Part shown: piece after piece, positions 1-64,000 of the stretch
How positions within the stretch are numbered: position 1 is the stretch's first letter
Layout: the number at the start of each line of letters is the position of its first letter
Virus record (IMG/VR): IMGVR_UViG_3300011271_000002
Location: 1-64,000 of that record
Strand: one strand, 5' to 3'
Source of the DNA: a virus
DNA length: 64,000 nucleotides
Translations under genes and position numbers: made by a program
The notes under the pieces: generated by a model
What the model was told of the DNA's origin: nothing
What the model saw: the letters and a program-made list of their open reading frames with translations, nothing else
Databases searched by the model: none

Positions 1-81
1 ATAGAGCCGCCCCGCCTCGATAAACAGGTCGAGCCTGCGTCTTTGTTCCTCTGCCTCAGCGAGGATCTTATTGATGTTCAT
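1..81 (-). CDS. small protein, partial (runs off window edge)
   Basis: ATG at 81 after GAAAGGGTGA RBS; MNINKILAEAEEQRRRLDLFIEAGRLY; resembles small coiled-coil proteins I associate with Acidobacteria (recollection). Confidence 0.5.
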   Translation of the reverse strand, partial: MNINKILAEAEEQRRRLDLFIEAGRLY

Positions 82-116
82 TATGGTTCACCCTTTCTGA
101 TTTTACTGACTTACGC

Positions 117-575
117 TCATATCGGAACGGGGAACTCGCGCCATTCCCGGCCATCGAGTAATGCTCCGGCATCGTGCTTATTGCCCACCTTCACCAATTC
201 GGAAGTATGCTCTCCCCACTGGTGCCCTTTCCGCTTAAGCCAATTACAATTTCTGCAAAGAACTTGTAGAGTGACCAGCGCCTCTTCTGGATTGGCGACA
301 TAATAATCCAGCATCGAGCGAGCTCCACTAAACTCCCTACGATCAGCGGCACCGTCATCGTGAATGTGGTCGAACTCCAAGACGCGAATATCGGCATGGC
401 CGCAACCAACGCACTCCTTGCCGAGTATTTCGTAAAGGGCTTGGCGCTTCGCGTAGTAAGTGTCCTTTAGCCACTTGGCCTGCTTCGCTAATCTTGCTGG
501 GCCGTGCACCGATAAACCCTTGGCTCTCTGGCGTGCGCGCCATCGTTGCACTGCTGGCGTGGAATTAATTTCCAT
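117..575 (-). CDS. HNH-type endonuclease fused to a displaced DUF5131 C-terminus
   Basis: CxxC..FDH..LCxxCN motif; C-terminal GEH..LVKVG...AG.LLDGREW.EFP matches the end of the upstream gene. Confidence 0.75.
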   Translation of the reverse strand: MEINSTPAVQRWRARQRAKGLSVHGPARLAKQAKWLKDTYYAKRQALYEILGKECVGCGHADIRVLEFDHIHDDGAADRREFSGARSMLDYYVANPEEALVTLQVLCRNCNWLKRKGHQWGEHTSELVKVGNKHDAGALLDGREWREFPVPI

Positions 576-1347
576 AGTTAACCTTTGGGAATTCTAGCCA
601 TTCTCTGCCGTCCAGCATCCTGCCAGCGTTCTTCTTCCCGATCTTTACAAGATTTTCGTTGTGCTCGCCGAATTGCTTGAAGTGGAAGGCGATTCCGCGC
701 GATATGGCAGCATCGCGAATCCGCCGTGCCCAATCGGCCTGCATTGGCCGCGCATGTGGTCCTGATTCTCCGCCCACGATCACCCAGTCGATTCCGTCAA
801 GATGTTCGCCGATGGTTGGAATGTCGGCAAGCAACGGCTCGATACTCAACGCACACACGACAGCACGGGTCGCCCTTACTGAATCGGCACGCCATAAATA
901 CTCTGGACTTTCGACGGTCGTGATGCACCAAACATTTTTCGGGAACCCAAACTGCCCATGCCAATATTCGGGCGTAAAGCGACGGAAGTTCTGCGGCCTT
1001 TTAGTGGTGAGCAGCCAATCGATCCAAGGCGTGTATTTGATTTCTTCAAAGAGACGGCTGCGGGGATAATCCAGGTCCGCCCGATCCTCCATCACGTCGC
1101 ACCAGCTGCCGCAGAATACGCGCTTCCGAAGACCTTCCTTTTCTGCCACCGCATTCCACTTTCGCGGCTGCTTCCAGTACGAATCGGAAGTAACTCGGCG
1201 TACGGCGTCCTTACCCCATTCGCAGTAGCCGTACCGCTTAGTGTCGGTTTCGGCATAGCAAAAATCGCACGCTGGGGAAACTTTTGTGCATCCCGCCCAC
1301 GGGTTAAAAGTTGCGTGGCACCAAGAAATGGCGGTGTGTTCGCCCAC
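565..1347 (-). CDS. phage Gp37/Gp68 (DUF5131) radical-SAM-like protein
   Basis: TFNPWAGCTKVSPACDFCYAE, LLTTKRP, SIEPLL, WVIVGGESGP, FHFKQFG motifs. Confidence 0.9.
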   Translation of the reverse strand: MGEHTAISWCHATFNPWAGCTKVSPACDFCYAETDTKRYGYCEWGKDAVRRVTSDSYWKQPRKWNAVAEKEGLRKRVFCGSWCDVMEDRADLDYPRSRLFEEIKYTPWIDWLLTTKRPQNFRRFTPEYWHGQFGFPKNVWCITTVESPEYLWRADSVRATRAVVCALSIEPLLADIPTIGEHLDGIDWVIVGGESGPHARPMQADWARRIRDAAISRGIAFHFKQFGEHNENLVKIGKKNAGRMLDGREWLEFPKVNYGN

Positions 1348-1348
1348 G

Positions 1349-1687
1349 TTATTTCACTTCCTCCGGTATCGCCATGGCCTGAATTTCCCCGAGCCTCATC
1401 TTCTGCTGTGCCGCCCGTTTCTCCGCGAGCTTCTGCCCTCTGGACTGGCCCAGGCGGACCAAGCGCGTCCCGATGAGCGCTAGAAGCCCATACAGCCCAA
1501 AGCGAATTAGGACGGTCGCCAACGCGATTACAGCAATCGCTAGCGCAAGCCAACCAGCGAACAGCAAGGGGCCTACATGCTCCAGCCAAAACTCTAACAG
1601 CGTGAAGAGTATTCCGCCGAACACCAACACGCCCGCGAGGATCGTGAAGTTGCGGTCGGTAGATGTTGGAAAGTCCAGTTTTTTCAC
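1349..1687 (-). CDS. small membrane protein
   Basis: 2-3 hydrophobic segments; GAAAGGGTGA RBS before GTG. Confidence 0.65.
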   Translation of the reverse strand: MKKLDFPTSTDRNFTILAGVLVFGGILFTLLEFWLEHVGPLLFAGWLALAIAVIALATVLIRFGLYGLLALIGTRLVRLGQSRGQKLAEKRAAQQKMRLGEIQAMAIPEEVK

Positions 1688-1702
1688 GGTTCACCCTTTC
1701 TG

Positions 1703-1921
1703 TTATTTGCTCTTTGGCGTGTAGTGTCCGCGGGCGATTCGACACCGCAGGCACATGCAGCGATAGCCCTTGCCGGTGATTGTTTTTCTGGATCCGATCG
1801 GCAATCCCTTGACGTGTTTGACGCGCGGTTTGGAACCGCCCCCGCCGCGAGTCTTCCGCAAGGACGATGCCCATCGCAGTACGTCGGATATAGCCTTTGA
1901 GGACGGTTTATCATTCGCCAT
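1703..1921 (-). CDS. small basic protein, possible regulator (leaderless)
   Basis: Lys/Arg-rich with CxCxxC; ATG 7 nt after a -10 box. Confidence 0.55.
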   Translation of the reverse strand: MANDKPSSKAISDVLRWASSLRKTRGGGGSKPRVKHVKGLPIGSRKTITGKGYRCMCLRCRIARGHYTPKSK

Positions 1922-1928
1922 GGCTCCG

Positions 1929-1958
1929 AGTATCAGCCACCAGCCATGTCATTGTCAA
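1929..1958 (-). promoter_or_regulatory. sigma70-type promoter
   Basis: TTGACA-18nt-GATACT on the minus strand. Confidence 0.6.
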
Positions 1959-2085
1959 GCTCTCGTGCTAGCGCGTCGCCGCTGCGATGTCGCCGTAAAA
2001 CGCACGAAACCACGCTGCCACATACTTTAGAGCCAATAAATATGCCTATTCCATTGATTTCAAAGGTGGTAAAGTTGCCTTTTTA

Positions 2086-2169
2086 TTGTCACTGACTACT
2101 AGCAAAGTGTCATTATATATATGTAGCGCGATTGAGAGACGCGAGACATAGCTTTTTGACAATCTGACA
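2086..2169 (+). promoter_or_regulatory. probable promoter of the plus-strand cassette with boxA-like element
   Basis: TTGTCA (2086), TGnCATTAT/TATATA AT-rich -10 region, GCTTTTTGACAA (2151-2162) resembling boxA GCTCTTTAACAA. Confidence 0.45.
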
Positions 2170-2490
2170 AACGAGTTCCGCAGTTCGAACCCGCGCGTCG
2201 CGAATAGCAAATCTGGAAAGTCTGAGCCGCAGGGCGTAAGACGGCAAGCAGCCTTCGAGAGATCACCCACAGTAGAAAGCGATAGTCGAGACGACAACCG
2301 CGAAAGAATCGAACCGCGTGTACGCAGATCGATTACCCGAACGTGATTAGCAGAGGCACGACGTTGCGAAGCGGCAGAGCGATGACGAATCCAGACAAGC
2401 ACCGCAAATGATTAGGTCGCGTGCAGCCCGACCGGGCGAGACGTGACCCACCCTATCCACCGAAATCCCAAAAACTAAAAAAGGAAATCT

Positions 2491-3570
2491 ATGACCCCAA
2501 CCACTCAATTGAATGACTCTCTGAAACCTAGCGAACTTGGCAGCGCGCTGCGCACCTTGTTTGCAGCTAAACGCGCCCCGATGATTCACGGCGACCCCGG
2601 AATCGGAAAGTCGCAAATCACCCAACAGGTTGCCGATGAGATGTTCGCCACAAAATACGGATACTCAATCGACGCACATGGCGACCTACTCGATCCCGAT
2701 GGGAAAGAGACAACGAACCGCCCGTGGTTCCGCGACGTGCGCGCCGCTCTACTAGATGCGGTCGATCTCAGAGGATTGCCTGTCGTCAACGGCGGTGGCC
2801 GCGCGCATTGGGCACAACCTGAATTCCTGCCACGCGACGAACGTGGCGGGATATTCTTTCTGGATGAAATCAATCGTGGCACAGAGATGGTTCGCAACGG
2901 TTGCTTTTCGCTCGTGCTAACCGGCGAGCTTGGCGAGTACAAAATGCCGGCCAACTGGATCCCAGCTTCGGCCGTCAACGATAATGACATCGGTGCCGCG
3001 AAAATGTCTAGCGCATTGCTGGCGCGTTTCGTTCACTTGGACGCTGGCACCGATCTAAACGACGTCTGCAAATTCGCAGTGCAGACCGATTGGGAGCCAG
3101 TTACAATCGCCTTCCTGCGCTTTCGTCCCGAGCTCCTTCATGAATATGATCGCAAACAGCGAGTGTCGCCAAACCCGCGCGCCTGGCAGTTTGTTTCCCA
3201 GATCACCGCGCAAGCGCCGCCGCCAGCAATCGAGCATGCGCTATTTTCTGGCGCGGTTGGTTCGACGGCCGCCGTTGAATATTCAGCGTTTCTCAGATTG
3301 TTCCGCAGTCTGCCATCCATCGACGCCGTGTTGCTCGATCCAAAGAAGGCCGCAGTGCCCACGGAAGCCAACGTATTGTATGCGATCTCGGCAGCCCTGG
3401 CGAGACGTGCAAGCGATCAGAATTTCGCCCGCGTCGTTACTTATCTTGAACGCCTGCCGGTCGAATACAACGTCTATGCTGTGCGCGACGCCGTAACCCG
3501 AGACTCTTCGCTGCAATCGACGCCCGAATTCACCAAGTGGGGCGTTCAACATTCCGACGTGACGTTCTAA
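2491..3570 (+). CDS. MoxR-like AAA+ ATPase
   Basis: GDPGIGKS Walker A, FFLDEINR Walker B, ALLARF arginine finger, PNPRAW. Confidence 0.9.
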   Translation: MTPTTQLNDSLKPSELGSALRTLFAAKRAPMIHGDPGIGKSQITQQVADEMFATKYGYSIDAHGDLLDPDGKETTNRPWFRDVRAALLDAVDLRGLPVVNGGGRAHWAQPEFLPRDERGGIFFLDEINRGTEMVRNGCFSLVLTGELGEYKMPANWIPASAVNDNDIGAAKMSSALLARFVHLDAGTDLNDVCKFAVQTDWEPVTIAFLRFRPELLHEYDRKQRVSPNPRAWQFVSQITAQAPPPAIEHALFSGAVGSTAAVEYSAFLRLFRSLPSIDAVLLDPKKAAVPTEANVLYAISAALARRASDQNFARVVTYLERLPVEYNVYAVRDAVTRDSSLQSTPEFTKWGVQHSDVTF

Positions 3571-3615
3571 ACGCCGCGCCAAATCTGAAACGAATCCAAA
3601 ACCAAAGGAAACTAT

Positions 3616-4491
3616 ATGAATCATCGAATCAATGAATCAGCAATGCTCGTGTCGCTCAACATCAGCCAGTGGCGCGCGTACAAGTCCGATAAGAAGATTT
3701 CCAACGAGGTCGCCAAGACGCATTCGTCCGACCCCGACATGGGCAAGTATCGAAAGTCGCTGCTCGCCCGAGAAGCGCTGGCTTCCCTTCAGAAGATCGC
3801 CGGCGCCGCTCGGGACGATCACTACTACTTGACACTGCCTTGGACCGATGTTGGGTTTCGAATCCTTTCATCGGCTGGCTACTTCAAATATAACCAAACG
3901 ATGAAGGCGCACGAGACAGCCTTCTGGAATGAGTTTCGCACCGTGTTTCAACCCAACTACAATCAATACCGCGAGGACGCCCGCGTGAAACTAAACGGGC
4001 TGTTTAACGCCGACGAATATCCCAGCGCTGCTGAAATCGAGAAAAAATTTGCCTTCGTCCTGACTGTCGACGGCATAAAAGAGGCCGCCGACTTCCGCGT
4101 CGATCTTGGCGATGCGGAAACAGCGCGCATCAAAGCTGAAATCGAGACTCGCGTTCAATCTCAAATCGCCCTCGCGGTAAAGGATATCTGGACTCGCCTG
4201 TCCAGCGTTGTAGCCAAAATGAGTGAACGCCTAAACGCCTACACCGAAACTGAGAATGGTGTCGTCGGAACCTTCCGCGATACGCTCGTGACCAACATCG
4301 TCGAACTGCTTGACGTTGTGCCGCTGCTAAACATTACCAGTGACCCGGCCATCGATCAGTTCTGCAAACGGATCCGCCGTGAACTGACCGCCCATTCACC
4401 CGAAGAGCTGCGCGATAGCGAGATCGTACGGAAGGACACCGCCCGACGCGCTGACGACATCCTCAGCCAGATGTCTGGATACCTAGCATGA
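3616..4491 (+). CDS. DUF3150-like protein
   Basis: LVSLNISQW, TLPW, LNGLFNADEYP; typical position between AAA and VWA-peptidase genes. Confidence 0.65.
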   Translation: MNHRINESAMLVSLNISQWRAYKSDKKISNEVAKTHSSDPDMGKYRKSLLAREALASLQKIAGAARDDHYYLTLPWTDVGFRILSSAGYFKYNQTMKAHETAFWNEFRTVFQPNYNQYREDARVKLNGLFNADEYPSAAEIEKKFAFVLTVDGIKEAADFRVDLGDAETARIKAEIETRVQSQIALAVKDIWTRLSSVVAKMSERLNAYTETENGVVGTFRDTLVTNIVELLDVVPLLNITSDPAIDQFCKRIRRELTAHSPEELRDSEIVRKDTARRADDILSQMSGYLA

Positions 4492-5783
4492 CCACCAAAC
4501 TCTCACCCGATGAACTCATGATGACCCGCGCACGCACGCGGCTGCTATTGGAGCAGCCGTTTTTCGGGTCATTGGCGATGCGCCTGAAACTCATCGCCGA
4601 TCCCAGCATCGAAACCATGCAGACCAACGGAACGGTGTTGAAATTCAATCCAGTCCTTGCGCGATCACTGCCCGAGCGGCAATTGCTTGGCGTGATCGCG
4701 CATGAGGTTTGGCATTGTGCTTTGCTTCATCCCTTCCGCCGTGGCGCTCGTGACCCACACGAATGGAACGTGGCGTGCGACCACGCCATAAATCCAGTGC
4801 TGATCGAATTCGGTTTCGAATTGCCCGCTGGCGTTTTGAATGATCCCCAATATAAGGGCATGTACGCCGAACAGATTCACGCCAAGCGCAAAGCCGAAGA
4901 GCCGATGCAGAAGCCGCGGCCTGAGCCCGAATCAGAATCCGAGCCTGAATCTGAATCCGATGATGACGACGGCGACGAAACTTCGGCTGAGGACGGCGAT
5001 CAAATCGGCGATTCAAAAAGCGATGAAGCGAACGGCGATGCTGATACCCCGAGCGACAACGCTGACAGCACGTCAGGCGGATCAATGCCCGGCTGCCCGA
5101 CCGGCGAATTCGTAGACGGCGATTCGAGCGTGCCTGAAACCGCCGACGAACCACAGCCCATGACCCAAGAGGATTGGGCAATCGCCGCCGAACAAGCGGC
5201 CTGTGTAGCGCGCGCGGCCGGATCTTTGCCGGGCGGCGCAGAGCGGGAACTGAAACGTTCTCGGGATGCCGTCGTCGATTGGCGATCAGCGTTGCGCGAG
5301 TTCATCGTTCAATCCGCGCCCAGCGATTATTCCTGGACGGCGCCCAATCGCCGTTTCATTTCGTCCGGCATCTACCTTCCGGGCACCATAAACGACACCA
5401 TCGGTGAAATCGTCGCCGGTGTCGATACCTCGTGCTCCATCTCACAAGAGATGTTGGACGAATTCGCCAGCGAACTCACCGCGGTTATCGACGAAGTCAA
5501 GCCCGAGCGCCTGCACGCGGTTTATTGCGATGCACGCGTCCAGGGCAACGCCGAATTCGAGCCCGGTGACGACGTGGTGCTAAAACTTGCCGGCGGCGGC
5601 GGCACCGCGTTCCAGTCTGTCTTCGATTGGGTAGAGGAACGCGACATTCACCCGCGCGTTGCCGTCTATTTCACCGATCTTGAAGGCCCCGCGCCAATAG
5701 AACCAGACTACCCCGTATTGTGGGTAACGCCCGCCTGGGTAACGCTTGACCCACCCTTCGGGCAAGTGATTCGCCTCATCTGA
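4488..5783 (+). CDS. metallopeptidase (DUF2201-like) plus VWA-like domain protein
   Basis: HEVWH zincin motif, WNVACD..IN, acidic linker, DTSCS MIDAS-like motif, GGGGTAF, YFTDL. Confidence 0.9.
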   Translation: MTTKLSPDELMMTRARTRLLLEQPFFGSLAMRLKLIADPSIETMQTNGTVLKFNPVLARSLPERQLLGVIAHEVWHCALLHPFRRGARDPHEWNVACDHAINPVLIEFGFELPAGVLNDPQYKGMYAEQIHAKRKAEEPMQKPRPEPESESEPESESDDDDGDETSAEDGDQIGDSKSDEANGDADTPSDNADSTSGGSMPGCPTGEFVDGDSSVPETADEPQPMTQEDWAIAAEQAACVARAAGSLPGGAERELKRSRDAVVDWRSALREFIVQSAPSDYSWTAPNRRFISSGIYLPGTINDTIGEIVAGVDTSCSISQEMLDEFASELTAVIDEVKPERLHAVYCDARVQGNAEFEPGDDVVLKLAGGGGTAFQSVFDWVEERDIHPRVAVYFTDLEGPAPIEPDYPVLWVTPAWVTLDPPFGQVIRLI

Positions 5784-5848
5784 TTTGCGCCGGGGCTGCA
5801 AAAAGCCCTTTGAGCGTTCCCTCAAATTTTCAATCTGAAAGGAAATCT

Positions 5849-6070
5849 ATGAAGCAAAATATCTTCGTTATCAATTGGCAACCGCTCGGCAATAGCCGTT
5901 ACAGAATTAACATCCCGCACGCATACGCGGATGTTCGACTCACATGGAACGGCGAGTGTTGGAGGGCTTATGTCCTCGATACCAATTCCAATCACAGTCA
6001 CGAGGACATTGAAAACGCAGCGCTGGCTGCGATAATCGGACCAACCGCGGTGGGACGGACGAGCTCGTGA
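5849..6070 (+). CDS. hypothetical protein
   Basis: AAAGGA RBS; stop overlaps next start. Confidence 0.6.
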   Translation: MKQNIFVINWQPLGNSRYRINIPHAYADVRLTWNGECWRAYVLDTNSNHSHEDIENAALAAIIGPTAVGRTSS

Positions 6071-6519
6071 GAGTCCTCACCGTCCGCCAACCTTACGCTT
6101 GGCTGATCGTGAATGGCTATAAAAATATCGAGAATCGCGTGTGGCGAACGCATCACCGCGGGTCGCTGCTGATCCAAGCCAGCGCGCGCCTCGCGAGAAA
6201 CATACCGGCCATACGCGCCATCTGCGAATCACGTGGAATCTCGCTGCCACGTGATTTCGAACGTCGCGGCATCGTTGGTCGCGCCAACGTGACCGATTGC
6301 GTCACGGACCATTCAAGCCCGTGGTTCGAAGGCCCCTATGGTTTCGTCCTGCAGGACGCCACGCCCTTGCCGTTCGTTCCCTTAGTCGGGCGTCTCGGCA
6401 TGTTCGACTTCGATTGCCAGCCGATGCCAGAGCGCCGCCTGCTCCAATCGACGTTCTTGCTCAATCCAGTGCGCCGGACGCGCTACGGCCGTCCCCTGCG
6501 CGTGCAATTCACCCCTTAA
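6067..6519 (+). CDS. ASCH domain protein
   Basis: LTVRQPYAWLIVNGYKNIENRVW.T.HRG.LLI. Confidence 0.9.
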   Translation: MRVLTVRQPYAWLIVNGYKNIENRVWRTHHRGSLLIQASARLARNIPAIRAICESRGISLPRDFERRGIVGRANVTDCVTDHSSPWFEGPYGFVLQDATPLPFVPLVGRLGMFDFDCQPMPERRLLQSTFLLNPVRRTRYGRPLRVQFTP

Positions 6520-6539
6520 TCGACAAAGGAGATTCAATC

Positions 6540-7610
6540 ATGATGACCGAAACACTTTACTTCACAGATGAACGCAGCGATAAGGTTTATACCGCGACGA
6601 TCACCAAGGAGAATGCCGTGCAATTCGCCTGGGGCCGTCGTGGAGGCACCATGCAGACGAAAACCGTTGGGCCGTTCAGTCCCAGCGAAGCCGCCGAATT
6701 GTACGAGCAAAAACTGGGAGAGAAACGAGCCAAGGGTTACGTTTCCGGCGACCCCGCTACGCCGCTTGAAACTTATGGCACTCCGTCCGATCCCGTGATG
6801 TCAGACGGACTGCGATGGTCAGTTCCGCGCCCGCGCCCGATGTTGCTGAATGAAATCTCGGCCGCCGAACTGCTCGAACTCGCGCCCGATCCAGACATCT
6901 ACTTTCAAGAGAAGCACGACGGCGACCGAATCATCCTCGTGAAACGCGATGGCCGGCTCACGAGCTATTCGCGAAGCGGCCGCGAGACTAGCGCGTTGCC
7001 GCGGCCCATCGTCCAAGCGGCGATGGAATCTCCTTGGCAAGACTTCACCATTGACGGCGAGATCGTCGGCGACACCATCTGGGCCTTTGACGTTTTGCGC
7101 GTTACGGCCGATATGACGGCATGCCCTTACGCCGGGCGACTGGAATTGCTGCACAAGATATTTGGGGAATCATCGAGCGGCATCCGCGTCGTCGAAACCG
7201 CCATGACTCCGGACGCCAAACTGTTCATGTTCGCCTGCGTGCGCGAGGCCGGCGGGGAAGGTGTGGTACTCAAACGAGCCAGTGCGCCATATACGCCCGG
7301 GCGTCCGAACTCGGGCGGGCCAGCATTGAAATATAAATTCGTTGCCACGGCCACCGTGATCGTCGCTTCGCACAATCCGCAACGCAGTGTGAACATGAAA
7401 CTCGCAGATGGCACGGAACTCGGCAGCGTTACTATTCCGCCCAACAAAGAAGTGCCGCCACTAGGCGCGATTATCGAGGTGCGATATTTATACGCTCACC
7501 GCGGAGGATCACTGAGTCAGCCTGTCTTCCTGTCATTGCGGAAGGATATCGAGCCCGCAGAATGCACCATCAACCAACTCAGATTCAAAGGAGAACAACC
7601 CAATGCCTAA
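6540..7610 (+). CDS. WGR-domain ATP-dependent DNA ligase
   Basis: N-terminal SDKVY..WGRRG (WGR); EKHDG adenylation motif, IDGEI, AFDVL, EGVVLK, OB fold with EVRY; start at ATG 6540 after AAAGGAG. Confidence 0.85.
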   Translation: MMTETLYFTDERSDKVYTATITKENAVQFAWGRRGGTMQTKTVGPFSPSEAAELYEQKLGEKRAKGYVSGDPATPLETYGTPSDPVMSDGLRWSVPRPRPMLLNEISAAELLELAPDPDIYFQEKHDGDRIILVKRDGRLTSYSRSGRETSALPRPIVQAAMESPWQDFTIDGEIVGDTIWAFDVLRVTADMTACPYAGRLELLHKIFGESSSGIRVVETAMTPDAKLFMFACVREAGGEGVVLKRASAPYTPGRPNSGGPALKYKFVATATVIVASHNPQRSVNMKLADGTELGSVTIPPNKEVPPLGAIIEVRYLYAHRGGSLSQPVFLSLRKDIEPAECTINQLRFKGEQPNA

Positions 7611-7995
7611 TCGCACGTTGAAACTATTGGTATCTACGACCGAGACGCAAGGGAAACGCACAAGCGATTTCTGCTTCGTGCCTCAAAATGAAATCGTTAT
7701 TTTCGGCGTAGAGTGCAGCACCGACGGCAATAATCCAGATGGTGGCTGCGGTTGCCAGCGCTCGATGGTTGGAATTCTGTGCGGCAAAGCGACGACCACC
7801 GTGAAGGTCGCAAAGGTCGATATTACAAGAGTCAAATTGAAGGCGCTTCTGCGCGGCCACTATCCCAGTTTGCACATTGAACGGGCAACGCTGAAACGGG
7901 AAGTCGCCAATCTGATTGCAACGGCCAGCGAATATTCAATAGGCGCGATCCTTGAGAAGCGCTGCACCGTGTTGGCGATTCGGAGTCAACCGTGA
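7603..7995 (+). CDS. conserved hypothetical Cys-containing protein
   Basis: TQGKRTSDF..C..DGGCGC.RS motif; coupled to neighbours. Confidence 0.65.
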   Translation: MPNRTLKLLVSTTETQGKRTSDFCFVPQNEIVIFGVECSTDGNNPDGGCGCQRSMVGILCGKATTTVKVAKVDITRVKLKALLRGHYPSLHIERATLKREVANLIATASEYSIGAILEKRCTVLAIRSQP

Positions 7996-8306
7996 GCCGC
8001 GCCGAATTGCAGCGACGTCTTCAGATCGGAGTCAAACTCCGACTCGTACGCCACTACGCCGGCCGCGTGAACCTGGCGCGCGAGGTGATCGCCGTGCAAA
8101 CCAACGGGTTCTACACGCGCGGTCCGGACTGCGCAAAAGGCTGGGTTGGTTTCAAAAAGGGCCAGACCATCATCGCCACTCAGAATGGCTTTGAGATTCA
8201 CTGGCCCGCTTACGAAGGAAACACTGACCACAACATCCTCGCATATGAATGGGTCGCAGAGCAATCAGCGCCGCTACAACTCCAATTGCACGGGGCCGCT
8301 CAATGA
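7992..8306 (+). CDS. hypothetical protein
   Basis: GTGA/ATGA overlaps on both sides. Confidence 0.6.
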   Translation: MSRAELQRRLQIGVKLRLVRHYAGRVNLAREVIAVQTNGFYTRGPDCAKGWVGFKKGQTIIATQNGFEIHWPAYEGNTDHNILAYEWVAEQSAPLQLQLHGAAQ

Positions 8307-8836
8307 CCACCGCCGTAACGCTGTACGTCGGCAGCAAACTAGCCGACAACGCACAGTGGACGAATCGATTCGAAATCGTGAGCGAATCATCCGACCGCGT
8401 TTACGTGATCTCCCAAAACAAAGCCAAACGCCACTGGGCATGTTCCTGTCCAGCGTGGAGAACACGCCGCTATTGCAAACACCTCGACACGTTGGGACTG
8501 CCCGGCTATTGCCGACCGCACGAAGCCAAAATCGAGGCTGCCACCAAGACTTTCATGGGCTGTTACAAACGTCGCGCTGGCGTTCGCGGATCTCCTGGCG
8601 ACTGGCAGGCCGCGTTTCATCATCGCATGGGGGTTGACGTCGCCCGAGCTCTACTTGGAGACGAATCCCCACAAGTGGTTTTGAAGGTGTCGCTCGATGC
8701 GCAATGGCCGGAAATCCGATCCGCCTATCGTGCGCAGTCACGCGAAACCCATCCGGACCTGGGCGGCAATCCAGACGCCTTCCGCCGGGTGCAAGCCGCT
8801 TTCGAGATTCTGGAGCACATGCGTAATTTCGTCTGA
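8303..8836 (+). CDS. SWIM zinc finger plus DnaJ (J-domain) protein
   Basis: WACSCPAW..CKHL (SWIM); IRSAYR..HPDLGG...F..VQ.AFEIL (J domain). Confidence 0.85.
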   Translation: MTTAVTLYVGSKLADNAQWTNRFEIVSESSDRVYVISQNKAKRHWACSCPAWRTRRYCKHLDTLGLPGYCRPHEAKIEAATKTFMGCYKRRAGVRGSPGDWQAAFHHRMGVDVARALLGDESPQVVLKVSLDAQWPEIRSAYRAQSRETHPDLGGNPDAFRRVQAAFEILEHMRNFV

Positions 8837-8843
8837 CCCTCCC

Positions 8844-8897
8844 AGCCCAGCCTGCACGTCGCGCACACGAGCGCGACTGCATGTTGGGCTTTTTTTT
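8844..8897 (+). terminator. intrinsic terminator
   Basis: long stem AGCCCAGC..GTCGCGC/GCGCGAC..GTTGGGCT followed by a T run. Confidence 0.8.
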
Positions 8898-9144
8898 GAT
8901 CTGCGCGCGCCGCGATTCAGGCGCTATCAGCGCGGTCTCGCCATCGTTCATCAACCTCTCGCGTCAGACACCGCCCGGACGCGGCAAATCGCGGCTTATA
9001 ACCGGCAAATCATACAAGGCTACTCCATTGAAAACAAACTACTACCACGCTGCATTCAAGAGCGTGTTTTTGACGTTATTTCGCTCACGGCTAAGTCCTT
9101 GAAACCGCTACGGAACCATCTAACGGACTTGCTGTCATGCAACG

Positions 9145-9173
9145 TTGTCACTCACTGCCGAGTCCTCTACACT
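9145..9173 (+). promoter_or_regulatory. sigma70-type promoter
   Basis: TTGTCA-17nt-TACACT. Confidence 0.7.
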
Positions 9174-9180
9174 CGATAGC

Positions 9181-9267
9181 ATGAACAAAGCCAAAGCCCT
9201 ACGGGTCGCGAAACGCAAAGCGAAAGCCCTGCTCGCCTCGATCCGAAAATCGCGGCGGATCAAATGA
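9181..9267 (+). CDS. 28-aa leaderless basic peptide
   Basis: ATG 7 nt after -10; MNKAKALRVAKRKAKALLASIRKSRRIK; ATGA overlap with next ORF. Confidence 0.5.
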   Translation: MNKAKALRVAKRKAKALLASIRKSRRIK

Positions 9268-9401
9268 TCTCGCTAGCGCTCGTAACCTATCTGATTGTCG
9301 TAGCGGCTATTTTTTCAGCCGCATTCGCCACAACCCCGGCAGTAATTCCAACTTGCGACGAAACGGTCGACGAGGAAGATTGCGAAGAGGCCCGTCGATG
9401 A
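9264..9401 (+). CDS. small single-TM protein
   Basis: hydrophobic N-terminus, acidic tail; ATGA overlaps on both sides. Confidence 0.5.
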   Translation: MISLALVTYLIVVAAIFSAAFATTPAVIPTCDETVDEEDCEEARR

Positions 9402-9760
9402 GCAGCGATTATATGGCTCGAGATGTCAATTGCGATCCGCCGACGCCAGAGGAAACGGACGAAACTATCCGTGCCGACTGTGGCCACTTCGAAGCCGAGA
9501 GTCGGTGTGAGCGTATTGACGACCGCCTGCTCTGCCCGGAGTGCGCAGTGGCCTGTATGGTAGCCAAGACCATGATTACCTCGTTGCTCGCAGCCTGTAA
9601 TCGGCTGCTGGATACCGAGCGCGAGATCCTGGCGATGCCAGCCGAGCAACGCGACTGGTTCATGGGAAAACCTGGACACCGCGACTGCTTTACCGTGGCG
9701 GCAGCGTTGAAGGAAATCCTGGTTGACGGAAAAAGAAGCGGGCCCAAACTGAAACTATGA
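9398..9760 (+). CDS. hypothetical protein (Cys motifs)
   Basis: coupled ORF chain. Confidence 0.6.
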   Translation: MSSDYMARDVNCDPPTPEETDETIRADCGHFEAESRCERIDDRLLCPECAVACMVAKTMITSLLAACNRLLDTEREILAMPAEQRDWFMGKPGHRDCFTVAAALKEILVDGKRSGPKLKL

Positions 9761-9972
9761 TCGCGATCCCAAAGACATCTGTGGAAATGGCCGCGAAACA
9801 ATCCCAGTCTCTTCGGTACATGGTTGACATTCCAGATCCGAACTGGGTTGACGACAATTCGCCATACATCAACGTCGGCTCGTTTGACAGCTCTGAAAAG
9901 GCGCAAGAGTTCCTGCTGGCCCGTTACGGTATGCCAGCCGACGTAGCCGCTTTCTTCATCTCGGAAATATGA
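9757..9972 (+). CDS. hypothetical protein
   Basis: coupled ORF chain. Confidence 0.6.
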   Translation: MIAIPKTSVEMAAKQSQSLRYMVDIPDPNWVDDNSPYINVGSFDSSEKAQEFLLARYGMPADVAAFFISEI

Positions 9973-10703
9973 AACGGAGAAGCATGCCCAACAAGCAGCA
10001 ATTCGCAGTAACTTTCCGCGAAGTGAGCATTCTCACGTATCGCATTCAGGCCACGAGCGCGGCACAGGCCGAAAAGCTCGCCAACGCCATGCGCGACGTT
10101 CGCGCCTGGGATCGCTACCCGCACGATGAGGACACCGAGGGAACCAATGGTGTCGAATCGATCACCGGCCCGGACGGCACGAGATATCAGGGCGCTGATG
10201 GCGCGTATCGAGCGCTCGCACGCGAAAACTATCAACGCGACGGCGAGATTGAGATCGACGATAACGCTGTAGTCTCCCGTGGTGACGACAACGGCGCGTA
10301 CGTGGCCGCCTGGTTATGGGTCGAGGGCTGCGAGCTATGCAAGGAAGCGTTGCCGGAATCGGGCGATAATTGGGAGGGGCTGTGCCCTGGCTGCGCTGAT
10401 CGCGTGTCGAATCTGATGGACAAGCGCAAGATCGAGCGCGACGCTGCGATTGCAATATGCGCCGTCGATGGCGACCGGCCAAAACGCGGTCCCAAGCCAA
10501 AGCCGACTGTATGGGTAGTGTGGCGACGCGAACAAAAGGACGCCGCGGAGCTCGTGCGCCATTTGCGATCACGCGCATATCGGGCGTGCCTGCTAGCAGA
10601 TCTGCATGATGGCAAACCAGCGTATTTCGTTCACGTGCGTCCTAAGGACGAAGCGGCAACGCTTGAAATTATCAATCGCATCAGCGCGGCGGTGGCGCAA
10701 TGA
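9969..10703 (+). CDS. hypothetical protein (start may be 9984)
   Basis: contains DGEIEIDDNAVVSRGDDNGAYVAAWLWV motif and CxxC pairs. Confidence 0.65.
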   Translation: MKRRSMPNKQQFAVTFREVSILTYRIQATSAAQAEKLANAMRDVRAWDRYPHDEDTEGTNGVESITGPDGTRYQGADGAYRALARENYQRDGEIEIDDNAVVSRGDDNGAYVAAWLWVEGCELCKEALPESGDNWEGLCPGCADRVSNLMDKRKIERDAAIAICAVDGDRPKRGPKPKPTVWVVWRREQKDAAELVRHLRSRAYRACLLADLHDGKPAYFVHVRPKDEAATLEIINRISAAVAQ

Positions 10704-12190
10704 TCGGCCCCGAGTTCTTCCCAACGCCGGCCAGAATCATCCATCAGATGTTGGCGAAAATATCGAACGATGCCGAGCACTTTCTGGAGCCCAGCGCGGG
10801 CAGGGGCGACATCGCACAGGCGATCAAAGAACGCGGCTATGATCGCCGCTCTCGCAATGTCGATTGCATCGAAAGCTCGCCGGATCTAATTTCGGTGCTG
10901 CTCGGCAAAGATTTCCCGGTCGTTGGTTTCGATTGGCTGACATACACCGGCGTCTGCTACTACGATGCAATCGTGATGAATCCGCCCTTCAGCAACGGGG
11001 AAGATCATCTACTCCGCGCCTGGGACTTCATGCATAACGGCGAGATTGTCTGCCTGCTGAACGAAGAAACCATCAAGAATCCGCACACAGCCGCGCGTCA
11101 AAGACTGGCGACGATCATCGCCAACCACGGCGAGATTGAATATCTTGGCGATTGTTTCGCTACCGGCGCGGCCCGCAGAACAGGTGCTCGCGTTGCGATG
11201 ATCTATCTCAAAAAGGCGGGCGAGGATGATCGTATCGATCTATGGGCGACGGCGAGCGAGGAACGCAAGCCCGATGAGGGCATCGGGGCGGATCCGAACA
11301 TGTTGGCGATACGAGATAACCTCGGCAACATGCAGCACTACTATGACGCCGCGAACGAGCATATGCTCAAAGCATTCCAGCATATTCGAAAGGCCGCGCT
11401 TTACATGGGCGCTAACGATCTCAGTCCATCAACCAGCGACTATGCCCATATCTTGCCGCTGGCTCTGTCAAACATCAACAGCGCCCGAGCTGAGTTCATT
11501 CGGAAGCACCGGCATGATGCCTGGGTGCACGTGTTCGACAAAATGCAGTTCCACAAATGGCTCGACAAAAAGCAGCGCGATGAATTCCTGCGCGACATTG
11601 AACTGAGCGGGAACATTCCTTTCACCGCCGACAACATCAAGGGCACACTGGAGAACGTGTTTACTCAGCGCAAGAGGCTGTTTGAAAAATCCGTCACCAA
11701 CGTGTTCGATGAACTGACGCGCTACTTCAAGGGGAACACCAATCACGTTGAAGGTTGGAAGTCTAACGATATCCACAAGGTTAATAAAAAGCTAGTATTC
11801 CCGTGGGGCTGCGAGTTCGACCGCAAGTTCGGCGACGTGTTCAACCTTCGCTGGCGCGGTGATATAGATATTTATGCCGATCTGGATCGCGTGCTTTGCG
11901 TGCTTGACGGAGAGGACTTCGAGAGTGTTCTTGGCATAGGCGGGGCCCTCCAGCATGCATTCGAAACACTGAAGCGTATCAAATATGGCCAAATTCCCTG
12001 CGCGCGGACTGAACCAGAGCGTGATGCCGTCAAACAGAAATGCAGTAGCCGGTATTTCGATATCAGGTTTTTTAAGAAGGGGACAGTCCACCTAGTGTGG
12101 AAGCGCCTTGATCTGTGGGAGAAATTCAATACGACTGCGGCAGCCGGCCGCCGCTGGATTGGATGCGATACGAAAGGAAATGTCGCATGA
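10700..12190 (+). CDS. DNA methyltransferase with DUF4942 domain
   Basis: LEPSAGRG motif I, IVMNPPF motif IV, C-terminal YFDIRFFKKGTVHL. Confidence 0.85.
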   Translation: MIGPEFFPTPARIIHQMLAKISNDAEHFLEPSAGRGDIAQAIKERGYDRRSRNVDCIESSPDLISVLLGKDFPVVGFDWLTYTGVCYYDAIVMNPPFSNGEDHLLRAWDFMHNGEIVCLLNEETIKNPHTAARQRLATIIANHGEIEYLGDCFATGAARRTGARVAMIYLKKAGEDDRIDLWATASEERKPDEGIGADPNMLAIRDNLGNMQHYYDAANEHMLKAFQHIRKAALYMGANDLSPSTSDYAHILPLALSNINSARAEFIRKHRHDAWVHVFDKMQFHKWLDKKQRDEFLRDIELSGNIPFTADNIKGTLENVFTQRKRLFEKSVTNVFDELTRYFKGNTNHVEGWKSNDIHKVNKKLVFPWGCEFDRKFGDVFNLRWRGDIDIYADLDRVLCVLDGEDFESVLGIGGALQHAFETLKRIKYGQIPCARTEPERDAVKQKCSSRYFDIRFFKKGTVHLVWKRLDLWEKFNTTAAAGRRWIGCDTKGNVA

Positions 12191-12501
12191 TGGCAATCGC
12201 GATAGCGATTCTGATCTCAGCCGCCCTGCTTTGCGCGACCGCGCTTGTCTGCTTTTCGCTGGGCGCATTTGCGCAGCGGCAAGGGCGCACCTTGATCCTG
12301 CGAGCGAATGTCACCGATGCCGAAACCGGCGAGCTGTTCACTTGCAGCCTCTATCGCGTCGATGGCTGCTACCGCTGGCACAATTACCGCGGCGAGTCGT
12401 TTGGGATCGACTATCATTCCATGAGCCAGGCCCGCGAGTGCTTCGAGCTTGAGTGTTGGAGCGCTCAGGAAACGTTCCGTACGGAATTCAAAGAAGTCTA
12501 G
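12187..12501 (+). CDS. hypothetical membrane-anchored protein
   Basis: hydrophobic N-terminus; ATGA overlap. Confidence 0.55.
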   Translation: MMAIAIAILISAALLCATALVCFSLGAFAQRQGRTLILRANVTDAETGELFTCSLYRVDGCYRWHNYRGESFGIDYHSMSQARECFELECWSAQETFRTEFKEV

Positions 12502-12522
12502 TTTTAGGAAAGGGTGAACCAC

Positions 12523-12756
12523 ATGAAAACCAAAGGATGGAAGCAGAGCGATCTGCGAAGACTCGAAAGGCAAGGAGCCATCGCTCTATCGCTGTACGCA
12601 CAAGGGCCGTCAAATCCGGAATATGCCAGCCGCATCGACGCCGAGCGCGTTACGCTCGAGTTCGCGCAAAAGAGCGCGCGCCCGCTGGATGCCGGCAAAG
12701 AGCCAATTGGCGATAGCCCGCTTTTTGGCGGACAGCGACAGGAGGATCTATTCTGA
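12523..12756 (+). CDS. hypothetical protein
   Basis: RBS GAAAGGGTGA; ends SPLFGG..Q.DLF. Confidence 0.6.
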   Translation: MKTKGWKQSDLRRLERQGAIALSLYAQGPSNPEYASRIDAERVTLEFAQKSARPLDAGKEPIGDSPLFGGQRQEDLF

Positions 12757-13007
12757 TGACTCACCGAATAGCTTTCAACTGCGATCTGTTCATGGATGTC
12801 GAGGCCCCGGCAGAGGCGACTAGCGAGGATCTTGAGCGCCACGTAATAGCGCGATGGCGCGATAGTTCGCCTGGGGCGATTCAGACTACCGAGGACATCG
12901 GCTTTACGGTACCGGCGCTCGGGGATGATGTTAGAATTCATCCGCGAGTGGAAGGGCCGCGGAATGTCAGTCTCGAAAACTTCACCGTAGAAAATGTGTC
13001 GCAATGA
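12756..13007 (+). CDS. hypothetical protein
   Basis: coupled to both neighbours. Confidence 0.55.
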   Translation: MTHRIAFNCDLFMDVEAPAEATSEDLERHVIARWRDSSPGAIQTTEDIGFTVPALGDDVRIHPRVEGPRNVSLENFTVENVSQ

Positions 13008-13870
13008 CGCCGCTCGTGGAGAAATACCGTCCTCGCACGCTCGATGCATTCGCCGGACTCGCCGGCCCACGCGCCATATTGGGTGCTCTCGCGGCGAATC
13101 CGTATCCGTCCGCGTGGCTTTTCCTCGGTCCTAGCGGCCTGGGTAAAACAACAATGGCGCTGGCACTCGCTGAGGCGATCGGCGGTACCGTCTATCACAT
13201 TGCCTCCAGGCAATGTGATCTGGCAACGGTGGATGACGTTTGCCACAAATGCTGGTATGTGCCGATGACCGGCAGGTGGAATTTCGTGATTTGTGATGAG
13301 AGCGATCAGATGACGCGCGCGGCACAGCTAGCGTTCCTGTCCAAGCTCGATACTACGGCGGCGCCACCGAACACGATCTTCATGTTCACCGCAAACGAAA
13401 CCACGTTGCTCGAAAAGCGATTTCTGAGTCGGTGCAGGACGGTTAAATTCTCAAACGACGCGGCGCTGCTCGATCCAGCGATAGCGCTGCTCGCCAGAAT
13501 CTGGGCGGCCGAAGCGCCTGGGCGCGCGGAGCCGGACTTTCAGGCGATGATGTGTGCCAGCGAATTCAACATCCGATCAGCCATTATGACGCTTGAAATG
13601 GAATTGCTTGCAGGCGGGTCTTTTGTGCCTTTCAATCCGCCGATTGCAGTCGAGAAAGCCGCTAAGCCGCTCGCGGCGCGGTCGGAAAGACGATCTATCG
13701 TGCATGTCTCTCATGGCTGCGGCGGTGACGTGGTGAACGCCTATGAGCTTGCAGCGTTGCTCAAAATCAACGTGGCGACAATCTACAATCGAGTTAAGCG
13801 CGGGATGTTGCCCAAGCCGAATCGCGCCGGGCGTTCGATGACTTGGCGACGCGCGGAAATCGAGGCGTAA
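13004..13870 (+). CDS. clamp-loader-like (RFC/DnaX family) AAA+ ATPase with C-terminal AlpA/excisionase-like HTH
   Basis: EKYRP, GPSGLGKT, ICDESD, FLSRC; C-terminal ELAALLKINVATIYNRVKRGMLPKP. Confidence 0.8.
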   Translation: MTPLVEKYRPRTLDAFAGLAGPRAILGALAANPYPSAWLFLGPSGLGKTTMALALAEAIGGTVYHIASRQCDLATVDDVCHKCWYVPMTGRWNFVICDESDQMTRAAQLAFLSKLDTTAAPPNTIFMFTANETTLLEKRFLSRCRTVKFSNDAALLDPAIALLARIWAAEAPGRAEPDFQAMMCASEFNIRSAIMTLEMELLAGGSFVPFNPPIAVEKAAKPLAARSERRSIVHVSHGCGGDVVNAYELAALLKINVATIYNRVKRGMLPKPNRAGRSMTWRRAEIEA

Positions 13871-13872
13871 TC

Positions 13873-14304
13873 GTGAAAGTGTTGAGTGTCCGTCAGCCCT
13901 GGACTTGGCTCATCGTAAACGGGTTCAAGAATATCGAAAACCGCGTGTGGTATACCAACTATCGCGGCGAGTTATTGATTCATGCAGCGTTGAAACTGGA
14001 TCCGAACATCAAACAGATTCGCCAGCTTTGCGAATCGCGCGGCATAGTTTTACCGGAGAGTTTCGAGCGTGGCGGCATCGTCGGCAGAGCCATGTTGGTA
14101 GATTGTGTCATGTCGCATCCGAGTGTCTGGTTCAACGGGCCTTATGGCCTTGTGCTAAGCGCCGGGTGCCCTTTAGAATTTCAGAAACTACGGGGATGTC
14201 TTGGACTGTTTAATTTTGAATCGGCGATTGAAGCGGATCGCCTCGAAACGGATCGGCGCGTCAACCGTTCGCAATCAATCGCTCAGCGGCCGCTTTTTCC
14301 ATAG
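13873..14304 (+). CDS. ASCH domain protein (paralog of 6067-6519)
   Basis: LSVRQPWTWLIVNGFKNIENRVW.T.YRG.LLIHA. Confidence 0.9.
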   Translation: MKVLSVRQPWTWLIVNGFKNIENRVWYTNYRGELLIHAALKLDPNIKQIRQLCESRGIVLPESFERGGIVGRAMLVDCVMSHPSVWFNGPYGLVLSAGCPLEFQKLRGCLGLFNFESAIEADRLETDRRVNRSQSIAQRPLFP

Positions 14305-15388
14305 CAGGTCCACAATATTCAAACACGCCGCACGGTCGTCCGCCCCATTTATCACTGCAACTGCTCTCGCTTAGACTGGATGCGGGCGAGAAGTTCCCCG
14401 CCTGTTTTTCCATTCTCCAATTCGGCGATTTGGCGCTGGATCGAACGAACGCCGGATGCGCCGGGTAGTTTCGCATCCGCCGGCCGATGACTTTGTACGC
14501 CGCGCCCAAATGATCGAGCAGCACAAACGCCAGTCCCAAGCCCTGCCAGTCCGGTAGCGTCACGATGCGCGATACACCGGCGATCCATTCGCCCTTGCGT
14601 TTACCGTTGCTGATCGGTTTGGGCAGCATTCCGCAAAACGTCGCGAGGCGGTCACCAATCCAGAGTCCGTAGCAACGCGCTCCACGATGCAATTCGCCTG
14701 TCAAATAGTGAAACGGAGCGAACATTTGCCAAGCGGCGTAAGGGACGCGACTGATCGTGACATCGAGTGTTGGGCGTCGCTGAAGCGACCTCCGCGCGAA
14801 ATGCATCGTGGCGGGCTCGAACACCCAATCCGGTTGCAACCACTCGATGATGTCGAAATGGCAACTGACGGCCACGAATTTCCGCTTGTTTCGTCGAACC
14901 CATTTCTGTACGGCATGCGCCCCGATTTGCGCTACTTGCCGATCCACCACGCTGGTGAATTCATCGACAACTATTGGATCCGGCAATTCGAGGATTCGCC
15001 GCGCCAGGTCGACGCGAAACTTTTCCCCGTTCGAAAGCGCGTCGTGCGGACGCAGCCAGGCCGGTATGGTATTGAAGCCCACCGCTTGACATGCCGCAGA
15101 AATTTCTTTCATTGAAACAGCGGTAGAAAAATCGTCGATCACGCTCTTACCGTTCCATTGCAATTCCGGCTGAAAATGATCGCCGAACGCTTGTCGCGCG
15201 ATAGTCGTTTTGCCGGATCCACTTGGCCCCACAATCAAAGCGACGTTCCAATCAAACTCTTCAATGGGGAGATCGCCGTGCCAGTCCAGTCTGCATTTGT
15301 CGCTGGCTGGAATGTCAAACATCGCTTCAAGCTGGCGGCAACGCGACGAACGCGACAATTCGCTTTCGATTGTGATATCGATTTTCAA
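14261..15388 (-). CDS. ABC-type ATPase fused to GNAT/Mom-like acetyltransferase
   Basis: GPSGSGKT, LSNGEKFR signature, VVDEF; C-terminal SRIVTLPDWQGLGLA acetyl-CoA motif. Confidence 0.85.
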   Translation of the reverse strand: MKIDITIESELSRSSRCRQLEAMFDIPASDKCRLDWHGDLPIEEFDWNVALIVGPSGSGKTTIARQAFGDHFQPELQWNGKSVIDDFSTAVSMKEISAACQAVGFNTIPAWLRPHDALSNGEKFRVDLARRILELPDPIVVDEFTSVVDRQVAQIGAHAVQKWVRRNKRKFVAVSCHFDIIEWLQPDWVFEPATMHFARRSLQRRPTLDVTISRVPYAAWQMFAPFHYLTGELHRGARCYGLWIGDRLATFCGMLPKPISNGKRKGEWIAGVSRIVTLPDWQGLGLAFVLLDHLGAAYKVIGRRMRNYPAHPAFVRSSAKSPNWRMEKQAGNFSPASSLSESSCSDKWGGRPCGVFEYCGPAMEKAAAERLIANG

Positions 15389-15395
15389 GTCAAGT

Positions 15396-16073
15396 TCAAT
15401 TGATGAGAGGCTTACATTTCAGCCCCTCTGTTTCGAAGCGTTCCAATAATTCGGTTTGCTTCTCTTCCGATTCGCACTCAACGATGATTCTGAATTCGAG
15501 CCCCGCGTCATCGCCGCCGGAATTGCGTGATGGCTCAACATCCGGATCGTCCAGCATTTTGGCAAGCTGCAGATCGTCGAAGGCAGTGAGCGTGAGGTCA
15601 AGATCCAAATTGTCCAGTTGGATTTCGCTCATCTCTTTTTTCAACAGGTCGTTGTCCCAGCTCGTTTCCTCATGGGTACGATTGTCGGCAATCCGAAGCA
15701 GTCTCACCTTCTCTGGCGAAAGCCCCTTCGCTACGTGCACGGGCACTTCCTGGAGTTTGAGGCGGCGAGCGCCCCGCCGGCGGACATGGCCGATGATGAT
15801 GACGCCATTTTCATCGACCACGATCGGTGCGCGGAAGCCAAATTCCCGGATCGATTTGGCGACTTTGGTGACCGCCTCGAAGGTGATCTTGCGCGCGTTA
15901 TTCGGATAATCTTTCGGCTTCTCGGTTGGCCACATCTCGACCGAAAAGGAACTGCCACCCGTTGCGGGCGTCGCCAAAGTCGAATCAAGCGTTTTAGGAT
16001 CTATTCGTCCGGCAGACTCTACGGCCGTCTTTTCTGTCACTGGCGTATCGACCGTCGATGATGATTTACCCAT
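15396..16073 (-). CDS. ParB/Srx N-terminal domain protein
   Basis: YPNNAR, SIREFGF..PIVVD...II.GH.R, LRIADNR. Confidence 0.85.
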   Translation of the reverse strand: MGKSSSTVDTPVTEKTAVESAGRIDPKTLDSTLATPATGGSSFSVEMWPTEKPKDYPNNARKITFEAVTKVAKSIREFGFRAPIVVDENGVIIIGHVRRRGARRLKLQEVPVHVAKGLSPEKVRLLRIADNRTHEETSWDNDLLKKEMSEIQLDNLDLDLTLTAFDDLQLAKMLDDPDVEPSRNSGGDDAGLEFRIIVECESEEKQTELLERFETEGLKCKPLIN

Positions 16074-16088
16074 GTGTCTAATCCTAAC

Positions 16089-16733
16089 CTAGAGCGGCAT
16101 CCATTCGGGAGTCGGATCCTTTTTGCAGGTGTTGGTGGCGTGGCAGTTGGCAATCATCAGGTCTCTTGGCCCACGACCAGGCTGCAGATCGCCGGCTCCG
16201 TCCATTGTCACGAGCTGGTCATTGGCGTGAGCCTGAATGGAGAAAGCGTTATCCTCGCCGATCTGCACCGCCTGAAAAGGATGAGTGCGCCACCACTCGC
16301 GTCGATAGACCAGCGAGGTTCCTAGTCCGATATGAGGCACACCCATGTATTTCCACCAGCGACTGCCGTCCGTGAATTTCATGGAATGGAATCCGACCAC
16401 CGCCACGGAAGCGCTGTCTAACTTTTCCATTTGGATCGCGAGACGGTTAGGAGCAGAGTAGTCGTCATCGTCCCAATGCGCGATAAATTCGCCACTCGCC
16501 AGGCTACAACCGATGTTGCGGAGCTCGCCGATCGTCAGTGGCGGCACGCGGTGATACTGCAAACGATCCCGCAACGAATCGGGAAACTCCACGCCCCATT
16601 GTTGAATCGAATCCTTACCGTTGTCCACGATCAGCAGATAGGAATCGCGATAGGTCTGCGTCTCGAAATTATTGATGGCCGCGCGCGCCCAGTCTGGGCG
16701 ATCTGCGGTGAGCATTAGGCAGGCAACCCTCAT
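16089..16733 (-). CDS. glycosyltransferase family 2
   Basis: LLIVDNG, IGELRNIG, IAHWDDDD, GED motif. Confidence 0.85.
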   Translation of the reverse strand: MRVACLMLTADRPDWARAAINNFETQTYRDSYLLIVDNGKDSIQQWGVEFPDSLRDRLQYHRVPPLTIGELRNIGCSLASGEFIAHWDDDDYSAPNRLAIQMEKLDSASVAVVGFHSMKFTDGSRWWKYMGVPHIGLGTSLVYRREWWRTHPFQAVQIGEDNAFSIQAHANDQLVTMDGAGDLQPGRGPRDLMIANCHATNTCKKDPTPEWMPL

Positions 16734-17119
16734 GCGGCCTGCGGACCCAGCGCCAAACAATTAACCTCGAGAACCACGTTTCGTTCAAGCACATTCTCGA
16801 TACTCTCTATCGAATATGTGGTGCCCGTGGTTTGATTGTAGATCTGCATCCTCTCTTGAAGTCCCGGCATGAACCACATCGCGAGCGATAGAAAAAGCTG
16901 GCTCGTGGTTTGGCCGCCCTTAATCACATCTTTCCCGCTGATGGGCGAGATGGCCGCCCAAACTTGAGCGAATTCCGTCCATTTCTGAATTGGTCCAGCG
17001 GCATCAAAACTAGGAGGACTGGTGGGGCCGTATTGATTGATCGTAACCCTGTGAATCATCCGGCCGATTTCGATAGACGGCCATCCATCGGTGATCGTGA
17101 CAAAGGAGGACGTGGGCAT
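16730..17119 (-). CDS. head-closure / head-tail adaptor (SPP1 gp16-like)
   Basis: IGRMIHRVTI, WTEFAQVWAAISPISG; synteny. Confidence 0.8.
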   Translation of the reverse strand: MPTSSFVTITDGWPSIEIGRMIHRVTINQYGPTSPPSFDAAGPIQKWTEFAQVWAAISPISGKDVIKGGQTTSQLFLSLAMWFMPGLQERMQIYNQTTGTTYSIESIENVLERNVVLEVNCLALGPQAA

Positions 17120-17131
17120 TTTTCAATTCAA

Positions 17132-17731
17132 TTATTTGATGTCGGTTCGACTCGACAGGAGTTCGCTGAGCGGCGCCACGGTTGGACATGGCTTCATTTG
17201 CGCCACCGACTTTCCAGTAAATAAGCCTCTTCGTATTTTGCCTATAGCGGCCGTCACCGACTGCGAAATGCTGCTGGGATGCACCCCAAACCTTTTGCCG
17301 ATCTGTACCTGCGTGGCTCCTCTCAGGAATTGTAATCGCATGCAGGCGTTCTCGCGCTTGGTTAAGGCGACTGCTGTCAAAATAGTCCCCACATCGACAC
17401 AAGCACAAACTAGGTCTTCAAAGTGCGGTGGTGGCGTTGTTTCGATAGTCGGCTCCGAAAGCGACCTGAGATATTCTAAGAGTTCCCCGCGAATACGATA
17501 TTGAGCGAAAGTGCTCAATCGCACTCCTCTGCCGGGATCGTATCGATCCACCGCTTCAACGGCCCCAATCCACGCCGGACCAATCAAGTCCTCGTAGTAG
17601 ACACCGGGAGACGCCCGGCGCAGCACGCTGCGGATCTGAAACTTTACCTCATGTTCCAGAGAGAGAATCTGTTGCTGTCGCAACTCGTCGGCGCTATTAC
17701 GATTCAAAATCAATGCGTCACATTTATTCAT
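17132..17731 (-). CDS. sigma-70 family RNA polymerase sigma factor (FliA/SigF-like)
   Basis: region 2 EDLIG..IG.VEAVDRYDPGRGVRLSTFAQYRIRG; region 4 HTH TQVQIG..FGV..S.ISQ. Confidence 0.85.
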   Translation of the reverse strand: MNKCDALILNRNSADELRQQQILSLEHEVKFQIRSVLRRASPGVYYEDLIGPAWIGAVEAVDRYDPGRGVRLSTFAQYRIRGELLEYLRSLSEPTIETTPPPHFEDLVCACVDVGTILTAVALTKRENACMRLQFLRGATQVQIGKRFGVHPSSISQSVTAAIGKIRRGLFTGKSVAQMKPCPTVAPLSELLSSRTDIK

Positions 17732-17763
17732 CGTCGGGAAAGCCCTCTCGTACTTGCCATCTT

Positions 17764-18501
17764 TTAGCCTCTGGTCGGCGCCCAGTCCACCACGGCATTA
17801 TTCATGAAGATTTGTGCAATGGCGTCCGGAACTTTCCCGGCTGATCCCCGATTGTTATACCAATATGCCACCAGGTTCAGAATGCCGAGAATGTGCATGT
17901 GCGGAATCGCGGTAACGATGGTGGAGTCCGGCTGTTGACTTCCAGGCGGGCTCGTGACGTGAGTGTCGGTCGCCGCGGCGGGATTCGGATCGTAGCCGGC
18001 GGTGAACACGATCTCTACTGCATTCGCCACGTACAAATTAGCCGGCCAATACTGCCCGGGGCGAGGAAAGATTCGTGCTGGCTCCGCAATCCGGTCCAGC
18101 ACGAAATCAACGTCCTGGTGGAGCGTCACCGGGTTGCCGTCAGTTCCGATATAACGCATCGATTCCACGCTGATGACCGGCGAGTATCCGAGTTTGATCA
18201 TCTGCGAATAGTTCCAGAGCGTGGTAGAGTACCGCGGCAGACTGTAGTAGCTCGGCGGATAGGCAAGCTGCGAGCCCACAGTATCGGTGTAGTAGGGATG
18301 ACTGTCCAGAACCTGAACGAATTGACGCTTCGCCAAGGACCGGCAGCTATAAATCTCGCCTTGCTCCCTGGCCGCCTGAATGAAACCAGAAATGAAATCG
18401 TCCTCGGTGATCAGATAGTCCGGCAGTTTCAGCCAACGCTTGACGGTATCGGGAGTCACCGGTTCCGCGATCGGGAGCGCGATTTGTCGGCAATAACCCA
18501 C
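17764..18501 (-). CDS. head-tail connector protein (gp6/gp15-like)
   Basis: AEPVT...VK.WL..EDD.I...I.AARE; AVEI.FTAGY; LVAYWYNNR. Confidence 0.85.
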   Translation of the reverse strand: MGYCRQIALPIAEPVTPDTVKRWLKLPDYLITEDDFISGFIQAAREQGEIYSCRSLAKRQFVQVLDSHPYYTDTVGSQLAYPPSYYSLPRYSTTLWNYSQMIKLGYSPVISVESMRYIGTDGNPVTLHQDVDFVLDRIAEPARIFPRPGQYWPANLYVANAVEIVFTAGYDPNPAAATDTHVTSPPGSQQPDSTIVTAIPHMHILGILNLVAYWYNNRGSAGKVPDAIAQIFMNNAVVDWAPTRG

Positions 18502-18505
18502 CTGG

Positions 18506-18763
18506 TCAACCCTTCCGGCGCCGGCGTGGCGGCGTCTCCGAGATTGGGGGCCTCACCGTCGGCTTCGGGCGCACCGCGCGCTCCAGGGCCCCAACGCGCA
18601 TCGCCGTTTCCTGCGGGATGTCTTGCCGGATCCGCTCGAGCGGCACATTCATCGGAGTTGGTTTCGTTCTCACGTTCTCATTTCCGCAATTCAGACAGAT
18701 CGCCGGCTGGCCTTGCTCGTAACCGAACTGCCGAAAACAATAATCGCACGTGGTCTCGATCAT
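18506..18763 (-). CDS. small zinc-ribbon head-module protein
   Basis: CxxC...CxxC, ETAM/ERAV tail; synteny. Confidence 0.55.
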   Translation of the reverse strand: MIETTCDYCFRQFGYEQGQPAICLNCGNENVRTKPTPMNVPLERIRQDIPQETAMRVGALERAVRPKPTVRPPISETPPRRRRKG

Positions 18764-18815
18764 GAGTCGCTGGCGGCCACGCGGGCAGCCGCCAATACGA
18801 TGGTATCGCGCGCGA

Positions 18816-19163
18816 TTAGCTCAGCGTGCAGCCAATGGCGCTCTGCATGTACCATGAGCCGTTGTAAGCTACCAGTTCCACCGCGCTCCCAATATTGGCC
18901 GCGAAGGTAGCAATGTGCAGGGCTCCATTCAGACCGCTGGCAGGCGTCGTGATGGTGTGGGCGGCGGCGGTCGTAGATATGATTCGGAGAACCGAGCCGT
19001 CATCTGTGCCAACTGTCGGCAAAGGCAACGTCAGGGCGGCCGCCGTGCTCTTGGTGATGACGGCGGTTGCCTTCTTGATCCCAATTGCGCCATCCGCGGA
19101 TTCGATTTCGATACCGCAGATTTGTACAGGCGTTGAATAATCTGGTGAAGTTTTCGCGTTCAC
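18816..19163 (-). CDS. capsid decoration / head fibre-like protein
   Basis: Ala/Thr-rich beta protein just downstream of the capsid gene; AAAGGAG RBS. Confidence 0.6.
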   Translation of the reverse strand: MNAKTSPDYSTPVQICGIEIESADGAIGIKKATAVITKSTAAALTLPLPTVGTDDGSVLRIISTTAAAHTITTPASGLNGALHIATFAANIGSAVELVAYNGSWYMQSAIGCTLS

Positions 19164-19191
19164 AACTGTCTCCTTTTTGTTAACATAATTG

Positions 19192-19256
19192 ACGGGATAG
19201 GAGCGGACTAATTACCCACTCCGAAAAGCTGAGGTTCCCTGCCTTAGCACTCCCCG
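19192..19256 (+). ncRNA. candidate structured leader RNA upstream of HNH gene
   Basis: CGGGA/TCCCCG closing stem; GGAGCGG/CCACTCC and GCTGAGG/CCTTAGC hairpins. Confidence 0.4.
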
Positions 19257-19293
19257 ATTTGTCGCCTAGGGACTGCATTTGAGGGAGATGCGG

Positions 19294-19983
19294 ATGCCAT
19301 CGAAAGATAAGACGCGCGCGCGCGAACGCCAGAAGAGTTATCGCGAACGCCATCCAGAGCGTGTTACCGCGGCCGTTAAAGCATCGAGAGCCAAACATCC
19401 CGAGACGATGAGGGCATGGGAAAGACGCTACAACGCTGATCACCCAGAAGAGATTCTTGAGAGATCTCGCCGCTACGAAAAAAGGCACGTCGAAAAGCGC
19501 CGAAAGCAATCTCGCGAACGTCAGAAACAATGGCGCAAGGACCATCCATAGGAAGCCCGCGAGCGTGATCGTCTTAGATGGAAAACCAGCGAAAGCCGCC
19601 GTAAACGGACCACCGAAAGGGCGCGATTGTGGCGCCAAAATAATCCCGAGGAAGCGCGTCGAAGAGAGCAGCAAACTCGTAGTAGACATCCAGAAACTGC
19701 AAGGGCTGGCAGTGTAAATCGGAAGGCCCGATTCAAGAACGCTCCCGGTCGTCACAGCGGCAAGGACATCAGGCGGATATACGAAGAACAGGAACATCGA
19801 TGCGCCGCGCCACACTGTCGTGCCGATATCAGCAATCGTCGCTATCACGTCGATCATATCCTCCCATTGAAACTACACGGTTCGAATTGGCCGGAAAACA
19901 TTCAACTCCTATGCCCGAAATGCAATCTTAGAAAGCAGGCCAAGCATCCAGAAGATTGGCTGAGAGAAAATCGGCTCATCTGA
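19294..19983 (+). pseudogene. HNH endonuclease interrupted by in-frame TAG at 19549-19551
   Basis: the 19279 and 19627 ORFs share a frame; repeated (H/N)PE motifs; C-terminal C..C..HVDHI.PL..G.N...N.QLLC..CN. Confidence 0.75.
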
Positions 19984-20008
19984 AATAATCCGCAGACGAG
20001 CCGATTTC
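19966..20008 (-). terminator. hairpin terminator after major capsid gene
   Basis: AAATCGGCTC/GAGCCGATTT inverted repeat followed by TTTTCTCTC on the minus strand. Confidence 0.55.
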
Positions 20009-20017
20009 ACGCGATGG

Positions 20018-21430
20018 CTAGTACACCGTCTGTTGGAAACGGATTGGGTGGGTTCCGGCGTCCAACATCTGACCGTCGATTCTCATGAATGCGACGAAGG
20101 CCACAATTCCCTGATCCGCAAATCGCTCATCCAGGCGAATGACCGACATGTCTTTAACGCGCCTCACCATATATTTCGAGAGTTGACCGAACAGCATCGT
20201 CTTGTTGGTGACTGGCGGGCTGGTTGCCGCGCTCTGTTGATTTACCATGTCGTTGTTCACTTCGTAAAAATACGAATTGATGGTGTCCGGTGTCTGGACG
20301 GCCAGTCCTGGTAGCCACAATGGACGTCCAAATTTGTCCTTTAATGTCTTGAGTTGACGGAGAACGAGATCGTTCATCATGTAACGAGCGCCAGGCCGAT
20401 ACAGGATATCGACCGAGTGCTCCAGATTGATAAGATCGTCCGAGCCGGTTGTGTTGGCGCCAGCGCTTGTGCCATCGTTCGAAGATGAGCCGACCGCTGT
20501 TGAACCCAGCGTAGAGCCTGTTACAATTCCAGTCGGCTCCGTGGTTCCAACCCCGATGGTCAAGCGCTGATTGGCGATTCTTCCCAGCCGGTTTCCGAAT
20601 TGTTCGATCAGAAATATGGGTAGATCAAAGGCCGAATCCTGCAGCAGTTCGAGGGGAACCTTCACCAGCTTCGAAGAGTATTTCCAGGCACCGAACATGA
20701 TCATACCGAGCGTTGGGTCTTGTGTCGTGACCTGCTGGCCTTCGCCGACCTGTTCGCCCATGACCGCCGTGTCGTTCGAAGTTGGATAGGGCAGCGGCTG
20801 GCCCGTGGCCGTGTCAAATATTGTGGGCAATCCCACGCCGCCCTTCAGCATCGGCCCATAATATTTGAGGGCCTGTTCGATGTCATAAATGAAACCGACA
20901 GGAACGAACGTGGCCCCGAGTCCCTGTGTTACGCCGGGATAAGCGCCGAGCCCACCGGCGCCGAGGTCACGCAATTCTGCGACGCCCTCGGAACGCAATT
21001 GCTGATTGACCATTTTCAACACTTCCGGGTCCATGGCGCGGCGACAGTTGGAAAGCAATGCCTGATCATCGCCGGAAATTCCAGGCATGTGATGACCTGA
21101 TCCTGTATTGCGAGGGGACCACCCGAACTTCATATACCTGACCCAGGCGTCATACTTCCGTTTTTCGACCTTCACTGGGTCATCGCTTCCGCCGTGATCG
21201 ATTTGATCGTTTGGCGGCCGGCCGCCGTTGCCGCGATGTTCGGTATCGATGGTGTCCGCGCGCTCCAGAAGATTGATCTGCGCCAGAAGATCGTCAACCT
21301 CATCGTACATTTTGTTGGCTGCCGTCCGATCCTCTTTGGTGTTGTTCGGCTTGTTTGCCAATTCGAAGGCCTGCACGCTCAATCTCTTGCGTTCCTCGCG
21401 AAGCTGCCGAGCCTTGATAAGTTCTGCCAT
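20018..21430 (-). CDS. HK97-family major capsid protein with N-terminal delta domain
   Basis: coiled-coil N-terminus, VGEGQ, KVPLELLQDSAFD, G.GT.EP.GI, LKDKFGRPLW, FGQLSKY, RLDERFA; start ATG 21430 after AAAGGGAG. Confidence 0.95.
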   Translation of the reverse strand: MAELIKARQLREERKRLSVQAFELANKPNNTKEDRTAANKMYDEVDDLLAQINLLERADTIDTEHRGNGGRPPNDQIDHGGSDDPVKVEKRKYDAWVRYMKFGWSPRNTGSGHHMPGISGDDQALLSNCRRAMDPEVLKMVNQQLRSEGVAELRDLGAGGLGAYPGVTQGLGATFVPVGFIYDIEQALKYYGPMLKGGVGLPTIFDTATGQPLPYPTSNDTAVMGEQVGEGQQVTTQDPTLGMIMFGAWKYSSKLVKVPLELLQDSAFDLPIFLIEQFGNRLGRIANQRLTIGVGTTEPTGIVTGSTLGSTAVGSSSNDGTSAGANTTGSDDLINLEHSVDILYRPGARYMMNDLVLRQLKTLKDKFGRPLWLPGLAVQTPDTINSYFYEVNNDMVNQQSAATSPPVTNKTMLFGQLSKYMVRRVKDMSVIRLDERFADQGIVAFVAFMRIDGQMLDAGTHPIRFQQTVY

Positions 21431-21590
21431 AATCTGTTTCTCCCTTTGGCTGAAAATTTGTTGGTGAGTAGGAAGACTCACGAGCTTTGGCAGCCATCTC
21501 TCGCCGGGCGGCGAGGGCCTTACCTTCTGATAATCGCGCCCTGTCGTTCAGGACCAGCGGCAACCCGCGGCGCGCTATCAGCAGAAATTA

Positions 21591-21620
21591 AGCATAAGCC
21601 TATTTGGAGACTTATGTCAA
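21591..21620 (-). promoter_or_regulatory. promoter of capsid gene with overlapping palindrome
   Basis: TTGACA-18nt-TATGCT; CATAAG-N12-CTTATG inverted repeat at 21593-21616. Confidence 0.6.
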
Positions 21621-21671
21621 TAACCAGCGGCACACATTGCGATATAGCAGTTCAGTGTGGTAGTAGAAGAA

Positions 21672-22367
21672 ATGCCTTATGATCTGGATTACTACAAACG
21701 ATGGCGAAAGGTTAATCGCCCACGCAAGCACAAGTGGTGTTCGAGTTGTTCCGTTGAACTGGCCGGGAAGGGCGGCTCCAAGCGATGTCTTGAATGCCGA
21801 ACGAAGAGGGCGGTTGAAACACTGGAGGCTAGATTTTTCAGATACGTCGAAAAAACTGAGACTTGCTGGCTTTGGAAACTCGGTCTTGATGGGGGCGGGT
21901 ATGGAAGAATGCGCGTGGACGGAGTATTGCATTACGCGCATCACGTATCGTATTTCATTACTAATGGATGTTGGCCACCGAAGGGCAAACATCTGCACCA
22001 TAAAGTTAAAGAGGGGTGCGTCGGGCCGCGCTGCGTTAATCACGATCATCTCACACTACTCTACCCAAAGGAACACGTTCACGCAGATGGGACGTGTCCA
22101 GCGGCTCTCAATGCCATTAAGACTCACTGTAAGCATGGGCATCCGCTTTCTGGAGACAATATACGCAAGGTCAAGGCGGGAAGAAGTTGCTGGGTTTGCG
22201 TTAGGGCCTATCGGCTCAAGCGTCGTAAAGTAAAACAGGCATACAACAAAATATACTACGAGAGAAACAAGGAATCCATATTGGAGCGCAATCGAATGCT
22301 GTACGCAAAAAAAATGGAGAATTACAAACCAGCAATCACTCTTATTGCACCATCGAAGCCGCTCTAG
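21672..22367 (+). CDS. free-standing HNH endonuclease
   Basis: CWLW..GYG...AHHVSY..HLHH..C.NHDHL, KTHCKHGH zinc motif. Confidence 0.85.
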   Translation: MPYDLDYYKRWRKVNRPRKHKWCSSCSVELAGKGGSKRCLECRTKRAVETLEARFFRYVEKTETCWLWKLGLDGGGYGRMRVDGVLHYAHHVSYFITNGCWPPKGKHLHHKVKEGCVGPRCVNHDHLTLLYPKEHVHADGTCPAALNAIKTHCKHGHPLSGDNIRKVKAGRSCWVCVRAYRLKRRKVKQAYNKIYYERNKESILERNRMLYAKKMENYKPAITLIAPSKPL

Positions 22368-23985
22368 CGCGGAGTTGCAAGCGCTCCCGCTCAACATCGA
22401 TCTCCGCGACATTGGACGGCGCCGCCCTCAGCAATTCCGGCACATTCCGGTAGACCTGCAGCACATGGGACCGCCGCGCCAAATCCAATAGTGTCGCGCT
22501 GCGGGCAGAGTCTTCCTCGCCCGGCGTGGTGATCTCGGTGGCGAATCCCTTATCCATGCAGTCCTGTGCGCTCATCCAAGTTTCGCCGTCGAGCATGGCC
22601 TGGATTTCCTCGGCCGAATTGCCAGTGCGCGCCACGTAGGTCTGGGCGATTGACTGCGATATCTTCTCCAGGACATCGGCGACCTTCCGTAGATCCGAGG
22701 CATAACCCCAAGCCATTGTTGAGGCATTGTGGATCATCAGCATGGCATTGGGCGCCATGCTGATCACGTCGCCGCACATGGCCACGACGGAAGCTGCGGA
22801 GGCGGCCAGGCCGTCAATGCAAGTCTCCACCGGTTTGCCAAGCGACCGGACGAAGTTACCGATACAGACTCCCTCGAAGGCATCACCGCCGAAGGAATTT
22901 ATTCTGAGTTTCAACTTCGAATAGGTGCCAGCCTGATCCACCTGGGCCTTGATCCATTTCGCCGTGATGCCATCGCCATACCAGGATTCGCCGATGTCGC
23001 CGTAGAGAAGCAATTCCAGCGTGTCAGCGTCTTTTTCACTGGCTGCCCGGAACGCGGGCACCACTCCCGAATTGGCGAGCATTGCGCGATCGGCTTGAAT
23101 CGCTTCATGCAAATTCCCGGTCCTGCTTTTCACGATCCGAAGACCGGCTATCGCGCGATTGCGGCGGGCGACGTTATGCGCCTTATCGTCCCAATTGGCA
23201 TCGCAATTAACATCCTCGCACTCGGTGTTGGTGCAGTTGTCGCAGTTGCCTGCGACGCAAGATTCGCAGGTGCATTCGCAGAGCTCGTTACGCTTTTCTA
23301 CTGGCCGGGCAAGCGCGGCAGCCGCGCACGTTTCGAGGTGGCTCGAGATTTCCTCCGGAATACCGTCCGGGAACAATGTACGCAGTGAAACAGCGGCCGA
23401 TGTTTGACTGTAGGTGGGATAGGTCACGATGCTGACGTCGCCAATGTCCAAGTCGAGGAGCTCGCGAAGCTCCATTGCCTTGTTTTGCGGATCCTGGCTC
23501 CAGCGCTGCCCGTCCTTGCCGTGAACCGTAAAGGCGAAGCTGCAGCCGCTGATGTCGCCGCGTTCCAACGATTGCTCGAGATCGCGTTCGTAAGTTCGGC
23601 TGCCCATCAACGTTTTGAAACCGAGACCGATTTCGTCCTCAAATAATTCGGTCGTGCCCTGGGTGCCCGTTCGGCCTAAAAGAAGGCTGGGGTCATGGTT
23701 TATCAGGTGCCGCACATCCTGCCGTTCGGAGATCGCTCGGCTGAACGCGCCCGGCCGGATGATCTCCTGGAAGCGGCCATGTTTGTCGGCGAGAATCTCG
23801 CTTCTGGAATTGAACGGCGCGGCGTGACCGGTAAAATACTTCTTGCCGTCCTCGCCGGACTCGATGCGGAACTCCATAGCCTGGAAGCTACGCACTTCCT
23901 TTGGGATCACGGTGATCTCGGAAATGCGAAGCGGCGGTTTCAGCGGCGTGGGCCGCGAAGCAGGATCAGCGAGTTTCAGTGCCAT
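22342..23985 (-). CDS. HK97-type prohead protease fused to ClpP-like protease
   Basis: GHAAPFN, LINHD..LLGRT, GCSFAF, VSIVTYP; then RINSFGG, IDGLAASAAS, LMIHNA, ETWMSA. Confidence 0.9.
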   Translation of the reverse strand: MALKLADPASRPTPLKPPLRISEITVIPKEVRSFQAMEFRIESGEDGKKYFTGHAAPFNSRSEILADKHGRFQEIIRPGAFSRAISERQDVRHLINHDPSLLLGRTGTQGTTELFEDEIGLGFKTLMGSRTYERDLEQSLERGDISGCSFAFTVHGKDGQRWSQDPQNKAMELRELLDLDIGDVSIVTYPTYSQTSAAVSLRTLFPDGIPEEISSHLETCAAAALARPVEKRNELCECTCESCVAGNCDNCTNTECEDVNCDANWDDKAHNVARRNRAIAGLRIVKSRTGNLHEAIQADRAMLANSGVVPAFRAASEKDADTLELLLYGDIGESWYGDGITAKWIKAQVDQAGTYSKLKLRINSFGGDAFEGVCIGNFVRSLGKPVETCIDGLAASAASVVAMCGDVISMAPNAMLMIHNASTMAWGYASDLRKVADVLEKISQSIAQTYVARTGNSAEEIQAMLDGETWMSAQDCMDKGFATEITTPGEEDSARSATLLDLARRSHVLQVYRNVPELLRAAPSNVAEIDVERERLQLRARAASMVQ

Positions 23986-24012
23986 GATTCAAACTCCTAT
24001 CGATGAGATTTC

Positions 24013-24483
24013 TTAGAGCTTCTCCGCGATGTAATCCTTTTCGGTCAGCGTCGCTATCAGCCGAAGTTGTTTCTCGAACCATTGCTGATGATCGCGATGC
24101 CATTTGATGAGATGCTCCCACAAATTACGAGATAGATCGTCCTTGGCGGCGCTGGCGGTGACTACGTTAGTTTCGTAGAGATCGCAGATCTGAACCACCA
24201 TGGCTAGCGAATCGGTGATGATCGCGGTCACTGAGCCCGGTTGGCCTACGGGAGCCGGCTGGTAGGGCGAGCCGGTTCCGTCGCCGCTCAAAAATAAGAG
24301 TTGATTGGTGACGGCCTTCAGCCACGAGTGTGCATCGTCGGCGAAACCCGTGAATTTGTTGCCCAGTTTTTTGAGTCCGTCAAAACGCAATAGCCTGGCG
24401 TTCATTCGGTATTGCAAATTCAAATGCGCTTCGAGCGGCAGCGCGTCCTGGAAATTCTTGATAACGGTTGGATTACCCCTCAT
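24013..24483 (-). CDS. bacterioferritin/ferritin-like four-helix-bundle protein
   Basis: MRGNPTVI..LE...QY..AR...GLKKL...H....LLFL and D.LSR.L.E...H..W.E.QL.LI match the Bfr pattern. Confidence 0.75.
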   Translation of the reverse strand: MRGNPTVIKNFQDALPLEAHLNLQYRMNARLLRFDGLKKLGNKFTGFADDAHSWLKAVTNQLLFLSGDGTGSPYQPAPVGQPGSVTAIITDSLAMVVQICDLYETNVVTASAAKDDLSRNLWEHLIKWHRDHQQWFEKQLRLIATLTEKDYIAEKL

Positions 24484-26552
24484 CGGTTGCTCCTTCAATC
24501 ATCTCATCGAACATCTTAGCCTTGTGCGTTGCCGCCTCGCGGAACACGGCAATCCGGATTGCCTGAATTGCCCGGCCCAATTCCCGATCCACGATTTCGT
24601 CTAACTCACTAGCATCCCACTTTCCGGAGCGCTTTGTCATGCCGCCGATGTATTCGCCGATGAAGCGGTCGACAACGGCGCCGTAATCGCCCGTCACGTC
24701 AAATTCCCGAATAGCCTGCATATCGGCGACGCTACGGATCGCTTCCAGAATAGGCCCTAAACATCGTGTCAATGCGCCGGCATCTTTGCGCCTGCTCGCT
24801 AGAAAGCGCTGGCAACCGTCGCGAAATAGACCGGAATAGAGAGTTTTGATGGCATCCGGCGCCGGGGTTGTTTTCTTCTTGGATCCGCCAGCGCCACCCT
24901 CCGGAACGGTCCCGTGCCCGGCGCCGTCCTGGAACGTAGGATCGATCGGTGTCGACGTGAGCGTCATGTTTACCGGCATCCAATATTCTTCTGCGGTTGG
25001 ATCGTCGATCGGATTCAATTTCTCCATGCCGTGAATGTCGTTCGAATTCAAATAGCCCCATTGCTTGCCGCTGGCATACAGCTTCTCCCGCGAGGCCGCG
25101 TCAGGCCGCAACATTTCGGAAAGGTCGAAGTCAAGATAGAAGGGACTCCGCGGCGTCCGGCCGAGCCCGCGGTGAGGGAAAAGTTTCCGTTTGGCTTCGT
25201 TGACGATAGCGGAAAGCCACGGCCCGAAACAGAATTCCTTCAACTCCTGGGCGAGCTGCTCGGTCATCGCGCGACCTTTGTCAGTTTCCCCGACCATGTG
25301 CGGCGGCACATGGAAGAGTGCGCAGATTTCATTGCGACTGAACTTGCGGGTCTCGATGGTCTGCGCCTCCTGTGGGTTGTTTGACATCGGCGTGAATTTG
25401 AACCCCGGTGGCATCACCGCGACTCGATGAGCGTTTTCGCCGCCTTGCGCTTCCATCCAGGATCGCTTCGATTGTTCCTTGTCGGCGGCCAACATGTTCA
25501 TGGGCATTTCGAGGATGCCGCCCGGCTTGGCAAAGTTGGCGAAATACTTGGCGCCGAATTTTTCAGTCGCCAGCGCCAGCCCGATTGTTTGCCGCGCCAG
25601 CCAAACCACGCTCTGCCCGATGCGGCCATCAAAACTGAGGCCAGGCACGTGCAGCATGTCCTCCATGGCAATGAATCTGACTGAATGGGATTTCGCATCC
25701 AGTTCCGATTGGTCCATGTTGTCGATGCCATCGGTGGTCTGATAAACCATCGTGCCCGCCGGCAGGTTCAGTGGGAACGGGCGCCATGGTACCGCCTCGA
25801 GCCTCACTGCGGTCGTTAGCCGTCTCGGTCGGGTCTTGCCGGGATTGCGCGGCCACAACGCCACGATGCCGTTGCCCTCGTCCCGCTGCAGCTCGATGTA
25901 GCCATTGCTCCATGCGAGACAATGACACATGAACGCCTTCCACATCGTGTTGCCCGACATCTCATCGTTTGGCTCGAGCGCCACCAGGTCATAGTAGTCA
26001 TGCTCGTAAGCGATTCGATGCCGCTCGCGGCCGGCGTCGGATTGTGAACGCTCGAACACGTGGCGCGGCAGCGAGGAGATCTTGCCGGCGATGATGTCCA
26101 CACAGGCGAGGAAGGTCGTGGTTTGAAACGCAACGAGTTCGGATACACGCGTCCCGCTATCTGTGCGTCCACCCTGAAAGCAAATTGTTGCGCGCCGCCC
26201 GCATCCGGCGACGCTCTGCATATTCCTATGCAGATCAGACTATATCTTCAATCTTTCGATTGCCGCGCGCTTCGGGGCCGCTGGCCCCTACTCCCTTTCG
26301 GGATAGTCGTTACACCTTCCTCATCACTGAGGCTCGGCTCGGGATTGTCCGTTCTGGAGTTTCCCCGAGTTCACGCGGTTACGACACATTCAAAGTTTAT
26401 GTCGAGTAGCCACTCAGCCGGAATATGAAGTATCGAGTGGCCGCTGCTGTCCCTTCCGGCCTTCAGGACAGGGGCGTCTGTGGATTTTCCAAACTGCTTC
26501 GATCTTCTCTAATCGGAGCAGTCCAGTCGCGCCCAATTACTGCTAGGCTCAT
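24473..26552 (-). CDS. HK97-family portal protein, three exons: 26552-26465, 26423-26399, 26180-24473 (606 aa if spliced)
   Basis: GGGAGG RBS and ATG at 26552; joined sequence RSSLENPQTPLSFPAEWLLDIFQGGRTDSGTRVSE; body has ACVDIIA..ISSLP, PND.MS, GNGY-like, MLHV.GL.FDG..G.S, FAN.AKPGGIL, EICALFHVPP. Confidence 0.9.
26181..26398 (-). ncRNA. ORF-less group I self-splicing intron (IA2-like), 218 nt
   Basis: P1 CGACAU/GUGUCG with U-G at the splice site; P3 CCGCGU/GCGCGG; P4 CUCGGG/CCCGAG; P7 GACUAU/AUAGUC with S element AAGAUAUAGUC; P7.1, P7.2, P8 and P9 hairpins; terminal omega-G; removal restores the frame. Confidence 0.93.
26424..26464 (-). other. 41-nt coreless insert (putative satellite mini-intron) in portal gene
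   Basis: creates in-frame TGA and a frameshift; contains GCCGGAAGGGACAG, complementary to the ligated junction CUGUCCU|UUCCGGC. Confidence 0.8.
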
Positions 26553-27730
26553 CACGTCCTCCCTTCTGCCGCTTCGTTAACGACATCTTGCCGAGTAGCG
26601 GATTTGCCCGGATCGACTACCGGTAATTTACCGCGCTTTGCCTGCGCATAATGTTTGCCACAAACACCCTTGGCTATCGCCGGCGATTCGCACATCGAAC
26701 AATTCTGACGAGTGACGATCTGCGCAAAATTTGGATCGCCGTATTTTTCCCAGCGCTGATAATGTTTATCGCAGAATCCCCGCGCTTTGTGCCTGGCTCC
26801 GCAAATTGTGCAGAAGTTTTTGGGCTTGGAGTTGGCCGCGCGCCGAGCCAATTCACTACGTCCTTCCGGACCGAGAGCTTCCAATCTACGGCGAGCGCCT
26901 TCGATCATTTTCTGTTTTTGTACTTCGCCCAATGGCTTGCCGAAATGGGGATTGTTAGCGCCTGACATTGCAGCACGGACAGCGGCGCGTTTTAATTCCG
27001 CATCGGGCCCACCCCAACGCGCGCGACTGGCGGCCGCGTGTATAGCCATAAGTTGTTCGCGAGGAGCCGACTCGCGCCATTCTCGCGAGGCCTTTTGCAG
27101 TTTATCCTGATGTCCGACTGGCATCGGCACTCCGTACATGTGATTACCAGTTCCAGACATGCGTGCACTTTGATTTGACCGTTCTTCCGGCGTACGTTTC
27201 CGAATTTTAGCGGATGCACTCATCTTCTGTTTTGTGGGCTCAGAGAACACGCGCCCGCGCAGCGTGTCACCTTTCTTGCGTCGCGCCTCCGGACTGTTCA
27301 AATGGGCCGTGCCTATACGTTTACGAGCCTCGCTTAGCTTTCTGCGATGTTCGATGGTTTTGGGACGACACAATTTCTCGTATGCCTCGCCGACCATCGT
27401 GCCGCCCGTGCCGCCAGTTGTGAGATTATAGCCGATGCCTGAAACGTTGGAACGATAATCAAGTATCCATTGTTTCTCAAGGCTAGACAGTTCTTCCTTG
27501 CTAAAGGCTTGACACAATTCTTGAACTTCGAACGATGCTGCTCCATACTTTCTAAATGCTCGATAGAGTAATGGTTTTTTGTTCGAGCCAGTCGCGGCCG
27601 TTAGCAGATTGGTTTTTATGTATTGGGGCAATGGCTTGACGGTCTGGCCGACATATATCTTCCCGTTCACGACGTTGCGAATCAGATACACGACGCCATA
27701 GGGCGCTTTGCTACTCTGTTGTTCAGCCAT
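26552..27730 (-). CDS. free-standing GIY-YIG homing endonuclease with NUMOD3 repeats and C-terminal zinc fingers
   Basis: GVVYLIRN.VNGKIYVGQT, LYRAFRKYG...F, LEKQWI, GYNLT.GG; EHRRKLSEA and NPHFGK repeats; C..C......G.C.KHY twice. Confidence 0.9.
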   Translation of the reverse strand: MAEQQSSKAPYGVVYLIRNVVNGKIYVGQTVKPLPQYIKTNLLTAATGSNKKPLLYRAFRKYGAASFEVQELCQAFSKEELSSLEKQWILDYRSNVSGIGYNLTTGGTGGTMVGEAYEKLCRPKTIEHRRKLSEARKRIGTAHLNSPEARRKKGDTLRGRVFSEPTKQKMSASAKIRKRTPEERSNQSARMSGTGNHMYGVPMPVGHQDKLQKASREWRESAPREQLMAIHAAASRARWGGPDAELKRAAVRAAMSGANNPHFGKPLGEVQKQKMIEGARRRLEALGPEGRSELARRAANSKPKNFCTICGARHKARGFCDKHYQRWEKYGDPNFAQIVTRQNCSMCESPAIAKGVCGKHYAQAKRGKLPVVDPGKSATRQDVVNEAAEGRT

Positions 27731-27804
27731 GGTGACCCCTCCCAGGATCGTTATGCTGAGAATCAGTGGCAGCGTCGCAAGCGCTGCCCTGGTTCGAAAA
27801 ACTT

Positions 27805-28098
27805 TCATTTCGGGGACTTTCGAATAAACGGGTATGTGGGATTCGGAAGCAATTCACGCCCACCATCCGTCCGTAGCAACACCAAGAAACTAACGTCATC
27901 TCCTTCGTTGGCTCGGATGACCTGCTTGGCGTTGATGGCTCCAAGCGTGGTCGGATATTTGTGCTCCGGGGCCATAGTGGCTATGCTTTCGAGGTTCAGA
28001 TTGCAGAAGTCCTCTCCGGTCATCACCTGCGTGACCTTAAACGGAATCAGAACTGTGTCGCCAGCAGCTAGCGGCCGGCCTTTAGCGTCGTGCGGCAT
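27805..28098 (-). CDS. hypothetical protein (KOW/SH3-like)
   Basis: MPHDAKGRPL..GD.V; AAAGGAG RBS. Confidence 0.65.
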   Translation of the reverse strand: MPHDAKGRPLAAGDTVLIPFKVTQVMTGEDFCNLNLESIATMAPEHKYPTTLGAINAKQVIRANEGDDVSFLVLLRTDGGRELLPNPTYPFIRKSPK

Positions 28099-28116
28099 AA
28101 CATTCTCCTTTCATGA

Positions 28117-28527
28117 TCAGAAATCATCCCAGCGTTTCATTTTCATCCCCGGCTCGAGCACCAGGAAGTCCAGGCCGTACTTCTCGCGGAGCGGCTGCAA
28201 GGCCTGATCTATCTTTGAAGCCAGTTCCGCCGTCACGGGGAAATCAACTTCGATAACGTAGAGATTCGAGGTCCGAGCCCGCGGTCGCTTCGGCGGATTG
28301 GCGATTGACAAAAGCTGCTGCCGGCCGCGCCGCTGCGCACGAAACGAATCCAGGCGAGTCGCTAGCCAGTTTACGGCTGCGCTCATTTCGGCCCGCCGCA
28401 CGATTTGCAGGCCCCAGCTCCCGAACTGGTGGATCCGCGCCAGCGGCATCGCGGCAGCGGAGGAGGCGCGAAAGGAATCAAGGGTGGCGGCACATACCCC
28501 ATAAGCAAGATCATCCGCTGATTCCAT
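28117..28527 (-). CDS. hypothetical protein
   Basis: ORF in the coupled chain between terL and portal. Confidence 0.5.
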   Translation of the reverse strand: MESADDLAYGVCAATLDSFRASSAAAMPLARIHQFGSWGLQIVRRAEMSAAVNWLATRLDSFRAQRRGRQQLLSIANPPKRPRARTSNLYVIEVDFPVTAELASKIDQALQPLREKYGLDFLVLEPGMKMKRWDDF

Positions 28528-28864
28528 TTCTCAGGTGCCGTGCTTTTATCTGAACCGCGAACCATTCGGCCATATTGGTGGTTTCCTGCCCAGATAGCTC
28601 GCGCTGATTAAGGATCATCACACGGCTAGGTGCGAGCGGTCCACCAAAGTGCAAAATTTCGATCAGAACATCGTCGCCATCCGCGATCATCGCACGTTGC
28701 TCTTGCGTCAATTCAACGCGATAAATTGCGCTGTTGCCGTTTTCGCCAGAAAGCGTTCGAAGCGGGACGTATTCCGGTTGTTCCAACGCGTAAATCTTCT
28801 CGTGATCTTCCAGGCCATTCACAACCGGACCAATCGCTGGAGTCAAATAGTCAAATCGATTCAT
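28511..28864 (-). CDS. hypothetical protein
   Basis: A.EQPEY.PL motif common in phage small proteins. Confidence 0.65.
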   Translation of the reverse strand: MNRFDYLTPAIGPVVNGLEDHEKIYALEQPEYVPLRTLSGENGNSAIYRVELTQEQRAMIADGDDVLIEILHFGGPLAPSRVMILNQRELSGQETTNMAEWFAVQIKARHLRNGISG

Positions 28865-29223
28865 CGGCGTCCTACAGGCGAGTCGTCCATCGATTGTAGA
28901 GTCACGCCGCCATCAGCCGTGGATTGATTCCGAATCAGTTTTACGCCAGGAGACAGAGCAACCAGCTTTACTCCAAGGGAGCGTGCAATTTCGGACCAGC
29001 GACTCTGTTGATCGGCAGACAGATACCCCAACCCCTCAATCGCGTAGCTTGCGCCGCGCTCTAATCTGATGGCTCTGTTTGCCTGCTCTCCAATTTCCGT
29101 GAACTCGCTTTCGAAATGCGTCATGTCGCTGCCGCATCGCGACCAATCCTCGCCGGACCAGTGAGCTATTTCGAACTCGATATCGTCTTCGTGTTTCACC
29201 CAATAGTAACCGGGGGCTCTCAC
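28861..29223 (-). CDS. hypothetical protein
   Basis: R.PGYYWVK..EIAHW motif; coupled. Confidence 0.65.
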   Translation of the reverse strand: MRAPGYYWVKHEDDIEFEIAHWSGEDWSRCGSDMTHFESEFTEIGEQANRAIRLERGASYAIEGLGYLSADQQSRWSEIARSLGVKLVALSPGVKLIRNQSTADGGVTLQSMDDSPVGRR

Positions 29224-29726
29224 AGGATCTTCACTCCATCCTTGTTCCAGATTTCAATGCGCCCGCTGAGTTCCTTGTAGAGAATGCCGCGGTCATCGAC
29301 GAACACGTTTGCTGGAGGGCCATCTGGAAACAGTTCGTAAATCTGAGCGCCGTAATTGAATGCGTTTTCCTGTCGAGGGTAGGTGCAGGGCTGATAACTC
29401 GCCTCGCGGGGCCCCACATAACGAACGCGACCGTCGCCGAGCACATCGTAAGTTCTTGCCGTTTGCGCGGTCAGGTTGGCGTAGAAAATCTCTTTGTCGG
29501 CTATTCCGTTTACGCAAATGCGAGCGCTTCCTAGAAGCGCCGCCAACCTGGGGCCATTGGGCCCTCGCGCGTCAAGGATGAGTTCTGTCGGAAGGCCTGG
29601 GCGACTTAAAATCCCGCCTGGCCTCGGCGTGCTCCCAAAATATTTGTGCCCAGCGGTTTCTTTTCCGAATCCGAACGCCGTAGCCACAGACGCTAGGGCG
29701 CTGAACAGTGCTCGCCGTGAAATCAT
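29220..29726 (-). CDS. hypothetical protein with twin-arginine-like N-terminus
   Basis: MISRRALFSALA. Confidence 0.6.
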   Translation of the reverse strand: MISRRALFSALASVATAFGFGKETAGHKYFGSTPRPGGILSRPGLPTELILDARGPNGPRLAALLGSARICVNGIADKEIFYANLTAQTARTYDVLGDGRVRYVGPREASYQPCTYPRQENAFNYGAQIYELFPDGPPANVFVDDRGILYKELSGRIEIWNKDGVKIL

Positions 29727-29959
29727 CACGGTCTCTCCATTAGAGCGCAACCGGTGATGGCCTTGCGAATGGTTACGGCTAGATTCGGCGATAGGTCAAT
29801 TGGCTGGTCCACGAGGTACTGCGCTCTTCGGATCGCCTCACGTTTGCTTATAGCCGGTATCTGGACGTGCATGGTTAAGCCTTCATCAACGGGAGACGGA
29901 TTCAGGACTACGATATCCACAGTGTAGATTTTAGGCTGTTGCGTGGATGACTTCACCAA
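29726..29959 (-). CDS. hypothetical protein
   Basis: coupled to terL end. Confidence 0.5.
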   Translation of the reverse strand: MVKSSTQQPKIYTVDIVVLNPSPVDEGLTMHVQIPAISKREAIRRAQYLVDQPIDLSPNLAVTIRKAITGCALMERP

Positions 29960-31665
29960 ACCTCCACCAGCCCAGGCTTGGGCGTGATCGCCAGGATCGC
30001 GCGGCTCAACGCCGTCACGGTCGCCTGCATACCGTCAATCCGCTTAATGCTTTTCAGCCGTTCCGGCTTCGTAGGTTGCACGTTATCCTTTTGATCGTAC
30101 TGCAATTGGAGGCAGGACGCCATCCAGTTGAGCACCGGGTTGTTGCCGTGGCGGAAGCCGCCCTCCAGATAATGGGTGATTAAAAACTTCGTGGCCTCGC
30201 TGAGTCCAAGGAAGGTTTGTGCTATTTCGGGCGCCACGAACCCTTCATCGGCGAGGTTCAGCGCCTCGCTTCTGAAGTTGCAGCGATCATACGGTATCTC
30301 GATCAGATAGAAGACGCGGCGGCCCCAACGCAGCCTTTCCATGACGGCGCGTTGATCGATCACGCTGCCGGGTGTCGCCTCAATGAAGCCGCGCTCGACC
30401 CAATCCTTTATCGGCACCCGACACTTGTCGGTGAGCTCCTGAATCTTCTTTGCGGGGATCCAGAAGAAAGGGAGTAAGGTCCATTGATCGCAGCTACTAC
30501 CCACGCCGCCTTCTTCCTGAAACGGTGGGAACACGAATGTAACCGCGGTGAAATCGATGGACCAGGAAGCGTCGACGCCAGCCCAGCACCGTTTTTCCAC
30601 GAGATTCCATTTCTTGAAAACCAATTCGGCATCGTAGATCGGCCAGGTGCGTAAATCGATTTCCTTGCCACCGCAGGCAATCCATTTCGGCATCTCGATG
30701 ATCGGCTCTTCCTCCTGGGTTACCGGCGCGTTTAGATTCAATCGAAGATATGTTGACTTTTGGCTTGAGTCCGCCAGCGCCTTATTCATCTCAGAAACGA
30801 TCTTCTCATCTTTGAGAAAGCCCCCTCGTTCTTCGTGACTCGGATTTCCAGCGACGCGCGCCTCACGCGATTTCCAATACTCTGGATCTTCCGCGAGCTT
30901 TTTCAGATCCGGTTCGTAGATATCAACGTAAAATTTCGGATCCACAATTCCGCCGGATAATACTCGCTTCGCACGAGAGTACTCGGTGAACCATAAAATG
31001 GATTCGTATTCGGCACCGGCGGTAGTGATCGCGATATCCATGGGCTCCTTGATGGTGATCTGACCCTTGGTGGTGACATCGTAAAGCGTTTGAGCCCGGG
31101 CGCCCTTCCATCTGTGAATTTCGTCGCGCAGTAGCAAGCCTGGCTCGATACCATCCTGGACGTCGCCATCGCAGGAAAGCACCGCGTAGAATCCGTGCCC
31201 ATCGCGTCGCAGAATTTTCTTGGTTCCTTCCAATACCCTGAGACGTGTTCGAAGATCCGGGTTTACTTTGATGAAGCGGCCCGCAGCCTCGAAAATCAGA
31301 CCGGCTTGGTCCTTGGCGGCGCCGCAGCCGTATGCTTTCAACTGTTTGCCGTAGTCGTCATTCTCCATGATCAGGTAATAAATCGGCAGTCCGGCTATAA
31401 AAAGAGTCTTCCCATTTTTTTTCCCGGTAGATATGAATCCATGTTCGTATTGGCGTTGACCGGTTTCAATATCGATAGTGCCGTAGAGATTTCGTAGTGC
31501 CTTGCGCTGCCAGTCGAGGAGTCTGTAATTCAGCGGCGGGAGAAGGATTTCGGTGAAAAACCGCTCTATCTCGCAGGCGCGGCATTGCGGCCGGCCGTTC
31601 GAGCGAATCTTGCACCAGGTCGCACTCTCGCACCAGAAGCAAATTTCTGGCTTGTATTCAGCCAC
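29953..31665 (-). CDS. terL: terminase large subunit
   Basis: LLDWQ, GKKNGKT Walker A, LLLRDEIH Walker B, ITTAG, GVDAS nuclease motif, KRIDG. Confidence 0.95.
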   Translation of the reverse strand: MAEYKPEICFWCESATWCKIRSNGRPQCRACEIERFFTEILLPPLNYRLLDWQRKALRNLYGTIDIETGQRQYEHGFISTGKKNGKTLFIAGLPIYYLIMENDDYGKQLKAYGCGAAKDQAGLIFEAAGRFIKVNPDLRTRLRVLEGTKKILRRDGHGFYAVLSCDGDVQDGIEPGLLLRDEIHRWKGARAQTLYDVTTKGQITIKEPMDIAITTAGAEYESILWFTEYSRAKRVLSGGIVDPKFYVDIYEPDLKKLAEDPEYWKSREARVAGNPSHEERGGFLKDEKIVSEMNKALADSSQKSTYLRLNLNAPVTQEEEPIIEMPKWIACGGKEIDLRTWPIYDAELVFKKWNLVEKRCWAGVDASWSIDFTAVTFVFPPFQEEGGVGSSCDQWTLLPFFWIPAKKIQELTDKCRVPIKDWVERGFIEATPGSVIDQRAVMERLRWGRRVFYLIEIPYDRCNFRSEALNLADEGFVAPEIAQTFLGLSEATKFLITHYLEGGFRHGNNPVLNWMASCLQLQYDQKDNVQPTKPERLKSIKRIDGMQATVTALSRAILAITPKPGLVEVW

Positions 31666-31668
31666 TGC

Positions 31669-32187
31669 TTAGCCACACAATTTCCGCTCGATGGAATCCA
31701 GCGCTATGGGACCGATGCCAGCATCGCCGGCTTTGATGCGAGTGCGCGCGGAAGGGGTGAGCCCGAATTCGCGGCGCTCGACCAGTAGCCTGGCGGCGAG
31801 ATCGTTAAGCCCGGTCATCGCCCGCCGGCCGTTCATGGTGCCGATAAACGTCAGGAATGGTCCGCCATGCAAGACCTTGCCCTCTGTCTTCGCTTGCTTT
31901 TCCAGGGCCGCCATGATCGACCAGATGCCCACGTACGCTTCGTTCAGCAACGCCTGATCCTCGGCCAGCATCGCCAGGGCGTGCTGATCGCTGATGCAGA
32001 ACACGCCCGACGCGGCGATCTGCTCTACCAACTCATCCCAAATTGCGGATCCGCGCGGGCTCAGATTTTCGGGCTTGTCTGGAATACCGGGGACGTAGGG
32101 CGCCTCTTCAGGAATCGGCCGGCGCGACAGATTTCCTTCGAGTCTTCGAATGCCCGCAGGCTTTGGCTGAGCGCCGCGTAACCCCAT
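31669..32187 (-). CDS. terS: terminase small subunit (P27 family)
   Basis: RG..PKP....LEGN..RP; EFGLTPSARTRI. Confidence 0.9.
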   Translation of the reverse strand: MGLRGAQPKPAGIRRLEGNLSRRPIPEEAPYVPGIPDKPENLSPRGSAIWDELVEQIAASGVFCISDQHALAMLAEDQALLNEAYVGIWSIMAALEKQAKTEGKVLHGGPFLTFIGTMNGRRAMTGLNDLAARLLVERREFGLTPSARTRIKAGDAGIGPIALDSIERKLCG

Positions 32188-32193
32188 GGATCT

Positions 32194-32221
32194 ATTATGG
32201 CTTTATTTTGATCAAGGTCAA
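32194..32221 (-). promoter_or_regulatory. promoter for leaderless terS
   Basis: TTGACC-16nt-CATAAT, 6 nt before ATG. Confidence 0.55.
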
Positions 32222-32554
32222 ATCGAGGGGCGCTTGAATTTGAATACAGCGACGCATCGATGAAACGCTGTCGCGAGAAAGTCAAAAATGAATGACTGGC
32301 GCGGTGGGTGCGATTTAACCAATCAGTCTGGCTGCTGTTCTGGAAACGACTTCAGGCCGATCAATGTGCGGGCATCCTTGGTAAGCCAAATTTCATAAGA
32401 AATCAGGCCCAGCATCGTAACACTTTCGGACTGCTTCAATCGCGACCGCTTCGTCCACCCCTAAACGCTCTCGCTCCCGTACCGAGAGAACATAAGGGTG
32501 TGATGGCAACGTTCTGGTGGCAGCCAGTTAGGATTTTTTAAGCCGTAAAAAATT

Positions 32555-32640
32555 TCTCGAAAATGTGCGACTTTTTGCAAAAGCTCGCAACACGGTCACA
32601 GGCGGCTAGGGCTGAGTTTTCGACTCCCCCTATCCCCTCT
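32555..32640 (-). other. candidate cos / packaging-initiation region
   Basis: GGGGATAGGGGGAGTCGAAAAC...GACCG tract in a largely non-coding stretch between the packaging HNH and terS, as I recall for HK97-like cos phages. Confidence 0.45.
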
Positions 32641-32848
32641 AGTTCAAAGAGATGCGCGATGCTGACGCAGCCGTGCGATGTGACAGGTCGCCTTTGAGAG
32701 ATTGGGTTTAATGAATCGCCGCTGCGGATTGCGTCGCGAATGGCGCGGCTTAACGTTTCGTGAGCACCATCGCGAGCATCGATGTGATAACTGACCGGTG
32801 GTTTGTGGAACCCAGGAGCCGCCGGGCTGCGTGCGTCAACACGAGCGA

Positions 32849-33124
32849 TCAGTTCTGGTGAACGCGAGTGCTCGGGGGAATCGCGGGGCGTCCGTAGTGC
32901 TGACAATTCAGATTCGTGCAAACGATATACTCACCAGTCGTGCTGAGGCGACCGCGCACAACGAACATGTAACCACACTCGCAGAATGGTATGGGCTGAC
33001 GGGCAGCAAACCCGGATGTCGGCGGATGATCGGGCGGCGTGGAAGGCGTGCTGATTGTGGCAGCAACGGCAGCGACAACCGGAGCGCCTAGGAGGGAGCG
33101 GAAGAACAGGCGGCGTGTATTCAT
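32849..33124 (-). CDS. small protein with twin-arginine-like signal and zinc ribbon (leaderless)
   Basis: MNTRRLFFRSLL; CECG..C.N..C; TACACT 7 nt upstream. Confidence 0.55.
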   Translation of the reverse strand: MNTRRLFFRSLLGAPVVAAVAATISTPSTPPDHPPTSGFAARQPIPFCECGYMFVVRGRLSTTGEYIVCTNLNCQHYGRPAIPPSTRVHQN

Positions 33125-33128
33125 GCCC

Positions 33129-33374
33129 CTAAGTGTATCTGATCCAGCGCCCATGCTCACGAACGTAATCGATTGGCAGCCAGCAGCGTCCCTTGCTTGA
33201 CGCTCGCCCTTTCTCGGTCAATCGTGCGAACGTCACCTCGGACTCCTTCACATCAGTGATAATCATCGTATTTGGGTGAGCCTTGAATCGCACAACGGCA
33301 CCGACACGGCATTGACCTGTTCGCATCGGCACCATCGAAGTGTACCACGAAACAATTTGTGTTGACAACAGCAA
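33129..33374 (-). CDS. hypothetical protein (start uncertain)
   Basis: VGAVVRFK..M.IT.V SH3-like pattern. Confidence 0.4.
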   Translation of the reverse strand: MLLSTQIVSWYTSMVPMRTGQCRVGAVVRFKAHPNTMIITDVKESEVTFARLTEKGRASSKGRCWLPIDYVREHGRWIRYT

Positions 33375-33390
33375 CCGCGCCTGTTACTCT
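33362..33390 (+). promoter_or_regulatory. sigma70-type promoter of a plus-strand moron
   Basis: TTGACA-17nt-TACTCT with extended -10 TG. Confidence 0.7.
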
Positions 33391-33396
33391 TTGATC

Positions 33397-33597
33397 GTGC
33401 CAGACAAACAACCGTTTCTCCACGTACGCATGAGCGCTAAGGAACAGGCCGGGTTCAATATGGCCGCTGAGATTGCCGGGCTGTCATTGTCCTCCTGGGT
33501 GAGAATCGGGCTCCGCGACAAGGCCGTGAAGGAATTGAGCGCGGCTGGGCGGCGTGCGCCGTTCGTCATCGGCAAGAGCGTGGCAGCGAAAGGCTGA
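33397..33597 (+). CDS. ribbon-helix-helix protein (DUF1778/MobC-like), leaderless
   Basis: LHVRMS..E......AA...GLSLSSWVR. Confidence 0.75.
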   Translation: MPDKQPFLHVRMSAKEQAGFNMAAEIAGLSLSSWVRIGLRDKAVKELSAAGRRAPFVIGKSVAAKG

Positions 33598-33601
33598 AAC
33601 G

Positions 33602-33934
33602 ATGAGATTCCTAAACATGAATCGATGCTATTGGGGAATGAATTTAGAAATCTGTAAAAGTTTTGCAGTTCATCCGTCGGAAATCGCCCTCGCCTCAGTC
33701 GCCAAACTATCGCCGGTTTCCGTTTCCGATCAATTCGGAAAGCTACAAATCAAAGTCTCTGGCGATGGATTCGTGCAGGCGCACCCGGATCACATTGATT
33801 GCGACACCAGCAATGGCGACGTGATGATTGAGCTATCGCCGAATGCGAGCGTAACCGTTCGCAAGACCACCGCCGACGATCACAAGGTCTTCATCCGGAC
33901 GACAGGCACCGTGCTGACTGGGCAGAGCAAATGA
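33602..33934 (+). CDS. hypothetical protein
   Basis: ORF in moron operon. Confidence 0.5.
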   Translation: MRFLNMNRCYWGMNLEICKSFAVHPSEIALASVAKLSPVSVSDQFGKLQIKVSGDGFVQAHPDHIDCDTSNGDVMIELSPNASVTVRKTTADDHKVFIRTTGTVLTGQSK

Positions 33935-34218
33935 AATGGCTCTCTCGATTTTTATTGCGCTGGTGGAGCAAGTCTGGAACTATGCGGCAAGTCACGCGAG
34001 AGCAATATGAGATTTTCCTTAAAGACTACAAGCGAACATTGACTCCTCACACTATCGGTTTTTGCACGCCGCCGATTCGGGAGCACCACGATTTAGCAAT
34101 TGGTACGCCATATGGCCGACGATCCAGCTTGGTCGCCTATCGAAATATGATGGCGGGCTCGCAGGGTGCCGGTCCAGCCGACGAGGATGAATATTTCATC
34201 TTGATTTCACGCGATTAA
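33931..34218 (+). CDS. hypothetical protein
   Basis: ATGA overlap. Confidence 0.55.
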   Translation: MKWLSRFLLRWWSKSGTMRQVTREQYEIFLKDYKRTLTPHTIGFCTPPIREHHDLAIGTPYGRRSSLVAYRNMMAGSQGAGPADEDEYFILISRD

Positions 34219-34223
34219 AGACT

Positions 34224-34613
34224 ATGCAAGAGAAGTCCATGCAAGAGATCAAAGCAGTCGCTTGCAACTATTCAGTTCCGGTAAAGGCCGCGTCTCGCAG
34301 ATCGATAGCTTACGTCCTGAATGTCAATCGTGGCGGCGGGGCTGAGCGCATTGAAATATTGTCTCGCTCGCGAGACGGTCGATGGATTAACCGATGGGAG
34401 CGAATTGATCGATTGACAAACTTTAGATTCAAAACGGTAGTTCCGGAGAATCCGATCTATAACGAAATCAAATTCGCCCCGCAGGCAGCCGTTGATCCCG
34501 GCATCATCGAACAGTTGAAATCGGCAGAACTACGCGAGCGTATTCGCCGTTTGAATGGCATGCGGCCTTCAGTCTTCGGTCATGGATTTGAGGATCGCCG
34601 CACCGCGCCATGA
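34224..34613 (+). CDS. hypothetical protein
   Basis: RSR.GRWI..WE....L.NFR.KT motif. Confidence 0.6.
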   Translation: MQEKSMQEIKAVACNYSVPVKAASRRSIAYVLNVNRGGGAERIEILSRSRDGRWINRWERIDRLTNFRFKTVVPENPIYNEIKFAPQAAVDPGIIEQLKSAELRERIRRLNGMRPSVFGHGFEDRRTAP

Positions 34614-34885
34614 CAGGCCAGGCAAGTGCTCTTGAGATTGTTCCAGTCCAATCTCAGATCCGGCCGATCCTCGATAGTCTCCACGTGGTGAACCTCGATC
34701 GCCACGGCACCGCGGCATATTTTTTGCAACTCACAGACCGGATTGGCGGCGAGCTTGGCCCTGCGCAATTTCCGCCAGTCCGAACCATAGCCGCGCTCGG
34801 TCGTCGTGCGCGGATCCCGCCGGCGATGTGCTGGGCAGCGGCTTTCCTCGGAGAGCTCGCCACAGAGTCCGCACGGGTGAAGCAC
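34580..34885 (-). CDS. packaging-associated HNH endonuclease (HK97 gp74-like)
   Basis: PC..CG....RCP.H, RGYGSDWRKLR, P.CE, EVHH, NL.S.C..CH; upstream of terS. Confidence 0.85.
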   Translation of the reverse strand: MLHPCGLCGELSEESRCPAHRRRDPRTTTERGYGSDWRKLRRAKLAANPVCELQKICRGAVAIEVHHVETIEDRPDLRLDWNNLKSTCLACHGAVRRSSNP

Positions 34886-34907
34886 GTGGCGGTCGGGCGC
34901 TGGCGGC

Positions 34908-36200
34908 TCAGGCAGCCGCGATGGTTGTGATGGTCCCAGAACTACCTCGGTACTTCAGGGCTCCGCTCTCAACGTAAAGCTGTCCCATGCCAGCAGGAGA
35001 ACTAGCCGGAGCCGTTCCGTTGCCGATCGCGATCACGCCGACCGCTGATGTTCCGAACGACGCGGCATTCACGCCTATATTGCCGAGATTGTCAATCCGC
35101 ATTCGCTCGGCTGCTGAAGCTGCGGCATTGGCGGTGCCGAAAGTTAGAATCCCTTTACAGGCCCCTGCGGCATGATCCGCGAAAATGACATTGAGGTAAG
35201 CGGCGGCATTGCTGTTGCCGCTGATGAACTCGATGTTGGCTTGGTTATTGTTGGTGATAGTCTGTTGCTGAATGTAGACGCCTGTGTTGTTGTACTCGGC
35301 CCCGCCAACACTAGAGGCTGGTCCCCGAAAATAGGCGATCGGCGGCCCCATCGCTGTGACATCCAGCGCCATCGTAAAAGCGTTGATAGCGGCGGAACTG
35401 CTAATAAGAATTCCAACGCCAGGATGCTGCGTTCCAGCAACTTCAGACACCAAATGCAAGCCGACATTATTCGCGCCCGCTTTGTCCCCCCGAAAGATTC
35501 CCCAGAAGCAACGGCCGGCCGGCGTCGTGCTGTTCGTGGTGTTGTTGATGACGCCAGTAAACGCGCCACAATCGATGCCGCCGCCCCCAATGGTCTTGTC
35601 GAGTTTTATTCCGGACCAGATACCTACCGGGGACACAGGCGAGGAAACTGTGTTGTCAATTCTAGTCTGAACTAATAAAGTAGCGCCATCCGGGTTGCCA
35701 GTCGTCCAGAGCCGATTGATCGAGTAAGGCGTGACAATATTCAAGGTGGGTGGATCGCCAGCACCGAGGAAGGTGTAGTAGTTAGCTGTGGTGATGGGGT
35801 TTGTGACTGTGGCGGAAAACGCCCCAAGCGAATCCATGCGAAATAATTCGGTAGGTCCTCCGCTGTCGAGAGAAGAGAAGAGCGAGAGGTATCCGGCCCC
35901 GGCGTTGCTCGTGGTGAAAGGTTGGAGAAAGAAATCCAACGTGTGGTTGCTGGTGTCGTAAGAGTTGGCGCGAAGACGGAATTTGCTCCCGGTTTGAACG
36001 CCGGGCGCAATGAGGACTGGGGGAGTGATCGCCAGTCCGTCCGTGTTCACGGCTGGGGTGATGTTGACCTGGAGCCACCCGGACGAAACGTGGCCGTTGC
36101 CATTGTAGTCTCCCTGAGCGGTGCTCAGAGCGTCCACAATGGAATTCCACTCAGCCGATGAGGGCTTGAAGGTGCTCAGTTGATGAGGGGGCCACGGCAT
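34908..36200 (-). CDS. tail fibre / receptor-binding-like protein
   Basis: Gly/Ala/Thr-rich beta structure, ERMRID..GNIG motif; N-terminus paralogous to 36201-36974. Confidence 0.7.
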
Positions 36201-36974
36201 TTAGTGTACAACCATCACCGGGTCGGGGTTAGCGCCTGTCCGATATAAATCTCCGGCCGCCAAGCCGCCGGTGATCGCGGCGGCATTGGTGGCATACACT
36301 GGAAGACCAATGACGGCCAGCGCGGAGTGGGGAGTCGCGGTACCGATGCCAACGAAGCCTGAGGGGAGTATGCGGAGAACCTCGGTCCATGCTGCCGAAG
36401 CATTCCTAACGCCTATTGCAAGAGCGGCACCCGCTGCTGAAAGCGCCTGGATCTTTACGCCATATCCGTCCGCTACTGGGAGTTCGATGCCGCCGATTGC
36501 AGCCAAGGTGGTCTGGGTGGCTCCGGTCACCATCAGGCTGCCCGTGAAAGTGGAAGGGGTGGCTTCCACCGCCATCGTGCCAACCCTGAGAGCGGCAGTG
36601 GCGGTATCGAAGCGGGCAAGTTCTACAGGCGTGGCGCTGTCGTAGGAATAGAGGACGGAGAGGTAGCTGACTCCTGCGTTCGTGCGGCTCGTTGGACGGA
36701 AGAGGAAGTCGGTCTGATGGTTGGAGGTGTCGTAGGCGTTGACCCGCAACTTGAGCCGCCCGCCGACTTGGACCCCGGCTGACACTAGCGCCAAGGGACT
36801 CATCACCAGCCCATCGGTGTCTACCCCTGGTGTGATGTTGATTTGCAGGAAGCCAGAGAAGACTTGGCCGTTGGCGTTGTAAGACCCTTGGGCGGTTGAG
36901 AGGGCGTCAACGATGGCGTTCCACTCGGCGGAAGTTGGTTTGAAAGTGGAGACTTGGTGGGGCGGCCAAGGCAT
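36201..36974 (-). CDS. tail fibre-like protein
   Basis: G.VGIGT.TP motif, LPVYA.NAAA..GGL..GDLY; shared MPWPPHQ N-terminus. Confidence 0.7.
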   Translation of the reverse strand: MPWPPHQVSTFKPTSAEWNAIVDALSTAQGSYNANGQVFSGFLQINITPGVDTDGLVMSPLALVSAGVQVGGRLKLRVNAYDTSNHQTDFLFRPTSRTNAGVSYLSVLYSYDSATPVELARFDTATAALRVGTMAVEATPSTFTGSLMVTGATQTTLAAIGGIELPVADGYGVKIQALSAAGAALAIGVRNASAAWTEVLRILPSGFVGIGTATPHSALAVIGLPVYATNAAAITGGLAAGDLYRTGANPDPVMVVH

Positions 36975-36980
36975 TGAGGG

Positions 36981-37385
36981 TTATCCTTTCAGATCGGGGG
37001 CGGCGACGGGCTGTGGTGATTGCTTGCGAATCACTTTGCGGGCGTCATCCGATAACTCCCAATCGGCCCCAGGGTTTATTTTTCTCTGGATCAACACCAT
37101 GACGAGAGCGCCGTTGGCTTGCTGGGTCACCGTTTGGGCTTGCTGATTGAGAGCTTCCAAGGTTCTGCGGATCGAGACAAAGTGCTGGTGCTCCTCTTCA
37201 GTTAGCACGACCTCGCTAGGAGCGGGCACGGTTGGGTTCTGAGGGGATGGGAGCGCTGCCTTCGGTGGATTGGCCAACGTGGGGTCGATTGGCAATGGCA
37301 CTTTGTTGGACGGGATGGTAACGCTGCCAAGCGATGGCGGCGGGATGCCGTTCGACTTTGCGCGTCGGCTTTCGGATCTGGTCAT
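36981..37385 (-). CDS. hypothetical protein (possible fibre chaperone)
   Basis: coiled-coil segment; AACGGAG RBS. Confidence 0.55.
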   Translation of the reverse strand: MTRSESRRAKSNGIPPPSLGSVTIPSNKVPLPIDPTLANPPKAALPSPQNPTVPAPSEVVLTEEEHQHFVSIRRTLEALNQQAQTVTQQANGALVMVLIQRKINPGADWELSDDARKVIRKQSPQPVAAPDLKG

Positions 37386-37553
37386 TATGATTCTCCGTTT
37401 CTTCTCCCCGCATTTGGGGGTATTTACAAATTCAAGTATAACGACTACAGTCTATTCAGGCGCGAGTCCTGAGCGCACACCATAAGTCTTAGCGGTCGCT
37501 CCGCTTTGGGTGGCAAAGGGCGACGGAGCTTGTGCCTATAAAAAGGAAACCAA

Positions 37554-37910
37554 ATGAAACGCTTACTGCTCGCCCTGATGTTCGCCGCGCTGATATGCTC
37601 GGGGTGTTTTGCCGACCCCTGCAATTCCAAAACCATCGGCAACGTGACCTTGACTACCTGCCATGCGAACGGACCCGAACTGCATCTCTTCATTTCCACC
37701 GCCGATCCGCAGACCACCGCATTCTACATCGCGCTGCGAACTTCGACAGGTGGAATGTACATCACGGCGGATAACGAAATTCAGCAGACCTCGCATGTCA
37801 CGGTTAAGATGACCGGCAAATTGGCGGGAAAGCTAGAGCACGTCACAATTAGCGAGTTACAGGTGACATCTACCTCGTCTTTTTCTGAAGTAAACAATAC
37901 GCTTCCCTAA
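37554..37910 (+). CDS. secreted/lipoprotein-like moron protein
   Basis: MKRLLLALMFAALICSGC signal; AAAGGA RBS. Confidence 0.65.
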   Translation: MKRLLLALMFAALICSGCFADPCNSKTIGNVTLTTCHANGPELHLFISTADPQTTAFYIALRTSTGGMYITADNEIQQTSHVTVKMTGKLAGKLEHVTISELQVTSTSSFSEVNNTLP

Positions 37911-40129
37911 GTTCCAATCATGCCATGCTGCTGAAATAAATCGGTTATAAGCGCGGCAAGTCTTTGAGCCACATCGGCGAGAGTAGCAGTAGACTGATCG
38001 AATGTTGCCCTACTAAGCGTTCCGCTTGGTAGATGCCACCCGAGCGCTCGTGGACCAATAACATTTTGTCCGAAGCTTTGAAGATATCCTGTTGAAGCGT
38101 CCAGGCTCATTATGGTTCCCCCGCCAGCGGCGTTGAGCGTTAATTTTCCATAACCACCTGTCGCATCAAGCGTTGCTACTGTGATGCCACTGTTGTTTGT
38201 CGCCCCGAATGTGTTGAAAGTTACGAAAGCGCCTTTGGCTGGGGTAGAAGTGCTATTTATGTTAAGGCCAGAAGAGAGCAATTGCGTCTGTACATGTCCA
38301 GTACTTGGATCTTTAAGTAATATATAGTTTGTTCCATCAATGTTGATCGTCACAGAGCCGCTGGTGATGACAATGGTAGGAGCGGTCAGCGTTACCGCCA
38401 CCGAAATGGTGCCTGCGTTAATTTGCGATGTGTTTATTTGACCTGCATAGACCACGCCTCCGACAAAAGTTCCCGCCGTAATATTTGAAGCCGCCAGAAC
38501 CCCGACCTGGAGCAATCCGACCGTGATTGTGTTCGCCACGATCCGATCTCCAGTGATCGTCCCGGCCTGAATGTCCACGCCGCCGTTGATGGCCTTCTCC
38601 CACGCCGTGCCAGCAGCATTCACGCGCTTCATAATGAGCGTGGTCGTGTTGAACTCATACGTGCCCGTGGGGTAACGCGAATCGGGGAGCGCCGGGTCCG
38701 ACGTGACGACCAGGACTGGGCGGATGCCAGCCACGAATTTTTGAATCGCGATAGAGGTATCTGGAATTCCCAATTTGCTGGAGAAGATGGCCAAGGTCGC
38801 ATCGAGAGTCGCCGGATCTAAGCGATGGGCTTTCAAACTGCCGGTGGTCTGGGTGGTCGGGTTGAGCCCGAATATCTCCGGCGTCTCAGTAAGGAAGAAG
38901 GTGTTCTGTCTATTGTTGGTGTCGTACGAAAGCGCGTATAGATCCCATGTCGGCTGCGGTCCTTGAATCGGCCACAGATCAGTGTGCCAAGTAACATCAA
39001 TAGCCGACAGCCCCCCAGTGATCGGATAGTCGTGGGAGTGATCGGTTCCATCGGCTTGATTGTGGATGTAGACTTGGTAGCCACCAAAAGAAGAATCGGC
39101 GGCAGGCATCGTGGCGGTGCCAAAGAACCCATAAGTCTCCACGCCATCCGCGCTCAGACCGTAGACCACTGAGGCGGTGAAGGACGGCAGAACAGATGTC
39201 CTCTCCTGCCCGACATTGCCTATAGCCGGAGGGCCGATAGTGATTGTGACTGACGGAGTGAAGCCATTGACAAAGGAGTTAACTCCGGTTCCATCTGAGG
39301 AAAGGATGGTGATTTGATCGTTCTCGGACACGGTGGGGAAAGAGGACAGTTCGGTAGTCCACTCTCCATTGATCTGCGTGCCGGGGATGAACCCGCTGAG
39401 AATGTCTTGGGACTGACTCAGAAGAACGCCTGTTCGCGTTCCCGATAGTCGCGGGTCTAGATTCGCTGGCCGGTGGATGCGGATGTAGACCCCGGCGAAC
39501 TGCGGATCGGCAGGAGGAGTCCAGAATACCTTGATGAAAAGAACTTCTTGGCCTGATCCGTTCTGGCCATAGAAGGCTGACGCGCCGATGGTGGCCACAA
39601 TCTTGGCGTATTCTTCGCCGAGCGCGAACACTGGAGGGGGCGTGATCGTCACAACCGCGCTGGGACTTGGGCCCGTGGCCGTCGCGCGAACCAATTTGGG
39701 ATCGACATTGTTGGCGTAGGCGACCAAATAGATTCGAAGATTGATGGTTTCGCTTGGTGCCGAAATACCGGTGAGCACAATAGCTCCGGTCCCGTCATCC
39801 GCGAATTGTCCAAGGTCTTGAACTTTCCATTCGCCGCCGATCTGTGACGTTCCGTCGAGCGCCGTGGTGCCATTCAGACTGAAGCCCGTAGCGGCGCTCT
39901 GATCGGGATATTCCAAATAGGCGTGAACGCCTTTCCCAGTCCACCCGCCTGGCTTGGTGTAGGGCACGGTCAATTCCAACACCTGCAAGCGGCTGCCGGA
40001 ATATTGACTATTCGGATTCAAGACGTATTGATAGGTGATGGTTCCAATCGTCACGGCGGCCGGCGCATTCAATGACGGAACCGAACCGGCTCCAGCCCCG
40101 CCTACGACAGCATAGTTTGTGTTCGGCAT
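37907..40129 (-). CDS. minor tail / fibre protein
   Basis: Ig/FN3-like beta repeats, I.AGTIT.D.I.ANTIT repeats. Confidence 0.75.
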   Translation of the reverse strand: MPNTNYAVVGGAGAGSVPSLNAPAAVTIGTITYQYVLNPNSQYSGSRLQVLELTVPYTKPGGWTGKGVHAYLEYPDQSAATGFSLNGTTALDGTSQIGGEWKVQDLGQFADDGTGAIVLTGISAPSETINLRIYLVAYANNVDPKLVRATATGPSPSAVVTITPPPVFALGEEYAKIVATIGASAFYGQNGSGQEVLFIKVFWTPPADPQFAGVYIRIHRPANLDPRLSGTRTGVLLSQSQDILSGFIPGTQINGEWTTELSSFPTVSENDQITILSSDGTGVNSFVNGFTPSVTITIGPPAIGNVGQERTSVLPSFTASVVYGLSADGVETYGFFGTATMPAADSSFGGYQVYIHNQADGTDHSHDYPITGGLSAIDVTWHTDLWPIQGPQPTWDLYALSYDTNNRQNTFFLTETPEIFGLNPTTQTTGSLKAHRLDPATLDATLAIFSSKLGIPDTSIAIQKFVAGIRPVLVVTSDPALPDSRYPTGTYEFNTTTLIMKRVNAAGTAWEKAINGGVDIQAGTITGDRIVANTITVGLLQVGVLAASNITAGTFVGGVVYAGQINTSQINAGTISVAVTLTAPTIVITSGSVTINIDGTNYILLKDPSTGHVQTQLLSSGLNINSTSTPAKGAFVTFNTFGATNNSGITVATLDATGGYGKLTLNAAGGGTIMSLDASTGYLQSFGQNVIGPRALGWHLPSGTLSRATFDQSTATLADVAQRLAALITDLFQQHGMIGT

Positions 40130-40139
40130 AAATCTATTC

Positions 40140-43100
40140 TCATCCGTTGCTTACTATTTGCGCTACGTCCCAAACGTTGGTCAACACCACGCTCGCTGCG
40201 CCGTTGATCGTTTCCGTTCCAAACGGAAGAATCGTAACGATATTGGCATCCACGGAAATCTTCTGCACGAACAGAATCTGTCCTTTGGTTTGCGCCGATG
40301 GCAACAGATGCACGATTATGTTGCCAGCCGTGGTGTCACAACCGATGGACCGGTCGCCCTGCAGCACGGTGGTATCGGCCGTCACGACCCTGGTATTCAG
40401 ACCCAGCCCGTAAACATAAAGCAGCCTGAGCGGCTCATCGCCGTCAAGCGATTCGGTTCCCTGGAGATCATCCGTGAACGCACCAATCAAAAGCTGTTTG
40501 CGGACGTAGTTGATGGTCGGAATCGTGATCGTGCTGACCGATTGCGGATCCGGATTATCACCAATCGGGGTGGATGAGAACGGGAACCAACTCGGGCCAA
40601 CGATAATCGGAACTGAAGTCGCATCCATCAACAAGGGTTGATCGAAGGTATAGCCGGTGTGACCATTGGCCACCACTTTCGCGGTTGCCCCGCGATTGAA
40701 ACCAGCCCAAATAAGCCCGAACAAACCGACCTCGAAATTTATGTTGAGTCCAGCGTGTGGATTCGGGATACCGGTGATCTGGTCGATGTTCTGCGAATTC
40801 GACATGCCGGCATCGGTGAAGACCGTGTTCGAGCCGCTGTTGTCATAGCCCTTGAACGAAACCGCGAACACGTCGCCGATCAGGATGTCGCTGGGTGTGC
40901 GATCCAGAGTGAAGGTGCCGGTCGCCGGATCGAACGCCGTGATGCTGTAAGCGCTGAATGGCGCTGCGGCGTTATTCCGCCCCATCAAGATCCAGAAACG
41001 CCCCGCCCAATTATCCGTGAGGCTGACATCCACGCAATCCGGAGAAATTATCGTATTACCGACGATGCTGCCAACCGTGGCACCCTCGACGCCGGCATGA
41101 CCGATTGGCTTGTATTTCAGGATCACGTCATTGACCTGATCGTCCGGAAGCGCCCAGGTGGACCGTGCCAGAGGCCCAGTCAGCGTAACGGAACCAGGCG
41201 TATAGTTGTCGGGCGGCGAAGATGCCGTCAATGCACCGGTCGCCTGCTCGCAGATCAGATCATTGAAGTAGGAAGCGAAAATAGTGTAGGTCGTTAGCCC
41301 GCCAGCGCTGGGCCAGATAATATCCGCGCCGCCATAAAACACCCCCATGTTGCCCCAAATCGCAATGCCCGAGGCGGTCAACGAGTTCCCCGCCAAGCCC
41401 GCAGTGATAGCCGTGCATTGAATGCTCACATTGTCCGCGGCCAACGCCGCCGTCGCGCTCCCATTGGCAGTTGTGGCGGCTGCATAGGCGCTACCGGAGC
41501 CAGCGCCAAGATTTACGGCCGCCGCGAAATTGCTAATGCTGGTAGGAAGGTCGACGCCGATCGCCACATTGCCGTCGACATTGGTCAGCGTGGTCTGAAA
41601 AGTGTATAGTTTGCCCGCGATCTGGACCTGATTGCCATCGCCCGGCTGTGCCGCGAACAGGCCAGCAATCGATGCTTGCGCAGGACCGATCACTATTTTG
41701 TTAGTGTTAGTCCCAGCCGGAATGCTTACGGCAACTATTTTTGATGGTGGAATTTGATTGCGATTGGCGTCCTGAGCGCCGAGCGCGAGCCAGACAGTTG
41801 TGCCGCCCTTTAGAAATCCGCCGGTCGGCAGCACGCTGATGTTGGACAGCATGAGCGACATCGCGACGGTACCTGGAATGAAAGTGGTGCACGGGAATTT
41901 GCCGGTCGCGTTAGCGAACGCCTGGGCGCTTCCATCGGCCAACATCGTGTAGGTTTGCGAGAGATCGAAAGTCCATTCGCTCGGGAAAAGCGCATCGCTC
42001 GCCGAGGCCTGCACCTGGAACGGCGCCCATTGCCCGATCGGAACGATAGCAACGGGACCGCCTTGCGCGATAACCCAAGCGGAAGGAATGCCGGCGGCGT
42101 TCACCGAGCGAATCCGGACGGTGAATTGCTGGCCGGCTGTCAACCCGGGAATTGGGATGCTGGTTATTTTTGGATCTATCTTGCCGAGCGAGATCCAGAT
42201 ACCGGGCGGCGTCGCCAAAAGCTGATATTGGGGCTCGAGGTGGCCCCCATTGATGACATAGGAATCCGCCGGCGCCGTCCAGGAAAGGATCACATTGCGT
42301 TCATGGTCTCCCGTGACGCGTACGTTAGTCGGTGGCGCCGGATTTCTTGTATCGGGAGAGATCGCCTGCTGGAAACCGTCTGGGGAAAGCTCCTCTCCGA
42401 TTACCCAGGCATAGATTGAACTATCCGTTTCCTGAACGTCTATTTCGGTTCCGAGCAGCGTGACATCCTGACCCGAATGCCCCGATTGCCGGTCCATCTT
42501 GAAGCGAAACGCCTGAATTTCCAGCGTCTTGGCGGACCATCCAAAATACGGAAAATCCATTGAGATCACGTCTAGCGGCGCGAGCTGGTAACCGGTCATG
42601 TTCAACATGAAACTGCCGGTCCCCATATTCAATCTGCGCAGCAATTCTATCTTGGCGATTCTTTGAGCGGTCGCGGCGGAATTTGTAAACGGAAGTTGAA
42701 TATCGAGCCAGCGACGGTCGCCGCCATCGTAATCTAAATTTGCATCGAATGTCGGGCCCGCTCCCCAGGTGTATCCGTGATACGTGTCCTGGGCATACCT
42801 GGGAAAGTCAGCAGCCATCCAGCCGTTCGAAGGACTGATGTAGGTTCCCTTGACGCCGTTGTACCGATTGGATATTGAGACCGTCGGCCGCCAGCGGGGG
42901 CCGCCTGTTGAAAGCGAAAGAATCTCCGTTGCTAGCGAGGGCGTGCCGCCAACGCCAATAATGGTAGAGACGCCGGCCCAATGCGCCGGCCAAATCACGA
43001 ATTGTCCGCCCACGTAAGTTATGCGGCCGGCGCAAGAGGTCAGCATGTTGTGGAGAATCTCGCCGCGCTTCATGGTCAATTGAAAACCGCCGTTGCAGGT

Positions 43101-44201
43101 ATAGCGTGGTTCGGTTCCGCCAGTCGCTAGCGGCACAGCCTCATCGCAAATATTGGCGGCGGCGATCAACGGCGCACTCGGGATGTCGGTGCCATAGTTC
43201 GCTTTGAATCCCCATTTCTTGTTCGCCAAATGATCTGCCGTGCATAACGCGGCGTTTTCGCTGTAACCGGAGGTCGAGGTCCTGGGGTCGAAAATGTCGT
43301 TTTTGCCGCGGACCAAAAAGCTAATCTGCGGGAGTCCGTTAGCGAATACTTCGTCGTTGTAGTGAAGGCGCAAAAATACCGCTGTCATCCCAACCAAAGA
43401 ACAGTTTGCGGTCCATGGGTTCGTGTTGTTGTGAACGAGATTGCCGGCGTCGCCGTCATATGGCGTGCCGTTGATCATGCCATTGAAGGTCTGGCCGAGA
43501 GTCTGCGAGCCCAGCATGACCTCCATATAAATTTTGCCGCGATAGTCAACCCAGGCCGTGTGCGTGTCGCCGGTTTCGGAACCAGGGAACGAGGGAATGC
43601 TGATCGCCACGCCGCCGGAAACGTAGGTGAATGTAACCGTGTTTCCTGGTCCGTGCGTGACCGTTTGCACCATGACCTTGCCGTTGAGTCCGGCGCTGAC
43701 CGGATGCACGTTCTGGACGATAACGGAATCGCCAACGGATAACAGCGGAATGTCCTTGCTCACGTGAACCGTAACGATGTTCCCAACCCTGGCGATGCTG
43801 CTATTCGAAGGATCTTGCTGCACCGGACTGAAACTCGTGTTGTTGCGGCCAATTTGAACCTTCTGCTGATCGAAGAGTAGCCAATCGACTGCCTGACACG
43901 GATGGCAGGCGAGGACAATTACAAGATCGCGGTACTTATCGTTGTCGCCGAAAGAATTGTCATAAACCAGCGTGCCGCCCTCGCGTTTGCGGCCATAGAT
44001 TACGTTCCACGGCGCAATCGGATTGCGTTCGGTGGTGGCAAACCCCTGGAGCGGCCCTTTCTGAAATATGGTGCCGAGTGCGCTGAGGACGAGGCCCGCC
44101 GCGGAACTGATGAGAAATTCCGAGAGCCCAATGATGGCCGCCCCAACACCTGGCGTGGGCGCATAAGCTCCGGCGATTTTTCCAAATATGCCCTTGGACA
44201 A
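40140..44201 (-). CDS. tail tip / host-specificity protein (J-like)
   Basis: IYGR.R.GG, GLPQISF.V.GK..I.DPR, YSENAALC.AD, AANICDE, YNGVKG.Y, FN3 domain. Confidence 0.85.
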   Translation of the reverse strand: MSKGIFGKIAGAYAPTPGVGAAIIGLSEFLISSAAGLVLSALGTIFQKGPLQGFATTERNPIAPWNVIYGRKREGGTLVYDNSFGDNDKYRDLVIVLACHPCQAVDWLLFDQQKVQIGRNNTSFSPVQQDPSNSSIARVGNIVTVHVSKDIPLLSVGDSVIVQNVHPVSAGLNGKVMVQTVTHGPGNTVTFTYVSGGVAISIPSFPGSETGDTHTAWVDYRGKIYMEVMLGSQTLGQTFNGMINGTPYDGDAGNLVHNNTNPWTANCSLVGMTAVFLRLHYNDEVFANGLPQISFLVRGKNDIFDPRTSTSGYSENAALCTADHLANKKWGFKANYGTDIPSAPLIAAANICDEAVPLATGGTEPRYTCNGGFQLTMKRGEILHNMLTSCAGRITYVGGQFVIWPAHWAGVSTIIGVGGTPSLATEILSLSTGGPRWRPTVSISNRYNGVKGTYISPSNGWMAADFPRYAQDTYHGYTWGAGPTFDANLDYDGGDRRWLDIQLPFTNSAATAQRIAKIELLRRLNMGTGSFMLNMTGYQLAPLDVISMDFPYFGWSAKTLEIQAFRFKMDRQSGHSGQDVTLLGTEIDVQETDSSIYAWVIGEELSPDGFQQAISPDTRNPAPPTNVRVTGDHERNVILSWTAPADSYVINGGHLEPQYQLLATPPGIWISLGKIDPKITSIPIPGLTAGQQFTVRIRSVNAAGIPSAWVIAQGGPVAIVPIGQWAPFQVQASASDALFPSEWTFDLSQTYTMLADGSAQAFANATGKFPCTTFIPGTVAMSLMLSNISVLPTGGFLKGGTTVWLALGAQDANRNQIPPSKIVAVSIPAGTNTNKIVIGPAQASIAGLFAAQPGDGNQVQIAGKLYTFQTTLTNVDGNVAIGVDLPTSISNFAAAVNLGAGSGSAYAAATTANGSATAALAADNVSIQCTAITAGLAGNSLTASGIAIWGNMGVFYGGADIIWPSAGGLTTYTIFASYFNDLICEQATGALTASSPPDNYTPGSVTLTGPLARSTWALPDDQVNDVILKYKPIGHAGVEGATVGSIVGNTIISPDCVDVSLTDNWAGRFWILMGRNNAAAPFSAYSITAFDPATGTFTLDRTPSDILIGDVFAVSFKGYDNSGSNTVFTDAGMSNSQNIDQITGIPNPHAGLNINFEVGLFGLIWAGFNRGATAKVVANGHTGYTFDQPLLMDATSVPIIVGPSWFPFSSTPIGDNPDPQSVSTITIPTINYVRKQLLIGAFTDDLQGTESLDGDEPLRLLYVYGLGLNTRVVTADTTVLQGDRSIGCDTTAGNIIVHLLPSAQTKGQILFVQKISVDANIVTILPFGTETINGAASVVLTNVWDVAQIVSNG

Positions 44202-44202
44202 T

Positions 44203-44634
44203 CTATACCCGCCACGCCGTCACCGCAAAACTGAGCGGAATGCGCAGCAATTCCTTTTTGCCGGGGATGACGATCTGGGCGCCGTTCAAGGCCAATATCC
44301 CAATGGAATAATCTCTTGGTCTTTTTACGACGATCATGTCGCCGCGTCTGGCCAGCCCCGGCGCGGCCTGCTCCATCGAATGTTCCTGAGCTAGCTTTTC
44401 CGCAATCCTGGCGACGGATCGGTGTCCGCAGTATTCCCGAATTCGGCGAATCGCCGTGTTTGCCGAATCGTATCGCCCGCGGAATTTAGTCGCTACATCA
44501 ACACCCGTCATCACCTGGATTGCGTCGGCCGCAAACAGACAGCAGTCCCAGCGCCCATACAGAAACGCGCGCTCGCGATTCGCCAAGAAGAAATTGTCCA
44601 ATAGCGATTCCCAGTTTACAAATCGTGTCAGCAT
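44203..44634 (-). CDS. tail assembly NlpC/P60-like protein
   Basis: F.YG.WDCCLFAAD.I..MTG.D; ARRGD. Confidence 0.8.
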   Translation of the reverse strand: MLTRFVNWESLLDNFFLANRERAFLYGRWDCCLFAADAIQVMTGVDVATKFRGRYDSANTAIRRIREYCGHRSVARIAEKLAQEHSMEQAAPGLARRGDMIVVKRPRDYSIGILALNGAQIVIPGKKELLRIPLSFAVTAWRV

Positions 44635-44635
44635 C

Positions 44636-45217
44636 TCAAATGTTGGTGCTCGAGGACGGAACGCGGCCCCATGGCACGGTGATTTCCTGAATGGAGATCA
44701 CAAAGAAGAAGCCGCGATCTCCAGGAGAATCAATTTGCTGATCGTCCTGAGTGTAGCGGCGATCGACCGCCACGTTCATATCGAGCAATCTGTTTTCGCA
44801 GTTGATCGAAATCGTCGCAGTATCGGCTCCCACTTCAATCGTCGGCTGATCCATCCGCCCGCTCCAGGAAGTGAATGGCGTTGCAATAAGAGTTCCGGAG
44901 TTGTCGAACAATCCGAGATAGAGCAACACTGGTAGGCCCAGTTGTAGATTCTGAAGCGCCTCGGCCAGCATCGCGGGGTCAATGCCGCTGAGCGTTAAGG
45001 TGATGCCCTTTGCCTCCACGGTGTCGCCTTCCTCGATAATGGAGCAGCCGCCGTAGGTCCCGATACCGATCCAACTATGCGTATTCCACACCGTCGTGCC
45101 CACGCCGCTCCACACATAGACGATTCCATCCGCGAAATGAAGCTCGACAAATATGGCGGGCCTCATCTCGGTCGCCTGCACCGCAGCCAACATCCCACTA
45201 GTTAATGAGCGCGGCAC
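44636..45217 (-). CDS. minor tail protein (lambda L-like)
   Basis: WSG.G...W....W.GIG, W.GRMD, RRYT.DDQ....PGD.GF. Confidence 0.75.
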   Translation of the reverse strand: MPRSLTSGMLAAVQATEMRPAIFVELHFADGIVYVWSGVGTTVWNTHSWIGIGTYGGCSIIEEGDTVEAKGITLTLSGIDPAMLAEALQNLQLGLPVLLYLGLFDNSGTLIATPFTSWSGRMDQPTIEVGADTATISINCENRLLDMNVAVDRRYTQDDQQIDSPGDRGFFFVISIQEITVPWGRVPSSSTNI

Positions 45218-45604
45218 TTACTTGGCCTCGCGGATTTCGAACTGAACCCCGAACACTCGCATCTCAGAGATCGACCATTTTCGCGTGTTGGTTTTCAATC
45301 GCCAATAGCGCGAGCCGATACTGGAAGCATATTGGGTGGCGAAAGCTGACCCGAATTGGAAGACGTTGGCCATACCGTTCAATGCCCGCAGGAAGGTGAT
45401 CCAGGCTTCCGACTGTGTTTGCGTTAACGGCGGATAGGCTACGATCGCTTCCTCGGGAAGCGGGCCCCAATTCTGGGTTTGCTGCTGGCCGGTGAACAGA
45501 CTGATGTTGATCGCTACCGCATCGTCAATAATGAATTCGATGGATGCTGGGGCCGGCGGATTCGTCGGTATCGTGATGACGTTCCAGCCGAGATAGGTTG
45601 GCAT
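45218..45604 (-). CDS. distal tail protein (Dit-like)
   Basis: S.FTGQQQ; PPLT....AW..FL.AL.G..N.F; synteny after TMP. Confidence 0.7.
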   Translation of the reverse strand: MPTYLGWNVITIPTNPPAPASIEFIIDDAVAINISLFTGQQQTQNWGPLPEEAIVAYPPLTQTQSEAWITFLRALNGMANVFQFGSAFATQYASSIGSRYWRLKTNTRKWSISEMRVFGVQFEIREAK

Positions 45605-45665
45605 GGCTTAAAGGATAGTTTGACACAAGCTTCGGCGAGAGTTGCGTGATTGGTATTCTGTTGAA

Positions 45666-45956
45666 ATGAACAGAAGGTTGTTTTTTAGTCGATTCCTGGC
45701 AGCCATCATCAGTCTGAAATCGCTCTACGGCGTGGGTAGTTTATCAAATCGCGAGAAGATCGCGGCATCGTTAAAAATGTGGGGGCATGTAAAGTTAAGC
45801 GATCTCGGGAAGGTAGAGTCGCGCACCTTTTCGAAACAAGAAATATTTATCCCTGCGCATTGGGGCGATCCGGCTTTGACGAAAAGGCGAGTCGTAATGG
45901 GTCTTCTGTCGGCGCATCGTTTCGATCAAGGAAGATTAGATTGGCGTTTCTTATAG
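45666..45956 (+). CDS. small protein with twin-arginine-like N-terminus
   Basis: MNRRLFFSRFLAA; TGnTATTCT upstream. Confidence 0.45.
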   Translation: MNRRLFFSRFLAAIISLKSLYGVGSLSNREKIAASLKMWGHVKLSDLGKVESRTFSKQEIFIPAHWGDPALTKRRVVMGLLSAHRFDQGRLDWRFL

Positions 45957-46277
45957 TCAGAACCATCTTCTCCGACGCGGAGCCTGATTCATCACCGGGC
46001 GGGGCAACAGCAACTTGTAAATGAATTGCGCCTGCTCTGGCGTAAACGCGGCCTTTCTGGCCTCAACAAAGAACTGCTCTTTAGCGTTTTCTTCCGCAAA
46101 TAACTTAGCAGCGCCTGGACCGATAAAATCGGGATGCTGGCGCGGCAACAATGCTCGCCACAAAACTTCCACGGACACATCTCGCTCGCGATGCAATTCT
46201 CGAAAGAACTCCAGCCAAGCTCGCGATTGCTCTTCAGTCAGCGGCGGGAAATAGACGGGCATGCCGAAAACGGTCAT
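45957..46277 (-). CDS. hypothetical moron protein
   Basis: ORF in an insertion between TMP and Dit. Confidence 0.5.
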   Translation of the reverse strand: MTVFGMPVYFPPLTEEQSRAWLEFFRELHRERDVSVEVLWRALLPRQHPDFIGPGAAKLFAEENAKEQFFVEARKAAFTPEQAQFIYKLLLPRPVMNQAPRRRRWF

Positions 46278-46359
46278 ATGGTGATCACGGCTCTGAATCC
46301 ATTGACTGTAGCGCCCAGCGAGGCATCTTCTGCTTCCTGGCCGACGAAATATTTATCGC

Positions 46360-46647
46360 TCATATAACAATCCAGTCCCCGAGAGGACGGCCTTCGCGTG
46401 GGCTGGGGCCATAGCGATCCTCGCCAAAAACAGTATTGATCCGTTCATTAGGAAACGCCGCGTGTGTCTTCGCGATAGCCTCCTCTGTTGTATTGGCTAT
46501 AACAACACAGGAAGTAACGCGCGGCTTCCCCTTTTTCCTGATCAGCGGAATCTGGTCCCCGGTGGCGGCGTATTCGTATAGACTTTCAAAATACACCTTC
46601 CAGATACGCCCCCTGTACTTTACGGTTTTCGTTCGTTGCTTTTTCAT
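46360..46647 (-). CDS. hypothetical moron protein
   Basis: AGGGAG RBS; ATGA overlap with RHH gene. Confidence 0.6.
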   Translation of the reverse strand: MKKQRTKTVKYRGRIWKVYFESLYEYAATGDQIPLIRKKGKPRVTSCVVIANTTEEAIAKTHAAFPNERINTVFGEDRYGPSPREGRPLGDWIVI

Positions 46648-46787
46648 GAGACTCCCTGTTTCTTGGCCATTTCCCGCACAGCCATTTCCATCACGGCGGT
46701 CTGCGTGACCCCGAGATTAGCAGCAAGCTTCACGAGCAGGCGTTTCCCTATCGCGCTGAATCGGATTGCTGTTTGTGTTTTAGCCAC
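46644..46787 (-). CDS. 47-aa ribbon-helix-helix regulator (leaderless, not in ORF track)
   Basis: GTG..AKTQTAIRFSAIGKRLLVKLAANLGVTQTAVMEMAVREMAKK. Confidence 0.7.
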   Translation of the reverse strand: MAKTQTAIRFSAIGKRLLVKLAANLGVTQTAVMEMAVREMAKKQGVS

Positions 46788-46794
46788 AGCCGGA

Positions 46795-46824
46795 AGTGTA
46801 TAACGATTGGCTACGCGATGTCAA
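46795..46824 (-). promoter_or_regulatory. sigma70-type promoter
   Basis: TTGACA-18nt-TACACT. Confidence 0.65.
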
Positions 46825-46841
46825 GCTAGCAAGATTGGGGC

Positions 46842-49793
46842 TTAATTTCCGGCAGAGGACAGCGTTCCATAGGGGACGCGTCGAAGGCGATCGGCATTCA
46901 CGCGTACGGCGGTGCCAACGGCATCACGATGCGCCGCGAGTATACCCATCCTCGTTCGTTGCTCGGTGAGCACGGGATCCGTCCCGCGCGCATCGATTGC
47001 ATAGTATGCATTCGGCCCGCCACCGCCGAATGCCCGGCGCGCGGACGCATTGCTCATGATCGTACCTGGGCTATTTGGGAAAAACGGCTCGGCACCGCGC
47101 TCTCCGACCAAATAGGCCGACCCAGGCGAGACTGGACCGCCGCTAGCATGCGGTATCAGCGAGCTCGCCAACAGACTGAAAATCCCACCTCCCTTGTCGC
47201 CCTCACCGAATAGTCCCCCAATGCTCTTGCCGAGTCCGTCTCTCGCGCCGCCGAGTCCGAGTGAATCGGCTAGCTTCATATAGCCCGGATTGGTTTTTGT
47301 GAAATCCGGCTTGCCGCCGCCGATGAGATCCGTTAGCCCGCTGAGCTTAGGAAATGCCTTGCCAAGCGCGCCAAGGCCTTTTTGGGCCATGCCCTTGATC
47401 TGGCCCTCGACTACATGGCCGCCAATGTCCTGGAAGACTTTGCTGAAAGACGTTTTCTGGAAGGTCGCCAACTTGGCCAGCTCGCCGGTGACGCGATCAA
47501 AGCCCATGTGAAACGCTTCGTAAATGCTTTCGGCGGCCGATTTACCATCCCGTTGCATGTCCAAGAAAAAGGCCCGGACGCCATCTCGCATGCCACGCAT
47601 GGCGAGCGATTGTTCCGCGAGAATTCGGAGTTGATCGTTGCGGAGATTGCGTAGCGAAAGTTCGATTTCGAAATTCGTGTGCCCGCTGGCAATGATCAGC
47701 TCGAGTGTGGTGATCTGCTGATTCAGCGCTTCCAACTGATTTTTGTAGATTAGACCGGTGCGCATGGCCTCGGCGGTGATCTGCCGTTGATGTTCCAATC
47801 GGGCCTCGCCGGCCTCCGCCACAGCCTCTTGCGTCAATCCGCCGGCACCAGGAATCGGAGTGCCACCACTTCTCACGGATTCGATAGCTCTATTTTTTAA
47901 TGCCGCGCGCCGTTCCGCCTCGGCGCCTTCCGTGATGGCCGCAGTGAGTCGCTTCGTGGCGGCGATTCTTTCGTTGATGCGTGTCATCGCAGCCGCGGAT
48001 TGATTGATCCCTCTCGCCTTGAATAAATCAAGCTCGGCCTTAATCTGCTCCTTTGTGGCACCGTCCTCTTGCATCTTGGCGAGTTTGACTTGAAGGGTCG
48101 CCAAGCGCACCGCTTCCGCTCCCTGACTTTGGACTTGCGCCAAGCGGTTTTCCAGAGTGATTTCGTCCATCAATTTATCGGAAGCGTTCTTTGCCTGCTC
48201 GAGATGCTTCGCTTCATACTCTGCGGCGTATTTGGATCGCACTGCCGTCACCTCATTCAGGTGGGTGAGCATAAATATTTCATCGTTGTATTTCTCAGCG
48301 CCCACGGCCGCGGCCACGCGGGTTTCCACGTTCGCCTTTTTGATGGCCTCGTATCCTTTCCCGATCGCGGCGGTCAAGGTCTCCTGGGATCGAACGCTAT
48401 TCCTGATCTGCGCCGTGGTCTGGGCCAGTTTCGTCTTCCACTTTTCCTCTTCGCCAGTGGTCACGATCTGAAGCTCAATAGCTTTGATGGAATCCTTCTG
48501 CGAGGTGCTCAGTTGCGTGTGCCGACGTTCTAAGGCCTTGTTCACCTCCTCGATAATTTTCAGCGACTCCCCATAAGCTGCGGCAACCGCTTTTTCTGCC
48601 TCGCTGAGTCCGGCAGCGTCCACCTTCGCCTTTGCCGCCGCTAGTTCCGCCGCCAATTTTTTCATGCGGTCCTGGAACGGGCGATCCAGTTTGGCGTTTT
48701 CGGCATCGCTCGTAAGTTTTTCCTTTTTTGCGGCCAGATCCTCTTCGGCGAACTTTTTAGGAACATACCGGGCTTGTTCGGCCACATAGCGACGGGCTTC
48801 CTTCAACTCCTCCAATTCCACGGTGTTTTCAGTGGTAGCAGCGTGCCCTACGAGGCTTGGCACTCCTTGTGGATTTACCAGCGTACGGGATTTTGGACTA
48901 GTCTCGTATCGTAAAGTGTTCTTTCTGGCTTCTTCCGCATCGGCGATGCGTTTATCCAGGATTGCCAACTTAGCATCGAAGAAGTCTTTCAACTCACTTT
49001 TTGTCTTTTCGCGCGCGGCCGCTATTGCTGCGGTTTGGAGTTTGGGATCTTTAATCGTTCCAGCAGCTTCTATTTTGGCCCGCCCTTGGTCGGTGATAAC
49101 ATCCATTTCGGCCTTCATGCCGCCACCGCCAGCTTTACCACCGATAAACTCGCGGATGTATTTCGTGCCGGTCTCGCCGAGCAATCGCCGCATGATGCCG
49201 ACGTCTGATTCCTTGAGTAGTTTGTAAAGCGCGGAGAGGTCTCTGTCCAGAGCCATCGCTAGATTGTCGGCCGCAGCGCGGGCTTCATCCAACGCTAGTT
49301 TCAGCGTGTTCTGTCTTCGCCCTTCCAATTTGGCGATCTGGTTTTCGAGGCGATCATTCGTCACGTCGAGTTGATCGTTTGTCAATTTTAGCGGAGCATT
49401 CAACTCTCGAAACATCAGATTCACTTTTTCAGGGGCGTTCTGTATGGTTTTGAAAAATTCGTAAACTTTTTCTCCAATGCCGACGATCAAGCCTGAAAAG
49501 GCAACCGCGCCAACGATGGGAAAGGCAGCCTGCAACACCGGGCTCAGCCCCAGCGTTGTGGACATGAAGCGCTCTACCGCCCGCACGTTGTGGGTGAGAT
49601 TGCCCTCCATCGTACGGATCGCGCCGCTCGCCGCCATCATACTCGATGCGGTGTGGCCGCCGAACTCCCGCATGGCCTGCGATCCGGAGGAGCCGAATTT
49701 CTTTACACGAACCTCGGCTTGATTGATATCGCTGGTGAAGCGGCTGGTGCCTGCGGCGAGATCGATGACCACGGTTCCAATTCTTTTTGGCAC
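46842..49793 (-). CDS. tail tape measure protein
   Basis: IG.VVIDL.A.T..F N-terminus, long Ala/Glu/Lys helices, ASGGPV.PG..YLVGERG.E.F.P C-terminus. Confidence 0.9.
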   Translation of the reverse strand: MPKRIGTVVIDLAAGTSRFTSDINQAEVRVKKFGSSGSQAMREFGGHTASSMMAASGAIRTMEGNLTHNVRAVERFMSTTLGLSPVLQAAFPIVGAVAFSGLIVGIGEKVYEFFKTIQNAPEKVNLMFRELNAPLKLTNDQLDVTNDRLENQIAKLEGRRQNTLKLALDEARAAADNLAMALDRDLSALYKLLKESDVGIMRRLLGETGTKYIREFIGGKAGGGGMKAEMDVITDQGRAKIEAAGTIKDPKLQTAAIAAAREKTKSELKDFFDAKLAILDKRIADAEEARKNTLRYETSPKSRTLVNPQGVPSLVGHAATTENTVELEELKEARRYVAEQARYVPKKFAEEDLAAKKEKLTSDAENAKLDRPFQDRMKKLAAELAAAKAKVDAAGLSEAEKAVAAAYGESLKIIEEVNKALERRHTQLSTSQKDSIKAIELQIVTTGEEEKWKTKLAQTTAQIRNSVRSQETLTAAIGKGYEAIKKANVETRVAAAVGAEKYNDEIFMLTHLNEVTAVRSKYAAEYEAKHLEQAKNASDKLMDEITLENRLAQVQSQGAEAVRLATLQVKLAKMQEDGATKEQIKAELDLFKARGINQSAAAMTRINERIAATKRLTAAITEGAEAERRAALKNRAIESVRSGGTPIPGAGGLTQEAVAEAGEARLEHQRQITAEAMRTGLIYKNQLEALNQQITTLELIIASGHTNFEIELSLRNLRNDQLRILAEQSLAMRGMRDGVRAFFLDMQRDGKSAAESIYEAFHMGFDRVTGELAKLATFQKTSFSKVFQDIGGHVVEGQIKGMAQKGLGALGKAFPKLSGLTDLIGGGKPDFTKTNPGYMKLADSLGLGGARDGLGKSIGGLFGEGDKGGGIFSLLASSLIPHASGGPVSPGSAYLVGERGAEPFFPNSPGTIMSNASARRAFGGGGPNAYYAIDARGTDPVLTEQRTRMGILAAHRDAVGTAVRVNADRLRRVPYGTLSSAGN

Positions 49794-49933
49794 TAGATCG
49801 CCGCCTTTATTTTTTCAGAACAGGGCTTGCCACGCCAGGCATAATCGATCCGCGATTGGGTAAAATAGAAACGGGCCGCGACGAAGTTCATAGCTTCGTG
49901 CAGCCCTGACCGATGCGACCGATAGGGAGTCAC

Positions 49934-50335
49934 ATGGCTACCACCAATACTAAGGGACCAGAGCCGAATAGTGGCTGTTGGCTGTGGACTGGCATGCTCA
50001 AGGATAGCGGCTACGGAAAGATTCAAACCGGCACGTTCGCCAACCCCAACATGCAGCGGGCGCATCGCGTTGCCTACGAATTGTTCGTTGGCCCAATACC
50101 TCCCGGACTGCAACTTGACCATCTTTGCCGGGTTTCTAGTTGCGTCAATCCGAATCATCTGGAGCCGGTCACTAATGCAGAGAACACAAGACGCGGAATC
50201 GCAGGACAGTGGCAGAAAAACAAAACACATTGCCCACAGGGTCATGAATACACAATTGAAAATACCATGATGTATTTGGGAAAGTGGAGGCGCTGCCGAA
50301 CATGCAGCAGAGAGCGTAATCATCTTGCCGCTTGA
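49934..50335 (+). CDS. free-standing HNH endonuclease
   Basis: CWLWTG..GYG...AHRVAYE..GPIP.GL.LDHLC....CVNP.HLEPVT..EN, KTHCPQGH. Confidence 0.9.
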   Translation: MATTNTKGPEPNSGCWLWTGMLKDSGYGKIQTGTFANPNMQRAHRVAYELFVGPIPPGLQLDHLCRVSSCVNPNHLEPVTNAENTRRGIAGQWQKNKTHCPQGHEYTIENTMMYLGKWRRCRTCSRERNHLAA

Positions 50336-50340
50336 CGAGC

Positions 50341-50796
50341 TCACGGAATCACCATGCTAGTTGAACCCTGCGGGAATTGCTCCCTTACGGTCTGTGCCAA
50401 AGAGTCGGCAAATGCGGCTATGGCCCGTTCCGCTGAACTATCAAACGCCACTCTCATAAAAGGGTGTGGAGCGATCATCCCCTCCGCTTTTTTTCCCGGC
50501 TTGTGGCCGATCATGCGATGCCCGTATTCCACCCACAGCGCGCGCTGGCCCATTTTGCCATAGCCGATTCTGGCCAAGCCGCCGCGGAGTTGATTGTCGA
50601 GAGTGATCTCCATCATCCGCGCTGCCTTGAGTTTCCCTTCGCGGACCGGTTCTCTGATGTTGAGCTCGCGATTGATTTCCTGCGCGCCGGCGTTCAGTGC
50701 TTTAAGGAAACCAGTGGCCACGATGATCTTGGGTGCCTCGCGTAGCATCTTGCAGACATCCTCGATGCCGATGATCCGCGAGACCTCGCCAGCCAT
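50341..50796 (-). CDS. HK97 gp10-like tail component
   Basis: I.GIE, PVREGKL, WVEYG, PHPFMR.AFD. Confidence 0.8.
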   Translation of the reverse strand: MAGEVSRIIGIEDVCKMLREAPKIIVATGFLKALNAGAQEINRELNIREPVREGKLKAARMMEITLDNQLRGGLARIGYGKMGQRALWVEYGHRMIGHKPGKKAEGMIAPHPFMRVAFDSSAERAIAAFADSLAQTVREQFPQGSTSMVIP

Positions 50797-50805
50797 GAGT
50801 TAATC

Positions 50806-51294
50806 TTAGCCGCTTGCGGCAGCTTCGACCGGCAATGCTTCCGGGTTGGGCGTTGGTGACGCGGGCGGCGGCACTTCCGCAGTCGCAGGCTCGGGCGTTG
50901 GCTGTGACGGGGAAGGATTAAGCAGTTCGTCCAGGCTTTTCGGCTCGTTGCCCATCGAGACATTGTAGGCGTTTGCCAGGGCGGCCATCGCGATCCCGAG
51001 CCGATCGACGCGCAGCAGCTTGCCGGTTTCCTTGAGCGAATCTTTCTTGCTCAATCCAGGGAAAGCCGCCTCAGGCCCAGCTTCCAGCGCGGCGAAGAAA
51101 AGCCCGCGCAATTCCGCAGCCGTGATGCCGCCGCCCTCGCCCGTGATGCGGAGCAGCGCACTGAAAAGATTGCAACCGCAGATTTCCTCTACGTCCACGA
51201 TGGTGTTGAAATCGTAGGCGAGCGTCAGTTCCTCGGCATCGTCGTCGTCAAACTTGAATCGATAGTATTTCAGATCGTCTTTCGGTTGTGGCAT
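50806..51294 (-). CDS. tail assembly chaperone (G-like)
   Basis: L.YDFN.I.D.E..CG.NL....LRGLF.AAL. Confidence 0.65.
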   Translation of the reverse strand: MPQPKDDLKYYRFKFDDDDAEELTLAYDFNTIVDVEEICGCNLFSALLRITGEGGGITAAELRGLFFAALEAGPEAAFPGLSKKDSLKETGKLLRVDRLGIAMAALANAYNVSMGNEPKSLDELLNPSPSQPTPEPATAEVPPPASPTPNPEALPVEAAASG

Positions 51295-51298
51295 GTGT

Positions 51299-51967
51299 TC
51301 ACCCTTGTTTTCTAAACTGCGCAAAATGTCTCATCAGGTATTCGCCAGTGATCGGCTGCTCACGCTGCTTGGCCCAGGGATGCAGCATGAAGGCGTCGGC
51401 ACGCAACGGCTCCTTCGGGGCCAATTGGCTGTAGTTCGCGTTGTTGGCGATGACCATCCCAAACATCAGTTCCCATTGTCGTAGATTTTCAATGTGCCGG
51501 CGCAGAAGTGCCTGAAGAAGTTTGGGCGTCAGATCAAGCCATTCGCGATCAGTGAGGCGAAGATTCTCGTGGGCCATCGCCCAAGCTTCTGGCCAACTCA
51601 ACGATTTGGCCTGTTTCGCGGATTCGCCTTCATCGGCATTTTCCGAATCTTCTTCCTCGTTTCTCTCTGGCATCGAGGCCTGCCAGGCTCTGAAAAGGAT
51701 GTTCCTGACATTCATCACGTTCCCGAGATGAAGGATTTCGCCGGCAGCCCGAATCGAACAATCAGCGCCAACGTGGGTAAGAATTTCGAAAAGCACGCTG
51801 CGGAGCGTTTTAGCCGCTGGGCGGACAAGGTTCAGATTTCCTGCCAAGACGTCCAGGCCGGTGCTGCTTTCAAGTTTCAACAGAAGCTCGTGCGTGAAGA
51901 GAATTCGCCAGCGTCGGCCGCCGAAAGGCAATTCGATCACCGGGCTGAGAATTTCGGCTATCGTCAC
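51299..51967 (-). CDS. tail assembly chaperone (G+T-like fusion)
   Basis: G-like N-half, acidic linker, T-like L.LT.REW.DLTP..L..L. Confidence 0.65.
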   Translation of the reverse strand: MTIAEILSPVIELPFGGRRWRILFTHELLLKLESSTGLDVLAGNLNLVRPAAKTLRSVLFEILTHVGADCSIRAAGEILHLGNVMNVRNILFRAWQASMPERNEEEDSENADEGESAKQAKSLSWPEAWAMAHENLRLTDREWLDLTPKLLQALLRRHIENLRQWELMFGMVIANNANYSQLAPKEPLRADAFMLHPWAKQREQPITGEYLMRHFAQFRKQG

Positions 51968-51976
51968 ATGGAGCGA

Positions 51977-52420
51977 TTAGACGACTGTTTCGGTAATGGT
52001 CCCGCTGATTTGGACATCGGCCATATATTCGATGGCCTTGTTTTGTTCGAATGGGCCGTTCTCGTACTTGGCAATATAGCCGATGCCGGTGCATGTGTAA
52101 ACCTTGCTGCCCTTATCCACCGGCGCGGTAATCTTCCACGAAAAAACTGTTTGGGCTTGGGCGAGCGCCAGGAGACTCAACTGCGAGGTGTCCCCGATGA
52201 AATTTCCAGCGATTGAATTCAGGCCAGGCTTGATTAGTCCGGGAATGAATTCCTCCGTTGCGTTCGGAGAAAGCAGATGCGTCGTATCTACCTGCGGAAC
52301 ACTCACCTGCGCAGGCTTGATACTTTTCACCTCAAGCATCGCATTGTAGCTGCCAGGACTGGCTACAGTGCCAATGTAAAATACCGCTGTGTTGCCAGTG
52401 TTGGCGCGAGATGCTGCCAT
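51977..52420 (-). CDS. major tail (tube) protein
   Basis: EV.SI.P......VDTTHL.SP...EEFIPGL..PG. Confidence 0.85.
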   Translation of the reverse strand: MAASRANTGNTAVFYIGTVASPGSYNAMLEVKSIKPAQVSVPQVDTTHLLSPNATEEFIPGLIKPGLNSIAGNFIGDTSQLSLLALAQAQTVFSWKITAPVDKGSKVYTCTGIGYIAKYENGPFEQNKAIEYMADVQISGTITETVV

Positions 52421-52490
52421 GACATTCTCCTTGTCTTTGGGACTTCTAGCTACCCATCATATCCCTAAAAGCAAATCTGCGTGTAAATGT

Positions 52491-52898
52491 TTAATTCGCC
52501 TGATTGAACCAGATCTCGTATTCGATCATCCGGCGAAAGGTTCGGCTGGCATCGTCATAGGGGAAATCCATCGGTTCTTGTTCCATCAGGCAGCTTTGCA
52601 CGAACGTGGAATCTGGGTCCGATAGCGTCCCCCTGAAATTGTTCAACACTACGTCAATGGCGCTGGCGAGAGTGATCGTGCCCGCCTGATCGTAAGCGTA
52701 GCAATCTATCTGTAGACGCCGATGCCTTGGTCCTCGTTCGCCAGCCAGCGTGTGATCGGGCGTTCCTCCAACATAGAGATAGGTCCAACTGGGCAGCACC
52801 ATATCCTTTGGCAACTGGCCCAGGAAGCCTCCGCTGGCAGCGATCGCGGCCACGGCCGGCGTTCCCTGTACCAGCACGCTGATGCCTTGATCTATCAA
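52491..52898 (-). CDS. tail terminator / tail completion protein (DUF3168-like)
   Basis: LP.WTY..V.G, RLQIDCYA, LA.AI...L..FRG. Confidence 0.8.
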   Translation of the reverse strand: MIDQGISVLVQGTPAVAAIAASGGFLGQLPKDMVLPSWTYLYVGGTPDHTLAGERGPRHRRLQIDCYAYDQAGTITLASAIDVVLNNFRGTLSDPDSTFVQSCLMEQEPMDFPYDDASRTFRRMIEYEIWFNQAN

Positions 52899-53635
52899 CC
52901 CACAAGGATATCATTGGATTTCTTCACCCACTGATGCGTGCGCACCAATTCCTCATATTGTTGATGCCAGTTCATTGCCCGTTCGGCAGGATCGTAGCGG
53001 GCTATCCGCTCCTGCAATACCTTTCGGGCGCCCTGAACACTACCGCGGATTGGGTAGTGTTTGAGAACGAAGCGCTCCGGATAGACATGCATTCCGGGGA
53101 ATGTCGCGATATGCCCGCCGCTGGAAGTGAGATTGACTCGCTGAGTGTTTCGCCAAGCCTTAACGTGATGAAGCTTCGAATCCAGATGGTCAAGAGTGAA
53201 GCTTTGGAAGTGACGCTCGGGATCACCTGTATACAGATCATCGGTCGGGTAGAATTGCAAAACCTGATGATCCACTGCGTTATAGCCGGCCGCCTGGACC
53301 CGCACGAAGGCGTCCTTCAGTGATTCATCAGGCACGGGACTTTTCCGGATTTCATCGGCGTCGTGATGAATGCACCAGGATGCGGTTGATGCCGCCGCTA
53401 GTTCTTCCACGCGGGTCAACAGCGGCCGCCACGAGTAGTATTGCGAAGGCCCGTCGGCCGGAAACTTCTCGAAGCCGACCAGCGGAAACTCCCGCACGAG
53501 ATCGGGGCTTCCATCGGTGGACCAATTGTCGATCACGTAGACGCCGATGCCCTGATTGATCAGATGTTGGATCGTGAAAACAATTATGTCGGCCTCGTTA
53601 AAACAAGTCATGAACGCTGCGACGGAAAACTTCAT
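52895..53635 (-). CDS. glycosyltransferase family 2-like
   Basis: FNEADII, VIDNWSTDGS, IHHDADE, LKHYPIR. Confidence 0.85.
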   Translation of the reverse strand: MKFSVAAFMTCFNEADIIVFTIQHLINQGIGVYVIDNWSTDGSPDLVREFPLVGFEKFPADGPSQYYSWRPLLTRVEELAAASTASWCIHHDADEIRKSPVPDESLKDAFVRVQAAGYNAVDHQVLQFYPTDDLYTGDPERHFQSFTLDHLDSKLHHVKAWRNTQRVNLTSSGGHIATFPGMHVYPERFVLKHYPIRGSVQGARKVLQERIARYDPAERAMNWHQQYEELVRTHQWVKKSNDILVG

Positions 53636-54477
53636 GATTTTGTGTCGCTGCCACTGGCGTTCTTTGCACACCACTCTCGCAGGCGCTGGGCCCAATGCTC
53701 CGCGTCTTCGCCCTTGAATGGAGATCGATACAATACGCAGTCCACCGCGTGATGCGCTCCGGGCTCCGGTTTCGGGCGGCCTGGCTGACAATGCAGGCAT
53801 CTGGTCCTGATGTCGTGAATCTTGCTCGCGCCGTGAATTATCGCATAACAGGGCAGTGCGTGCCATGGCCGGATTTGATTCCAGGCGTAGACGATTCTAA
53901 AATGCCGGGCAACCATGCTCTCGAATTCAGCCGGCGTGAAATCGTGCCGGTGATGCGGATTGGTCGCCATCGTCGGGACAATCGGAGTCGAGACAATCAA
54001 ATGCCGAGCTCGCCTGGCCATCATGGCCAGGAACTCTTCGGGATTTTCCAAATGTTCCAACACCTCAAACGCCATCGCCCCGTCAAACTCCTCGTCTTCC
54101 TCGAGCTGTTCGGGACGCAGGAAAGTTCCCAGCTTGCCAGGCCGCTGCCGGGCAAGGGTGAGCGCGGATTCAGATGTATCGACGGAAACGACATGGCAGC
54201 CCGCGCGGGTCAACATCTCCGAGCCATAACCGACCCCGCAACCAAAATCCAGAATGCGGCCGCCGGTGAAGCACTTCCGCGCGAATGCGTATCGTTCAAT
54301 ATGGGCGTTACGTTCCCACAGATCCGGGCAGCGATCCACGTCAAGGGCACCGCCATCCGGAAGTATCCAATCCAGCGTCGGCAGATCCTCTAAATGCCCC
54401 AGTCCGCCGAAGCGAGACCGGGGAACGCGCCCTCCACCCGGCGCGTGAATATCGACTACTAAATCTGATTGCCCCAT
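53632..54477 (-). CDS. class I SAM-dependent methyltransferase
   Basis: HIERY.FA, ILDFGCGVGYG, FEVLEHL. Confidence 0.85.
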   Translation of the reverse strand: MGQSDLVVDIHAPGGGRVPRSRFGGLGHLEDLPTLDWILPDGGALDVDRCPDLWERNAHIERYAFARKCFTGGRILDFGCGVGYGSEMLTRAGCHVVSVDTSESALTLARQRPGKLGTFLRPEQLEEDEEFDGAMAFEVLEHLENPEEFLAMMARRARHLIVSTPIVPTMATNPHHRHDFTPAEFESMVARHFRIVYAWNQIRPWHALPCYAIIHGASKIHDIRTRCLHCQPGRPKPEPGAHHAVDCVLYRSPFKGEDAEHWAQRLREWCAKNASGSDTKS

Positions 54478-55136
54478 ATGTCCAGTCCCCACTTGGCCTT
54501 GAATAGCTCATGGTTGGCGCTGTAATCGCCGGGGCTTCGCGGATCCCCGCGAAACGTGCTCGGCAGACTAAGATGATCCACAAATACGCCATCCAGAATA
54601 CCGAGCTTCAGTCCAGCCCGTCGAACCCGCAGGCAGTAGTCGTCGTCATCGCCGCCATAACCGACGAAGCGTTCATCTAACAGGCCAATTTTATTGATCG
54701 TGCGCCGCGGTATGAAAACACACACGAAGCAACAGACGCGCGGTTCCTCCCTCAGCCCGACGATTCCAGCAAGGGGATTTTGATTTGGATTGCCGACATT
54801 ATTCGTGGTGGCCGAAACGAGACCGTATTCTGGATGCTCCTGCGTCGCGCGCTGCATCGCCGCGAACCCACCGGAGCTTTTCAGGAGTGCGTCATCGTTG
54901 AGCAATACCACATCATCGCTGCCCGCGGATTCAATCCCGATGTTTACATTGCGAGCAAAAACGAAATCTGATTCCACGTCTCTAACGTCGAATCCGTCCG
55001 GGGGGATCCAGTCATTTCCTTTCGAGCGGTCCCATATCACAATGATCCGGGATGTTTCACCGGCCGCGCGGATGGCCGCGACGCAGGCGCGGAGATTGTT
55101 CTCTGTTCTCGAAGGAATGATGATTGAGAAATTCAA
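54459..55136 (-). CDS. glycosyltransferase family 2
   Basis: SIIIPS, FARNVNIG, VLLNDD, GLLDERF.GYG.DD.DYC.R; TTG start overlapping previous stop. Confidence 0.85.
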   Translation of the reverse strand: MNFSIIIPSRTENNLRACVAAIRAAGETSRIIVIWDRSKGNDWIPPDGFDVRDVESDFVFARNVNIGIESAGSDDVVLLNDDALLKSSGGFAAMQRATQEHPEYGLVSATTNNVGNPNQNPLAGIVGLREEPRVCCFVCVFIPRRTINKIGLLDERFVGYGGDDDDYCLRVRRAGLKLGILDGVFVDHLSLPSTFRGDPRSPGDYSANHELFKAKWGLDIWGNQI

Positions 55137-55810
55137 TGTGGACTGTCTTGCCCTTTGGGCTCGAATCTCGCGCCCGGGGCCCGCCGCCAGAAGGAAAGAT
55201 ACCACAGCAAAAAGCATGCGCCAGCGATCCACATCAATTTCGTGCTGATCGCGCTGGTCGTCACGGAGAAGTAGGCGGCCGAATTCATCCACAGATACAC
55301 AGCCAGGATGATCGAATGCCTTCCTTCGATCTTCATGACATGATGCCGACGGACGGGCAGGAGACTCAACGCCGTGAGTCCGCACGCCAGAAAGCAATCG
55401 ACGCCAGCCCGAAGTGCATAGACGATTTCGAGCCACGATTCCGGCCAGCGCGTTTCGGCGTGAAGCTCCAAGAATATCCAGGTGCTGGCGAAGGCCGACG
55501 CGCCGAATACCAATATCATCGATTGAAGATGAAAGGGCGTCCGCAAATGCATCCTTCTGGCGGCTTCATAGGAAACGACTCCGCGGAAGGCGATCTGAAT
55601 CACCATCGCGGTAATGGCGAACCGAGCGTAGAATTTATTTCCAGCCCTGAATTCTGCTAGACCGAAGAGGATAACGCTGACGATGAGATCGAACAGTAGA
55701 TAGAGATAGAATTTCCCGTACAGTGATCGCCAGGATCGTACTTTCATAGTCAGCGCGAATTCCGCGAAGAGCGACAAGCCCCAGGCGAGAGCCAGATTCG
55801 GATCCATCAA
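55133..55810 (-). CDS. multi-pass (about 6-7 TM) membrane protein
   Basis: alternating hydrophobic helices; LYGKFYLYLLFDL..YARF..E pattern. Confidence 0.75.
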   Translation of the reverse strand: MMDPNLALAWGLSLFAEFALTMKVRSWRSLYGKFYLYLLFDLIVSVILFGLAEFRAGNKFYARFAITAMVIQIAFRGVVSYEAARRMHLRTPFHLQSMILVFGASAFASTWIFLELHAETRWPESWLEIVYALRAGVDCFLACGLTALSLLPVRRHHVMKIEGRHSIILAVYLWMNSAAYFSVTTSAISTKLMWIAGACFLLWYLSFWRRAPGARFEPKGQDSPH

Positions 55811-55815
55811 AGAGT

Positions 55816-55998
55816 TTACTCCTTACTGGATGGACTTCCGCTCGGCGGATTTCGTTTCGCTGGCTTTTTACCCTTGGGCTTTTTGGCCTTTGGCGCCGGC
55901 ACCGGTTTCTTCACGGTGGCGTCCGGGCATGGTGGCTGATCTGGGCCGCAGGGAGGCGGGAAATCACCGCTCCCCATTTGCATCACTTGACTCGTCAT
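55816..55998 (-). CDS. 60-aa Pro/Cys peptide with basic tail
   Basis: AAAGGAG RBS; GSGDFPPPCGPDQPPCP. Confidence 0.6.
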   Translation of the reverse strand: MTSQVMQMGSGDFPPPCGPDQPPCPDATVKKPVPAPKAKKPKGKKPAKRNPPSGSPSSKE

Positions 55999-56218
55999 CG
56001 CGTTGTCTCCTTTGCCTGATTTCATTTCTTACGAAATTAAGTGACTCGATGTAGGCTCCCATGAAATATCTTCCGTCTTTGGTTAGAAGCCAGTTCTTGG
56101 TACGCTTTTCCGCGCCGCCAGCCAACCAAATCGATAGCCAGCCGCTCACTACCGCGACCATCGTGATCACGCTTCCGATGGCCTGAATAGCGGCGCCGAA
56201 CGATTGCCCCTGCATCAC
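55964..56218 (-). CDS. single-TM small protein (holin-like?)
   Basis: N-terminal TM, charged C-terminus. Confidence 0.45.
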   Translation of the reverse strand: MMQGQSFGAAIQAIGSVITMVAVVSGWLSIWLAGGAEKRTKNWLLTKDGRYFMGAYIESLNFVRNEIRQRRQRDDESSDANGER

Positions 56219-56285
56219 AATAATGACCGCCGAAATTAGATCTCATTAACGATACCATGAACGGAAAATATGATCGGACTTTTTA

Positions 56286-56489
56286 TCAGGGCTCATCCTC
56301 TAGTTGACTGATAAAGTTCAACTGCGAGATATCTTCCGAGAACGGGTCGCAGTCGTTGTCGTCCGGCCATTCGTCGATGGAGCCGGGAGCGTTCAGAAAG
56401 TCCGGGGCATCGGATCGTTCCTTGGGCGAGCTATCAAGCTTCACCGGCTTTCTTCCGGGCTTTCGCTTGGGGTCTGGCATGATTGTCAT
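56286..56489 (-). CDS. hypothetical protein
   Basis: ATGA overlap. Confidence 0.45.
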   Translation of the reverse strand: MTIMPDPKRKPGRKPVKLDSSPKERSDAPDFLNAPGSIDEWPDDNDCDPFSEDISQLNFISQLEDEP

Positions 56490-56692
56490 TTCCCGCTTCG
56501 CGCTCTCTCAAGTATACGCGCCGCGATTTCGCGAGCCGAACGTTTTGGCTTGGGTCCCGGCTTATCGACCCTATTGATAAGCGCATCTTTAATCATGCGC
56601 CCATGATCGAGTCTTCGCTGTTCGGACCATTTCGGATTTCGGGCCTGGAACCGTGCGAGTTTGCGGGCATAGATTTCCGATCCCTTGGCCAT
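56486..56692 (-). CDS. hypothetical basic protein
   Basis: coupled chain. Confidence 0.5.
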   Translation of the reverse strand: MAKGSEIYARKLARFQARNPKWSEQRRLDHGRMIKDALINRVDKPGPKPKRSAREIAARILERARSGK

Positions 56693-57309
56693 CAGGCCTC
56701 GCTGTCCGATGTTTCCGGCGCGTCGATCTCCTGTTCATCCGGCTCATCGGGCACGAGCGCGAGCTGGTCGCCATCGTCGGGCGGTAGAATTTCGAGGCAG
56801 ACCTCGATCCTTGGATGCTTGTGATCAACGTGAAGCCGTGTTCCGTCCCAGTGGCGAATGAGAACGTCATTCTGAATCAGACCTTTATAGACCTTGTTGT
56901 CCTTGGCCCCTGGCGGTCGCTTGTATCCGCCGGCCCTTCCTGTCGGGCAGTGACCGCCCTTGTGCGCTACCGCCGGGCATTCGCAATTAAGGCAATCCGG
57001 TTTAATCGAACTGTGCCATTCGAGGATATCCCCGAGGGCCTGCGTGAAACCGTTCCAGTCTCCGGAATTTTGCTTGCGATAGAATTGGGCCGAAATACAA
57101 ACGGGATCAGCGATCGGCATCGGAACGCCGACTGCGGCGAAGTCTTTGCGGAGTTTAGTGATGTGCGGTTTACATTCTCGGAACATGGTGGTGAAAGCTT
57201 CGCTGGGCAGGATGCGGACCATCCCACCTCTAATAATCTGACTGGCAGGAACCACGGAACTATTTTTCTTGGTTCGGGGTATGCAAGGCAAAGTGAAGCG
57301 GATTTTCAA
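56692..57309 (-). CDS. RusA-like Holliday junction resolvase
   Basis: P..P.TKKN, D..GF.QAL.DIL...GLI.ND..I, DH.HPRIEV. Confidence 0.7.
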   Translation of the reverse strand: MKIRFTLPCIPRTKKNSSVVPASQIIRGGMVRILPSEAFTTMFRECKPHITKLRKDFAAVGVPMPIADPVCISAQFYRKQNSGDWNGFTQALGDILEWHSSIKPDCLNCECPAVAHKGGHCPTGRAGGYKRPPGAKDNKVYKGLIQNDVLIRHWDGTRLHVDHKHPRIEVCLEILPPDDGDQLALVPDEPDEQEIDAPETSDSEA

Positions 57310-57569
57310 TTGGTTCCCTGGCGCAAGAGCCTGCTCCAGCCCTCCATCTCTCGAAGTCGCTGGATCGTTTGCTGGGCGAACTCTCGCTCGTTCAAGCCTA
57401 GCTCTGAAGCATTTTTAGCGGCGGATTCCCACCATTCCAGAGCTGCAAAAGCATAGCGATCATAATCTGGCACGGCATCGTTATCATTCAGCGAAGCCGT
57501 GGTCATGTGCGCTTTCATCACGATCTGCGCCTCGGGACAATGCTGCAGGATGCGCTCGCGGGCGGTCAT
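57306..57569 (-). CDS. hypothetical protein
   Basis: coupled chain. Confidence 0.5.
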   Translation of the reverse strand: MTARERILQHCPEAQIVMKAHMTTASLNDNDAVPDYDRYAFAALEWWESAAKNASELGLNEREFAQQTIQRLREMEGWSRLLRQGTN

Positions 57570-57781
57570 GTGAGTTTGATCTCCACGCCGCTGATGCTGT
57601 CATCATCGAGCAGTAGAGCGTCCTCAGCGGCCTCTTTCTTCTCCTTGGCCGCCGCAATACAGGACGTGCAGACCTGGCCGTATATTTCCTCGGAGACGAA
57701 CTTGCCCTCGGTGTTGTGGCCCTTGATCAGCGTCAGGCAATCGTGGGACGGTACTTCATGGTCGCAAATGAGGCAGATCAA
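57566..57781 (-). CDS. small zinc-binding protein
   Basis: CxxC...CxxC. Confidence 0.55.
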   Translation of the reverse strand: MICLICDHEVPSHDCLTLIKGHNTEGKFVSEEIYGQVCTSCIAAAKEKKEAAEDALLLDDDSISGVEIKLT

Positions 57782-58053
57782 TCTACAGGCTCCATGCGAT
57801 AATATCGCGCACCTTCCACATGTGACGAATCGTGGGGATTCCCTGAAAGTTCGTTCATTCGTACTATCTGTCGTGCGAATTCAGCGTGTGTCGAAGGCCC
57901 GATGCAACGCAGCGCGGTTCTGGTATCCTCCTCGTAGTAATCGCAACGATGAATCGAGCCGCGTTGGCAGTAGGCATGCATAGTCATGACCAAGAACCCC
58001 TGCTCGTTGTAAACTTGCGATGCTATTTCGTCTCCGCTCACGGCCTCACCCAT
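57778..58053 (-). CDS. hypothetical protein
   Basis: coupled chain. Confidence 0.5.
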   Translation of the reverse strand: MGEAVSGDEIASQVYNEQGFLVMTMHAYCQRGSIHRCDYYEEDTRTALRCIGPSTHAEFARQIVRMNELSGNPHDSSHVEGARYYRMEPVD

Positions 58054-58700
58054 AGAATCGGCTTGGCATTATCCGGCACTCGCATTCGCCCACGTGCCAT
58101 CGGGTGCAGCGGCTGGCCGGCGGAATTAACGCCGATGCAATAGAGTCGCTCATCAACATCGGCTCGATCATAGCCAGTTTCGTCCTCGTCCATGCCTGAA
58201 TAACAATACTGCTTGCCGAGAATTTCTGTCGGTTGACTGAACGCTTCCAGGCATTGCTCCAGCCACGGCTCGTTGCGCTTCACGGCCTCGGCACCGAACG
58301 CCACGATGCGGATCGAAGCCATACGCGCGAAGCGCTCGATATCCTTCAGATTGGTCTGCATATCGTCGCGAGCGGGATAGTCATCGGTCACTTGCCAGTT
58401 AGCGCGAAGCCACATTTCGGGAGGATCGCTCGTGACAAACGGATAGAGATTCACCGCGATATAGCCGCCATATCCCCAAGCCTTGCTGAAATTTATTATC
58501 CGCCTGCTAGTCGGATCCTCTTTGCTTTCGGATGCGTCCGACGGATTCAGCATCAACCACACCGCCCAGCGGCGAAGACCAACGCCATTATGCGGGCTCA
58601 ATGGACCGAGCGAACCGCCGTCCCACCAGCGCGAGAGATGCCGGCGGATCGTGCGGTCGCGCCCGAACATCGCGTCGCCATTGATTGTTGGTGCGCCCAT
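58038..58700 (-). CDS. DUF1643 domain protein
   Basis: LSRWW, MLNPS.A....DPT.R....F...WGYGG...VNLY, G.N..GQP.HP. Confidence 0.85.
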   Translation of the reverse strand: MGAPTINGDAMFGRDRTIRRHLSRWWDGGSLGPLSPHNGVGLRRWAVWLMLNPSDASESKEDPTSRRIINFSKAWGYGGYIAVNLYPFVTSDPPEMWLRANWQVTDDYPARDDMQTNLKDIERFARMASIRIVAFGAEAVKRNEPWLEQCLEAFSQPTEILGKQYCYSGMDEDETGYDRADVDERLYCIGVNSAGQPLHPMARGRMRVPDNAKPILWVRP

Positions 58701-59248
58701 TAGCCCTGCTCGGACATGAAATCCTCGGCGGACATGAAATCCTCGGCTTCGCTTGCGTTAATCATGGCGCAAGCTCTACATCCGCACTCGCCATCACACG
58801 TCTCATCGCATGATTCCGAACAGGTGCACTCCGGATCAACATCATCAACAGTAGGCGAACTGAGCGCAAAAGCCGGACCTGGCGCACGCTCGATAAGGAT
58901 TAACGGGCGCGGCGACTTCCGTTCGAGAGCCTGACGCGCCGCTTCCTCATTGCAGGGATTGATGGCGTAGAGCGCTCCTGGCGATAATAGTCTGGTCCTC
59001 GCTGGACTGGCGGCGCGTTTTACTTTGGACCCAGCCGGGCACCATTGCCGCAGGTCGTCATCCACGCTGCCATTCGCATATTCCGGAGCGGTGAGCACAA
59101 ATTCCCGCTCCGGAAGATCCGGCGTATCGACGCGAAACATGACCGCCTGACCATAGGCTTCCGTGGTGACGAAGCCGATTTCAATTTGACGGCCGAGAAG
59201 CTCAACTATAGCCCAACCCTCGAATTTATTTTGCAGATTCTCGTTCAT
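58700..59248 (-). CDS. hypothetical phage protein with Cys-rich tail
   Basis: FEGWAIVELLG....G.V...G....RVD.P; CTC..C...C.GECGC..C. Confidence 0.7.
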   Translation of the reverse strand: MNENLQNKFEGWAIVELLGRQIEIGFVTTEAYGQAVMFRVDTPDLPEREFVLTAPEYANGSVDDDLRQWCPAGSKVKRAASPARTRLLSPGALYAINPCNEEAARQALERKSPRPLILIERAPGPAFALSSPTVDDVDPECTCSESCDETCDGECGCRACAMINASEAEDFMSAEDFMSEQG

Positions 59249-59895
59249 CCTCTCCTCCTGGACTGGCCAGAACATATTCTTCTGGCGGTGCTGAAATTTA
59301 CGCCGAACAAAGTCCCAAGAGCCACGTAGCTTAGTCCTTCTATTCGTTTCTCTTTTAGGCTCTGGATCTGGCGATGATCAAGCGTGGCGGCATGATGGTT
59401 TTCGCCGAAAGGCACATTCGGAATCCTAAGTCCAGTGCGATAGGCGTGCTTCAAATTATCTGATCGGGTCAGATACTCCAGATTCAACAATTTCGGATTG
59501 CCTTTATTGCCATCCTTGTGATTCACCTCGAGTCCTTCAGGTGCGGGGCCGAGGAAGGCGCTGGCGACCAGAACGTGGACTTGAAAGTTTGTCTCGTGAT
59601 TGTCCTTGGATAATTGAACCGCTAAATATTCCGCGCACCATCCCGGTACCAGTTTACGCATGCGTCCAGTGCGAGCATTTCTGACACGGCCCATGTCGCT
59701 GACTTCATAAAGTCCTTCAAAGTCAACGACTGGTTTCCAGCGCTCTAATGCCTCTGCCAGTTTTAACGCGTTCCAGTCCTCAATGATCTTCCTGGCGCTG
59801 CATTCTAGCCCATTCACACAGTTCATGCAGATTACTGAATCGTGAAGGCGGGCGAGTTCCAGCATAGACTCGCCGGCCCAGTCTCGCGGCTCCAT
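59245..59895 (-). CDS. NUMOD4-HNH homing endonuclease
   Basis: ERWKPV..FEGLYEVSD.GRVR, VH.LVA.AFLG, VNHKDGNK.N...NLEY.T..DN. Confidence 0.9.
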   Translation of the reverse strand: MEPRDWAGESMLELARLHDSVICMNCVNGLECSARKIIEDWNALKLAEALERWKPVVDFEGLYEVSDMGRVRNARTGRMRKLVPGWCAEYLAVQLSKDNHETNFQVHVLVASAFLGPAPEGLEVNHKDGNKGNPKLLNLEYLTRSDNLKHAYRTGLRIPNVPFGENHHAATLDHRQIQSLKEKRIEGLSYVALGTLFGVNFSTARRICSGQSRRRG

Positions 59896-59897
59896 CG

Positions 59898-60440
59898 CTA
59901 AGCCTCGACTTCCGCCGTTTCGTTCTCGGCTTCGGTTTCCTCTGGGACGCTTTTCGATATCAGCCTCAATTGAGCTTCCGCTGCTTTCACGGCCGTCGCA
60001 TTGCCTGGCTGTATATCGCAATCGAATGGATCTTTTCTCATGGCGTGCATCGCCTGGTGCATGGCAGCGTCCTCGTCGATCATTGCGAAGTGAAAAGAAA
60101 TGAGACACTGCTCGTCGTTCTTGTGTTTTTTTACCACAAAGCTATCCACCTTCAACGAGCCGAATCTAAGTTCATTATCGATCTTGATTCGCCCATCCGT
60201 GGTCGCCTGTTTGGGGCGAATTATCAACGACGCCGCAACCATCTCCAAGTCAAGCCCCCAAGTTCGCACCTCGGCATCTTCTTCATTTCGGCGTTTGTAA
60301 ACCTCCTTGAGGCCCATCTGATCGGCCACCAGTTGATCGAATCGAGCGCTTACGGTTACGGTTGTAAGGCAGCTCGATCCCAATTTTAGCGTCGCGCCGC
60401 GAAAGTTCGCGTCAAGTAGTCTGATACGTTTTCTTGCCAT
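59898..60440 (-). CDS. hypothetical protein
   Basis: AAGGAG RBS. Confidence 0.65.
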   Translation of the reverse strand: MARKRIRLLDANFRGATLKLGSSCLTTVTVSARFDQLVADQMGLKEVYKRRNEEDAEVRTWGLDLEMVAASLIIRPKQATTDGRIKIDNELRFGSLKVDSFVVKKHKNDEQCLISFHFAMIDEDAAMHQAMHAMRKDPFDCDIQPGNATAVKAAEAQLRLISKSVPEETEAENETAEVEA

Positions 60441-60455
60441 GATTCTCCTTGGATT

Positions 60456-62255
60456 CTAATCGAACAAATTCCGGTCTGCCCTAACCTCGCCGCGCGGAAG
60501 TACTTCAACCAATCCTCTAGCCTTGAGCCGCTGAATGTATGCATCACGGCTGGACCGGGCATAACCAGTCGGCTCATCCAGCGAATCGCGCTGAAGCGGT
60601 TCCCCGGCAGCCGCTATCAGCAACGCCAGAATCTTGGCCTCACCGTCGGGGAGCTTGTGCTCCCAATATTCCTGTAGCGCCGAGCCGGTGGGCAGCGGCT
60701 CGAAGTCACCTAGCGCAGCGATACCTTCCGGCGTGGCCGTGATGATAGGCCCATCCTCGACGTATCCCTTTTCTCGCAGGCGCTGAATGTAGGCGTCGCG
60801 CGAGGAGCGCCTGTAGCCGGTGAGTACGCGGAGTCGATTGCGTTCGCAGCCTTCTGGATAGGTGGCGCAGGCCGTCAGCACGGCTCGTTCTCCGGGCGGG
60901 AGTTTCACATTGCCGTTATTGGCGGATGGCGGGCGCTGGCTGACCGATCGGGCCGATCGCGGCGGGATCTTTGGCGCTTGTCGGTCAAGTAAAGCTCGCG
61001 GCAAGATTGGTGGTCGTTCGATTTCTTCCGGCTGCACCGGCAGCGCCTTGTCCACAGCCGCGATCGCCAGGTTGATCGCTTCGACCGCACCTGAGCCAAG
61101 ATTCTTGATAGTGTGCGATCGATCCGCTCCACAGCGGATTTCGACATTGAGCGGCAGGGCGTCATCGATTTCGCGCTTCGCGAGCTTCAGCGTACCAACG
61201 ATCTCGCCGCGGATGCGTTTGCGCTCAGCCTTGACGCCACGTTCGTAGGCGGCGATGAGTTTCTCTTGACTCACGGCTTTGGACGGAGATGGCACTGGCG
61301 CGGCGATGCTGGCCTTGCTCGCCAATTGCTTCCTGAGCGTGGATACTTCGGCGCGGAGTTCCTTCTCTGTCGCCAGCTTCTTTTCCGATTCTCCCGGCTC
61401 AGCCAATTGTGCAAGAATCCGCTGGATTTCGGCTGGCGCAGCCGTGGGCGCAGTCATTCTGGAACCGAGTCGAGGTGATTCTGTCACTGTAGGACCGACG
61501 AATACCTCCATAACCTCATCACTGAAAGCTGGACCGAATGTATAGAAGTGTCCCTTATGGAGCCCACGAATCAACTGCTCGTCCTTCCGTCCGATGCCGA
61601 GATATCGCATCGCGCGTGCGACATCAATGTCGAGCGTTGATTTGCCGATCATCATATTATGGGCTTCAGAAATGGCGTTCTTGTCCAGCTTCGAGAGCCG
61701 CTGCGTGGCAAGGATCGGACATAGCAGCCGCTTCCGCGCTTGGGCCATCAGTGTGATGACTGAATTTCGCGACGCGGCCTCTCCCTCGCCCTTCTCGGGC
61801 GCGAACGCATGAGCTTCGTCGAGCACAACCATGCACGGGTGCCGAAGGTTCTTTGGTGCGTTAAGAAGTGCATCGATAAAGTTCTTGACGAACAGCACTC
61901 GACCGTCGGGGTTCAGTTCGTACAGATCGATAATGCACGAGACGCGCAGTTCCAAAAGTCGCAACGCCAGACTATCAGCCTTATGCGGATCGGCAGGACA
62001 ATCGCCATTCTGCCCGGCAAGCACATAGGGGAATTTCTCGCGCAAAGTGTAAAACTCGCCCTCGGGGTCGATTACGATCTGCTGCACCTGGCCGTGAGTC
62101 TGTTCAAGTATCCGGCGGATAGCGTGACTCTTTCCGCCGCCCGAAATGGCCGTTAGAACGAGCCTGGTTTCGATCAAGCGCTCGATGTCAATACGAACGT
62201 CGGCTCCTTCGACTTTGCTTATGCCATCCGTTGCTTTTCCTAGAACTGGCTTCAT
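60456..62255 (-). CDS. HerA/FtsK-family (DUF87) ATPase with C-terminal winged helices
   Basis: AISGGGKS, IDPEGE, VVLDEAH, ARKR, ATQR; two repeats of TGY.RSSRDAYIQRL. Confidence 0.85.
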   Translation of the reverse strand: MKPVLGKATDGISKVEGADVRIDIERLIETRLVLTAISGGGKSHAIRRILEQTHGQVQQIVIDPEGEFYTLREKFPYVLAGQNGDCPADPHKADSLALRLLELRVSCIIDLYELNPDGRVLFVKNFIDALLNAPKNLRHPCMVVLDEAHAFAPEKGEGEAASRNSVITLMAQARKRLLCPILATQRLSKLDKNAISEAHNMMIGKSTLDIDVARAMRYLGIGRKDEQLIRGLHKGHFYTFGPAFSDEVMEVFVGPTVTESPRLGSRMTAPTAAPAEIQRILAQLAEPGESEKKLATEKELRAEVSTLRKQLASKASIAAPVPSPSKAVSQEKLIAAYERGVKAERKRIRGEIVGTLKLAKREIDDALPLNVEIRCGADRSHTIKNLGSGAVEAINLAIAAVDKALPVQPEEIERPPILPRALLDRQAPKIPPRSARSVSQRPPSANNGNVKLPPGERAVLTACATYPEGCERNRLRVLTGYRRSSRDAYIQRLREKGYVEDGPIITATPEGIAALGDFEPLPTGSALQEYWEHKLPDGEAKILALLIAAAGEPLQRDSLDEPTGYARSSRDAYIQRLKARGLVEVLPRGEVRADRNLFD

Positions 62256-62623
62256 TTGCGTTCCTGCCCGCTGGCGGCTGGCAGCAGAAACCGTGCATCG
62301 ATCTGCCGCTGCGACTCTGTCCGCGCCGGAATGTCGGCGGAGAATTCGTAATTCACGCTCTCGCGCGGCTTCGGCGCACATTTACTGCACCAGGGCAACA
62401 GATCGAGAATCGGCCCGCTCATCGGGATTATTTCACTGTGCGGGTTCGGGCGCTTGATCAGATAGGTGCAATTCGGATTCGCGTGGAGATGCCCGACGTT
62501 GACGTGGTGATTCTCCGCGTCGTACAGCCCGCCAGGACCGTGCGCCTGCACTACCGTCAGCCGGGCCCAGGCTCGGGCAAATGGCGCTGGCGTTCGACTG
62601 GCTGGAGTCACAGACCGGCTCAC
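62252..62623 (-). CDS. hypothetical protein
   Basis: coupled chain. Confidence 0.45.
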   Translation of the reverse strand: MSRSVTPASRTPAPFARAWARLTVVQAHGPGGLYDAENHHVNVGHLHANPNCTYLIKRPNPHSEIIPMSGPILDLLPWCSKCAPKPRESVNYEFSADIPARTESQRQIDARFLLPAASGQERK

Positions 62624-62895
62624 CTAATCCTCCGGATGCTTATCTTTTTAGTTCCGTCCGGCAACGTCTCGATTATCTCGGACATCGCGAACGTCTCGTC
62701 GGTCTTGAGGATGTTCAAGGCGCGGATCTGCTTGTCGGACGGAGAGTAATAATCCTCCAACAAGGCAGACGTGCAGTGCAGATCATCATCAAGACCGAAA
62801 TCGGCGATAAGGGAAATCTTGTGCTTTTTGCAGATGGCTAGGATCTGGGCCATCAGTGGCTCGATTTGACTGTCATATATTTCTTCTTTGCTCAT
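62620..62895 (-). CDS. hypothetical phage protein
   Basis: KEEIYD.QI.PLMAQI..ICK.H.I motif. Confidence 0.7.
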   Translation of the reverse strand: MSKEEIYDSQIEPLMAQILAICKKHKISLIADFGLDDDLHCTSALLEDYYSPSDKQIRALNILKTDETFAMSEIIETLPDGTKKISIRRIR

Positions 62896-63359
62896 GAATG
62901 GCACCCAAGAATCTCTTTCGCCCTATCTACCGCTTGATCGGTCATGGAAACCAATTGCACGAGTGGGCTAGACGCGTCCACTCTCCGATCACGAAGATGT
63001 GAGCAGCAAGCGAAGTGGCGGCGGCGCTCAGATTTAAGATAGTATTGGCATTTTCGGCAAACTGATCGCGGGACGTAAAAGACGAGTCGTTGTCCTTCGC
63101 GTCGCGAGAACATCGGGTATTTTCCACGACACAGTTCTTGAGCTTCGCAGTTGGAAACCGATTCCTTCAGCGCGGCGCTGGCCTGCTTGCCATCGGCGTC
63201 GATGACCGGGTATAGCTTAATGCCGGATTTGGTAACCGCGCCCTGGTCGCAGAATGCATAGCCTGATCGCACGAAATGTATGCGCCCCAGTTTGAAGTCT
63301 CGCTGGTCACGCGCAATCGTGACCATTAGTTGTGATAGTGCGCCTTGCCTTCTAGCCAT
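62892..63359 (-). CDS. hypothetical Cys-containing protein
   Basis: coupled chain. Confidence 0.5.
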   Translation of the reverse strand: MARRQGALSQLMVTIARDQRDFKLGRIHFVRSGYAFCDQGAVTKSGIKLYPVIDADGKQASAALKESVSNCEAQELCRGKYPMFSRREGQRLVFYVPRSVCRKCQYYLKSERRRHFACCSHLRDRRVDASSPLVQLVSMTDQAVDRAKEILGCHS

Positions 63360-63366
63360 ACCAAAT

Positions 63367-64000
63367 TCAGTCTTTCTTCAGGCCAGCCTTCGCCTGCAAC
63401 TCTTCCTCAAGCCAGCGCATGAAGGCAATCTTATCGCCGCGAAACTTACCAAGGAACTCCTCGAGCTGAGGGCGATTTTGCGCGTGGCCCAAAGATTTTA
63501 GTCCAGCCTGCACGCTCTTAAATTCCTCGCTATTGAAAGCGCCAATAGAGATCCCCGTGCTGGTTCCAGATTGTGTCTGCGACTCGCCGCCGTTTGTTTG
63601 TTTCTCGGTTGACTTGTCAGTGGCTGGCGTACTGGCCCCGGTCGGCTGGCTTCCCTTTGCGTCGCCGGCAGGAGCTCCGGTTGCTCTTTTTAATTTATCC
63701 TTCAAGGACTCACTGCCTGGTTCTTCGTCCGCCCCATCCTCGGCACGTTTTGCAGCCATAACGTCGCGCCACGTTGTGTGCCCTTCCCTGATAGCTGTGT
63801 ACAGTTCACGCAAGGCGGCAAGCTCCGCAGGCGCGACCTGGCTCAATTCGGTTTCAAGATACTCCTTCAAATGGGATGGGAGAATGTTTAATTTCAGGAA
63901 CGCGTCGGCGATCTCTTTGCGTTCCGAATCTGGATCATCCTTGATCTTGGCCGCGATGGTTGTATTGATTGCCAACAGGCATTCTGCTTTCAGATCTGGG
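63367..64000 (-). CDS. partial protein, possibly a recombination/ssDNA-annealing-type phage protein
   Basis: frame open to the window edge (PDLKAECL...DPDSERKEIADAF); function is a guess. Confidence 0.5.
   Translation of the reverse strand, partial: PDLKAECLLAINTTIAAKIKDDPDSERKEIADAFLKLNILPSHLKEYLETELSQVAPAELAALRELYTAIREGHTTWRDVMAAKRAEDGADEEPGSESLKDKLKRATGAPAGDAKGSQPTGASTPATDKSTEKQTNGGESQTQSGTSTGISIGAFNSEEFKSVQAGLKSLGHAQNRPQLEEFLGKFRGDKIAFMRWLEEELQAKAGLKKD

What the first reader, a model, noticed from the sequence alone, without database searches (positions are those of the whole stretch)
26424..26464. 41-nt coreless satellite mini-intron in the portal gene with its own P1/P10 guide
Seen: the portal N-terminus (ATG 26552, GGGAGG RBS) reads ...RSSLENPQTPLS and then hits TGA. 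The expected continuation PAEWLLD resumes 41 nt later in another frame. The insert GAAGGCCGGAAGGGACAGCAGCGGCCACTCGATACTTCATA contains GCCGGAAGGGACAG (26460-26447), which pairs over 14 consecutive positions with the ligated junction CUGUCCU|UUCCGGC. That is 7 bp with exon 1, ending in a U-G wobble exactly at the junction U, and 7 bp with exon 2. Excision gives TCC TTT CCG (S-F-P). The ends GAAG/CUUC can also pair. Established: this P1 (U-G) plus P10 geometry is the group I internal guide arrangement. The insert has no P3-P9 catalytic core and ends in A, not omega-G. Inference: it is a non-autonomous mini-intron excised by the complete ribozyme 25 nt downstream (or by another cleave-and-ligate activity), making an essential gene depend on two splicing events from one core. 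Its terminal UCA might pair with the UGA after P7 as a P9.0 mimic (speculative). Splicing exon 1 straight to exon 3 is out of frame, so both removals are needed. I do not know of a described equivalent.
Basis: partly seen in the sequence, partly recalled or inferred. Interest (0 to 1): 0.95.

Follow-up and report, generated by a model that had tools for sequence, protein, structure and literature searches.

The report
Coreless mini-intron beside a group I intron
A 41-base insert that breaks an essential phage portal gene looks like a stripped-down group I intron, with a splice-site guide but no catalytic core. It is probably cut out by the complete ribozyme 25 bases downstream, and it belongs to a previously undescribed family found in many soil phages.

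Summary
In a complete 104-kb soil phage genome, the HK97-type portal gene (minus strand) is split into five parts:
- exon 1, 26552-26465
- a 41-nt insert, 26464-26424
- a 25-nt micro-exon, 26423-26399
- a bona fide group I intron, 26398-26181
- exon 3

More than 100 uninterrupted homologues show that removing exactly 41 nt restores the invariant PLS-F-PAEWLLD. The insert carries a guide that pairs with 15 consecutive bases across the exon 1/exon 2 junction, with U.G at the 5' splice site.

I found 8 distinct relatives of the portal insert (37-69 nt) at five different insertion sites. At least 3 more lie in two other phage genes.
- Each has a guide that covaries with its own junction, and each has U.G at the splice site.
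- Every one except this copy ends in G.
- All lie 16-56 nt upstream of a full group I intron.
- Portal alleles with the intron but no insert also exist. No insert was found without an intron.
- Matched take-off and landing codons are absent. Several relatives have stop codons that block a frameshift read-through.

Best reading (about 0.7): a helper-dependent, coreless group I mini-intron. No RNA data were available, so excision and dependence on the neighbouring core are inferred. The terminal A of this copy is an unexplained anomaly. I found no natural precedent in the literature. The scan's own notes had flagged this locus, but not the family.

The parts
26552..27808 (-). Free-standing GIY-YIG/NUMOD3 homing endonuclease gene. 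Its stop codon overlaps the portal ATG.
   Evidence: Pfam PF01541 and PF07460. The same kind of gene sits directly upstream of the portal in relatives L037, L038 and L042, with a remnant in L050.
26465..26552 (-). Portal exon 1 (29 codons plus 1 nt). Its last 7 nt form the exon strand of the mini-intron's P1.
   Evidence: Translation. The N-terminus matches homologues. Pairing.
26424..26464 (-). 41-nt coreless mini-intron: leader, P10 guide, P1 guide, linker, third-helix strand, tail ending in A.
   Evidence: Length is not a multiple of 3, and UGA is the first in-frame codon.
26454..26461 (-). P10 part of the guide. Pairs with the first 8 nt of exon 2 (26423-26416).
26447..26453 (-). P1 part of the guide. 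Pairs with the last 7 nt of exon 1 (26471-26465), with G26453 opposite U26465 as the splice-site wobble.
26434..26442 (-). Third helix strand. Pairs with exon 2 bases 26416-26408 over 9 bp, ending in U.G at the UGGCU site, where relatives carry an intron.
   Evidence: Minimum-free-energy fold. (69 of 5000 shuffles do as well). The same strand is the P1 guide for a 20-nt second insert in L035.
26399..26423 (-). 25-nt micro-exon 2, encoding (F)PAEWLLD(I). It is fully covered by three helices: P10 of the mini-intron, the third helix, and P1 of the group I intron.
26181..26398 (-). 218-nt ORF-less group I intron, the only ribozyme core in the genome. P1 has U.G at 26399 and the intron ends in omega-G at 26181.
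   Evidence: Rfam RF00028 at 63.8 bits. Boundaries. The core resembles known phage introns.
24473..26180 (-). Portal exon 3.
   Evidence: Pfam PF04860, E=1.4e-76. Homologues.

Best explanation
The 41-nt insert is a non-autonomous, coreless group I-type mini-intron.

**What it keeps.** It has only what a group I intron needs in cis. Its internal guide sequence forms P1 with the end of exon 1, with U.G at the splice site, and P10 with the start of exon 2. It also has a short 3' tail.

**Proposed mechanism (inferred).**
- The complete group I ribozyme 25 nt downstream docks the mini-intron's P1 hairpin in place of its own.
- Guanosine attacks after U26465.
- The freed exon 1 end, held next to exon 2 by the long P10, attacks after A26424 and joins the exons as S-F-P.
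- The ribozyme then removes itself using its own P1.
- One core therefore carries out two splicings, and the 25-nt micro-exon is retained.

**Context (inferred).** The unit of GIY-YIG endonuclease gene, mini-intron and intron behaves as one mobile cassette at the 5' end of portal genes. The mini-intron most likely descends from a full intron that lost its core once a second core lay next to it.

**Shown versus inferred.** Shown: the anatomy, the family, the covariation, the association with an intron, and coding conservation of the micro-exons. Inferred: the excision itself, the identity of the catalyst, and the order of steps.
For: **1. The insert must be removed exactly.** Predicted spliced mRNAs of seven distinct family members all encode PLS[F/Y]PAEWLLDIF[N/Q]GGR. 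Sixteen of 17 codons vary, and only two of them change the amino acid. The micro-exons are therefore translated.

**2. Group I signature, with positions anchored on the junction.**
- Position -1 is U.G in 7 of 7.
- Positions -2 to -7 pair in 6-7 of 7, with 1-4 pair types.
- Positions +1 to +6 pair in 6-7 of 7; +2 to +6 show 3-4 pair types.
- Pairing stops beyond these positions.
- A copied inverted repeat would give A opposite the U, not G.
- Each guide is individually unlikely by chance (0 to 263 of 20,000 shuffles).
- All relatives end in G.

**3. Guides follow the insertion site.** There are five different sites within about 15 nt, each with a matching guide.

**4. Association with a core.**
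- All 8 distinct portal inserts lie 16-34 nt upstream of a full group I intron. Two unrelated core types are involved: type A scores 61-76 bits in Rfam, and type B has the P3-P4-P6-P7-P3'-P8-P7' topology.
- The search pattern did not include the intron.
- L096 has the intron without an insert.

**5. The family extends to other genes.** A screen upstream of 66 type-B introns found further mini-introns. Three are verified against uninterrupted alleles: L107 (39 nt), L135 (34 nt) and L108 (39 nt). Hits with a span of 12 or more occurred at 12% of real introns against 1.9% of random positions. The mirror screen downstream gave only one such hit in 36, and it looks like a terminator.

**6. The Rfam model accepts the mini-intron's P1.** In L038 and L050, the Rfam group I model aligns its own P1 to the mini-intron's P1 hairpin.

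**7. The base before the 3' splice site matches.** It is the same in the mini-intron and its neighbouring intron in 7 of 8 comparisons (sequences).

**8. The reaction is feasible.** Engineered group I ribozymes remove coreless introns in vitro and in E. coli (PMC4094466, PMC2532722).

**9. The genome looks viable.** It is complete, has only this one group I core, and recurs unchanged in several soil runs.
Against: - No RNA evidence exists; no RNA sequencing run was available to check this.
- This copy ends in A. All relatives, and the neighbouring intron itself, end in G, and the neighbour's G-binding P7 looks standard. The second step should therefore be slow here unless the 8-bp P10 compensates.
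- Co-occurrence with an intron could partly reflect genetic linkage, because both are co-converted during homing, rather than catalytic dependence.
- If the core docks the mini-intron's P1 but uses its own 3' splice site, exon 2 would be skipped and the frame lost.
- The screen in other genes has a measurable false-positive rate. L104 proved to be the end of an HNH gene.
Confidence: 0.7

Rival explanations
1. Guided cleavage and ligation by something other than the neighbouring ribozyme. The insert acts as a splint holding the two exon ends in one 15-24 bp duplex, and a host or phage endonuclease plus RNA ligase, or an unknown ribozyme, removes it.
For: The ligated exons pair with two segments of the insert over 24 of their first 25 junction bases, which resembles a nicked-duplex substrate. 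The terminal A of this copy fits poorly with group I chemistry.
Against: - The invariant U.G at the cleavage site and the terminal G in all relatives are group I hallmarks, with no known role in protein-mediated splicing.
- No Rnl2-type ligase or RtcB is encoded by the phage.
- This model does not explain the strict proximity to, and upstream position relative to, a group I core.
Confidence: 0.1
2. Programmed ribosomal bypassing, as in T4 gene 60. The ribosome takes off at UCC before the UGA stop, skips the insert and resumes at CCG. The insert protects the gene from the adjacent homing endonuclease.
For: - It is a short untranslated gap in an essential gene, next to a free-standing endonuclease gene.
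- A stop codon follows directly after the last exon 1 codon.
- A hairpin starts at the take-off codon.
- The gene 60 hop is itself part of a mobile endonuclease cassette (bioRxiv 10.1101/2022.08.31.505936).
Against: - No family member has a matching or synonymous landing codon at the position that would restore the homologue-length sequence; identical codons occur only mid-insert in L038 and L050.
- The only UCC downstream (26422-26420) leads to GGC UGA.
- The in-frame stop lies up to 12 codons into the insert in relatives.
- Bypassing does not explain U.G, the terminal G, guide covariation on both sides of the junction, or the need for a nearby ribozyme.
Confidence: 0.06
3. This particular copy is a dead or crippled allele. 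It would be a relic mini-intron, or a repair scar at the endonuclease cleavage site, that is not removed efficiently. The portal would then be made rarely, be N-terminally truncated, or be supplied by a co-infecting helper phage.
For: It is the only family member ending in A instead of G. The insert sits 25 nt upstream of the intron insertion site, which is the distance at which I-TevI-type GIY-YIG enzymes cut (from my own knowledge, not tested here).
Against: - Exon 1 keeps its start codon, Shine-Dalgarno and a conserved 29-codon reading frame.
- The guide is the longest and most perfect in the family.
- The genome is complete with terminal repeats and was assembled identically at 14-26x depth from several soil runs.
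- No canonical start codon in the exon 2 frame follows the Shine-Dalgarno-like stretch inside the insert.
Confidence: 0.08
4. Translational read-through of the insert after a -1 shift or short tRNA hop near CCC CUG UCC UGA. This would give a portal with about 13 extra residues.
For: In this copy the exon 2 frame is open through the whole insert, back to 26511. CUG occurs at 26471 and again at 26466 in the -1 frame.
Against: - There is no slippery heptamer.
- The extra residues would fall inside an almost invariant motif.
- In L038, L039 and L041 the exon 2 frame has a stop inside the insert, so the family as a whole cannot work this way.
Confidence: 0.03

Closest known systems
Canonical self-splicing group I introns (Rfam RF00028), including the resident intron 25 nt downstream
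   Same: An internal guide sequence forms P1 with the 5' exon, with U.G at the splice site, and P10 with the 3' exon. In relatives the 3' terminus is G. There is an early in-frame stop. The P1 hairpin loop is 11 nt in both the mini-intron and the resident intron.
   Different: At 41 nt, the insert has no P3-P9 core and no G-binding site, so it cannot be a ribozyme. This copy ends in A.
Tandem full-size group I introns flanking a very short exon: phage Twort orf142 (23-nt exon) and Coxiella 23S rRNA (34-nt exon), as summarised in PMC10136302
   Same: Two intervening sequences are separated by a 16-34-nt exon in a phage gene. Elements of one intron and the core of the other can interact, giving exon skipping or a 'single large ribozyme'.
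   Different: In those cases both introns have their own cores. Here the upstream partner is reduced to 20-69 nt, and the short exon must be kept.
Engineered trans excision-splicing ribozymes and 'spliceozymes' (PMC2532722, PMC4094466)
   Same: A group I core removes an internal segment that has no core of its own and joins the flanks. The bases next to the 3' splice site matter (P9.0).
   Different: Those systems are man-made, and the guide sits on the ribozyme. Here the system is natural, the guide sits on the excised segment, and the core lies on the same transcript.
T4 gene 60 50-nt coding gap with the MobA homing endonuclease (bioRxiv 10.1101/2022.08.31.505936)
   Same: A short non-coding insert in an essential phage gene, next to a free-standing endonuclease gene, with a stop codon at its start and a hairpin there.
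   Different: Gene 60 is resolved by the ribosome through matched GGA take-off and landing codons. No matched codons exist here, and the group I splice-site signature is present instead.
Collaborative homing of ORF-less introns by adjacent free-standing endonucleases (cyanophage psbA intron and F-CphI, PMC6083498)
   Same: An ORF-less group I intron in a conserved phage gene, with a free-standing endonuclease gene directly beside it.
   Different: That system includes no second, coreless insert.
Degenerate group II derivatives that depend on trans-acting parts (Euglena group III introns; the spliceosome hypothesis). This comparison is from my own knowledge.
   Same: The intron is shortened to its splice-site recognition elements, and catalysis is supplied from elsewhere.
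   Different: The chemistry and lineage differ. No such case was known for group I introns.

Membership tests
Group I intron | P1 helix between the 5' exon end and an internal guide, with U.G at the 5' splice site | tested here: met
   7 bp with U26465.G26453. U.G in 7 of 7 aligned family members.
Group I intron | P10 between the guide and the start of the 3' exon | tested here: met
   8 bp contiguous with P1. Positions +1 to +6 pair in 6-7 of 7, and +2 to +6 show 3-4 pair types.
Group I intron | Omega-G as the last intron nucleotide | tested here: not met
   This copy ends in A26424, and no frame-preserving shift of the boundaries gives a G. All relatives end in G.
Group I intron | Catalytic core P3-P9 with a guanosine-binding site in P7 | tested here: not met
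   The 41 nt are fully accounted for by the guide, a third helix strand and the tail. Rfam places the only core of the genome at 26417-26216.
Ribosomal bypass element (T4 gene 60 type) | Matched take-off and landing codons flanking the gap | tested here: not met
   No family member has an identical or synonymous codon pair at the position that would restore the homologue-length sequence; identical codons in L038 and L050 lie mid-insert.
Ribosomal bypass element (T4 gene 60 type) | Stop codon immediately after the take-off codon | tested here: inconclusive
   UGA follows UCC directly here and in L038. In relatives the first stop is 2 to 12 codons in. Early stops are also usual in phage introns.
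Ribosomal bypass element (T4 gene 60 type) | Nascent-peptide signal upstream of the gap | not testable with these tools
   No model of such a signal is available. Exon 1 encodes only 29 residues.
Archaeal-type bulge-helix-bulge intron | Both splice sites lie in 3-nt bulges separated by a 4-bp helix | tested here: not met
   Both splice sites abut each other on one continuous guide helix. There are no bulges in the fold.
Group II / group III intron | 5' GUGYG, domain V/VI and a branch adenosine | tested here: not met
   The insert starts GAAGG and has no room for domain V. Rfam gives no group II match in the window.
Helper-dependent (satellite) element of a group I intron, the class proposed here | Never found without a full core nearby, while cores occur without it | tested here: met
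   8 of 8 distinct portal inserts have a core 16-34 nt downstream. L096 has a core and no insert. The sample is small and the linkage caveat applies.

The most novel reading that the evidence does not exclude
Soil phages carry a widespread class of coreless group I 'satellite' introns, 20-69 nt long. They keep only a P1/P10 guide and a terminal G, and they are spliced by a neighbouring intron's ribozyme. This would be a natural case of one catalytic RNA servicing several substrate introns on a transcript. It would also be a living intermediate of the route by which self-splicing introns are thought to degenerate into introns that depend on shared catalytic machinery.
Probability: 0.6. Interest if true: 0.92.

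Novelty: new variant of a known kind. Interest (0 to 1): 0.86.

Why it matters
Group I introns are textbook autonomous ribozymes, and no natural group I intron lacking its own core has been described as far as I could find.

If these mini-introns are spliced by a neighbour's core, several things follow:
- Intron degeneration into helper-dependent substrates has happened in the group I lineage too, not only along the group II and spliceosome route.
- A single ribozyme would be choosing between competing P1 helices to retain a 25-nt exon.
- Phage gene callers systematically mis-annotate such genes. This portal is called as a 582-aa ORF with a false start.
- Nature would have its own version of engineered excision ribozymes, with compact guide rules that could be reused.

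The hypothesis is directly testable with one in vitro transcript.

Tried and rejected
- The DNA of the N-terminally truncated homologues P0002, P0013 and P0118 could not be inspected.
- **No RNA data.** No RNA holder was listed for the locus, so expression and junction reads could not be examined.
- **Patterns that found nothing in viral contigs.** Two gap patterns anchored on ENP...GGRTD gave 0 hits. Their sensitivity on known loci was only about 20%. A pattern for a type-A intron without an insert also gave 0 hits at low sensitivity.
- **Chance matches only.** A relaxed ENP...PAEW pattern added only unrelated genes, L051-L059. Both genome-contig scans gave nothing or chance hits, L061-L068, so no prophage example was found in the reference genomes.
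- **No cultured relative.** No cultured phage in the phage collection has this portal clade.
- **Type-B intron.** It has no blastn match in the phage collection and no Rfam match even at E<=1. I call it group I on topology alone.
- **RNA ligases.** The T4 Rnl1 family search is uninformative because its control matched nowhere. Rnl2-type ligase and RtcB are absent.
- **Screen candidates.** L104 was rejected because its upstream ORF is the end of an HNH gene. The L096 and L071 automatic hits were rejected in favour of reading by homology. L072, L078, L092 and L144 remain unverified.
- **Boundary shifts.** Shifting the 41-nt boundaries to obtain a terminal G always breaks the frame, introduces a stop, or deletes conserved residues.
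- **Literature.** Seven full-text searches found only engineered analogues.
Full report
**What is in the window**

The window belongs to a complete 104,422-bp virus record with direct terminal repeats. On the minus strand, a GIY-YIG/NUMOD3 endonuclease gene (27808-26552) ends in a TGATG overlap with the start of an HK97-type portal gene (Pfam PF04860, E=1.4e-76).

The portal reading frame is broken twice near its start:
- Exon 1 (26552-26465) reads MSLAV...ENPQTPLS and then meets UGA.
- PAEWLLD follows 41 nt later in the -1 frame.
- After 25 nt comes a group I intron, which Rfam scores at 63.8 bits. From its P1 (six exon bases ending in U.G at 26399) and its terminal G, I place it at 26398-26181. 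It is the only group I core in the genome.

**Is the 41-nt insert real, and must it go?**

More than 100 homologous portals, 51-69% identical, carry the uninterrupted motif RSSLENPQTPLS[Y/F/M]PAEWLLDIF[N/Q]GGRTDSG. Removing exactly 26464-26424 gives S-F-P at precisely the homologues' spacing.

The insert is not an assembly slip. Contigs assembled independently from four soil sequencing runs in three studies carry it without a single difference, although some of these may be the source data. It occurs once in the genome.

**Anatomy**

- Bases 26461-26447 of the insert pair with 15 consecutive bases of the ligated junction. There are 7 pairs with exon 1, ending in U26465.G26453, and 8 with exon 2. 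One of 20,000 composition-preserving shuffles does as well.
- The minimum-free-energy fold forms the exon 1/guide hairpin.
- A second helix of 9 bp joins insert bases 26442-26434 to the middle of exon 2.
- The last six bases of exon 2 form P1 of the resident intron.

**Relatives**

One scan of metagenome contigs looked for ENPQTP, a gap of 30-60 nt, then PAEW. The pattern said nothing about introns. It returned eight loci representing five distinct sequences. Scans of viral contigs added L050, and later L071. Counting the window, that makes eight distinct portal inserts of 37-69 nt.

They occupy five different positions within about 15 nt of coding sequence: after ENP, after QTP, one base further on, and one or two bases after the S codon. 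Each has a guide complementary to its own junction.

With positions anchored on the junction, the seven aligned members show:
- U.G at -1 in 7 of 7;
- pairing at -2 to -7 and at +1 to +6 in 6-7 of 7, with up to four different pair types per position;
- no pairing beyond those positions.

A copied inverted repeat would put A opposite the splice-site U, not G. Every relative ends in G. No insert length except L071's 69 nt is a multiple of three, and L071 has in-frame stops. The predicted spliced messages of seven of them all encode PLS[F/Y]PAEWLLDIF[N/Q]GGR. Sixteen of the 17 codons vary, and only two of them change the amino acid. The micro-exons are therefore translated.

**Association with a ribozyme core**

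All eight inserts lie 16-34 nt upstream of a full intron, and two unrelated core types are involved.
- Type A is present in the window, L038, L039 and L050, and scores 61-76 bits in Rfam.
- Type B is present in L035, L041, L042 and L071. Rfam misses it, but it has the P3-P4-P6-P7-P3'-P8-P7' order of a group I core, with compensatory changes in P8 and P9.
- In L038 and L050, Rfam's model aligns its own P1 to the mini-intron's P1 hairpin and treats the rest as an insertion.
- L096 is a portal allele with a type-B intron and an uninterrupted upstream motif. The core therefore occurs without the insert, while the reverse was never seen.
- The base before the 3' splice site is the same in the mini-intron and its neighbouring intron in 7 of 8 comparisons.

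**Beyond the portal gene**

An 18-nt type-B core motif matched 92 stretches of viral contigs, in many different genes. A screen upstream of 66 of these introns asked for U.G, a terminal G, a junction-spanning guide and restoration of a long reading frame. It recovered the known cases and found new ones.

Three are verified against uninterrupted alleles in the same data set:
- L107:3533-3571, which restores ELDA-FAKEIPDL;
- L135:129-162, which restores AKEIP-DLVFHGTTAYS;
- L108:76-114, which restores FLGKNP-ESGEKNYR.

Hits with a span of 12 bp or more occurred at 12% of real introns against 1.9% of random positions. A mirror-image screen downstream of the introns gave only one such hit in 36, and it looks like a terminator. 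This suggests the inserts sit upstream of the core. One candidate, L104, proved false.

**Rivals**

- **Ribosomal bypassing** has an attractive precedent in the T4 gene 60 cassette (bioRxiv 10.1101/2022.08.31.505936). However, no member has matched take-off and landing codons where they are needed, and the first in-frame stop lies up to 12 codons into the insert.
- **Frameshift read-through** is possible in this copy, where the exon 2 frame is open through the insert. It is excluded for L038, L039 and L041 by stops in that frame.
- **Protein-mediated cut-and-join on the splint-like duplex** cannot be excluded. It does not explain U.G, the terminal G, or proximity to a core, and the phage encodes no Rnl2-type ligase or RtcB.
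- **Pseudogene or repair scar.** A repair-scar origin at the endonuclease cleavage site is plausible as history. However, the conserved start, reading frames and guide argue that the element functions.

**The anomaly**

This copy alone ends in A. No shift of both boundaries yields a G without breaking the frame. The neighbour's P7 looks standard and the neighbour itself uses a terminal G. This copy may splice slowly, may rely on its unusually long P10, or may be partly defective. I could not decide between these.

**Comparison with what is known**

- The element works like a group I intron, but it fails two defining membership tests (core and omega-G).
- The nearest natural relatives are tandem full introns around 23-34-nt exons in phage Twort and Coxiella (PMC10136302).
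- The nearest functional analogues are engineered excision ribozymes (PMC2532722, PMC4094466).
- Seven full-text searches found no natural coreless group I intron.

**Verdict**

The feature is real and not due to chance. It is best explained as a helper-dependent mini-intron (confidence about 0.7) and belongs to a family that has not been described. Excision and the identity of the catalyst still need one bench experiment.

Noticed in passing
L035:2119-2138 (also L036, L037, L040, L044, L045, L048, L049): A second insert of only 20 nt lies 16 nt after the first mini-intron, at the UGGCU site, and ends in G. It has no guide of its own. The complementary P1 strand with the U.G wobble lies inside the first mini-intron. 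The portal start there is in four exons of 16 and 12 nt plus flanks.
   Followed up: partly
L041:2427-3030: This portal start is interrupted three times within about 90 coding nt: a 37-nt mini-intron, a type-B intron (2526-2727) and a type-A intron (2751-2987, Rfam 91.7 bits). The two full introns are separated by a 23-nt exon.
   Followed up: partly
L042:5781-5991, L035:2151-2356, L041:2526-2727 and 92 viral-contig stretches (L069-L154): A compact intron family of about 205 nt with group I core topology is abundant in soil phage contigs and sits in many genes, some with 2-3 copies per contig. Rfam RF00028 does not detect it even at E<=1, and it has no blastn match in the phage collection.
   Followed up: partly
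L107:3533-3571; L135:129-162 (minus); L108:76-114 (minus); candidates L072:3213-3259, L078:7094-7138: Mini-introns of the same design occur in other phage genes upstream of type-B introns. The L072 candidate lies in a gene with weak PHROG matches to major head protein; so does the weaker, unverified candidate L144.
   Followed up: partly
window 26399-26423 and the micro-exons of relatives: The distance from the mini-intron site to the intron insertion site is 23-28 nt in most portal members. This is close to the distance at which I-TevI-type GIY-YIG endonucleases cut upstream of their intron site (from my own knowledge). The mini-intron may mark or mask the cleavage site of the adjacent endonuclease.
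   Followed up: no
L096:7300-7700: The ORF upstream of this insert-free portal allele looks like a decayed GIY-YIG/NUMOD3 endonuclease, with only a short VFIYLIT...SGSKNPFFGRKHK stretch left.
   Followed up: no
window 24013-24498 (minus) and 22342-23985 (minus): A ferritin-like ORF (PF00210) overlaps the 3' end of the portal gene. The next gene fuses a prohead S78 protease domain with a ClpP-like domain in one 547-aa protein.
   Followed up: no
window 24473-26221 (minus): The database protein for this portal (P0001, 582 aa) starts at a false ATG inside the group I intron. Gene callers miss exons 1 and 2.
   Followed up: yes

Follow-up and report, generated by a model that had tools for sequence, protein, structure and literature searches.

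The portal gene of a soil phage is interrupted by a 41-nt insert and, shortly downstream, by a complete group I intron. The insert is probably, at odds only slightly better than even (about 0.55), a degenerate group I intron without a catalytic core, which would be excised by the core of the neighbouring intron while a second helix (helix 2), formed between the tail of the insert and the exon that separates the two elements, would position it. Comparable elements, termed mini-inserts here, were identified in 13 further cases, with lengths of 34-69 nt; they occupy eight additional positions, in portal genes and a second phage gene. Whether phage structural genes carry non-autonomous group I introns more generally, with the next downstream core splicing both elements and helix 2 serving as an adaptor that stacks on the P1 of the neighbour, is judged from these sequences to be evenly balanced.

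The interrupted portal gene

The window (the whole 64,000-nt stretch of DNA analysed) is taken from a complete soil phage record of 104,422 bp with terminal repeats. The interrupted gene encodes an HK97-type portal protein (PF04860, 258 bits in a Pfam search), for which 611 homologues were found, and a search of the genome returned a single copy. Identical portal sequence was present in soil metagenome contigs from four runs in 3 studies, at 14-26x depth. The gene and its upstream neighbour are arranged as follows.

26552..27730, minus strand: free-standing GIY-YIG/NUMOD3 nuclease gene; its stop codon and the start codon of the portal gene overlap
26465..26552, minus strand: portal exon 1, with ATG at 26552-26550; its translated sequence agrees with homologue N-termini as far as ...ENPQTPLS
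26424..26464, minus strand: 41-nt core-less mini-insert with terminal base A, deletion of which restores ...PLS-F-PAEWLLD
26399..26423, minus strand: 25-nt micro-exon coding for F-P-A-E-W-L-L-D-I
26181..26398, minus strand: complete group I intron of 218 nt (Rfam RF00028, 63.8 bits), guide at 26387-26382
24473..26180, minus strand: portal exon 3 (Pfam PF04860)

The reading frame of exon 1 runs to ...ENPQTPLS and then meets UGA. In homologues, PLS is followed by one residue (F, Y or M) and then by PAEWLLDIF.GGRTDSG, and in the window PAEWLLD is encoded at 26421-26401, in a frame other than that of exon 1. No deletion other than that of 26464-26424 restores the family consensus with a U on the 5' side, and a unique second deletion, 26398-26181 (218 nt), restores D-I-F-Q-G-G; in the uninterrupted allele L002, the DNA reads straight across both insertion sites. 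Other 3' splice sites ending in G were considered for the insert and were found either to break the frame or to add 6 residues without a matching P10.

Only one group I intron was detected in the genome by Rfam search, namely the 218-nt intron that begins 25 nt past the mini-insert. The Rfam match (26417-26216) stops short of its 3' end, which was set at G26181 by coding continuity, and the 35 nt beyond the match (26181-26216, minus strand) hold an 8-bp hairpin of the P9-type extension kind. The GIY-YIG and NUMOD3 gene lies within 155 nt of both interruptions, a layout typical of nuclease-assisted intron homing.

Pairings across the micro-exon

The segments of exon 1 and of the insert that take part in pairing are listed below.

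26471-26465, minus strand: 5' strand of the insert P1, the last 7 nt of exon 1, with U as the final base
26454..26460, minus strand: P10-type guide of the insert (helix 1), pairing with the first 7 nt of the micro-exon
26447..26453, minus strand: P1 guide of the insert, directly 3' of the P10 guide, pairing with the end of exon 1
26434..26445, minus strand: insert strand of helix 2 (PM/P2-like), starting 1 nt past the P1 guide

The P1 of the insert comprises 7 bp and places U26465.G26453 at the junction, so that the U.G pair of a group I splice site is present, and the P10 guide of 7-8 bp sits directly 5' of the P1 guide, as in group I introns. An initial annotation of this DNA had described the micro-exon as tiled end to end by three abutting helices, and all three were recovered at the positions it gave. 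Helix 1 joins 26423-26417 to 26460-26454 by seven Watson-Crick pairs, an eighth pair (G.U) being possible. Helix 2 joins 26416-26405 to 26445-26434 over 12 positions with one A x C mismatch and two G.U pairs, the same counts as had been proposed, and the P1 of the intron joins 26404-26399 to 26387-26382 by five Watson-Crick pairs together with the anticipated wobble, a U.G pair at the splice site. Together these pairings cover 25 of the 25 bases of the micro-exon, with neither overlap nor gap. Compared with shuffled versions of the insert tail, helix 2 in the window scored p = 0.036 when duplex energy was used and p = 0.0045 when pairs were counted.

Unconstrained folding with RNAfold gave a minimum-energy structure of three tandem hairpins, consisting of the insert P1, helix 2 (9-bp core) and the intron P1 (z = -1.85), and in 5 of 6 portal precursors a three-hairpin fold was the one of lowest energy. 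Helices 1 and 2 cross, and helix 1 is predicted to be a loop-loop (P10-type) contact between two adjacent hairpins that lies outside any continuous stack. Because the linker between the P1 guide and helix 2 is only 1 nt, P1, P10 and helix 2 cannot all stack in line, and the geometry of the three has to be bent.

Guide and tail account for 27 of the 41 nt of the insert. The catalytic core of a group I intron (P3-P9 with the guanosine site) is absent from it, no second Rfam match being returned even at E values up to 10, and no P7 with a bulged base next to a G-C pair was found in the 10 unpaired nt after helix 2, where the fold contains no hairpin. Helix 2 does correspond to a PM-type pairing, which runs from the middle of an intron to its 3' exon. 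In place of the terminal guanosine (omega-G) the window insert has A, and its tail is without the A-rich end seen in other mini-inserts. The terminal A is atypical, and the window copy may be inefficient or dead.

It was also considered whether the 41 nt stay in the RNA, being passed by a -1 frameshift or a bypass of the gene 60 type, or else marking a broken portal gene. The 50-nt gap that is bypassed in T4 gene 60 opens with a hairpin and with a stop codon that immediately follows the last codon, and matching take-off and landing codons are needed. The portal gene is similar in that a short non-coding gap with a stop and a hairpin at its start lies in an essential phage gene: UGA comes right after the last codon of exon 1, inside a hairpin, and the frame of exon 2 in the window is open back through the insert. 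By inspection, however, the window has neither a slippery heptamer nor a pair of take-off and landing codons that match in the frame required, the only downstream UCC leading into a frame with an immediate UGA. Read-through by a single frameshift is stopped by stop codons in 7 of 13 examples and would insert about 14 residues into an invariant motif, and neither frameshifting nor bypass has a use for guides to both exons (P1 and P10) or for U...G boundaries. A broken gene is at odds with this being the sole portal gene of a complete genome and with its recurrence in several soil runs. Retention of the 41 nt is accordingly regarded as very unlikely, and excision as a core-less intron is the reading pursued below.

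Mini-inserts in related phages

Portal relatives were collected by searches based on a portal alignment, on intron-core motifs and on a portal pattern that is independent of the introns. Among the portal alleles, 47 are uninterrupted, 2 have a 1-nt shift, 2-3 contain the intron only and 8 types contain both a mini-insert and an intron (the window, L056, L076, the L058 group, L188, L046, L191 and L064). The portal mini-inserts are 37-69 nt long and occupy five positions, with micro-exons of 23-34 nt, and the introns beside them belong to two unrelated types found at four positions. The second gene encodes a phage protein of 424 aa with no match in Pfam or PHROGs and contains six mini-inserts, 34-46 nt in length and distributed over three sites (L121, L128, L126, L105, L153 and the L141 group), all with U...G boundaries; second-gene alleles that are uninterrupted in that N-terminal region lack the mini-insert. 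This brings the total to 14 mini-inserts at nine insertion positions in two genes, although the examples are partly related by descent and represent about 5 independent events, not 14.

The portal mini-insert pattern gave only chance matches in bacterial genomes and 25 matches in metagenomes, about 16 of them likewise due to chance. A second pattern, designed for the site between ENP and QTP, gave no match; its gap range did not reach the 69-nt insert of L064. When P1/P10 pairing was sought generically upstream of 76 intron copies, the result did not exceed the controls, with 28 hits against 24 on the reverse complement, and it served only as a lead to the second gene.

All 14 mini-inserts are preceded by U, and 13 end in G, the window being the exception. 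In each of the 14 the P10 and P1 guides adjoin and match their own flanking exons. The P10 pairings comprise 5-8 bp against 9 different exon sequences, and P1 pairing is likewise present throughout, though it is reduced to 4 bp in L064 and contains a single mismatch in L058, L188, L128 and L126. A complete intron was found 18-83 nt downstream of every mini-insert, and no mini-insert without a full intron was seen among the portal allele types or second-gene alleles examined. In L153, the first ~22 nt of the 34-nt mini-insert (minus strand, from 225) resemble the start of the full intron found at the same site in L141 and L146, with the guide in common, which suggests that mini-inserts arose by loss of the core.

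A helix between the tail and the downstream exon is present in 14 of 14 mini-inserts. For the 13 that were tested by energy, the dG of the tail-exon duplex ranges from -8 to -25 kcal/mol, and shuffling gave p = 0.001-0.058 in 12 of them and p = 0.14 in L126; L141, which was assessed by pair count only, has 4 bp (p = 0.15). Several of the pair-count shuffles were not significant, with weak results for L191, L064, L126 and L105. In five portal types helix 2 falls on the Trp-Leu-Leu codons, and the Leu wobble column reads A x C, C-G, U-A, U-A and A-U. In L046, L191 and L064 the P1 of the neighbour occupies this usual segment and helix 2 is shifted to the Pro-Ala codons, where the Ala wobble column reads G-C, G-C and C-G. 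The covariation analysis across homologs that the initial annotation had called for thus yielded compensatory pairs, and these lie at the only codon positions that are free to vary; the pairs were tabulated by register, as a MAFFT alignment of the precursors displaced the helix 2 columns.

Helix 2 ends 0-1 nt before the P1 of the neighbour in most cases, and it likewise abuts that P1 in the minimum-energy folds of the portal precursors. By unconstrained duplex prediction the same spacing of 0-1 nt was obtained in L121 and L128, whose exons measure 68 nt each, and in L153, with an exon of 38 nt; its chance probability is about 1 in 46 for L121, 1 in 46 for L128 and 1 in 17 for L153. In L126 and L105, by contrast, the strongest tail helix adjoins the P10 target and lies far from the P1 of the neighbour. 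A helix that stops at the P1 boundary, as the initial annotation had noted for the portal gene, is seen in most mini-inserts, including three whose exons of 38-68 nt do not impose it, but not in these two.

Exact end-to-end partition of the exon did not hold up as a conserved design. In portal genes 0-7 nt separate P10 from helix 2, and in the second gene the distance reaches 45 nt; gap-free tiling is confined to the window and to the L141 group (L141:1195-1500; also L138, L147, L154, L165 and L167), in which an 18-nt micro-exon separates a 41-nt mini-insert from the full intron downstream. There, 18 of 18 bases are covered, 7 by P10, 4 by helix 2 and 7 by P1 (6 + 6 + 6-7 when assigned by hand). 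The rule appears from these comparisons to be a conserved helix that usually abuts the P1 of the neighbour, with gap-free tiling as a special case.

Helix 2 might nonetheless be functionless, either a leftover of a former full intron or a product of repair after nuclease cutting, with the tiling as a by-product of a very short exon. Near-complete coverage is indeed almost forced in exons of 23-27 nt, the pair-count results in the four inserts named above are weak, and the likeness between L153 and L141 is what an origin from full introns would leave. We nevertheless consider this explanation unlikely, given that compensatory changes maintain the pairing, that helix 2 has been relocated to another exon segment in L046, L191 and L064, and that it abuts P1 in exons of 38-68 nt. 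The order of the antisense segments is also wrong for a simple inverted duplication, which, together with the occurrence of the helix in all 14 mini-inserts, its relocation and its compensatory pairs, supports helix 2 as a selected feature and upholds the initial view that it is more than a random duplication of that kind.

Proposed excision, known systems and neighbouring interruptions

We infer splicing by the neighbour's core, docking through helix 2 and any order of events, and a possible course is as follows. The insert would have retained three parts, of which the P1 guide addresses the end of exon 1, the P10 guide the start of the micro-exon and the tail its middle. In the precursor, three hairpins (the insert P1, helix 2 and the intron P1) would stand in a row, 0-4 nt apart, followed by the intron core. 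Helix 2 would act like P2 or the fungal "PM" helix, its loop presenting the 3' splice site of the insert and the P10 target and its base set against the P1 of the neighbour, and the substrate helix of the insert would thereby come within reach of the only ribozyme core available. The composite would resemble a single group I intron in which, after P1, helix 2 takes the place of P2 and the neighbour's P1 that of P2.1, with coding sequence inside both P2 and P2.1. The core of the neighbour would dock the insert P1 and cleave after U26465, the P10 contact in the helix 2 loop would allow exon 1 to be joined to the micro-exon, and the intron would then excise itself via its own P1, both events following normal group I chemistry. 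Several points count against this scheme. The window insert ends in A, whereas the second step of group I splicing normally needs G, and its tail has no A-rich end; the geometry of the three helices has to be bent; the strongest tail helix lies far from the P1 of the neighbour in L126 and L105; adjacency is nearly forced in short exons; and the examples are partly related by descent, with several pair-count results that are not significant.

Small degenerate group I introns are known from fungal nuclear SSU rDNA, in Phialophora (PaSSU, 63-75 nt), Arthonia and Porpidia (Harris and Rogers 2011, PMC3160393). Introns of the PaSSU type end in U and contain P1, P7 and P10, along with a PM helix formed with the 3' exon (PMC3160393). 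They share with the phage mini-inserts their tiny size, the U.G pair of P1 at the splice site and a P10 guide inside the P1 loop, and neither they nor the window insert end in G. Their activity requires flanking RNA, which is counted here as a further likeness.

Mini-inserts could by analogy be removed independently, each as a minimal group I ribozyme aided by flanking RNA or protein in the manner reported for the 67-nt fungal PaSSU, helix 2 being the insert's own PM and its adjacency to the intron P1 incidental. In favour of this, PaSSU-type introns (56-81 nt) with P1, P10, PM and a last base other than G are reported to splice in vitro with long flanks, and the window insert likewise has a last base other than G. 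The fungal introns, however, retain P7 with its guanosine site and are described as ribozymes themselves, whereas the phage inserts (34-69 nt) are without P7, and those of 34-46 nt are too small for P7 or a guanosine-binding site. The fungal introns also reside in eukaryotic rRNA genes with no adjoining intron, whereas the mini-inserts lie in protein-coding genes, just upstream of a complete intron whose P1 helix 2 usually abuts. Across the 47 uninterrupted and 8 doubly interrupted portal allele types and the second gene, a mini-insert never occurs without that intron, and helix 2 tracks the P1 boundary even in long exons. Independent removal is for these reasons thought improbable, and excision by the core of the neighbour is preferred.

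Tandem arrangements of Tetrahymena introns have been engineered (Ueda et al. 2023, PMC10136302). In the tandem introns described, each has its own P3-P9 core, whereas the 41-nt insert has none. With phage group I introns (RF00028) the mini-inserts have in common the rules for P1, P10, U.G and terminal G, as well as conserved coding sites, a nearby gene for a homing-type nuclease and short exons between introns. Among other classes, the group III and mini group II introns of Euglena plastids are degenerate: splice-site elements have been kept, most of the catalytic domains are gone, and other introns or factors are presumably required; they differ from the mini-inserts in class and chemistry, act in trans and have no exon-tethering helix of this kind. 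No publication describing core-less mini-introns that adjoin full introns in phages was found in a literature search.

If the proposal is correct, group I introns have non-autonomous derivatives, as transposons do, and there is a route by which an intron can decay without killing an essential gene. It would likewise supply a natural case of a group I core acting on a foreign substrate helix, and it would explain "frameshifting" insertions of 34-69 nt that are called as broken portal or other phage genes. Helix 2 makes the idea of a shared core testable.

The two intron types are widespread in viral contigs from soil and peat (L075-L167), their exact core motifs occurring in 13 and 83, and in some contigs (L113, L126 and L162) intron copies lie only 220-320 nt apart. 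Further interruptions were also observed. In L191 (2447-2950), the mini-insert and a 202-nt intron are followed ~23 nt on by a second full intron of the other type, giving three interruptions in ~60 coding nt. A third interruption is likewise present in the L058 group (L058:2146-2193; also L060, L061, L063, L069 and L172), where it consists of 20 extra nt after ...UGGCU with U...G boundaries; helix 2 of the upstream mini-insert pairs across this junction with a U.G exactly there, and thus forms a P1-like helix provided by the neighbouring insert. Finally, two distinct uninterrupted portal alleles (L032:2560-2640 and L054:2520-2600) contain an extra T after the W-L-L codons, within the intron hot spot. 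The extra T creates CUU-UGA-C, the heptamer of the RF2 (prfB) +1 frameshift site, which could be either a programmed +1 frameshift or a scar.
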